This document shows, piece after piece, positions 1-8,282 of a stretch of DNA of 8,282 nt (within the stretch, counting starts at the first letter, position 1; each line of letters starts with the position of its first letter). Source of the DNA: a virus. Its lineage: Duplodnaviria; Heunggongvirae; Uroviricota; Caudoviricetes. Made by a program: the position numbers and the translations under genes. The DNA lies in IMG/VR virus record IMGVR_UViG_3300028481_000082, positions 1 through 8,282 of that record. The stretch is one strand, 5' to 3'. The notes under the pieces are model-generated. The model saw only the letters and a list, made by a program, of their open reading frames with translations, made no database searches and had not been told where the DNA came from.

Positions 1-1101
1 ATTGAATCCGTTCGTAAAGGCATGGGATTCATTGATGAAGAGCAGCGTAATTCTATCGGCACCTTAGCGGCTGGCGCACGCCTTGCGTCATCGTCTCCAG
101 AAGCAATGCAATCATGGCTGCAAAACAACGCCAAGGAACTGACTCGCGTCGGTGTTGACCCTAACAGCGTTGCTCAGATGTATCAGCAGAATCCTTCAGG
201 ATTTGGTGAGTTTGTTGATCACCTTGGGATGGCTGCTCTTGGTCCGATTGATTACTTCAATGTTCAGGACAAGATGGCTGGTCGTGAAATTGACCGAGGC
301 AGACTGGCAGAGACAATCCGCAGCAATCAGGCTGGTGAAGCACTTCAGGCGAGAGGGCAAAACCTTTCCTATCAGTCAGCAATGACTGGGCACAATATCG
401 CAGCACAACGCTTGGCTCTGGATCAGCAAGAGTTTGGGTTTAAGATGCAGCAAGCGCAGGAAAAGGCTCAGCAGTTGATTAGTGAAGCACCTAAGCTGTC
501 AGTAAACATGGAAAAAGGCATCGAGACGGCTGTAAACAATGCCACAGCATCATCAAACTCAGCCAATTCTATGAGTGCGCTTGCTCAACAGTTCAGAGCA
601 GAAAAACCAACGACAGGTTTGTTCGGTAACGCACAGAACATGTTCGCAAAACTTACCGGAAGCGATACGACATTGCGTGATTTGCGCATCCGCCAAAATG
701 CCCTTGTTAACAGTCAGGTTCTTAAATTCCTACCTCCCGGCCCAGCAACGGATAAAGACGTTGAGATCGTTCGACAGGGTGCGCCAACTGACATGGATAA
801 CCCTGAGACGGTCGCAAGATGGCTTGATGCAATGGCAAACCTTGAGCGACGAAACGCGCAGTTTAATGAGTTTAAAGCCGAGTGGATGAGCGCGAATGGC
901 AACCCTGGACAATCGCGTAATGGCGGTCAGATATTGGGGTTGGATGTTAAAAAAGGTGAATCATTGGGGAGTGCCGTTAAGCGGTATATGTCAATGAATA
1001 CTGACGCAGCACCAGCGCAAGATTCGACACCTTCAGGAGAAACACCGAATCAGGTTGGATCATATACCTCAAAATCAGGCATTCAATTTACGGTGGAATG
1101 A
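1..1101 (+). CDS. Ejection (DNA-transfer) protein, P22 gp20-like; 5'-partial, C-terminal ~366 aa, start lies upstream of the window
   Basis: Frame is open from base 1 through the first in-window Met at 22 to TGA at 1099-1101. It sits immediately upstream of, and overlaps by 4 nt, the gp16-like gene, matching the P22 order 7-20-16. Gln/Ala/Asn-rich, low-complexity composition is typical of podovirus ejection proteins. Identity is by synteny and composition, not by alignment. Confidence 0.75.
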
Positions 1102-2939
1102 TGAAAGTAACTGCAAACGGTAAGACATTTACCTTCCCTGATGGTACGAGCACGGAAGATATTGGATCTGCCATTGATGAGTATTTTGCTGGACAGTCTG
1201 TTCAGCAACAAACTGTCAGCCAGGATAGCAATGAACCAGCACGTGAAGAACCATCATTGATGCAACAAGCTGGCGATTGGCTCACTGGTGGTCAAAGTGC
1301 AGGGCAAATTGCAGAACAGGCTGGTCGTGGTCTGGTAAACATACCATTTGACGTATTGCAGGGTGGCGCAAGTCTGATTAATGCAATCAGTCAGGGGCTT
1401 GGTGGTCCAAAAGTATTGGATGATGTCTATCGTCCAGTCGATCGACCGACAGACCCTTATGCGCAAACTGGAGAAACAATTGGCGGGTATTTAGTTCCAG
1501 GAGTTGGAACGGCAGGAAGCATGGCTATTGGATCACTGGCAGAGGCCGCAAATCAGAAAGGCGATTTCGCACAAAATGCAGCAAAAAATGCCGGAGTTAA
1601 CCTTGCCGCTCAGGGGGTTCTTTCCGCAGCAGCAAAGGGAATAGGGCGTGGAATAACGGCTATAAAAGGTGATATTGCGCCAGAAGTAGCGAAGAAAATT
1701 GCCACATCAGAATCGATGGGCGTGACACCAATGACATCTGATGTTATCCCGCCGAAAAATGCTTTCACTCGCGGCCTTACTCAGGATGCCGAGGGGGCTT
1801 TGCTCGGGACAGGCTCAAAGCGAGCGGAGCAATATGCAACGCGTAGTAAGCTGGTAAGCAATTATTTTGACCGTTTTGGTGAGTACAACCCTGATGATGT
1901 GGTGAAATCTCTGACCACCACGTTAAGGGGGAGGAAGGATGCCGCTGGCGCTGTTATCAATGACGTCACCAATAAAATGGGTAATGCCGCAGTTGATACC
2001 ACAAATACCATGAATGCTCTGAATACAGCGATCGCAAGACAGGAACGGCTTGGGACGTCTGCCAATCAAAGCCTGCTTACATCCTTGCGTAACCTACGTG
2101 AAGAATTAGCAAACCCTGCAACTGATTTGGATGTTACGTTTGATCTCTTGCGTCAGCACAGAACAGCATTTAGATCTAATGTTCAGGGAGATGCTATGGT
2201 CTTCCCCAACCAGGCAAAAGCAGCTACCAATATGGTAGAGAATGCAATGTCAAAAGACCTTCGTAACGCAGTTGCAAAAAACCTCGGTGCGTCAGACGCA
2301 GCAAAATACCTTAAAGCAAATTCCGATTATGCAAACGTTTATAATAAGGTGCTTAATAAAAACATTGCCAACAAGCTCAACAAGGCAAGCAGTGAAGCCA
2401 GTCCTGAACTTATAAATACCGTTGTATTAAGCAGAAAACCATCTGACGTGAAACGAATCTGGAGCGCACTGGATGATAAGGGGAAAGATGCTATGCGTGC
2501 AGCTTACGTCAGCAAAATAGCGGAAAAGGCCGGGGACTCTCCAGCCAAGTTCATCACTGAAGTTAATAAGCTGAAATCTCAGTCAGGCGGTGAAATTTAC
2601 AACACTATTTTTTCTGGAAAGCACATGAAAGAGCTTGATGCTCTTCATGAAGTTCTACAGCAAACAGCAAGGTCAGACACCGCAAATGTAGTAACTCAGA
2701 CGGGGCAATCGCAAGCCAACAGGATAAGGACGATTGGCGCAACTGCGACCCTTGGCGTATCAATGGGGCTTGAGGCTGGTTTTGGTGCAATGATGCGCTT
2801 GTATGAGTCTAAAGCAGCAAGAAACATGCTTCTCCGCCTTGCAAACGTCAAGCCTGGAACTCCGGCATATGAGCGAGCGTTAAATCAGGCTGCTAACGCC
2901 GTTCGCCCTCTCCTAACTAACGAAGCTACCAGGCAGTAG
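1098..2939 (+). CDS. Ejection (DNA-transfer) protein, P22 gp16-like, 612-613 aa
   Basis: Long ORF with ATG at 1098 overlapping the upstream stop as ATGA; an alternative start is the ATG at 1101. N-terminus [16 protein letters not shown] matches my recollection of the P22 gp16 N-terminus (MKVTANGK...), and the size is close to P22 gp16 (~609 aa). GGTGG lies at 1092-1096. Position between the gp20-like gene and the immunity region fits. Confidence 0.85.
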
Positions 2940-2958
2940 AAATGAACGCCAAGGAAGG

Positions 2959-3288
2959 CTATTTAATTCTCTTTTCAATGGCTGCAATTATTGCTTTTCC
3001 TGATGTTTCAGGAGATTTTGTAGCCATATAAGACGAAAAAATCATGTCGGTCATTCTTTCATAACTTACTATTTCCCACTTAGCCAATGCATGGGACAGT
3101 TTGTAGTTGTCATCAGTTAGTGCCCTTATGGAATTTTTTAAGTGTTTATTCTCTTCAGTTAATCGCGCAATTTTTGTATCAATTTCATGTGAGCGATCTA
3201 ATTCCTTAACCTGTTTCTTGAGGGCAGCTAACCCTGCATATAGTACGCAACAGGATATCCCAAGAGCGAGTACTACTATTTCTAACAC
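2959..3288 (-). CDS. Hypothetical small membrane-anchored coiled-coil protein (109 aa); accessory/moron gene, possible superinfection-exclusion or defence-associated function
   Basis: Minus-strand ORF with GTG start at 3288 preceded by a strong AAGGAGG Shine-Dalgarno (plus-strand CCTCCTT at 3294-3300, 5-nt spacer). Stop TAG is at 2959-2961. N-terminal 22 aa are hydrophobic (LEIVVLALGISCCVLYAGLAAL), followed by a K/E-rich heptad-like segment (KQVKELDRSHEIDTKIARLTEENKHLKNSIRAL). It is AT-rich relative to the flanking structural genes and convergent with gp16. Function is inference only. Confidence 0.65.
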   Translation of the reverse strand: MLEIVVLALGISCCVLYAGLAALKKQVKELDRSHEIDTKIARLTEENKHLKNSIRALTDDNYKLSHALAKWEIVSYERMTDMIFSSYMATKSPETSGKAIIAAIEKRIK

Positions 3289-3662
3289 ACCAACCTCCTT
3301 AGTTTTTCGCAGGATACCAGATGATACTTTATTGGTGGAGTGGTGTGTGAAAACGTGTCAACGACAAACCATCCACAACTTGGACGAATGATTTAGCAAA
3401 AAGTGCTATTTTTGGTGTTTGGTGTCATAGAAAAGTGAATAGCTCACTTTTCAACATTGCATGAAACTTGCAGGAAATGTGACATTACCTTATAGGTAAC
3501 TTCGGCGAAAATGCAGTAAATGTGAAACGTAATGGTTTAAACATGTCGCTAAAGTGGTTGTAAGTTAGCCTCCGAAGGATTGCTGATAGCTTTGTTATAG
3601 TATTAAATGACATTTGACATAGTTGGATACTTAGCTGTGGCTATCAAGATGGAGGTGTGTTC
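3289..3662. promoter_or_regulatory. AT-rich divergent intergenic control region with several dyad symmetries (candidate operators and promoters for both the minus-strand 109-aa gene and the plus-strand Panacea-like operon)
   Basis: 374 bp non-coding and AT-rich. Perfect 9-bp inverted repeat GAAAAGTGA-n5-TCACTTTTC at 3430-3452. Palindrome AATGT-g-ACATT at 3476-3486. Inverted repeat TTACC-ttata-GGTAA at 3485-3499. Palindrome AAATG-a-CATTT at 3605-3615, overlapping a consensus TTGACA hexamer at 3614-3619. GGAGG Shine-Dalgarno at 3651-3655. Exact -10 elements and transcription start sites are not resolvable by eye. Confidence 0.45.
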
Positions 3663-4106
3663 ATGCTTACTTGTTTTGATGTCGCCGACTACTTCCTGTC
3701 GCGGTGTGACGAGGATAGCGGTGACACAATCTCTAATTTAAAATTACAAAAGCTTGTTTACTATGCTCAGGGTTTTTCATTGGCGTTGCTTGGCGAGCCT
3801 CTTTTTCAGAATAAGATGGAAGCTTGGATGCATGGCCCTGTTGTCCCTGAGCTTTATCGCCGTTATAAACAATATGGTAATGGCGCTATCCCTTCTCCAG
3901 AGTCTTTTGATGCTGAAAAATTCAGCGAAGAACAGTTAGAGCTATTAGAAGAAGTCTGGGATGTTTTTGGGCAATTTTCTGCCTGGAAACTGAGGAACAT
4001 GACACACGAAGAGTCACCATGGAGATCAAACTATATTGAGGGTGTTGGTGGTTCTGAAATTAGCTCTAAGGAGATGGCAGAGTACTTTGCAACTCGGATT
4101 AACTAA
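3663..4106 (+). CDS. Panacea-domain (DUF4065 / GepA / SocA-like) protein, 147 aa; putative antitoxin or defence-system component
   Basis: ATG at 3663 with GGAGG 7 nt upstream. The track start at 3657 is an in-frame GTG only 1 nt from the SD, so 3663 is preferred. The protein carries motifs I associate with the DUF4065/Panacea family: SNLKLQKLVYYAQGFSLALLGEPLF and EAWMHGPVVPELYRRYKQYG. The family call is from memory of its consensus, not a search. Confidence 0.6.
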   Translation: MLTCFDVADYFLSRCDEDSGDTISNLKLQKLVYYAQGFSLALLGEPLFQNKMEAWMHGPVVPELYRRYKQYGNGAIPSPESFDAEKFSEEQLELLEEVWDVFGQFSAWKLRNMTHEESPWRSNYIEGVGGSEISSKEMAEYFATRIN

Positions 4107-4110
4107 CGAG

Positions 4111-4530
4111 ATGGCAAGAAAATCTAAAAGGATTATCCCCCCTGCTGAATCTACAGGTAAGTTAAAGTTAGGGCCGCAGTCAGGGGGGAATTCAGATCAA
4201 AAGAAACCGAAATTTTCATTCTGTTACATCCAAAGCTCTCACTGCATAACGAAATGCCAAAAAGATGAGAAAGCTGGCTTAGCTGATAAATTATACAGAT
4301 TAAGTCAACTAACATGGGCAGAGATTAAGCAGCAAGGTAGGCATAAGCTTGGATTTGAGAAGATTGCAAGGGGTGCAATTAAAGCAGGTATCCCCAGTCA
4401 TATAACGGAAGACGTAGATCATTTCTTGGCTTTTAGATTTGATGATTTGAAAGCCATGGTTGGTTATCGTCTTGGATCGACATTTTTTGTTATATGGCTT
4501 GATAGAGAGTTCAACCTATACAAGCACTAA
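4111..4530 (+). CDS. Hypothetical basic 139-aa protein translationally coupled to the Panacea-like gene; candidate toxin or effector partner, family unknown
   Basis: ATG at 4111 lies 4 nt after the upstream stop (TAA 4104-4106) with no strong independent SD, which suggests coupling. The longer track ORF from 4036 starts inside the upstream gene in another frame and is not favoured. Basic N-terminus (MARKSKRIIPP), Cys/His cluster (FCYIQSSHCITKC), and a beta-rich C-terminus (GYRLGSTFFVIWLDREFNLYKH). Followed directly by a terminator. Confidence 0.6.
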   Translation: MARKSKRIIPPAESTGKLKLGPQSGGNSDQKKPKFSFCYIQSSHCITKCQKDEKAGLADKLYRLSQLTWAEIKQQGRHKLGFEKIARGAIKAGIPSHITEDVDHFLAFRFDDLKAMVGYRLGSTFFVIWLDREFNLYKH

Positions 4531-4531
4531 T

Positions 4532-4557
4532 AAAACCCACCGTCAGGTGGGTTTTTT
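4532..4557. terminator. Bidirectional rho-independent terminator between the accessory operon (+) and mnt (-)
   Basis: Stem AAAACCCACC (4532-4541), loop GTCA (4542-4545), stem GGTGGGTTTT (4546-4555), followed by TT on the plus strand. The reverse complement also gives a hairpin followed by a U-run. The mnt stop codon (TGA, plus-strand TCA at 4543-4545) sits in the loop. Confidence 0.75.
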
Positions 4558-4794
4558 GTACAAATCCTTCAGCGTATCAAACACCATCTTCTTAACAAGA
4601 TCTGACTGCTCATCAGCGAGTCGTTCTGCATCGTCACGATATCCAGTCACAGGCGATGGTTTTGATAGAGCATCTTGGACGATTTGTAACAACTCGGAGT
4701 TCATTGATCTCCCATTCGCCTCCGCCCTGAATTTTAATTTCTCCCTTACTTCCATAGGCATACGGAAGTTAAAGTGCGGATCATCTCTAGCCAT
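4543..4794 (-). CDS. mnt: Mnt repressor (ribbon-helix-helix, Arc/MetJ family), maintenance-of-lysogeny repressor of Pant, 83 aa
   Basis: The 83-aa product MARDDPHFNFRMPMEVREKLKFRAEANGRSMNSELLQIVQDALSKPSPVTGYRDDAERLADEQSDLVKK... matches my recollection of P22 Mnt almost residue for residue. ATG at 4792-4794 with GGAGTG SD on the minus strand. Located next to its palindromic operator and divergent from arc. Confidence 0.93.
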   Translation of the reverse strand: MARDDPHFNFRMPMEVREKLKFRAEANGRSMNSELLQIVQDALSKPSPVTGYRDDAERLADEQSDLVKKMVFDTLKDLYKKPT

Positions 4795-4816
4795 GCCATC
4801 ACTCCAAGTTAGTGTA

Positions 4817-4845
4817 TTGACATGATAGAAGCACTCTACTATATT
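4817..4845 (+). promoter_or_regulatory. Pant promoter (rightward; drives arc-ant)
   Basis: -35 TTGACA at 4817-4822, 17-bp spacer, -10 TATATT at 4840-4845. The Arc operator lies in the spacer and the Mnt operator just downstream over the predicted start site, as in P22 immI. Confidence 0.8.
4822..4842. promoter_or_regulatory. Arc operator (Oarc), 21 bp
   Basis: ATGATAGAAGCACTCTACTAT at 4822-4842, identical to the P22 arc operator sequence as I remember it (TAGA/TCTA half-sites), positioned between -35 and -10 of Pant. Confidence 0.85.
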
Positions 4846-4850
4846 CTCAA
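4822..4850 (-). promoter_or_regulatory. Pmnt promoter (leftward; drives mnt), overlapping Pant
   Basis: On the minus strand: -35 TTGAGA (plus coordinates 4845-4850), 17-bp spacer, -10 TATCAT (plus coordinates 4822-4827). Divergent and overlapping with Pant, consistent with the known P22 arrangement. Confidence 0.65.
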
Positions 4851-4870
4851 TAGGTCCACGGTGGACCTAT
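4850..4870. promoter_or_regulatory. Mnt operator (Omnt), perfect 21-bp palindrome
   Basis: ATAGGTCCACGGTGGACCTAT at 4850-4870 is perfectly self-complementary around 4860 and contains the symmetric AGGTCCACGGTGGACCT core I recall as the P22 Mnt operator. It overlaps the predicted Pant start site. Confidence 0.85.
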
Positions 4871-4884
4871 ATTGTGAGGTGAAT

Positions 4885-5046
4885 ATGAAAGGAATGAGCA
4901 AGATGCCGCAGTTCAATTTGCGGTGGCCTAAAGAAGTATTGGATTTGGTACGCAAGGTGGCGGAAGAGAATGGTCGGTCTGTTAACTCTGAGATTTATCA
5001 GAGAGTAATGGAAAGCTTTAAGAAGGAAGGGCGCATTGGCGCGTAA
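4885..5046 (+). CDS. arc: Arc repressor (ribbon-helix-helix), 53 aa
   Basis: ATG at 4885 with GAGGTG SD. Product [53 protein letters not shown] matches P22 Arc as I remember it, including the 53-aa length. The longer track ORF from 4822 would run through the operators and is rejected. Confidence 0.93.
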
Positions 5047-5113
5047 AGTGGAAGCCCCAACTGCGGGAACAGTCAGGGCTTCGGTTGTCAGTAAATCCGT
5101 GGAGAAAAACCAA
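5045..5113 (-). ncRNA. sar: sar-like small antisense RNA (~68 nt) complementary to the ant ribosome-binding site and the arc-ant intercistronic region
   Basis: P22 is known to make a 68-69 nt antisense RNA (sar) from a promoter inside the 5' end of ant. Here the minus strand has a TATACT -10 (plus coordinates 5121-5126). A transcript starting near 5113 would cover the ant ATG (5115) and GGAG (5101-5104) and contain a stable hairpin (GAAGCCC...GGGCTTC, 5051-5082) followed by CACUUU. Coordinates are approximate and inferred. Confidence 0.5.
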
Positions 5114-5114
5114 C

Positions 5115-6017
5115 ATGAATAGTATAGCAATTTTAGAAGCAGTGAACACCTCTTACGTACCATTCAACGGTCAGCAAATTATCACCGCCATGGCTGCCGG
5201 AGTTGCATACGTTGCGATGAAGCCAATCGTTGAAAACCTTGGAATGAGTTGGGGTACTCAGCAACAAAAACTTATGAAACAACTAGATAAGTTCAACTGT
5301 ATTCATATGAATATGGTTGCCGCTGATGGGAAGCTTCGTAAGCTACTCTGCCTTCCTTTGAAGAAGTTAAATGGATGGCTGTTCAGCATCAACCCTGAGA
5401 AAGTTCGAGCTGACATCCGCGATAAACTGATTCAGTACCAGGAAGAATGCTTTACTGTACTGCATGACTACTGGACAAAGGGAAAGGCAGAAAATGCACG
5501 TAAGAAAACATCTGTTGATGACAGGACTCCGCTTCGTGATGCTGTAAATATGCTAGTCAGCAAAAAGCATCTAATGTACCCAGAAGCTTACGCAATGATT
5601 CATCAGCGTTTCAATGTGGAAAGTATTGAAGAGCTTGATGCATCTCAGATACCGCAAGCCGTAGAGTACATCCACAGGGTAGTGCTTGAAGGTGAGTTCA
5701 TCGGCAAACAAGAGAAGAAAACCAACGAGCTTTCTGCAAAAGAAGCAAGCAGCCTTGTATGGCTATGGGATTATGCCAACCGCTCACAGGCATTATTCCG
5801 CGAACTGTATCCGGCGCTGAAACAAATTCAATCGAACTATTCCGGCAGATGTCATGACTGCGGTTATGAGTTCTCCCGTATTATCGATATAGCGAGAGAC
5901 GTTTTAATCAATCACTCACGAGATGTTGATATCAATGAGCCAGACGGACCAACGAATCTTTCCGCATGGATGAGACTTAAGAATAAAGAATTACCTCCTT
6001 CAGTACATAACTACTGA
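5115..6017 (+). CDS. ant: Antirepressor Ant, 300 aa
   Basis: ATG at 5115 with GGAG 10 nt upstream gives exactly 300 aa, the P22 Ant length. N-terminus [47 protein letters not shown] matches my recollection of P22 Ant. Directly downstream of arc in the immI arrangement. The track start at 5085 has no RBS. Confidence 0.9.
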
Positions 6018-6036
6018 CAGATAACCAACGCAACGA

Positions 6037-6059
6037 CCCAGCTTCGGCTGGGTTTTTTT
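6037..6059 (+). terminator. Rho-independent terminator after ant
   Basis: Stem CCCAGC (6037-6042), loop TTCG, stem GCTGGG (6047-6052), followed by seven T (6053-6059). Confidence 0.8.
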
Positions 6060-6117
6060 ATGCCCAAAATTCACCGTAGCCATGCTGCGGCGATTCCTTG
6101 TATCTGGAGCAAATTAA

Positions 6118-8103
6118 ATGACAGATTCAATAAATGCCAATGTTGTAGTAAGTATGCCATCGCAACTCTTCACTATGGCTCGTTCTTTTAAAGCAGTTGC
6201 CAATGGCAAAATTTATATCGGTAAAATTGACACTGACCCGGTAAATCCTGAAAACCAGATTCAGGTTTATGTAGAAAACGAAGATGGTTCTCATGTTCCT
6301 GTTTCGCAACCAATAATCATTAACGCTGCTGGTTACCCTGTATATAACGGACAGATTGCCAAATTCGTAACTGTGCAAGGCCATTCTATGGCTGTATATG
6401 ATGCATATGGCGTACAGCAATTTTACTATCCAAACGTATTGAAGTATGACCCTGATCAGTTAAGGCAGGAGCTTGAAGGAGATAAAGGTTTTTTAATCCC
6501 TGGTGGTCAGCAGGAAAGATTTTATGACCTACGCGCATTTGTTGAGCCAGGAGACCCAGCAGCTCCAGACTACACGCAGGCTTTCAAACGCGCCATCGCC
6601 TCTGGTAACGGACGAGTTTTTGTCAACGTTCCAGTGGAATTTACAGAAGATCTGACTATCCCGGCGAAGTTCCGCGTAGATATTGGTGAATGTGGTTATC
6701 TGTACACTAACTCAGCAAAAGTACGCATTGAAGGATTTATCAATACTATCGGGGGTAATGATCCGTATCGCGGTTACATCCATCCATTTGGCGTTGACTC
6801 GTCAACAGTGGCGGGTATTTACACGATGCCTGTAACACTCATGGTTCCGGAAGATTACCGGACCATTCAGGAAGCAATTGACGATATCCCAAATAATTAT
6901 TGGCAGAGAATTATTATCTCAATTGCACCAGGAACTTATGATGAAGACATAGTAATCAGAAGCAAGAGGGGGTGCACACCTCTATTCCCACCTAGCGCAT
7001 CGCAACAAGCAAACATTGTTATAGTAAGTAGAACTACCGACAGAACAACAGTTAATGTTAGGTCAGCCCAGGTATTTTCATGCGGAGGCACACCATACAG
7101 CCCAGAGTTGCACGCTTTAAACTTTACAAATAGAACACACAGTGATGAAAATGCTTCAGTTGAATTTTATGGATGCACATCTGGCGCTGTTAATGATTGT
7201 TCATTCAATGGGGTAGGAGTTGATAAGTGTATTGAGGCATATAATAGTACAATATCAGTTGAATCATGCGATTTCGGTAACGAAATTAATGATAAAGGGA
7301 TGGTTGTAAAGCATGGAGGAGTATTAAGCTCAAACTCAACAAGAATAGGACAGGCGCTAAAGCCAATGTCTGGCACACTAAAAAGTTGGGTTGCTGTTTC
7401 GATAGGCGGTATCATTATCGGTAATGATTTTGGTATGTGCATTGGTAAAGTTGCGCAAAGTAGGGTTGATGGAGTACAGGTAGGGCTTATAACTGAAACA
7501 GCTACAAAATCAATTAATGGAGTAACATCTTCATTTACGCTTGCGACAACAAGGCACCATACTCAATTTCAAGACTATGATAAATTTACCAATAAAGTAA
7601 CCGGCTCAGGTTCAGGGTTGGAATATTATGCAGAAGGTGGATTAGTTGTAAGAGCGGGGACTGTTGGCGGTACGGCACTTGTAAGATATAAAAGAGAGCG
7701 ACGGCTTGTATTAAATTATGAAACATTTAACTATCTTGGTTTTGCTGTTGCTTATGGAATTACATCTGGAGTTAATTCACTAAATGGTTTTATAGTTTGT
7801 GGCTCCGTGGAATCAGGAAATTACTTTGGAATAAGGTATATAGGAAATGAAGCAAAAGGTATAATATGTAAGGATGGAGTGCAGTCAACGACTACATTAC
7901 TTAACAGCACAAAAACATATGGGACATGGACGTGCAAATATGTAGGAAAGGGTGACGGGCAGTTAATTATTATGCACAATGATACATATGCTGGTCATAT
8001 AAATGGAGTTAAGTTATCATCATATGATGGAACATATTTCGAGGCCTACATAACAGACGATAGAATACAGCTATTCGAAATGGATTTTATTGCAAGCGCT
8101 TAA
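6118..8103 (+). CDS. Tailspike protein (P22 gene 9 homologue), 661 aa; conserved head-binding N-terminal domain plus a divergent beta-helix receptor-binding domain
   Basis: ATG at 6118 with GGAG at 6105-6108. The N-terminal ~115 aa ([60 protein letters not shown]...[15 protein letters not shown]...NVLKYDPDQ) is clearly homologous to the P22 tailspike head-binding domain and, by memory, closer to the Sf6/HK620 type. The remainder does not resemble the P22 endorhamnosidase domain. GC drops from roughly 47-60% to roughly 30-38% from about 6950 onward. Confidence 0.93.
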
Positions 8104-8141
8104 ATCAATTGTCTGGTTAATTATAAATTGTTAAATGAAAA

Positions 8142-8164
8142 GAAGGTGGCGTTACACCACCTTC
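8142..8164 (-). terminator. Hairpin likely acting as a rho-independent terminator for a convergent minus-strand transcript downstream of the tailspike gene
   Basis: Stem GAAGGTGG (8142-8149), loop CGTTACA, stem CCACCTTC (8157-8164). On the minus strand it is followed by UUUUCAUUU. On the plus strand it is not followed by a U-run, so it is a weak terminator for the tailspike gene. Confidence 0.45.
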
Positions 8165-8282
8165 CCATCAAGCCAGTCCGCCCACCACTGCATCATTTCT
8201 CTGCGCTTATCGAGATACTGAGCATGGTTGTAAATTCAGCAAACGACGTAATGTGTTTGACAAAAAATTAGCGCAAGAAGAC

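Follow-up and report, generated by a model that had tools for sequence, protein, structure and literature searches.

P22-like phages carry a stretch of variable content between the ejection protein gene 16 and mnt, where the immI region starts; what does it hold in the phage analysed here, how was it assembled, and what might it do? The window, 8,282 nt of DNA from a member of the Caudoviricetes (positions 1 to 8,282 of IMG/VR record IMGVR_UViG_3300028481_000082), contains this stretch at 2940-4560 (Table 1). A reading made from the sequence alone had proposed a single AT-rich moron, inserted between the two genes and expressed independently as a lysogenic-conversion or defence module. The interval is an already known locus, the variable accessory slot at the gene 16/mnt junction of P22-like phages, and its cargo is a small membrane-protein gene together with a predicted toxin-antitoxin-like pair that has already been catalogued in the literature. 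Its most likely function is that of a prophage accessory or defence module, and it does include a candidate module of the defence type, as had been supposed. We consider the full interpretation (a hypervariable moron slot, two cassettes, a membrane protein in the SieA position, and a PanA-orf139 pair of the toxin-antitoxin (TA) or abortive-infection (Abi) type) to be moderately probable.

Table 1. Features of the slot and its boundaries (positions in the window)
Feature	Position	Strand	Description
gene 16 (ejection protein)	1098-2939	+	left boundary of the slot; P22 homology reaches 2968
orf109 (109 aa)	2959-3288	-	position and orientation of P22 sieA
conserved 31-bp linker	3289-3319		leader and SD (AAGGAGG, 3294-3300, minus strand) of the antisense slot-1 gene
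long non-coding segment	3320-3656 (core 3320-3545)		specific to P22-like phages with PanA cassettes
perfect 9-bp inverted repeat, GAAAAGTGA-ATAGC-TCACTTTTC	3430-3452		candidate operator or hairpin
panA (147 aa)	3663-4106	+	stand-alone Panacea (DUF4065, SocA-like) antitoxin-type protein
orf139 (139 aa, basic)	4111-4530	+	PanA partner (Kurata cluster T1), RelE/ParE (BECR) fold, candidate RNase effector
terminator hairpin and T-run	4532-4557		between convergent orf139 and mnt; right-hand linker of the slot
mnt	4543-4794	-	right boundary of the slot, start of the immI region

Composition and mosaic structure of the slot

The dip in GC content across the slot is real. The GC fraction of 2940-4560 is 0.398 (39.8%), compared with 0.474 (47.4%) for gp16 on the left and 0.420 (42.0%) for the whole right flank; values for other genes are 0.489 (gp20), 0.444 (mnt), 0.448 (arc), and 0.431 (ant). 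The profile is non-uniform; the GC step amounts to 7-8 points at the left edge and 2-5 points at the right. Windows of 60 nt average 0.398 in the slot (0.317-0.500) and 0.472 in gp16 (0.317-0.600), so that the contrast of about 35% with 50-60% given in the sequence-only reading was overstated. In addition, the C-terminal part of the tailspike is equally low (0.406), and the lowest-GC stretch of 1621 nt in the window, starting at 6651, is tailspike (0.396). GC3 in the three genes of the slot is 0.31, 0.41, and 0.36; gp16 has 0.40 and the tailspike 0.30.

The boundaries of the slot are set by homology to P22. On the left, gene 16 is about 70% identical to that of P22 at the nucleotide level (window 1063-2968 aligned to L004 437-2332), and a homologue annotated by PGAP is found in E. 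coli GPEC859. On the right, 4534-6086 is 89% identical to P22, and the product of mnt matches the Pfam families Arc (E = 4.5e-30) and Repressor_Mnt (E = 1.3e-17). At the same place P22 contains sieA, on the minus strand, and orf59a; sieA itself is present in only 22 of 66 P22-like phages, always between genes 16 and 9 (PMC10883804). In Emek the slot is filled by a gp38-like gene, and the antisense and forward genes found in other prophages are different again. Because relatives fill the same slot with other genes, the alignments describe 2940-4560 as a substitution at a site that is occupied in every relative, rather than the insertion first proposed. The locus is the canonical sieA region, but its genes differ from those of P22, and this supports the view, drawn from the comparisons, that the cargo is accessory and horizontally exchanged.

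The two parts of the slot have different affinities. From 3286 to 4560, the window shares 99.4-99.7% identity with Emek and phiv205-1, whose gp16 genes are only patchily similar, whereas homology mapping assigns orf109 to the ST160 type. The ST160-type and Emek-type homologies overlap at 3289-3319. This 31-bp linker is 93-100% identical in P22, ST160, and the NCTC11121 and O111 prophages despite differing adjacent genes; the P22 copy adjoins the sieA start on its upstream side. In other prophages orf109 is found with other forward cargo and the PanA cassette with other antisense genes. Thus, the two assort independently, and the single island of the earlier proposal resolves, as judged from the alignments, into two cassettes that can be exchanged separately and are connected by short conserved linkers, one at 3289-3319 and one at the hairpin at 4532-4557. 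Homologous recombination at these two linkers would be the means by which the cassettes are swapped. Of 5,426 E. coli genomes, 17 have orf109, 48 have this PanA/orf139 allele, and 85 have the non-coding segment between the cassettes. In E212, flanks that are 98% and 97% identical to those here enclose an orf139 allele of 53% identity; coding-region identities with E212 were essentially equal by multiple alignment and by pairwise recomputation.

Could the "island" instead reflect the usual variation in composition along a mosaic phage genome, the locus being the canonical sieA region and nothing else? Its GC is just 2-8 points under that of the flanks, the 3' part of the tailspike is as low or lower, and 11-13% of other windows of the same size equal its palindrome score. 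However, the gene content differs from that of P22, sharp homology breakpoints bound the region, its elements are patchily distributed (17-85 of the 5,426 genomes), and the cassette region is more than 99% alike between Salmonella and E. coli phages with diverged flanks. We regard a mere fluctuation as very improbable, and breakpoint mapping has largely refuted it already.

With its patchy presence among relatives and an atypical GC content, 4-8 points under that of adjacent genes and thus of modest contrast, the slot resembles a moron. A moron in Hendrix's sense, an extra gene unit that is expressed independently, also brings its own promoter and terminator. When 3260-3700 was searched for σ70-like promoters by consensus scan and position weight matrix (PWM), the best score was 9.3, versus a mean best score of 11.4 in shuffled sequence; on the window's own promoters the same matrix gives 17.2 (Pant) and 13.5 (Pmnt). 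The idea of an independently expressed module is therefore not borne out by any promoter detectable by consensus. A terminator is present: direct folding of 4532-4555 gives a hairpin of -15.8 kcal/mol (z -5.1), followed by a T-run, with the mnt stop codon (4543-4545) in the loop. The terminator scan missed this hairpin, probably because an A/T extension of the stem consumes the T-run. However, the structure is common to P22, ST160, Emek, and E. coli prophages, and it is annotated as a terminator in Emek. Thus, it belongs to the conserved mnt-side junction and is not, as had been thought, private to the cassettes.

The antisense gene and the non-coding segment

The first cassette consists of orf109, which begins with a GTG codon 5 nt downstream of its SD sequence. 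Its product has one N-terminal transmembrane (TM) segment (Kyte-Doolittle maximum 2.43, residues 4-22), an extended coiled coil, and 40 C-terminal residues that are highly conserved; the AF2 model consists of a single helix from 2 to 90 and another from 96 to 108 (pLDDT 84.6). The protein matches phrog_8100 (E = 1.4e-69), a family without assigned function, and its own family comprises only 14 clusters from E. coli, Salmonella, and Klebsiella; the Klebsiella homologue is likewise convergent with gp16. Searches returned no homologue of known function. Comparison by BLASTP rejects homology to P22 SieA (E = 0.31) and to gp14, the slot-1 gene of Emek (E = 18).

The position of orf109 is nonetheless that of sieA. 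As in P22, the slot has gene 16 on its left and the terminator, mnt, arc, ant, sar, and gene 9 on its right, and a small membrane-protein gene lies antisense directly after gene 16 behind the same 31-bp leader and SD. Like sieA, orf109 thus occupies the region bounded by genes 16 and 9 in a P22-like prophage and runs counter to the late operon. The proteins themselves differ: SieA is a multi-TM inner-membrane protein of 164 aa (Leavitt et al.), whereas orf109 has one TM segment and a coiled coil, and the motif FxRYPxEAxxFNK of the SieA proteins (types A-C) is absent from it. Beyond this gene, a non-coding segment of 330 nt and the PanA-orf139 pair on the forward strand stand in place of orf59a of P22. 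Thus, the orf109 product is a bitopic inner-membrane coiled-coil protein and a positional analogue, rather than a homologue, of SieA. Its transcription would run leftward, antisense to late read-through, as that of sieA does, and the earlier suggestion of lysogen expression agrees with its being placed as the prophage-expressed sieA is. An envelope or exclusion function expressed from the prophage is the most plausible role, which we propose with low confidence.

The segment that separates the cassettes is presumed to be a regulatory region or a recombination flank. It is absent 5' of PanA in Morganella, Providencia, Pantoea, and other taxa, where homology begins at the PanA ribosome-binding site; it is therefore not an integral part of the PanA-orf139 module. 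A 42-aa minus-strand ORF within it (3485-3613) was rejected as a hidden gene, since it has no SD, its ATG is lost in E212, and the changes (7 of 42) are mostly non-synonymous. The palindromes of this control region consist of one perfect 9-bp inverted repeat, which is invariant in Emek, E212, and EC.P3, and two 6-bp repeats. Such content is unusual against shuffled sequence (P ~0.02), but, given the share of same-size windows that score as high, the description "palindrome-rich" holds only weakly.

The segment may, as a side possibility, be a dedicated regulatory RNA or operator array, and it has been weighed as a real functional novelty of this kind that serves both divergent cassettes. The core is 98.2% identical to E212, whereas the genes downstream are 60-68% identical; the perfect inverted repeat is accompanied by direct repeats; the predicted RNA fold is somewhat more stable than expected on either strand (z = -2.3 plus, -2.1 minus); and the segment is unannotated in all 85 genomes that contain it. 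Because only two alleles exist, there is no covariation signal. However, the segment is missing from PanA-orf139 loci outside P22-like phages, and it has no promoter or terminator above chance. Rfam searches over the interval (E up to 1) yielded only sar RNA (5047-5114) and sub-threshold matches on the terminator. A recombination flank explains the pattern equally well, and we think a regulatory novelty quite unlikely.

PanA and its partner orf139

The second cassette encodes two proteins in the sense of the late operon. Translation of panA can start at an ATG located 7 nt downstream of GGAGG. Thus, genes in both orientations do have ribosome-binding sites of their own, as the sequence-only reading stated, with the exception of orf139, which lacks a good SD. 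PGAP names PanA a "Panacea domain-containing protein", and residues 30-122 match Pfam PF13274 (SocA_Panacea) with E = 1.9e-24 and 87.2 bits, compared with a cut-off of 25.7. The Panacea domain is shared with SocA of the Caulobacter type VI TA system SocAB. However, PanA is excluded as a SocA equivalog (NCBIfam NF047745, 71.4 bits versus a cut-off of 190), and its partner is a RelE-fold protein, not SocB. Stand-alone Panacea proteins neutralize toxins directly, and a sensor role has been proposed for them (Ernits et al. 2023).

The partner starts 4 nt past the panA stop codon, and this spacing, together with the lack of a good SD, suggests translational coupling. In six of six distant loci with unrelated flanking genes (Aeromonas, Solidesulfovibrio, Acidobacteria, Morganella, Providencia, and Pantoea, which belong to different orders and phyla), PanA lies directly upstream of the orf139 homologue, with a gap of -8 to +6 nt in five of the six. 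This is the synteny by which Kurata et al. define a two-gene PanAT module. The charges of the two proteins are also complementary, PanA being acidic (24 D+E versus 13 K+R) and orf139 basic. PADLOC matches the pair to no recognised defence system.

Structural modelling gives orf139 helices on a four-stranded antiparallel sheet, and a RelE/BECR fold can be assigned to the model with confidence, preceded by a basic, disordered N-terminus of about 30-45 residues. Among 171 sequences (median identity 40%), E83, R109, D131, Y137, and H139 are near-invariant, and H78 and R120 are also conserved. Near-invariant residues of this kind in a RelE-type fold argue for a conserved active site. Profile searches at E up to 10 gave no Pfam match for any of 43 family members and no match of orf139 to PDB profiles; in addition, hhalign produced no significant alignment of the family with E. 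coli YafQ. The catalytic assignment is therefore putative. Unlike the toxins RelE, YoeB, YafQ, and HigB, orf139 thus lacks profile matches, and it has the extra N-terminus and an insert between strands; it is paired with PanA, not with a RelB, YefM, DinJ, or HigA antitoxin, and its toxicity is a prediction.

The only sequence match of orf139 in a defence database is to PB-BECR1 of Menshen NsnC (E = 5.9e-6, positions 178-279 of 284). PB-BECR1 is the RNase effector domain of NsnC, YafQ-like and with an H-R-H triad (PMC12065111); orf139 conserves H78, R109, and H139. However, orf139 is free-standing, without the inPIN N-terminal domain and without NsnA or NsnB as neighbours. A complete Menshen system (NsnABC) is excluded, since the effector domain alone matches and the neighbours are PanA and mnt.

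The corresponding pair of Emek (YP_006560565/YP_006560566) has been placed in PanAT cluster T1, with the prediction "mRNase" (Kurata et al. 2022, PMC8832971). The likeness is close: 3286-4560 is 99.4% identical in DNA, and both loci have a stand-alone PanA ("noNTD"), the antitoxin-first order, and a partner for which HHpred gives "mRNase". The differences lie in slot 1 (orf109 here, gp14 in Emek), in mnt following directly after the terminator here, and in the start of orf139, which is the ATG at 4111 here and lies farther upstream in the 161-aa annotation of Emek. Across records the protein is annotated variously as 139, 147, 160, or 161 aa; the family-invariant Met corresponds to the ATG at 4111, and by this comparison many records are mis-annotated. 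This matters for the published tests. Expression in E. coli showed the Emek partner to be "not toxic", and the same verdict was given to a second T1 member, from E. coli MOD1, and to SocB, a bona fide toxin (PMC8832971 Table S1). The Emek construct corresponds to the annotated ORF, with 22 extra residues ahead of the invariant Met, and the sole published toxicity tests of T1 thus appear to have used N-terminally extended proteins, as probably holds for the MOD1 member too.

Possible functions of the pair and their implications

By analogy, we infer that PanA and orf139 form a toxin-antitoxin system with an abortive-infection type of defence. The two would be made together as a tightly spaced, probably translationally coupled pair. 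Acidic PanA would bind basic orf139 and hold it inactive until a trigger, such as a superinfection that is sensed by PanA or destabilizes it, brings about release; freed orf139 would then cleave RNA and arrest the cell. A more specific form of this proposal, which we put forward tentatively as a possibility on the unlikely side, is that the T1 partner is a latent RNase effector, harmless until PanA senses phage, and that the pair represents a widespread Abi system, unrecognised so far and related by evolution to the Menshen effector domain, that P22-like prophages harbour in the sieA slot. A latent effector awaiting PanA would explain the "non-toxic" outcome of over-expression.

That outcome can also be taken at face value. 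Given that two T1 members were non-toxic, that no promoter above chance lies upstream, that late read-through would transcribe the pair during lytic growth, and that PADLOC finds no system, orf139 might be a non-toxic RelE-fold protein with another role, for example as a regulator or RNA-binding factor that the phage uses while growing lytically, expressed mainly by read-through of the late operon and with no part in TA or defence. However, the near-invariant polar residues in a RelE-type fold, the occurrence of the pair in non-phage chromosomal contexts such as Acidobacteria, and the sequence similarity of orf139 to a defence effector domain speak against this view, as do the N-terminal extensions of the tested constructs and the failure of the same assay to detect SocB. 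We judge such a non-toxic role to be unlikely.

Another role, counter-defence, would have PanA neutralize host RelE/BECR effectors such as those like Menshen NsnC, with orf139 as a decoy or co-factor. As a hyperpromiscuous domain, Panacea can acquire by evolution the ability to neutralize non-cognate toxins (PMC8832971), orf139 resembles the effector domain of NsnC, and the module is phage-borne in late-operon orientation. However, the strict pairing of PanA with orf139 holds outside phages as well, and cross-neutralization by this PanA is hypothetical; counter-defence is a long shot.

The analysis serves chiefly as a corrective and a signpost. The locus as a whole illustrates in textbook fashion how P22-like phages exchange cassettes bounded by linkers, and public genomes (Emek, phiv205-1, and E. 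coli GPEC859) already contain the cargo described here, as does the PanAT catalogue. The useful new points are the mis-annotated start of orf139, its confidently assigned RelE/BECR fold with strongly conserved putative catalytic residues and a sequence link to Menshen NsnC, and the place of orf109 as a second, unrelated family in the sieA position, which makes it a low-cost candidate for a novel exclusion protein. The T1 RelE-fold proteins are one of the two largest clusters of PanA partners, with about 217 entries in the dataset of Kurata et al. and 1,545 representatives in the present analysis. If PanA-orf139 is a true infection-triggered RNase system, this very large, uncharacterised family of PanA partners would gain a function.

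Gene content and composition of the interval

ORF listing and Pfam scans place the end of the late operon and the immI region of a P22-like (Lederbergvirus-type) phage within the window. The interval between gene 16 and mnt holds two cassettes: orf109, in the position of P22 sieA, and a second consisting of PanA and its partner gene, orf139. The tailspike gene is chimeric: residues 4-114 form the P22 head-binding domain, and the C-terminal part is not of P22 type and has a weak pectinesterase-like match.

Positions of genes and other features in the window
Feature	Position	Strand	Remarks
gene 20	22-1101	+	
gene 16	1098-2939	+	
interval under study	2940-4560	both	
orf109	2959-3288	-	109 aa
PanA	3663-4106	+	147 aa
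orf139	4111-4530	+	PanA partner
terminator hairpin	4532-4555		followed by T-run
mnt	4543-4794	-	
Pant, Pmnt	4817-4850		strong divergent promoters
arc	4885-5046	+	true start is M22 of the listed ORF
sar antisense RNA	5047-5114	-	Rfam RF00262, 91.5 bits; canonical; overlaps arc end and ant start
ant	5085-6017	+	
tailspike	6118-8103	+	

The sequence-only reading had described an AT-rich island, at about 35% GC versus 50-60% in its surroundings, with its own ribosome binding sites (RBSs), palindromes, and terminator. The dip in GC is real, but smaller than this: the interval has a GC content of 0.398. On its left, gene 16 has 0.474; on its right, mnt, arc, and ant have 0.444, 0.448, and 0.431, the right flank as a whole has 0.420, and the C-terminal part of the tailspike has 0.406. 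The interval thus lies 7-8 points below the left flank but only 2-5 points below the right one. The lowest-GC 1.6-kb stretch in the window lies in the tailspike gene, and GC3 agrees with this picture. The tailspike gene itself (GC 0.406, GC3 0.30) equals or falls below the values of the "island".

Genes with RBSs are indeed present on both strands; orf109 has AAGGAGG 5 nt upstream of GTG 3288, and PanA has GGAGG 7 nt upstream of ATG 3663, the start (rather than GTG 3657) also called by PGAP. The palindromes amount to a perfect inverted repeat of 9 bp (3430-3452) and two of 6 bp. They are nominally unusual relative to shuffled sequences (P about 0.02), but the same level is reached by 11-13% of the other windows of this size in the sequence. 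The terminator hairpin is stable (dG -15.8 kcal/mol, z -5.1). However, its loop contains the mnt stop codon, and P22 and other relatives have this sequence at the junction as well; thus, it is a shared boundary element and not private to the island. The earlier description therefore stands for the RBSs, the GC dip, and the hairpin, but not for the size of the contrast or the ownership of the terminator. On neither strand of 3260-3700 did a σ70-like promoter score above chance (best 9.3, versus a mean shuffle-best of 11.4; Pant and Pmnt, used as yardsticks, score 17.2 and 13.5). Gene 16 and orf109 converge, with only 19 nt (2940-2958) and no hairpin between their stop codons. Consequently, late transcripts must cross orf109 in the antisense direction, and orf109 transcripts must enter gene 16.

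Cassette exchange at the sieA position

In P22, gene 16 is followed by sieA (minus strand); a non-coding stretch of about 400 bp then separates sieA from orf59a, beyond which lies mnt. When the window was compared by BLAST with four relatives (P22, ST160, Emek, and phiv205-1), P22 aligned over 1063-2968, then over a 35-bp island at 3285-3319, where P22 has the leader and start of sieA, and once more beginning at 4534. The ST160 alignment covers gene 16 and orf109 and ends at 3319, while Emek and phiv205-1 are 99.4-99.7% identical over 3286-4560 and patchy elsewhere. By these breakpoints, the interval was not inserted, as had been proposed, but is a substitution at the slot that P22 fills with sieA/orf59a. 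Its two cassettes adjoin at a conserved leader of 31 bp (3289-3319), and the terminator marks their end. The "moron/defence island" reading is thus supported in part: the interval is exchangeable accessory cargo that includes a candidate defence-type module. This slot-and-cassette description is very probably correct, and the distribution of sieA, present in only 22 of 66 P22-like phages and always between genes 16 and 9 (Leavitt et al., PMC10883804), is consistent with a known variable slot.

The two cassettes assort independently. E. coli NCTC11121 carries orf109 with a different forward gene, the O111 and ES5 prophages carry another antisense gene with a transthyretin-like gene, and in Emek the antisense gene beside the PanA cassette is Sf6 gp38-like. 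The arrangement in E. coli GPEC859 is exactly that of the window; this genome shares the whole island but differs in immI and tailspike. Of 5,426 complete E. coli genomes, 17 have orf109, 48 have this PanA/orf139 allele, and 85 have the non-coding segment that precedes PanA. No complete E. coli genome or phage record covers at least 80% of the window in a single piece. Just past the PanA cassette, phiv205-1 (record L002, 4803-5339), EC.P3 (L014, 2802-3338), and E. coli PA45B (L022, 3768-4304) have a ClpP-like protease gene, absent from the window, that lies downstream of and co-oriented with an Arc/Mnt-like gene. Its location is curious because SocA, a Panacea protein, is a ClpXP adaptor.

The non-coding segment spans 330 nt (core 3320-3545, extending to 3656). 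Its core is 98.2% identical in phage E212 and 98% identical in EC.P3. Between the window and E212, PanA is 68% identical in nucleotides and 71% in amino acids, orf139 is 60% and 53% identical, respectively, and the terminator is 97% identical. At PanA-orf139 loci outside P22-like phages the segment is absent, and homology begins at the PanA RBS; conversely, E. coli ETEC6334 (L020, 2264-2860) has its left 198 nt (3320-3517) without PanA, which suggests a further breakpoint near 3517. This copy lies in a roughly 600-nt unannotated gap, next to an Arc-family gene and a different gene on the minus strand. In none of the 85 E. coli genomes is the segment annotated. Read most simply, it is a conserved recombination flank or a regulatory region of the phage backbone. 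It may instead be a regulatory RNA or an operator array. It contains the 9-bp inverted repeat, a 6-bp palindrome (3485-3499), and a 14-nt direct repeat (3469 and 3512), and its RNA folding z is about -2.3 (plus strand) and -2.1 (minus strand); it has no Rfam match, and the alleles are too few for covariation analysis.

Properties of orf109 and the PanA-orf139 pair

The orf109 protein begins with a hydrophobic segment (Kyte-Doolittle 2.43 over residues 4-22), followed by a charged region rich in heptads; the motif at its C-terminus, KWEIxSYERMTDMIFSSYMATKSPETSG, is very conserved. Its AlphaFold model (pLDDT 84.6) consists of a long helix (2-90) and a short one (96-108). The family, phrog_8100 (function-unknown class), has only 14 clusters in a database of 5.8 billion proteins, from E. 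coli, Salmonella, and Klebsiella; the Klebsiella homologue is also convergent with gene 16 of a P22-like prophage, whose gp16 is SLT-type. Comparison with SieA (E = 0.31) and with Emek gp14 gave no detectable similarity; orf109 is thus an analogue of sieA by position, and it has the same leader. In the lysogen it may reasonably be supposed to act in exclusion or at the envelope, with an exclusion-type role a tentative suggestion.

PanA carries a Panacea domain (PF13274, E = 1.9e-24) in stand-alone form and scores under the cut-off for a SocA equivalog. It is acidic; orf139 is basic. The partner gene is annotated as 139, 147, 160, or 161 aa, depending on the record (start candidates 4036, 4087, and 4111; annotated copy at 4260-4745 of phage record L001), but the Met at ATG 4111 is invariant in 43 diverse homologues, giving 139 aa, as does PGAP. 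A word-indexed search found 182 clusters of the family, and an exhaustive profile search 1,545 representatives (866 at E up to 1e-10), nearly all of them stand-alone proteins of 130-146 aa without a Pfam domain. At all six distant loci considered (an Aeromonas P2-like prophage, a Solidesulfovibrio phage region, an Acidobacteria chromosome, a Morganella prophage end, a Providencia phage, and a Pantoea element), a PanA gene (143-147 aa) lies directly upstream of the partner among otherwise unrelated neighbours. In five of these, the two genes are -8 to +6 nt apart; in Solidesulfovibrio, whose partner is called short (122 aa), the distance is 35 nt.

The sole database sequence match of orf139 is the C-terminal domain of the Menshen effector NsnC (PADLOC, E = 5.9e-6), named PB-BECR1, a YafQ-like RNase domain with an H-R-H triad (2025 study, PMC12065111). 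In an alignment of 171 sequences (median 40% identity to the query, some close cluster members included), G81 and E83 are 100% conserved, R109 98%, D131 and Y137 96%, H139 94%, R120 87%, and H78 86%, the pattern that would be expected of an active RelE-type RNase. These residues recall the Glu, Arg, His, Tyr catalytic set of YoeB. Direct profile alignment to E. coli YafQ failed, so the residue equivalence is presumptive. We are confident that orf139 has a RelE/BECR fold with conserved catalytic-type residues.

Proposed function and relation to earlier work

The slot, linkers, domains, fold, conserved residues, and synteny are established, and a scheme can be proposed around them. In the lysogen, orf109 would be made from the sieA-type leader, and PanA and orf139 would be made as a coupled pair, with the RNase-like orf139 sequestered by PanA. 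A trigger such as superinfection would free or activate orf139, which would cut mRNA or other RNA and abort the infection. In lytic growth, a late transcript antiterminated by gp23, as in P22, would continue across the slot in the direction of gene 9, and would be sense for PanA-orf139 and antisense for orf109. We place the chance of a toxin-antitoxin or defence function for the pair at about even.

The Emek pair (YP_006560565/YP_006560566) belongs to PanAT cluster T1 of Kurata et al. 2022, one of the two largest clusters with about 217 entries, and is listed there with no N-terminal domain, antitoxin-first, overlap -62, and HHpred "mRNase" (PMC8832971). When expressed from pBAD33 in E. coli, the Emek partner was "not toxic", as was another protein of cluster T1, that of E. 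coli MOD1 (overlap -20); SocB, a genuine toxin, also scored "not toxic" in the same table (PMC8832971). The Emek construct was the 161-aa annotation, with 22 residues added ahead of the family-invariant Met, and we infer that the MOD1 overlap fits the 147-aa TTG-4087 form, which would add 8. Direct toxin neutralisation by a stand-alone Panacea protein has been shown (Ernits et al. 2023).

Public phage and E. coli genomes already contain this locus with its cargo, and the pair has been catalogued and tested as a predicted PanAT system; thus, the finding is an ordinary one. It makes modest additions: a corrected start codon, a RelE/BECR fold with catalytic-type residues, a sequence link to the Menshen effector, and, in orf109, a new gene family at the sieA position.

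Follow-up and report, generated by a model that had tools for sequence, protein, structure and literature searches.

A leucine-zipper membrane protein in the sieA slot of P22-like prophages, a candidate blocker of phage entry

Small prophage-expressed inner-membrane proteins that block DNA entry are exemplified by the HK97 gp15-type morons, which are encoded among virion genes; these belong to unrelated phage groups, and their sequences are unrelated to that of the protein studied here. Closer to the present case is SieA, which blocks DNA injection by P22-like phages, has been described as types A, B and C, and is escaped by mutations that map to the gp16 and gp20 C-termini (Leavitt et al. 2024, PMC10883804). 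The sieA gene lies between genes 16 and 9 and is directed against the late operon, within the gene 16-to-tailspike stretch known as the variable "ant moron" (Villafane et al. 2008, PMC2629481). SieA is the only occupant of this position that has been studied.

The window, i.e. the whole stretch of 8,282 nucleotides that was analysed, comes from a P22-like (Lederbergvirus-type) prophage, of whose late region it forms the right end. Its plus strand carries the C-terminal part of the gene for the ejection protein gp20 (22-1101) and the gene for the ejection protein gp16 (1098-2939), which are followed on the minus strand by the target ORF (2959-3288), a non-morphogenetic gene between gene 16 and the tailspike gene, as is the cargo of the ant moron. 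Beyond it lie a Panacea/SocA-like antitoxin-domain gene (3657-4106, plus strand; PF13274, E=1.9e-24) and a co-oriented partner encoding 139 aa (4111-4530, plus strand; phrog_8366) with a weak PADLOC match to NsnC (E=5.9e-6), a pair that looks like a PanA-type toxin-antitoxin or defence module. The mnt gene (4543-4794, minus strand), an arc ORF (4822-5046, plus strand) and ant (5085-6017, plus strand) come next, and an Rfam scan of the window returned only a complete sar antisense RNA (5047-5114, minus strand; 91.5 bits), away from the target gene. The arc ORF, of 74 aa, exceeds Arc in length, and its Arc domain begins at residue 25. The tailspike gene (6118-8103, plus strand) encodes a P22 head-binding domain fused to a receptor-binding part of another kind, which has a weak pectinesterase-like match.

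The target CDS (2959..3288, minus strand) encodes 109 aa, with its GTG start at 3286-3288 and its TAG stop at 2959-2961. The reading frame and start codon proposed in the original prediction were borne out, PGAP giving the same coordinates in E. coli GPEC859 (WP_000890120.1), and so were the strong RBS, AAGGAGG at 3294-3300 with 5 nt between GGAGG and GTG, and the convergence on gene 16, whose stop (2937-2939) is separated from the target by a 19-nt gap. The protein belongs to PHROG 8100: residues 2-109 align with positions 2-109 of the 109-position profile (E=1.4e-69). RefSeq WP_000890120.1, labelled hypothetical in E. coli and Salmonella, has the identical sequence. The sequence is thus already catalogued under both entries, as "hypothetical" everywhere, and a search of the literature available for the analysis, on the protein, its accessions or the function of hkcB, returned nothing.

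The original prediction had also placed the gene at the position of P22 sieA but on the opposite strand. The position holds, since the gene lies between genes 16 and 9 and runs against the late operon; the strand does not, as sieA in BK000583 is also convergent on gene 16. The positional analogy is stronger than first thought: strand, RBS and start codon are all common to the two genes. One slot, flanked by gene 16 and the immI/tailspike region, accommodates either of them to the exclusion of the other; they share leader, RBS and GTG and have related 3' joints, and both products have an N-terminal membrane helix with an acidic N-tail before it and a K/R cluster behind. The target is, as had been proposed, not SieA. 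No homology was detectable between the two (hhalign probability 0.3%, E=0.18), the FxRYPxEAxxFNK motif of SieA types A-C is absent from the 109-aa sequence, and the same Kyte-Doolittle measure detects one hydrophobic segment in the target and four in P22 SieA. SieA has a polytopic body of three or four TM segments, whereas the target combines a single one with a leucine zipper and a small helical C-domain. Another occupant of the slot, HK620 HkcB (phrog_5962), resembles the target in its junction, its 109-aa length and its layout, a hydrophobic N-terminal stretch that leads into a long coiled-coil-like helix. However, its sequence is unrelated to that of the target (hhalign probability 1%), its ORF runs through the 3' joint, and the gene 16 end that accompanies it is of the HK620 type, while that of the target is of the P22 type.

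The sieA slot and its occupants

The target, P22 sieA, HK620 hkcB and Emek orf129 encode unrelated proteins from one common GTG start, and alignment of their upstream regions revealed a common leader, GGTATCCTG-N3-AAAACTAAGGAGGTTGGT. The 33-nt leader of sieA differs from that of the target only at two of the three variable N positions, and HK620 matches the window over 40 nt (3280-3319). In the window this 5' junction of the slot comprises 34 nt of the minus strand (3286..3319), reads TGGTATCCTG-N3-AAAACTAAGGAGGTTGGT-GTG and includes the RBS and the start codon; the mosaic breakpoint coincides exactly with it. When IMG/VR was scanned with the last 21 nt of the junction, at least 119 P22-like contigs matched, and the ORFs that start at the junction GTG in these loci belong to at least 13 families with no detectable mutual similarity. 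Among the matches listed, the hkcB-type family is found at 22 loci, the orf129-type family at 17, the target family at 15, a 62-aa family at 13 and the SieA family at 12, and there are eight further families. In a logo of 89 distinct rows, positions -31 to -22, a stretch outside the search pattern, carry 1.6-1.9 bits, and conservation drops away at -32 and at +4.

At the other end of the target, directly after the stop codon, the 3' joint (2949..2958, minus strand) reads CCTTCCTTGG on the gene strand and matches CCNTCCNTGG. This element stands at offset 0 after the stop in six unrelated occupant families, including that of the target; in SieA it follows at +3, in one more slot family at +6, and in hkcB it lies inside the last codons. 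It is highly specific to the slot, 87 of its 95 occurrences in 2.5 Mb of loci being located at the 3' joint. The target has the complete signature of the sieA slot, that is, a TGGTATCCTG-N3-AAAACTAAGGAGGTTGGT-GTG start and then CCNTCCNTGG, and the common 5' junction and 3' joint therefore identify it as cargo of this slot, which is taken by one or another of at least 13 non-homologous, mutually exclusive ORFs. The slot itself is an ORF-exact cassette position within the ant moron, convergent on gene 16 and delimited by the fixed 5' junction and, in most families, by CCNTCCNTGG at the 3' end. We consider it the most useful new result of the analysis: two short conserved joints frame at least 13 interchangeable genes for small envelope proteins, and these fixed joints provide a simple sequence rule by which more candidates can be harvested from prophages, besides making cassette-swap experiments easier.

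Of the 13 slot families among the matches listed, 10 have a clear Kyte-Doolittle TM segment and two more a shorter N-terminal hydrophobic stretch; one, a soluble protein of 140 aa, has no hydrophobic segment. SieA is the only one of the 13 with a known function. The occupants at IMG/VR loci L013-L131 include a 129-aa signal-peptide protein (phrog_2651), two-helix membrane proteins of 62 and 75 aa, a bitopic protein of 106 aa and a YobH-like protein of 68 aa, YobH being a host-type family.

The start codon of sieA has been considered uncertain, with a product of 162 or 164 aa (Leavitt et al. 2024, PMC10883804). The conservation of the junction and its GTG over 13 families, with the loss of conservation after +3, favours a start at the GTG (4829-4831 of the P22 locus, L005) and a 164-aa product. 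In flanks of the P22 (L005) and HK620 (L006) types, the space between the slot gene and hkcC is just the 30-bp junction, which there acts as a back-to-back pair of RBSs (window 3289-3319), CAGGATACC-ATG starting the divergent hkcC. In the window, a remnant ORF of nine codons (3321-3350, plus strand) is found beyond the junction.

The occupant of the slot is linked far more closely to the gene 16 3' end than to the upstream flank. Among the matches listed, hkcB is accompanied by the HK620-type gene 16 end in 21 of 21 cases, and the gene 16 end beside the target is of the P22 type at 12 loci and a close variant of this type at 2; SieA, orf129 and two further families also occur with the P22-type end. 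Over its last 150 aa, gp16 beside the target is 69-87% identical among the window, SE1, Klebsiella and L011, and this C-terminus is about 22% identical to that of HK620. Such a linkage would be expected if occupant and gp16 type were functionally matched, but their mere adjacency accounts for it equally well.

On the upstream side the target is found with four different types of flank, which indicates that the junction is a recombination joint. The Panacea pair belongs to one of these flank types and is joined to 10 different slot occupants. The original prediction had offered the target either as the third component of an accessory island or as an independent exclusion factor. Lying 368 bp from the Panacea gene and divergently transcribed from it in the window, it might indeed be taken for a regulator or membrane partner of the PanA-type pair, but Panacea is upstream of 4 of 14 target loci versus 16 of 105 loci with other occupants, among the matches listed (Fisher p=0.25), and within 3 kb in only 2 of 40 loci of the target family. 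Moreover, the target gene is present and Panacea absent in SE1 and ST160, the reverse holds for Emek and phiv205-1, and the mosaic breakpoint falls exactly at the junction. No consistent co-occurrence was thus found in these sets, and the free reassortment of target and Panacea pair leads us to reject the third-component proposal as very improbable and to retain the target as an independent unit.

Selection, distribution and protein architecture

The target is a real gene under purifying selection. In comparison with the Klebsiella and L011 homologues, for which dS is saturated, dN/dS is 0.05-0.12 in codons 72-109, 0.13-0.25 in the zipper and 0.5-0.6 in the membrane helix and linker; in comparison with the closer SE1 copy (dS ~0.1), the values are 0.12 for the C-domain, 0.68 for the zipper and 1.3 for the helix and linker, from few substitutions. 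The C-terminal 38 residues are therefore the most constrained part of the protein and the membrane helix the least. The ORF is intact in 37 of 40 homologous IMG/VR loci. That it might be no gene at all, merely a chance antisense ORF, could be argued from the fact that it is unannotated in several phage records, including those of SE1 and ST160, but we give this idea practically no credit: it is contradicted by the substitution pattern, by a conserved heptad core in an ORF that stays intact down to 35% identity, and by the strong RBS common to the target and sieA. Between the window and SE1, codons 2-35 (3184-3285, minus strand) show 13 non-synonymous and 3 synonymous changes (dN/dS ~1.3) and the C-terminal domain 1 and 2, respectively; the N-terminus could be subject to relaxed or to diversifying change, the counts being too small to decide.

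The family is narrow. A word-indexed protein search rendered 14 clusters of the target family, and in an exhaustive HMM search of 1.84 billion representatives just 5 clusters passed E<1e-10 and no new domain architectures emerged; none of 185,579 species-representative genomes encodes the family. At least 1000 E. coli and Salmonella contigs carry the exact protein of the window, and the DNA of the target is present in 27 of 5426 complete E. coli genomes. All the contexts examined are P22-like prophages. The homologue is convergent on gene 16 in 40 of 40 IMG/VR loci, and likewise in Klebsiella quasipneumoniae, L011 and L012, i.e. down to about 35% identity; the remote L012 homologue has an Arc/Mnt-like gene immediately before it, in the same orientation. 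One 71-aa protein from a JGI metagenome (P0014) joins a gp20 fragment to the last 34 residues of the target family; the window encodes these two parts on opposite strands, which makes an assembly chimera the probable explanation.

The N-terminal hydrophobic helix that had been predicted is real by the measure used, a Kyte-Doolittle mean over 19 residues with the usual threshold of 1.6, the value for residues 4-22 (3223..3279, minus strand) being 2.43. The N-tail before this TM helix is MLE, without K or R and with a nearly invariant E3, and the helix is followed by KKQVK, within a KK..K..R pattern, of which K24 is nearly invariant; the flanks have 0 versus 4 K/R. According to the positive-inside rule, this charge count suggests an N-out/C-in topology, with the zipper and the C-domain in the cytoplasm.

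The heptad pattern also withstood scrutiny, as a five-heptad leucine zipper in residues 36-71 (3076..3183, minus strand), supported by the conservation of a and d positions. The d positions are I36, L43, L50, L57, L64 and W71 and the a positions I40, N47, I54, N61 and L68; among 11 diverse homologues (to about 35% identity), d positions are hydrophobic in 95% of cases, with a mean entropy of 0.55 bits versus 1.2-1.5 at b, c, e and f. The segment thus has the marks of a leucine zipper: at least four heptads, Leu at d, hydrophobic residues or Asn at a, and conservation in homologues. Asn at a positions in a Leu/Ile core is the pattern of parallel dimeric zippers such as GCN4, and by this analogy the conserved N47 and N61 suggest that the protein forms a parallel dimer through the zipper. 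A sequence search of the PDB had GCN4, Fos and Jun zippers as its best matches, none of them significant.

The remainder of the protein is the nearly invariant C-terminal domain, residues 72-109 (2962..3075, minus strand; EIVSYERMTDMIFSSYMATKSPETSGKAIIAAIEKRIK). Even the remote homologue P0017 retains SY..(D/E)M(I/L)F.S.MA..SP...GK.IIAAIE(K/R)R in its C-terminus. The AF2 model (mean pLDDT 84.7) is essentially one long helix, continuous over residues 2-90 and followed by a loop at KSPETSG and a helix at 97-108; pLDDT is 89-97 across the zipper stretch and only 57-69 for helix 97-108. A Foldseek search with this model against PDB and BFVD returned no matches.

A membrane anchor followed by a coiled coil is also the plan of FtsB/DivIC and of Rz-type i-spanins, but the flank charges of the target predict the opposite topology and the genomic context differs. 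The target scores 17.5 bits with DivIC/FtsB (PF04977; E=0.0037), below the Pfam cut-off of 28.9, and the matches to Pfam ZapB (E=0.02) and bZIP are likewise below threshold; the PHROG matches to Rz-like spanins are at E=0.015 and 0.064, and the target, between gene 16 and immI, has no embedded lipoprotein ORF. Both a spanin and an FtsB-like division protein were dropped as identities of the target. More generally, searches of Pfam, NCBIfam and PADLOC rendered sub-threshold coiled-coil matches only.

Candidate functions

The slot, the expression signals and the membrane location suggest a possible exclusion function, and we tentatively favour, at somewhat less than an even chance, a SieA-like role for the target in interference with DNA entry. 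The gene would be expressed from the prophage, like sieA; its product would insert in the inner membrane, with the three-residue N-tail outside and the remainder in the cytoplasm, and would dimerise in parallel via the zipper, and the C-terminal domain would interfere with the DNA entry of superinfecting P22-like phages that have a P22-type gp16 C-terminus. Such a protein would be a functional analogue, not a homologue, of SieA. This reading is consistent with a real gene whose slot is that of sieA and whose synteny is complete, with the bias of the slot towards envelope proteins, and with the constant presence of a P22-type gp16 C-terminus beside the target, as of the HK620-type beside hkcB, among the matches listed. 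On the other hand, no sequence or profile similarity was detected to SieA, to hkcB or to the defence and exclusion models of PADLOC, Pfam and NCBIfam, no consensus promoter was found, and one slot family has no hydrophobic segment at all. Adjacency by itself could account for the linkage to the gene 16 3' end, and the topology was derived solely by charge counting, so that a periplasmic zipper, as in FtsB and Rz, would change the mechanism. Guilt by position is also a weak argument, because only one of the 13 slot families among the matches listed has a known function.

The main rival is a prophage-expressed membrane moron that would act on the host, on envelope physiology, division or stress, and would exclude no phage. 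It can be considered possible, if clearly less probable than interference with DNA entry: the TM helix and zipper resemble FtsB, DivIC and ZapB, and the other slot occupants are without known function, one of them being YobH-like, but the matches are all of the sub-threshold sort typical of any coiled coil, the target family is found only in the sieA slot of P22-like prophages, and the one occupant of this slot whose function is known is an exclusion protein. Next to it comes a general defence protein, an abortive-infection or sensor type that would work at the membrane's cytoplasmic face and not be specific to P22 injection, which the predicted C-in topology would allow by placing the conserved domain in the cytoplasm, in a neighbourhood rich in defence-like cargo (the Panacea pair, with the weak NsnC match of its partner). 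We regard this as rather unlikely for a protein of only 109 aa that has no enzymatic or nucleotide-binding domain and whose gene is strictly co-located with gene 16; its PADLOC match to LmuB (E=0.0014, 15.6 bits) is to a coiled-coil part of LmuB and reflects composition. It could also be the case that the target serves the lytic cycle of the phage, as a spanin-like, holin-modulating or ejection-protein helper, given the weak Rz-like matches and the adjoining ejection-protein genes. This is more unlikely still: the gene is not part of the lysis cassette and is transcribed against the late operon, no ORF for a partner lipoprotein accompanies it, the soluble part of its product contains no Cys, 12 unrelated ORFs (among the matches listed) can take its place, and most P22-like phages lack it.

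Interference with DNA entry can be extended to the slot as a whole, as a locus at which injection blockers are hot-swapped. The at least 13 unrelated small envelope proteins would each exclude phages by engaging the ejection-protein conduit, matched to the gp16 C-terminus, and the zipper protein would do so as a membrane-tethered dimer at the cytoplasmic face, a mode that to our knowledge has not been described for any exclusion protein. This extension is speculative, and we hold it to be possible but doubtful. The target, a conserved small membrane protein in the position of sieA, is a good candidate for a phage-entry blocker of a new kind. Should it exclude phages, it would add a non-homologous variant to a prophage function already known, and a second, unrelated and much simpler protein in the socket of sieA would provide an independent handle on the blocking of P22-type DNA delivery. 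Even if it excludes none, the slot documents ORF-exact exchange of modules at very short joints.

Signals around the target gene

A scan for consensus sigma-70 promoters near the target gene found none with a spacer of 16-18 nt, for which reason a weak candidate on the minus strand (3321..3351), with TTCACA at 3346-3351 and TATCAT at 3321-3326 separated by 19 nt, amounts to no more than a lead. Several types of upstream flank have TATCAT immediately ahead of the junction. An extended -10 promoter (TGGTATCCT) within the junction was considered and dropped, because on the other strand CAGGATACC-ATG constitutes the RBS and start codon of hkcC, which explains the conservation of these bases more simply.

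Within the target gene, a terminator-like hairpin (2996-3015, plus strand), followed by TTTTGT, is located on the strand of gene 16, antisense to the codons of the invariant SPETSG loop. It could be a functional terminator of the late operon or a by-product of the coding sequence, as the peptide P-E-T-S-G forces four of the five stem pairs. The Klebsiella homologue has one mismatch in the stem, and in the L011 homologue the stem is kept through a double synonymous change (CCTGA/TCAGG to CCGGA/TCCGG).

Follow-up and report, generated by a model that had tools for sequence, protein, structure and literature searches.

The palindrome-bearing region upstream of a PanA toxin-antitoxin cassette in a P22-like prophage belongs to a family of non-coding elements that precede diverse cargo genes

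Results

An accessory-gene cassette in the immI region of a P22-like prophage

The window, by which we mean the whole stretch of 8,282 nucleotides analysed here, is the immI region of a P22-like (Lederbergvirus) prophage. It carries, in this order, gp20, gp16, a leftward hkcB-like gene, panA with a putative toxin gene, mnt, arc, sar, ant and the tailspike gene (Table 1). The hkcB-like gene matches phrog_8100 (E = 1.4e-69), is the same gene as hkcB of HK620 and the orf of ST160/SE1, and is annotated as WP_000890120.1 in E. coli GPEC859. PanA matches the Panacea domain (PF13274, E = 1.8e-24, residues 28-120 of 147) and, below the curated cut-off, the SocA antitoxin model NF047745 (E = 7e-20). 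No HTH or RHH domain match was obtained for PanA at E <= 0.01, the Panacea domain being the only one detected. The putative toxin partner has no Pfam match; 140 aa homologues of it come after PanA in the viral contigs L121 and L150. The terminator that closes the cassette also carries a terminator annotation in phage Emek. Further downstream, the stretch 4822-4869 agrees with the Arc and Mnt operator sequences of P22. With mnt and arc nearby, the first-pass annotation is not accurate in seeing no gene for a dedicated DNA-binding regulator in the island.

Table 1 Positions of genes, signals and dyads in the window
Feature	Position	Strand	Description
gp20, C-terminus	22-1101		
gp16	1098-2939		
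hkcB-like gene, 109 aa	2959-3288	-	GTG start at 3288; N-terminal membrane helix
Conserved linker, 31 bp	3289-3319		mosaic joint; the segment shared with HK620 and ST160 is 3280-3319
Mini-ORF MILYWWSGV, nine codons	3321-3350	+	probably a relic; sits where hkcC starts in HK620, as placed by alignment with HK620 and ST160
Best candidate leftward promoter	3321-3351	-	-10 TATCAT 3326-3321, -35 TTCACA 3351-3346, 19 nt spacer
Dyad P0	3394-3408		TAGCA-aaaag-TGCTA
Dyad P1	3430-3452		GAAAAGTGA-atagc-TCACTTTTC; 9+9 bp arms, 5 nt spacer; perfect inverted repeat at this position in 21-36/46 members
Dyad P2	3476-3486		AATGT-g-ACATT; perfect inverted repeat at this position in 28-31/46 members
Dyad P3	3485-3499		TTACC-ttata-GGTAA; perfect inverted repeat at this position in 40-43/46 members
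Candidate sigma-70 promoter of panA and toxin gene	3580-3608	+	-35 TTGCTG 3580-3585; -10 in TATTAAAT 3601-3608
Dyad P4	3605-3615		AAATG-a-CATTT; perfect inverted repeat at this position in 3-12/46 members
TTGACA hexamer	3614-3619		
Small leader dyad	3632-3643	+	TAGC-tgtg-GCTA; 5' leader, 8 nt before Shine-Dalgarno GGAGG 3651-3655
panA, Panacea-domain antitoxin, 147 aa	3663-4106	+	ATG start at 3663
Putative toxin partner, 139 aa	4111-4530	+	phrog_8366, E = 3.5e-66
Bidirectional intrinsic terminator	4532-4555	both	G+C-rich 10 bp stem with T run; closes the cassette
mnt	4543-4794	-	
arc	ends at 5046		mnt and arc together span 4543-5046
sar RNA	5047-5114	-	Rfam match, 91.5 bits
ant	5085-6017		
tailspike	6118-8103		

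Between the starts of the leftward gene and of panA lies an intergenic region (3289-3662), which is divergent, as the first-pass annotation had proposed. It is 100% identical in the prophage of E. coli GPEC859 and 99.5% identical in Salmonella phage Emek and E. coli phage phiv205-1.

The cassette resembles morons and is bounded by mosaic joints

The term moron denotes a promoter, gene and terminator that together form an autonomous unit within a late operon (concept of Juhala et al. 2000; reviewed in PMC3594210). The cassette shares several features with the morons of lambdoid and P22-like phages: it is flanked by conserved late genes (gene 16 and tailspike), its G+C is reduced (0.38-0.44 across 3000-4650 vs 0.45-0.51 across 1-2900; 38-43% for the cassette vs ~50% for the flanking genes), and it ends in its own terminator, a stem followed by a T run. 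A candidate promoter of its own is also present. The slot is also filled by different genes in related phages, be it sieA, hkcB/hkcC or PanAT: between gene 16 and mnt/tailspike, HK620 and ST160 carry hkcB and hkcC, Emek carries orf129 and PanAT, and others carry variants of PanAT. What differs from morons as described is that the ~230-300 bp 5' of the promoter constitute a distinct sequence family with fixed spacing and recurrent dyads, which is reused with unrelated cargos in podovirus-like and siphovirus-like prophages. Terminal inverted repeats, as at the ends of a mobile element, were not found flanking 3250-4620.

Mosaic joints bound the cassette at ~3286-3320 and ~4557. At the first of these, leftward genes are swapped exactly at the start codon, where we found the hkcB-like gene, orf129 of Emek or, in ETEC strains, an unannotated ORF of ~60 codons that was read by eye. 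The conserved linker that follows holds the Shine-Dalgarno sequence of the leftward gene (AAGGAGG on the minus strand) as well as an AGGA for a rightward start, and it is 100% identical between hkcB and hkcC of HK620, whose starts lie 30 bp apart. All or part of 3289-3341 was matched in 290 of 5426 complete E. coli genomes.

A second PanAT variant (E212, EC.P3, ETEC4070) encodes a PanA of 71% identity and a toxin gene that is ~50% identical at the DNA level. Its upstream sequence is 94% identical to the window across 3301-3350, 98-100% across 3351-3500 and 86-92% across 3501-3650. Between the two variants, the upstream region is thus conserved at 92-100% versus 46-76% for the adjacent coding genes, and the terminator at 94%. 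Strain ETEC6333, which has 3289-3517 without PanAT, was considered as proof of a separate module and rejected, because a simple deletion between AGT microhomologies removed PanAT there.

Only one of the dyads is individually rare

The four dyads listed by the first-pass annotation, P1 to P4, are all present, as is the overlap of P4 with a TTGACA hexamer to which it had pointed; a fifth, P0, was absent from that list. We counted dyads in 3289-3662, requiring arms of 5 bp or more and allowing loops of up to 5 nt, with P3 entered in both its readings (the alternative one having a 6 bp arm and a 3 nt loop), and compared the count to 5000 dinucleotide shuffles. Six dyads were observed versus 2.67 +/- 1.93 in the shuffles (p = 0.088), and the window as a whole averages 3.1 dyads per 374 bp. 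As a set the dyads thus hardly exceed chance, and none of those with 5 bp arms stands out by itself. A 9 bp arm was reached in 0.96% of the shuffles, and P1 is the sole individually rare dyad (p~0.01). Only two other dyads with arms of at least 8 bp occur in the 8.3 kb, namely the Mnt operator and a terminator. P1 folds into a hairpin of -10.2 kcal/mol (z = -6), which has no U tract. As an intrinsic terminator it was rejected: three of its nine pairs are G-C, the stem is followed by AACATT or TATGAC, and a terminator scan did not call it.

The region belongs, as a diverged copy, to a family of upstream elements

The stretch 3376-3608 (plus strand) is a diverged member of a family of non-coding elements of ~300 nt, which are located 5' of cargo genes in lambda-like and P22-like prophages. 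The first sign of this came from the PanA loci of L121 and L150, which share scattered blocks with the window and whose PanA proteins are 67-68% identical to the one encoded here. To gather relatives, we searched with two words taken from the best block (block B), a 14-mer first and a 19-mer second, and then used local BLAST. This yielded 44 distinct relatives (viral contigs and phage HK639); with two more found via a different block, at least 46 were aligned. As the members are related and were partly collected with the block B motif, the family counts given here are not independent. An nhmmer profile of the 44 relatives, from which window-type sequences had been excluded, matched the window at 3396-3531 with E = 1.5e-12 (envelope 3376-3606). 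When the collecting block B was masked, the same profile matched with E = 6e-8, carried by the stretch of block C and P3. By this profile match, the window copy is a member of the family.

The alignment of the 46 relatives alternates, at fixed spacing, between blocks with identities of 90% or more and segments with less than 50%. The window has block B (3392-3412), block C (3483-3512), a partial or degenerate block D and block E (3579-3608); block A (GGTTAAAA...GGGGGCGAAATAYTACAGCAAT) is absent or unrecognisable, which leaves the set from A to E incomplete. The window copy is the most diverged branch of the family. The conservation of block B is partly inflated by the search pattern; it is kept with one change in L338 and L347, both of which were found through block A.

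The element occurs independently of the type of cargo. It precedes PanA with a 140 aa protein, a 199 aa protein with a YafO toxin (PF13957), a 95 aa protein with a Fic/Doc toxin (PF02661), a 190 aa Panacea protein with a 150 aa protein, and several gene pairs without Pfam match. The relatives are typical moron units: an intrinsic terminator lies ~25-30 nt 5' of the element in many of those whose flanks were read, and cargo terminators were read in L150, L121 and HK639. The family is also found in lambda-like prophage contigs at tail-gene positions like that of HK639. Elements of the L150/HK639 type had no match in PLSDB plasmids or in the 5426 complete E. coli genomes; in E. coli only the window-type element occurs, in 85 genomes. 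E. coli GPEC859 and APEC IMT5155 are carriers of this type, whose copies are 94-100% identical. In a limited literature search, we found no description of such a shared upstream module.

Candidate promoters face both ways

A scan for strict consensus promoters called none upstream of the cargo. A position-weight scan of all family members revealed 3580-3608 as the sole promoter-like position common to 41 of the 46, window included. The family pattern at this position is TTGCT(C/G/T) followed by (TG)nTATTAAAT or TATAAA, and the second PanAT variant, L121 and L150 read TGnTATTAA, an extended -10. In the window itself the candidate has a weak -35, TTGCTG, and as -10 either TATTAA (3601-3606, 15 nt spacer), which has no final T, or TTAAAT (3603-3608, 17 nt spacer), which has no second A. 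The conservation of the family stops 2-4 nt past the -10 hexamer, where cargo-specific sequence starts, as would fit a promoter module joined to a transcribed cargo. The TTGACA hexamer that overlaps P4 is not supported as a -35, as it has no -10 at a distance of 16-19 bp and is missing in L121 and L150.

For the leftward gene, the best candidate is the top PWM score of the region (9.8 bits), with TAAAGT/TTTTCA (16 nt spacer) as an alternative. Its -10 lies within a segment that is conserved across many prophages. In P22, a putative PsieA promoter has been placed within 85 bp of the sieA start (PMC10883804), and by analogy a leftward promoter is likely to lie at 3321-3351. Both promoters are predictions from the sequence.

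Dyads recur at three positions with different sequences

We next counted perfect inverted repeats in each column of the 46-sequence alignment. The positions of P1, P2 and P3 stood out, with such repeats in 30-43 of the 46 members (ranges for each dyad in Table 1), from most other columns, in which 0-6 members had such a repeat; the position of P4 was not enriched. The P3 arms are paired in 93% of the cells over 43 distinct relatives, with a variable loop, and in L293 two pairs are changed on both sides (TCAAC/GTTGA). The sequence after P3, CTTCGGCGAA, includes the small dyad TTCG-g-CGAA (3501-3509), and no part of the element is better conserved than 3485-3509, which forms the core of block C. 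At the other positions the sequences differ. At P0, within block B, relatives read TTTTG-tg-CAAAA. P1 is specific to window-type elements; other members have ATAGGC-N3-GCCTAT ~6 nt away, a run of CATTGGAAC-like repeats or no dyad. P1 is also degraded in L109 and L115 (one mismatch, one G.T), both of which keep PanAT, and decays in L288. The P2 position holds AATAGT-tt-ACTATT or GTGATT-ctgc-AATCAC in relatives.

P4 behaves differently. It is destroyed by three substitutions in the lineage of the second variant (E212/ETEC4070: AAATGcAACTT), which retains its PanA gene, and has no counterpart in L121 or L150. The two palindromes with a shared TGACAT core are hence not supported as repeated operators. 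More generally, the first-pass annotation had asked for conservation of the palindromes in related loci; it was found for the arms of P3 and for the positions of P1 to P3, but neither for the sequences of P1 and P2 nor for P4. The small leader dyad reads ATAGC-tgcg-GCTAT in E212, L121 and L150, all with PanA cargos, and is missing with other cargo types; in these alignments it is specific to the PanA cargo.

The element is non-coding and shows no global RNA structure

A hidden small gene was rejected: no reading frame is open family-wide and there is no period-3 signal, and the ATG of a 42 aa ORF at 3485-3613 is lost in the lineage of the second variant. A global RNA structure was likewise rejected. 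RNAalifold gave an almost empty consensus (-6.95 kcal/mol, with a covariation term of -0.71), and the MFE z-scores of 14 members ranged inconsistently from -4 to +2.4 on both strands, without strand preference. The Rfam 15 covariance models gave nothing in 3289-3662 even at E <= 1 and, at gathering thresholds, no match in nine relatives; sar RNA was their sole match in the window. Local RNA hairpins may nevertheless form.

The known regulators compared did not match the dyads

The P22 immI control region, with the Arc and Mnt operators, Pant/Pmnt and sar RNA, lies 1.2 kb downstream and likewise combines divergent promoters with dyad operators, but has no sequence similarity to 3289-3662. Control of the region by Mnt or Arc was rejected, as their operator patterns, with up to 3 mismatches, matched only 4822-4842 and 4851-4869. 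The same holds for the c2/CI repressor of the prophage: OR of GPEC859 has P22-type sites, and the patterns of P1 and P3 have no further copy in 47 kb.

We also compared the region by eye, rather than by a scored scan, with the CRP consensus (TGTGA-N6-TCACA). P1 has GTGA...TCAC, and AAATGTGA occurs twice (3475-3482 and 3518-3525); however, the spacer of P1 is 5 instead of 6, by which we rejected it as a CRP site, and the copies of AAATGTGA lack the right half-site and are not conserved in the family. Sites of the CII type (TTGC-N6-TTGC) and sites for sigma-E, LexA, Fur or a TrpR-like protein did not fit their consensus sequences when compared by eye; these comparisons are to be taken as leads only.

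Discussion

Our findings lead us to lean towards a model in which 3289-3662 serves as a platform for expression in both directions, set in an accessory-gene (moron) slot of the immI region of this P22-like prophage. The linker would supply the ribosome-binding site of the leftward hkcB-like gene, the promoter of which would likely be the leftward candidate of Table 1. The stretch ~3376-3608 would be a diverged copy of a portable non-coding module that is placed 5' of varied two-gene TA-like cargos, and in other temperate enterobacterial phages directly upstream of the cargo. The sigma-70 promoter at its end would transcribe panA and the toxin gene up to the terminator at 4532-4555. P1 to P3, which lie 95-215 bp before this promoter, are most likely DNA-level sites, and we infer the existence of at least one dimeric protein, encoded outside the cassette, that would bind them and modulate the cargo promoter. 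These three dyads measure 11-23 bp, have arms set very close together and stand at fixed distances, all of which is more in keeping with protein sites than with RNA hairpins. P4 and the TTGACA hexamer would be lineage-specific and probably functionless. A host factor, as brought up by the first-pass annotation, may exert control.

That annotation had also raised the possibility of autoregulation by PanA at the dyads, which we consider here together with autoregulation by the PanA-toxin complex. Type II TA operons are commonly autoregulated at palindromes, and here, too, the two-gene antitoxin-toxin operon has palindromes close to its promoter; moreover, in more distant PanAT loci (L150, with 10+10 bp, L124 and Xenorhabdus loci) strong dyads cover the promoters. 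An N-terminal HTH is, however, borne by only some PanAs (PMC8832971), and the PanA of this prophage is a bare Panacea domain. P1 to P3 are far upstream of the promoter rather than over it and do not track the type of cargo, since the same module precedes YafO, Fic/Doc and unrelated proteins. P4, the sole dyad at the promoter, where it overlaps -10/+1, is not conserved with PanA, and any PanA-specific site would have to be the leader dyad. With an antitoxin that has no DNA-binding domain and a module that does not depend on its cargo, autoregulation of PanA through these dyads appears very unlikely.

Two further explanations deserve more weight. The module might itself be transcribed, either from a start near its 5' end or by read-through from the late operon, and P1 to P3 would then be leader RNA hairpins that, either ahead of the cargo promoter or jointly with it, affect processing, stability or attenuation. 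Variable stems between conserved linkers at fixed spacing are the usual pattern of RNA elements, the MFE z-score of the window is -2.34 on the plus strand versus -0.76 on the minus strand, P1 is stable as a hairpin, and the dyad H1 shows one wobble path (C-G to U.G to U-A) besides a few two-sided changes. Dyads that are specific to subtypes, with no matching regulator gene, also fit a sequence-specific protein poorly, which keeps RNA hairpins alive as a rival. Against them stand the near-empty consensus structure, z-scores without strand preference and the absence of an Rfam match. In addition, 1-2 nt spacers and short A/T-rich arms make poor RNA hairpins, mismatched variants are of both the G.T and the A.C type and so favour no strand, and no promoter is conserved at the 5' end of the module, where TAAAAT reads TGAAAT in several members. 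On this evidence we consider leader RNA hairpins unlikely. Alternatively, the dyads might have no specific function and be chance repeats in an A/T-rich spacer, their apparent conservation being due to recent ancestry and to flanking DNA that hitch-hikes when cassettes are exchanged by homologous recombination. The number of 5 bp dyads is within chance, the close similarity of window-type copies carries little information, P1 decays in three loci and P4 is lost, and in ETEC6333 the region persists as a remnant after a simple deletion. Neutral decay would not, however, produce highly conserved blocks that alternate with poorly conserved segments at fixed spacing across 46 relatives, dyads that reappear at these three positions though their sequences differ, or an upstream region that is far better conserved between two PanAT variants than the adjacent coding genes. 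Chance with hitch-hiking therefore seems to us quite improbable.

Returning to the expression platform, a broader proposal can be put forward only tentatively, and we rate it as rather doubtful: the ~300 nt element may be an undescribed portable cis-regulatory module, which places unrelated TA and defence cargos under one common input. The input could come from a protein of the host or of the phage that recognises the dyads and, for example, switches the cargos according to prophage state or superinfection, and the window copy would have been recruited into the sieA slot.

Judged by its sequence, the region with the palindrome cluster appears not to be a private operator set of the PanA antitoxin, but mostly a reused upstream module. 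For this prophage, the corrected map would place the likely panAT promoter at 3580-3608 and would no longer take the palindromes as PanA operators; mutagenesis would be worthwhile for the TTACC-N5-GGTAA block and the two other dyad positions alone. Accessory genes of prophages, such as TA and defence modules, are usually annotated singly, and how they are switched is mostly obscure. If the proposal is true, a shared module that controls many cargos would offer a common handle on the timing at which prophage systems are expressed, and the upstream module would serve as a sequence tag for the discovery of new cargos.

Strong dyads at or just after promoters of other loci

At the loci with Doc-type cargos, two strong cargo-specific dyads, ACCACTTgAAGTGGT and GGATGTgtttACATCC, lie right after the shared promoter (columns 405-460 of A2, the alignment of family members; e.g. 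L251 and L294). These dyads are better antitoxin-operator candidates than any site of the shared module, the non-coding element upstream of the varied toxin-antitoxin-like cargos. Strong dyads also cover the PanAT promoter in the distant PanA locus L150 (CCATTGCTCA-aaaa-TGAGCAATGG, 2935-2960) and, upstream of PanA, in L124 and L009-L011; the sequence is TAATGTAA-cttaac-TTACATTA in L124 and TTGAAC-ttaag-GTTCAA in Xenorhabdus. The promoter dyad of the L150 type is lost from the lineage of the window.

Upstream region of the window and rearranged family copies

The upstream region of the window contains a nine-codon ORF at the position at which hkcC starts in phages HK620 and ST160. In E212, which carries the second PanAT variant, this ORF differs by a single, synonymous substitution (CTT to CTG). 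Two copies of a 14-nt direct repeat, TGCAG(G/T)AAATGTGA, are found at 3469-3482 and 3512-3525, 43 bp apart and identical at 13 of 14 positions; the repeat is limited to elements closely resembling that of the window, and its conservation does not extend to the family at large. Two other loci, L339 and L344, look like rearranged family copies, because blocks B to E of the module are missing; about 150 nt beyond their block A lie the 3' end and terminator of a gene resembling the upstream gene of other family members.

immI and late genes flanking the cassette

The sar antisense RNA is full-length and overlaps the start of ant, as in P22. The operators between mnt and arc have the same sequences as those of P22. 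The true start of arc is likely near 4886, the listed ORF start at 4822 being too far upstream. The tailspike combines its P22 head-binding domain with a different receptor-binding part and shows a weak pectinesterase-like match, a make-up that is typical tailspike mosaicism. On the other side of the cassette, a terminator-like hairpin (2996-3015, plus strand) is located just 3' of gene 16, where it falls inside the 3' portion of the hkcB-like gene, which runs leftward.

Features of the window and their positions
Feature	Position	Strand	Remarks
Nine-codon ORF MILYWWSGV	3321-3350		Preceded by AGGA
Operators of Arc (ATGATAGAAGCACTCTACTAT) and Mnt (TAGGTCCACGGTGGACCTA)	within 4822-4869		Between mnt and arc
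sar antisense RNA, full-length	5047-5114	-	Rfam RF00262, 91.5 bits, E=4.8e-19
Tailspike	6118-8103		P22 head-binding domain (PF09008) and different receptor-binding part

Loss and possible exchange of PanAT

Compared to ETEC4070 (L004), PanAT has been lost from E. coli ETEC6333 (L003, 3501-3900) by a natural deletion between AGT microhomologies, which linked the ATG of the upstream element at 3511 with the distal portion of a 61-codon gene, giving rise to a new 52-codon ORF. Between the window and E212, the toxin genes (4111-4530 in the window) share only 46-62% DNA identity, whereas identity is 92-100% in the upstream region and the terminator on either side. This difference suggests that cassettes have been swapped via the conserved flanks.

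Follow-up and report, generated by a model that had tools for sequence, protein, structure and literature searches.

The Panacea domain was named by Kurata et al. (2022; PNAS 119:e2102212119, PMC8832971) in a survey of DUF4065 gene neighbourhoods, in which a PanA-PanT (PanAT) pair was recognised by a two-gene architecture found across species, with at most 100 nt between the two genes. In other pairs of this kind the two proteins form complexes and act as a type II system, with direct neutralisation of the toxin where the Panacea protein is a standalone one (PMC8832971, PMC10440598). Dataset S1 of the survey places in its toxin cluster T1 a pair from E. coli MOD1-EC5558 (WP_089622957.1 + WP_077635758.1, gap -20) and another from Salmonella phage vB_SemP_Emek (YP_006560565.1 + YP_006560566.1, gap -62), both flagged ‘Phage’ and ‘not Toxic’ (PMC8832971). 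The T1 listing carries a reciprocity score of 4|5, and the near-identical E. coli and Emek PanA proteins are labelled ‘noNTD’ (PMC8832971). For both pairs Table S1 gives a predicted ‘mRNase’, a toxin ‘not toxic’ and an antitoxin ‘n/a’ (PMC8832971).

[quoted passage not shown] Since they were not toxic, their neutralisation by PanA was never tested. The toxin of C. cadaveris was the sole T1 member found to be toxic there, and its own PanA gave no rescue; the authors pointed out that a lack of toxicity in E. coli leaves toxicity in the native host possible (PMC8832971). In our literature searches we met neither later studies of this pair nor a phage defence based on Panacea.

Two further systems are relevant for comparison. 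The antitoxin of SocAB, a type VI system of Caulobacter from which the Pfam family takes its name, also contains a Panacea domain. On the effector side, the NsnC protein of the anti-phage system Menshen carries a domain, ‘PB-BECR1’, classified as a BECR RNase of the YafQ-like type whose triad is H-R-H (NAR 2025, gkaf357; PMC12065111).

The window (the whole stretch of 8,282 nucleotides that was analysed) covers late and immI genes of a P22-like phage or prophage (Lederbergvirus), and the pair described here lies within it. The features of the window are the following:

22–1101, end of gene 20
1098–2939, gene 16
2959–3288, leftward, an ORF of 109 aa
3286–3662, conserved leader or divergent regulatory region; expected site of the panA promoter
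3651–3655, plus strand, Shine-Dalgarno sequence GGAGG of panA, 7 nt ahead of ATG 3663 (read from the sequence)
3663–4106, plus strand, panA, putative antitoxin or sensor, a standalone Panacea-domain protein of 147 aa (ATG 3663, stop 4104–4106)
4107–4110, plus strand, 4-nt spacer CGAG lacking a Shine-Dalgarno sequence; translational coupling presumed
4111–4530, plus strand, panT (cluster T1), a putative endoribonuclease of 139 aa (ATG 4111, stop 4528–4530)
4532–4557, bidirectional intrinsic terminator, common to the convergent mnt (-15.8 kcal/mol, z = -3.8 by folding)
4543–4794, minus strand, mnt, convergent with the cassette
between mnt and sar in window order, arc
5047–5114, sar antisense RNA (91.5 bits)
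5085–6017, ant
6118–8103, tailspike gene

The order in the window is 16 – leftward ORF – panA – toxin – mnt – arc – ant – tailspike, compared with 16 – sieA – orf59a – mnt – arc – ant – 9 in P22. The cassette fills the interval from gene 16 to mnt, which holds sieA and orf59a in P22, and its earlier placement at the sieA locus was correct. Nevertheless, the cassette shows no homology to sieA and is found on the opposite strand, and at the position and in the orientation of sieA the window has a different gene, the leftward 109-aa ORF. This ORF was rejected as a SieA homologue (BLASTP E = 0.31).

PanA matched the Pfam profile PF13274 (SocA_Panacea) with an E-value of 1.8e-24 (87.3 bits; cut-off 25.7), residues 28–120 of the protein covering profile positions 1–112 of 113, and no additional domain was present. 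A preliminary description of this DNA, made by eye, had assigned the upstream protein to Panacea/DUF4065 on the basis of the motifs LKLQKLVYYAQGF and AWMHGPVVPELY and had proposed this profile search, which gave the same answer; both motifs are present in PanA, and in an alignment of 28 pairs most of their columns show little or no variation. PanA also matched phrog_1281 (E = 6e-60). A sequence search for solved structures of PanA returned none.

The start of the partner gene 4 nt after the panA stop codon, with no usable Shine-Dalgarno sequence, had also been read correctly. The PGAP (NCBI) annotation of E. coli E50 gives exactly these two ORFs, panA and the 139-aa ORF, and M1 of the latter is invariant in the family alignment; both observations support this ATG as the probable true start. 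The family is made up of free-standing proteins of about 135–145 aa, which form 182 clusters at 90% identity and, at 50% identity, 1563 cluster representatives with E ≤ 1e-3, 200 of them below 1e-30. Neither the 139-aa protein nor any of 48 relatives falls into a Pfam family, and no useful sequence match was obtained among PDB chains with the protein or its family profile. NCBIfam MAG6450_fam was weakly matched by 40 of the 48 relatives.

The partner had been left unclassified in the preliminary description, and it proved to be toxin cluster T1 of Kurata et al. (2022). The PanA of the window differs by one residue from WP_089622957.1 and by two from that of Emek, and the toxin differs by one residue from that of Emek; in both published pairs each protein is one or two residues away from its counterpart here. 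The genes are therefore essentially the same as the published ones, with the same antitoxin-then-toxin order, ‘noNTD’ PanA and phage context; the differences are that the published toxin ORFs are longer and are labelled only as predicted ‘mRNase’, not toxic. As near-identical Emek and MOD1 pairs have already been catalogued and tested, the cassette is a re-discovery. Hence, the earlier proposal of a candidate toxin-antitoxin or defence pair stands as to a conserved coupled module, but the pair was already catalogued as PanAT T1. The present analysis adds the RelE-fold assignment, a candidate active site, the link to Menshen NsnC, a caveat on the start codon, a second allele and conserved module ends.

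The co-occurrence of the two genes in other genomes, suggested earlier as a check, was then evident at a large scale. Eighty-three genome loci were considered, 80 from a scan of 185,579 species and three from distant members, and in three of the 83 the contig ends too early to show the upstream gene. All of the 80 loci with room for it have a close PanA homologue (E from 1e-38 to 1e-71) directly upstream and on the same strand. The hosts of the strictly linked pair included Cyanobacteria, Acidobacteriota, Desulfobacterota, Planctomycetota, Armatimonadota, Firmicutes, Bacteroidota and one ANME archaeon, and a Panacea gene also lay directly upstream in the three distant members (an Acidobacteria MAG, a cyanobacterial MAG and a P2-like Aeromonas prophage). 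Among viral contigs the pair was complete in 76 of 80. Of the four exceptions, three had lost panA and carried an N-terminally truncated toxin gene, and in the remaining one panA was deleted or replaced and the toxin gene was intact. The phage record phiv205-1 also has an intact toxin gene next to a panA frameshifted in an A5 run, possibly through a sequencing error.

The intergenic gap in 122 related pairs with an assignable start had a median of 4 nt; it was 10 nt or less in 91% of them, and 35% overlapped. The cassette has the two-gene architecture by which PanAT pairs were recognised, and its association is well beyond chance. This linkage together with the gaps is the signature of a co-evolving and probably translationally coupled two-protein module.

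The AlphaFold2 model of the 139-aa protein, built with 48 relatives, had a mean pLDDT of 87.8 and a pTM of 0.75. Residues 1–30 were a basic tail of low model confidence, and residues 34–139 were modelled as a RelE/ParE-fold (BECR) domain, in the order strand 34–36, helices 51–65 and 69–74, and strands 83–86, 104–111, 114–121 and 124–131. This corresponds to the N-terminal strand, two helices and antiparallel sheet that characterise the RelE/ParE fold. When the model was used as a query in Foldseek, YoeB was the top match (probability 0.92), followed by HigB, YafQ and RelE. By sequence, nothing significant was obtained when the family profile was aligned by hhalign with single E. coli YoeB and YafQ sequences, and the partner fell into none of the curated RelE/ParE families (ParE_toxin, YoeB, YafQ, HigB and similar).

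Since Pfam, PDB and hhalign gave no significant match, the partner was placed in the RelE superfamily by fold and not by sequence. The RelE/ParE resemblance, first called vague, was thus upheld by the fold and by conserved polar residues, but not by any sequence-family match. In addition to this lack of profile similarity, the partner differs from RelE, YoeB, YafQ and HigB in its basic N-terminal tail of about 30 aa, in an insert of about 17 aa between β2 and β3, in being paired with Panacea instead of RelB, YefM, DinJ or HigA, and in the published absence of toxicity of these T1 toxins.

Conservation was analyzed in 260 relatives. G81 and E83 were conserved in 100% of them, R109, D131, Y137 and the C-terminal H139 in 98%, R120 in 92% and H78 in 88%. 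In the predicted model, the conserved polar residues map to β2, β3, β4, β5 and the C-terminal tail. The catalytic residues of YoeB (E46, R65, H83, Y84), RelE and YafQ are located on those same elements. A candidate endoribonuclease site in the model is composed of E83 (β2), R109 (β3), R120 (β4), D131 and Y137-x-H139. The Cys/His cluster, which had been singled out earlier as a feature of the partner, was not conserved in the 260 relatives (C45 62%, C49 76%, H44 16%, C38 5%). With such poorly conserved residues, its role as a zinc or metal site is unlikely and was rejected.

A sequence relationship was found to the effector of Menshen. The 139-aa protein matched the PADLOC model of NsnC at positions 178–279 of 284 (E = 5.9e-6), and 47 of the 48 family members matched this C-terminal part (best E = 1.7e-10). 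The C-terminal effector domain of NsnC is therefore homologous to the partner, whose H78, R109 and H139 may be the counterparts of the H-R-H triad. Nevertheless, the partner is free-standing, without the inactive-PIN N-terminal domain of NsnC, and it is flanked by panA, mnt and other phage genes instead of nsnA (ParB-DUF262) and nsnB (ABC ATPase); its putative control is by Panacea. With neither an inactive-PIN domain nor adjacent nsnA and nsnB, the cassette was rejected as a Menshen system. Panacea is unmentioned in the main text of the Menshen paper (PMC12065111) and the term BECR is unused in that of the NetFlax paper (PMC10440598); neither main text appears to draw attention to the homology of the T1 toxins with the NsnC effector.

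The published ‘not toxic’ result was reconsidered in view of the reading frames employed. The toxin ORFs reported were of 147 aa (MOD1, gap -20) and 161 aa (Emek, gap -62), compared with 139 aa here. They begin at upstream TTG codons and add 8 or 22 residues, read out of frame from the 3' end of panA. Because the tested ORFs were N-terminally extended in this way, the result is not decisive. The preliminary description had listed the lack of a growth defect from the 139-aa protein alone, together with no phage resistance, among what would refute its proposal; the published results do show such a lack for the Emek and MOD1 toxins, but with the extended ORFs. The early starts, the confident RelE-type fold, the intact-looking catalytic set and the homology to the effector of Menshen, itself a recognised anti-phage system, are all reasons to revisit this negative result. 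If the native 139-aa protein were active, or could be activated by a phage, there would be a mechanism for the large T1 class of Panacea partners, which so far lacks validation, and P22-like phages would have another type of superinfection defence encoded at the sieA slot.

The ends of the module were defined by a second allele, found in the same slot in phages EC.P3 and E212 and in many viral contigs. It shares with the window 71% amino-acid identity in PanA and 51–58% in the toxin; most of the conserved toxin residues are kept in both alleles, and R120 is replaced by K in EC.P3 and E212. The coding DNA is 38–84% identical between alleles, and dN between the phage alleles was 0.23 for panA and 0.44 for the toxin gene, with synonymous sites saturated. 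The leader, in contrast to the unrelated or diverged genes at its flanks, is 98–100% identical to that of EC.P3 over positions 3319–3518, falling to 84% by 3718. In phage records it occurs solely alongside the cassette, and in viral contigs with both allele groups. The last 50 bases, which include the terminator, are 96% identical between alleles, and the DNA beyond both module ends is unrelated. From a leader and a terminator conserved between alleles within unrelated outside DNA, a mobile unit of approximately 3286–4559 was deduced.

The region 3286–3662 should also hold the promoter, the Shine-Dalgarno sequence and the GTG start of the leftward ORF. A consensus promoter scan upstream of panA found no sigma-70 consensus, in a scan that also missed the clear terminator. 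Rfam gave no match in the leader, whose folding z-scores were only about -2.2 on either strand. At the other end, the terminator hairpin CCCACC-GTCA-GGTGGG-TTTTTT lies at 4536–4557, with the stop codon of mnt in its loop, and a terminator is also annotated in phage Emek. The strong terminator described earlier at the end of the pair was thus confirmed by its folding energy.

We consider it probable, although far from settled, that the cassette is a PanA-PanT module of P22-like phages, in which a RelE/YoeB-like endoribonuclease is held inactive by a bound standalone Panacea protein, both being encoded in one coupled operon. The cassette would be an accessory (‘moron’-type) T1 module carried by these phages. 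Both genes would form a single transcription unit, from the conserved leader to the shared terminator, and the second would be translated through coupling to the first. PanA would bind the 139-aa protein directly and keep this effector inactive. The free BECR protein would cleave RNA, most likely ribosome-bound mRNA, and stop translation; it would be freed or activated if PanA is lost or if the complex is disturbed by an infecting phage. For the prophage, the module could serve for superinfection defence or for stabilisation and retention, by analogy with prophage toxin-antitoxin modules and the Menshen effector. In favour of this explanation are the Panacea domain of PanA, the RelE/ParE fold and conserved residues of the partner, its relationship to NsnC, the strict linkage with short or negative gaps, two diverged alleles in one slot, the low GC content and the complexes known from other PanA-PanT pairs.

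Several observations speak against this explanation. The Emek and MOD1 toxins were ‘not toxic’ and the C. cadaveris toxin was not rescued. Intact toxin genes without a functional panA would fit a harmless ‘toxin’. Furthermore, neither a Pfam RelE/ParE match nor a PDB sequence match was found, and the promoter scan was blank.

The best placed of the alternatives, which we nevertheless regard as rather unlikely, is a trigger-gated defence module, in which the BECR protein is inert alone and PanA acts as a phage sensor and activator, not merely as an inhibitor. The ‘not toxic’ result for the toxin alone (PMC8832971) would agree with it, as would the intact toxin genes found without a functional panA in phiv205-1 and in one viral contig; the negative tests, however, were carried out with N-terminally extended ORFs, and in three of the four viral contigs with panA lost the toxin gene was also truncated, as expected of a harmful gene. 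A sensor role of Panacea has been proposed by the NetFlax authors (PMC10440598), the homologous Menshen domain is the regulated effector of a defence system, and the cassette occupies the prophage slot that P22 uses for superinfection exclusion. On the other hand, the papers searched report no phage-defence phenotype or test for any T1 pair, and no PADLOC model matches PanA.

A further reading, which we hold to be doubtful, is an infection-gated prophage defence composed of a Panacea phage sensor and a silent RelE-fold nuclease, with the 374-nt leader providing lysogen-specific control. Harmlessness on over-expression would be explained by a nuclease that is silent until triggered. If this were true, the ‘PB-BECR1’ effector would be found under two unrelated controls, Panacea here and a ParB/ABC-ATPase pair in Menshen.

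Compared with the preferred module of a nuclease and its bound inhibitor, it is improbable that PanA is a proteolytic adaptor of the type VI, SocAB-like kind, which would hand its partner to ClpXP and not sequester it. The best NCBIfam match of PanA was indeed the SocA antitoxin (SocA_antitoxin, E = 7e-20), and the disordered basic N-terminal tail of the partner might conceivably serve as a degron. The score of 71.4 bits, however, was well under the equivalog cut-off of 190, the RelE-fold partner is unrelated to SocB, and the PanA-PanT pairs that Kurata et al. assayed formed complexes and were described as type II (PMC8832971). With this score and no SocB partner, the cassette was not classed as a SocAB type VI system.

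Very improbable is also a partner that acts as a ParE-like gyrase poison or as a non-catalytic RelE-fold protein instead of an RNase. An RNase is favoured over a gyrase poison because the conserved residues lie on the catalytic elements of YoeB, RelE and YafQ.

Least probable of all is a role of the pair in the lytic programme of the phage, e.g. host translation shut-off, rather than in lysogen fitness: the cassette adjoins late and immI genes and the consensus scan found no lysogenic promoter, but a leader and a terminator of its own enclose the cassette, an ORF of opposite orientation lies between it and gene 16, the family members are mostly chromosomal and outside phages, and many P22-like phages are without it.

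The GC content of the mobile unit was 38–43%, lower than that of the structural genes nearby (47–50%). Of 5426 complete E. coli genomes, 48 carried a near-identical cassette, as did the phages Emek (Salmonella) and phiv205-1 (Escherichia).

A strongly diverged second allele of the cassette, formed by panA (Panacea-domain putative antitoxin) and the putative toxin gene, was found in the phages EC.P3 and E212 (3264-4135 in both compared loci, L088 and L089), occupying in these P22-like phages the same slot as the cassette of the window. The amino-acid identity to the window proteins was 71% for PanA and 51% for the toxin, in which R120 was replaced by K. When the two allele groups (the window type, also carried by Emek and phiv205-1, and that of EC.P3/E212) were aligned, the non-coding leader (window 3286-3662) and the terminator-bearing 3' end (4510-4559) showed 94-100% identity, whereas that of the coding sequences was only about 57-68%. 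Beyond both conserved ends, the DNA was unrelated between the groups. Among the phage records and viral contigs, the leader was found solely together with the panA-toxin cassette. The conserved leader serves either as a linker for recombination or as a regulatory or RNA element under constraint.

Several loci carried a damaged panA or lacked it. In the Escherichia phage phiv205-1 (locus 4264-4710), the A5 run of panA was short by 1 nt (GAAAAATTC to GAAAATTC), and the gene was therefore frameshifted after approximately residue 85, beside an intact toxin gene; the missing nucleotide may reflect an error in sequencing or a naturally occurring knockout of the antitoxin. In one viral contig (L107, 3688-4423), panA was replaced except for its last ~25 codons and the toxin gene was also intact. 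In three other viral contigs (L130, L139, and L143, around 4000-4320), panA was missing, and all that remained of the toxin were remnants of 76-107 aa, shortened at the N-terminus. Additionally, another PanA homologue (E=3e-43) was detected in Trichormus sp. NMC-1 (5956-6405), where the first pair lies ~3 kb upstream of it; this neighbourhood may contain two Panacea modules.

The toxin ORFs called in databases and publications were 161, 160, and 147 aa long, starting inside panA in another frame:

4036-4110: alternative toxin starts of these calls, TTG 4045, GTG 4048, and TTG 4087

The constructs of Kurata et al. (2022; PMC8832971) carried the 161-aa and 147-aa versions and not the 139-aa ORF.

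Three further features were located around the cassette:

2959-3288, minus strand: 109-aa ORF, placed and oriented like P22 sieA
4817-4850: face-to-face Pant-like and Pmnt-like promoters (TTGACA-17-TATATT and TTGAGA-17-TATCAT)
5047-5114, minus strand: full-length sar antisense RNA (RF00262, 91.5 bits)

The 109-aa ORF appears to encode a hydrophobic segment in its N-terminal part and gave weak matches of the coiled-coil type (phrog_8100, function unknown). Its identity as SieA was rejected (E=0.31, no similarity), and the genes at this position in Emek and EC.P3 differed from that of the window. The sar RNA and the face-to-face promoters are those of a typical P22 immI region. In the tailspike gene, the GC content fell to 38% in the C-terminal part (window 7000-8200) and the N-terminal 120 aa were 72-98% identical to those of other P22-like phages, which together suggest that the receptor-binding module has been swapped.

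Follow-up and report, generated by a model that had tools for sequence, protein, structure and literature searches.

Results

The window, by which we mean the whole stretch of 8,282 nucleotides of viral DNA analyzed here, carries a tailspike gene, before which P22_Tail-4, gp10, gp26-like, gp7, Inj_translocase, gp16, SocA (SocA_Panacea), Mnt, Arc, and Ant follow one another in this order. As in the initial annotation, the tailspike gene is a single open reading frame on the plus strand at positions 6118 to 8103, encoding 661 amino acids (aa) and closed by a TAA stop codon. It is the last gene of the late region, behind those for the ejection proteins and the ant/immI moron, as are the tailspike genes of P22, Sf6, and HK620, and megablast aligned the window with P22-like phages. 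An intrinsic-terminator-like hairpin with a T-run (positions 6035 to 6054, plus strand; 8-bp stem with five GC pairs, TTTTTTTAT tail) lies 3' of the antirepressor gene and upstream of the tailspike gene, and a second terminator-like hairpin lies downstream of it on the minus strand (positions 8140 to 8166; 12-bp stem with six GC pairs, TTCATTT tail). Positions 8166 to 8282 form the prophage right end, or att region. This remnant shows homology to the 3'-terminal part of a phage integrase gene and is 91 to 99% identical to two E. coli prophages, L001 (10337 to 10449) and L007 (7150 to 7221, inside the integrase coding sequence). The host genes ybhB-bioA lie just past the end of the window, with ybhB about 270 nt beyond it in L003.

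The exact 661-aa protein is present on 22 independent contigs, which come from four independent sources (ENA, Logan runs, JGI) and agree in the genes flanking it; the cluster of 99%-identical proteins has 45 member sequences, NCBI E. coli genomes among them. The complete gene was found in none of 5,426 complete E. coli genomes, only one of which (VTB96777v) matches past gene nucleotide ~373. The window itself is identical to metagenome-assembled contigs (100% identity to two and 99.99% to two more), and P22-like head-binding-domain genes occupy up to three places per E. coli genome, with many genomes carrying more than one. Both observations would fit an assembly chimera of the tailspike genes of two co-resident prophages as the origin of the mosaic described below, but the recurrence of the same protein between the same flanks in independent sources, and in a cluster that includes NCBI genomes, leaves us giving this explanation next to no credence.

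Blocks and junctions of the tailspike gene

It is sequence comparison, and not GC content, that identifies the gene as a mosaic, in which at least four blocks have different histories: A (aa 1 to 115), B (aa 121 to 247), C (aa 248 to 298), and D (aa 299 to 661), all on the plus strand. Block A (positions 6118 to 6462) is the P22-type head-binding, or anchor, domain that had been recognized earlier in the first ~115 aa as being of the P22/Sf6/HK620 type. The Pfam family PF09008 (Head_binding) matches aa 4 to 114 with an E value of 3.8e-65 and a score of 217.6 bits (cutoff, 24), and in the PDB, aa 1 to 119 are nearly identical to the Sf6 tailspike (7sg7) and align well with P22 chains. At the nucleotide level, the block is ~82 to 92% identical to HK620, Sf6, CUS-3, and epsilon34, an identity that ends at gene nucleotide ~342 to 373.

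The first junction falls at the linker LRQEL(E) between the anchor and the receptor-binding part (positions 6463 to 6477). Homology to the tailspikes with this head-binding domain stops at position ~6468 to 6490, and homology to the tailspike of the Kuttervirus CBA6 begins exactly at codon 121 (position 6478). In protein sequence, the linker is similar to (D)ASLRxEL, with which Kuttervirus anchors end. The anchor domain of Ackermannviridae tailspikes (TSP1 to TSP4), PF18668 (Tail_spike_N), is absent from the window protein and present in three relatives (P0018, P0004, and P0011) with which it has only the receptor-binding part in common.

Block B (positions 6478 to 6858) is an N-terminal cap subdomain, the GC-richest block of the gene (47%), and is found on three anchor types. 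It is 91.9% identical at the nucleotide level to the CBA6 tailspike (dS of 0.32) and 87.1% identical to P0002, a Citrobacter braakii prophage protein (dS of 0.51). Block C (positions 6859 to 7011) comprises the cap helix, the first pectinesterase-like beta-helix rung, and a conserved loop, and its nucleotide identity is 99.3 to 100% to L001 and L007 and 60 to 69% to CBA6 and P0002. The boundary between B and C (position ~6860, aa ~248) is graded over ~20 codons rather than sharp, with dS relative to CBA6 and P0002 (0.32 to 0.51 before it) rising across it to 1.7 or saturation. Block D (positions 7012 to 8100) holds the remaining beta-helix rungs and the C-terminal ConA-like jelly roll and is presumed to be the part that determines specificity.

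A sharp junction separates blocks C and D. The tailspike genes of L001 and L007 share with the window a block of ~99 to 100% nucleotide identity at positions 6103 to 7012 on the plus strand (6103 being the start of the BLAST match), upstream of which their DNA is unrelated to that of the window. Over gene nucleotides 19 to 895 there are 2 mismatches in 877 positions (99.7 to 100% identity), while from gene nucleotide 896 (position 7013) onwards identity is ~53% (~47% mismatches), or 45% at the amino acid level, and dS, 0 to 0.03 before 7012/7013 (codon 299), is saturated after it. The exchanged cassette, relative to these two prophages, spans positions 7013 to 8165 on the plus strand and extends from block D through the stop codon into 62 nt of 3' flanking sequence; the second hairpin lies at its right edge, and homology resumes at position 8166. 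The corresponding cassette in L001 and L007 also carries an EpsG-family gene downstream of the tailspike gene.

The gene thus combines an abrupt step in identity and dS with discordant nearest relatives, the pattern of an intragenic recombinant, the nearest relatives being CBA6 and P0002 for block B, L001 and L007 for blocks A to C, and P0002 for block D. The earlier proposal of a mosaic with at least two recombination junctions is borne out, and these now map to ~6468 to 6490, ~6860, and exactly 7012/7013. A break had also been expected ~160 aa beyond the head-binding domain; inner junctions do exist, but they lie ~130 and ~185 aa beyond it. We consider it extremely unlikely that there was no recombination inside the receptor-binding part and that diversifying selection on the distal part and purifying selection on the proximal part produced the contrast. 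One would expect diversifying selection to act on a distal part that contacts the receptor, and the proximal blocks are highly conserved in protein across the family, but selection acts on amino acids, and it is dS that leaps to saturation over a single codon in the comparison with L001 and L007 and that also rises across the boundary between B and C relative to CBA6 and P0002. Nor would selection explain that the identical block is flanked by unrelated DNA on the left and by different gene content on the right.

GC content and the search for a donor

GC content varies along the gene, being 38.8% (GC3 of 0.31) for gene nucleotides 1 to 345, 46.2% (0.40) for nucleotides 346 to 795, and 38.6% (0.27) for nucleotides 824 to 1986, with 43.7% for the whole window; a uniform GC content is thus not what the gene has. 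A GC-normal middle segment followed by a drop had been described initially, and the direction of this change is real, but its size was overstated; GC is as low in the head-binding domain as it is distally, so that the pattern is a mildly GC-richer middle island rather than a foreign tail on an otherwise normal gene. A two-break segmentation corresponding to such an island was not significant (p of ~0.12). Two further details did not hold. Distal GC had been put at roughly 30 to 38%, whereas the mean is 38.4 to 38.6% and 200-nt windows range from 32.5 to 44.5%, with only 43% of them within 30 to 38%. The fall had been described as abrupt and placed at ~6940, but GC is still 43.5 to 44% up to ~7100, and the best single change-point lies after codon 333 (position ~7117; 45.9% to 37.3%). 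This change-point is ~100 nt from the 7013 junction and ~250 nt from the boundary between B and C and coincides with no mapped junction. By permutation, its p value is 0.014 within the receptor-binding part and 0.11 (all GC) or 0.024 (GC3) for the whole gene.

The initial annotation had called the distal module compositionally foreign and imported from a low-GC source, which we considered as a recent import from a low-GC organism or phage with the GC drop as the import boundary. The lower GC and GC3 of the distal part compared to the middle block, the significance of the change-point within the receptor-binding part, and the lack of a close relative of block D outside its own lineage all speak for such an import. 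However, the same gradient (46 to 47% in block B and 38 to 42% in block D) is seen in all four relatives for which DNA was compared, on any platform and with any distal variant; the versions from the Kuttervirus and from Citrobacter are among them, as is the alternative distal variant. The shift is therefore neither located at a junction nor specific to the recipient allele, the platform-native head-binding domain is equally GC-poor, and the significance over the whole gene is weak. Moreover, the full-length relatives with a named source, about half of those listed, are from Escherichia, from Citrobacter, or from CBA6, which was propagated on E. coli, and the homologues in Vibrio phages and a Halorubrum virus are only ~30% identical. 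On balance, an import from a low-GC source seems improbable; with the gradient present in all relatives, the anchor GC-poor, and the change-point off the junctions, the low GC of block D is a property of the whole family and identifies no donor.

Direct searches for a donor of block D gave a similar picture. Apart from CBA6 at 61% and these distant Vibrio and Halorubrum viruses, tblastn against 50,697 phage records returned nothing, and in a search of 5.8 billion proteins, no match outside the cluster of the gene itself exceeded 80%. Scans of IMG/VR found no donor, and those of GTDB species representatives gave one partial locus only, in a probably mis-binned Advenella metagenome-assembled genome.

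Predicted fold and relationship to pectin methylesterases

Beyond aa ~128, the protein has no sequence similarity to any solved tailspike in the PDB, and no characterized tailspike matches it there, so that it is not a near-identical, full-length copy of any one of them. The AF2 model of the receptor-binding part, which was predicted as a monomer from only 24 aligned sequences (a shallow alignment) and has linkers of low confidence, shows the cap subdomain, a short right-handed parallel beta-helix as expected of a P22-like tailspike (~200 aa, to aa ~451), and a ConA-like jelly roll at aa ~477 to 660 (~185 aa). The best Foldseek match in the PDB, and the nearest solved architecture, is CBA120 TSP2 (E value of 8e-9); with a TM-score of only ~0.3, the receptor-binding fold is not the same in detail.

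The first rungs of the beta-helix resemble CE8 pectin methylesterases in sequence to a degree that suggests homology. PF01095 matches aa 246 to 319 with scores of 22.4 bits (whole protein) and 24.3 bits (aa 245 to 481) that are below the cutoff of 27, as are those of all relatives, and a profile match to carrot pectin methylesterase (1gq8) covers residues 16 to 103 of that enzyme (E value of 9e-8), whose catalytic positions are Q113, Q135-D136, D157, and R225. The matches cover only profile positions 11 to 86 of 298, with no alignable motif for the CE8 catalytic Gln/Asp/Asp/Arg, and NCBIfam gave only a 19-bit match to E. coli YbhC. Membership in CE8 was rejected because PF01095 scores under its gathering cutoff and the alignment stops before the catalytic residues, and other beta-helix enzymes, e.g., PL6 lyases, give structural scores equal to or better than those of CE8. 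Relatives at ~25 to 37% identity all have E276 and K398, and at least 90% of the sequences have Y375.

The receptor-binding part (aa ~121 to 661) belongs to a rare family of receptor-binding modules without a characterized member, and the family is found on several anchors: PF09008 (P22 type), PF18668 (Kuttervirus tailspikes), and at least one other prophage anchor with neither domain, with more distant relatives having T7-tail and tail-collar N termini. We considered block B as a separately grafted domain and rejected this, since a PF12708-like cap, ~95 aa before the CE8-like start, is retained by relatives that have other anchors and ~30% identity, which makes block B an integral part of the family architecture.

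Discussion

Very probably, the window carries the intact tailspike gene of a P22-like (Lederbergvirus-type) E. coli prophage adjoining ybhB-bioA, a mosaic built within one family of receptor-binding modules. The present allele arose by homologous recombination between family members riding on different phage platforms, with the latest exchange replacing positions 7013 to 8165 by a left crossover just after the conserved loop within the first beta-helix turn and a right crossover in the att/integrase remnant. Since the best relative of block D is only 80% identical in amino acids and 69% in nucleotides, the exchange may have gone in either direction, and the recombinant could be of the window type or of the P0014 type.

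This is ordinary modular exchange, the usual route of receptor change in P22-like phages, in which aa 1 to 115 are conserved and the C-terminal parts are swapped (PMC2629481), and the window gene follows the same pattern. It shares the plan of an anchor and a beta-helix with the P22, Sf6, and HK620 tailspikes and differs from them in its short beta-helix, the CE8-like first rungs, and the ConA-like C terminus. The P0014/VTB96777v type (WP_446497352-like) is also P22-like and has blocks A to C at 99.7 to 100% nucleotide identity, but it carries another block D allele, followed by the EpsG-family gene that is absent from the window, and upstream it either lacks the ant/immI moron or has a different one; L001 is inserted at ybhB-bioA, like the window, and L007 in a different chromosomal context. 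The 921-aa CBA6 tailspike (P0018) is homologous over aa 115 to 661 of the window protein (61% amino acid identity, with block B at 92% in nucleotides), but it has PF18668 and an XD-type N terminus in place of PF09008, and the distal parts are only ~52% identical in nucleotides. Phage genera have been reported to exchange receptor-binding domains, and so, specifically, have podoviruses and myoviruses (PMC10408124, PMC8432352), and the module sharing of P22 and Det7 (PMC8432352) is of the same kind as that of the window and CBA6.

The head-binding domain would anchor the trimer to the virion, and the exchange of the distal part would then change the surface polysaccharide, most likely an O-antigen, to which the phage binds and which it probably cleaves or modifies. 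Polysaccharide-modification genes beside the tailspike genes of relatives, EpsG in L001 and L007 and Acyl_transf_3 with SGNH in L008, lend circumstantial support to a putative homotrimer that destroys an O-antigen receptor by endoglycosidase or similar activity. The host O-antigen cluster lies outside the contigs examined. The receptor of the module is not given in PMC3184105, which mentions CBA6 in passing, or in PMC10408124 and PMC8432352, neither of which includes CBA6.

A more far-reaching pair of linked readings, a new enzymatic tailspike class together with block B as a cross-platform recombination handle, we regard as doubtful. According to the first, the module may be a short CE8-derived beta-helix, with the catalytic set of the pectinesterases lost, conserved residues of its own, and a ConA-like lectin cap, and it could act as an esterase or lyase on the O-antigen instead of the usual endoglycosidase. 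According to the second, the ~380-nt block B may let anchors and distal specificity parts swap independently between temperate and lytic phages; block B is 87 to 92% identical across a temperate Lederbergvirus-type prophage, a virulent Kuttervirus, and a third prophage type. Pas et al. (2023) described conserved exchange motifs in lytic genera and not in Lederberg- or Uetakevirus prophages.

The case does not change the understanding of how tailspike genes evolve, but it does show how little a GC dip says by itself about the site or source of module acquisition. The O-antigen or capsule type that a phage can attack depends on the receptor-binding part of its tailspike, and each well-delimited new module therefore helps in predicting host range and engineering chimeric spikes. 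Here, a natural crossover inside the beta-helix has been resolved to a single codon, just after a conserved loop, and chimeric spikes could in practice be grafted at this crossover (codon 299) and at the 380-nt block that a temperate podovirus has in common with a virulent myovirus.

Results and discussion

The window represents the right-hand end of a P22-like prophage. Ahead of the tailspike ORF (6118-8103, plus strand, 661 aa) it carries genes for an Inj_translocase (gp20-like) and a gp16-like protein, a minus-strand ORF of 109 aa, the gene of a SocA/Panacea-domain protein with a 164-aa ORF that overlaps it, and the genes for Mnt, Arc and the Ant antirepressor. One contig of an ENA metagenome assembly and one JGI contig are 100% identical to the window, two Logan assemblies are 99.99% identical, and 22 contigs bear the exact 661-aa protein. 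A cluster of 45 members at 99% identity to the protein (P0001) carries the annotation "phage tailspike protein [Escherichia coli]," and on longer contigs the prophage ends ~270 nt past the window, adjoining E. coli ybhB-bioA-bioBFCD-uvrB. The segment 8140-8282 holds a terminator hairpin on the minus strand (8166-8140) and, beyond it, ~117 nt with homology to a phage integrase gene at its 3' end; as no integrase ORF occurs in this stretch, it is read as an att-site or integrase remnant marking the border of prophage and host DNA next to ybhB.

The SocA/Panacea-domain gene (3657-4106, plus strand; PF13274, E = 2e-24) overlaps the 164-aa ORF (4036-4530, plus strand), which has no match in Pfam or NCBIfam and a weak PADLOC match to NsnC (E = 1e-5); the pair may form a Panacea-type toxin-antitoxin or defence module within the ant/immI moron of the prophage. 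The 109-aa ORF (2959-3288, minus strand) sits between the gp16-like and SocA genes, where GC is locally low (36.7%); it was called as a gene in all four contigs examined and has no family match beyond a marginal one to LmuB (E = 1.4e-3).

The initial annotation described the tailspike as a conserved P22/Sf6-type head-binding domain fused to a receptor-binding module from a low-GC source, with at least two junctions. The head-binding domain is confirmed by a PF09008 match over aa 4-114 (E = 3.8e-65), a near-identical alignment of aa 1-119 to the Sf6 tailspike and a good alignment to P22 chains. From gene nt 1 to ~342-373, where similarity ends, the DNA is 82-92% identical to that of HK620, Sf6, CUS-3, epsilon34 and the tailspike genes carried by 1,126 of the 5,426 complete E. 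coli genomes. A micro-patch at gene nt 9-18 (6126-6135), unlike otherwise identical relatives and with a one-codon length difference (N-terminus MTDSINANV versus MTDITANV in P0001 and the E. coli prophages L001 and L007), suggests a further small exchange or indel.

A codon-by-codon alignment with four relatives divided the gene into blocks. Two of these are E. coli prophage tailspikes, L001 from strain VTB96777v and L007, whose protein cluster P0014 has 54 members. Only 2 positions differ between the window and L001/L007 over gene nt 19-895, but from gene nt 896 (codon 299, window 7013) the nucleotide identity is only ~53%, with dS rising from 0-0.03 to saturation within one codon. The left limit of the common block is at 6103, 5' of which the DNA is unrelated because L001 does not have the ant/immI moron and the surroundings of L007 are different, and homology restarts at 8166, within the integrase remnant of the att region. 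The breaks at 7013 and 8166 thus define an exchanged cassette, 7013-8165. The equivalent cassette in L001/L007 also holds a gene for an EpsG-family (Wzy-like) membrane protein on the opposite strand, just 3' of the tailspike genes (L001 9029-10147 and L007 5842-6960, minus strand). This gene is missing from the window prophage and accompanies the alternative block D allele; it is a candidate lysogenic-conversion gene exchanged along with receptor specificity.

The other two relatives, the tailspike of Kuttervirus CBA6 (P0018, 921 aa) and a Citrobacter braakii prophage protein (P0002, 759 aa), are anchored differently, by domains with no relationship to the P22 head-binding domain: that of CBA6 is PF18668, and that of P0002 has no Pfam match. 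The Citrobacter prophage platform also differs from that of the window: it encodes a large protein with an SLT domain and lacks the P22 head-binding domain. Homology to CBA6 starts precisely at codon 121 (window 6478), and to codon ~247 the nucleotide identity is 91.9% (dS 0.32) for CBA6 and 87.1% (dS 0.51) for P0002; past this point it is 60-69%, with dS 1.7 or saturated. The nearest relative of the last block is P0002 (80% aa and 69% nt identity), while the L001/L007 prophages, alike in the preceding blocks, are more remote there. Together, these breaks and affinities split the gene into four blocks whose histories disagree: A (aa 1-115), B (aa 121-247), C (aa 248-298) and D (aa 299-661). 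Fast evolution of the tip is ruled out by the steps in synonymous divergence, and the steps at codons ~247 and 299 bear out a mosaic gene with multiple junctions.

The proposed low-GC donor was not supported. GC does fall toward the 3' end, from 46.2% (GC3 0.40) in the middle region (gene nt 346-795) to 38.6% (GC3 0.27) in the distal region (gene nt 824-1986), against 43.7% for the whole window, but the drop is smaller than was claimed (32.5-44.5% in distal 200-nt windows). A codon-permutation change-point test placed the best single break after codon 333 (window ~7117), with p = 0.014 within the receptor-binding part and, over the whole gene, p = 0.11 for all GC and p = 0.024 for GC3; as GC also stays near 44% as far as ~7100, the compositional signal is modest and not abrupt. 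The head-binding domain (gene nt 1-345) has 38.8% GC (GC3 0.31), so the "native" domain is as GC-poor as the "foreign" tail. Block B has 46-47% GC and block D 38-42% in the window, both E. coli relatives, the Citrobacter gene and the Kuttervirus gene alike, even though both E. coli relatives carry a different D allele. Windowed GC along block D correlates among alleles ~53-69% identical in nucleotides (r = 0.54-0.81), and weakly with the CBA6 allele (~52% identity; r = 0.27). The change-point also coincides with neither mapped junction (6860 and 7013). The B-to-D gradient is a property of the tailspike family and not a donor signature.

In an AF2 model covering aa 111-661, built from 24 aligned sequences (pLDDT 82, pTM 0.75), a helical linker leads into a small cap subdomain of alpha/beta type (aa ~153-243, block B). 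Next come a cap helix and a short, right-handed beta-helix (aa ~250-451), then a linker of low confidence and a beta-sandwich (aa ~477-660). The best Foldseek match in the PDB was CBA120 TSP2 (E = 8e-9, TM ~0.3), and the best viral models were two unnamed BFVD entries (UniProt A0A2I7RH99 and A0A2I7S3P6; 18-22% identity). Beyond the anchor, the only solved proteins with similar sequence are pectin methylesterases, and the resemblance is confined to their first ~90 residues: PF01095 reaches 22-24 bits where the cutoff is 27, and a broader family profile matches residues 16-103 of carrot pectin methylesterase 1gq8 (E = 9e-8). Since these alignments end before the CE8 catalytic residues, we do not file the protein under CE8. 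On the model, the first junction falls in the linker (LRQEL) that joins the anchor to the receptor-binding part, and the B|C boundary separates the cap subdomain from the cap helix of the beta-helix. The sharp C|D junction comes past the first rung, right behind [15 protein letters not shown], a conserved loop; a patch this conserved is where one would expect diverged homologues to resolve a crossover.

The receptor-binding family is rare. Among 1.84 billion representative proteins, 94 reached E <= 1e-3, and full-length relatives form only four 50%-identity clusters. In a set of 50,697 phage records, CBA6 is the sole one to match almost all of the receptor-binding part; eight others give weak, partial matches (~28-34% identity). 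Blocks B-C occur in 1 of 5,426 complete E. coli genomes. Distant members with T7-type and tail-collar anchors retain a PF12708-like cap ~95 aa before the CE8-like start, so block B is integral to the family architecture. The sole match in species-representative genomes (L011 5001-5825; 64% identity over aa 8-295) sits at the end of a 6.9-kb contig in a MAG labelled Advenella kashmirensis; it is probably a piece of an enterobacterial phage that was mis-binned.

In the textbook picture, P22-like tailspikes combine a conserved aa 1-115 with unrelated C-terminal parts (PMC2629481); receptor-binding modules are exchanged between genera, including Kutter- and Lederbergviruses (PMC10408124), and P22/Det7 is a specific podovirus-myovirus case (cited in PMC8432352). 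Pas et al. found conserved exchange motifs in lytic genera and not in Lederberg- or Uetakevirus prophages. The tailspike studied here differs from these known exchanges solely in degree: its module is rare and uncharacterised, one crossover is within the beta-helix, and a near-identical 380-nt block occurs both in a temperate prophage and in a virulent Kuttervirus. The mosaic structure of the initial annotation, with its multiple junctions, is supported, unlike its low-GC foreign source.

An O-antigen target is suggested only circumstantially, by the polysaccharide-modification genes directly 3' of the relatives' tailspikes, namely, EpsG in L001/L007 and, straight after the Citrobacter tailspike, an O-acetyltransferase-like gene (Acyl_transf_3+SGNH, OafB-like; L008 10311-12224, minus strand). 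This is where lysogenic-conversion genes of such phages usually lie (PMC10408124, discussion). No polysaccharide-modification gene of this type is present in the window prophage.

In conclusion, the comparisons show repeated homologous exchange among family members on different phage platforms, with 7013-8165 replaced last. The spike trimer would sit on a P22-type tail via its head-binding domain, with the beta-helix and lectin-like domains predicted to bind surface polysaccharide and process it, perhaps as a hydrolase, lyase or esterase, and the exchange of block D would retarget the phage.
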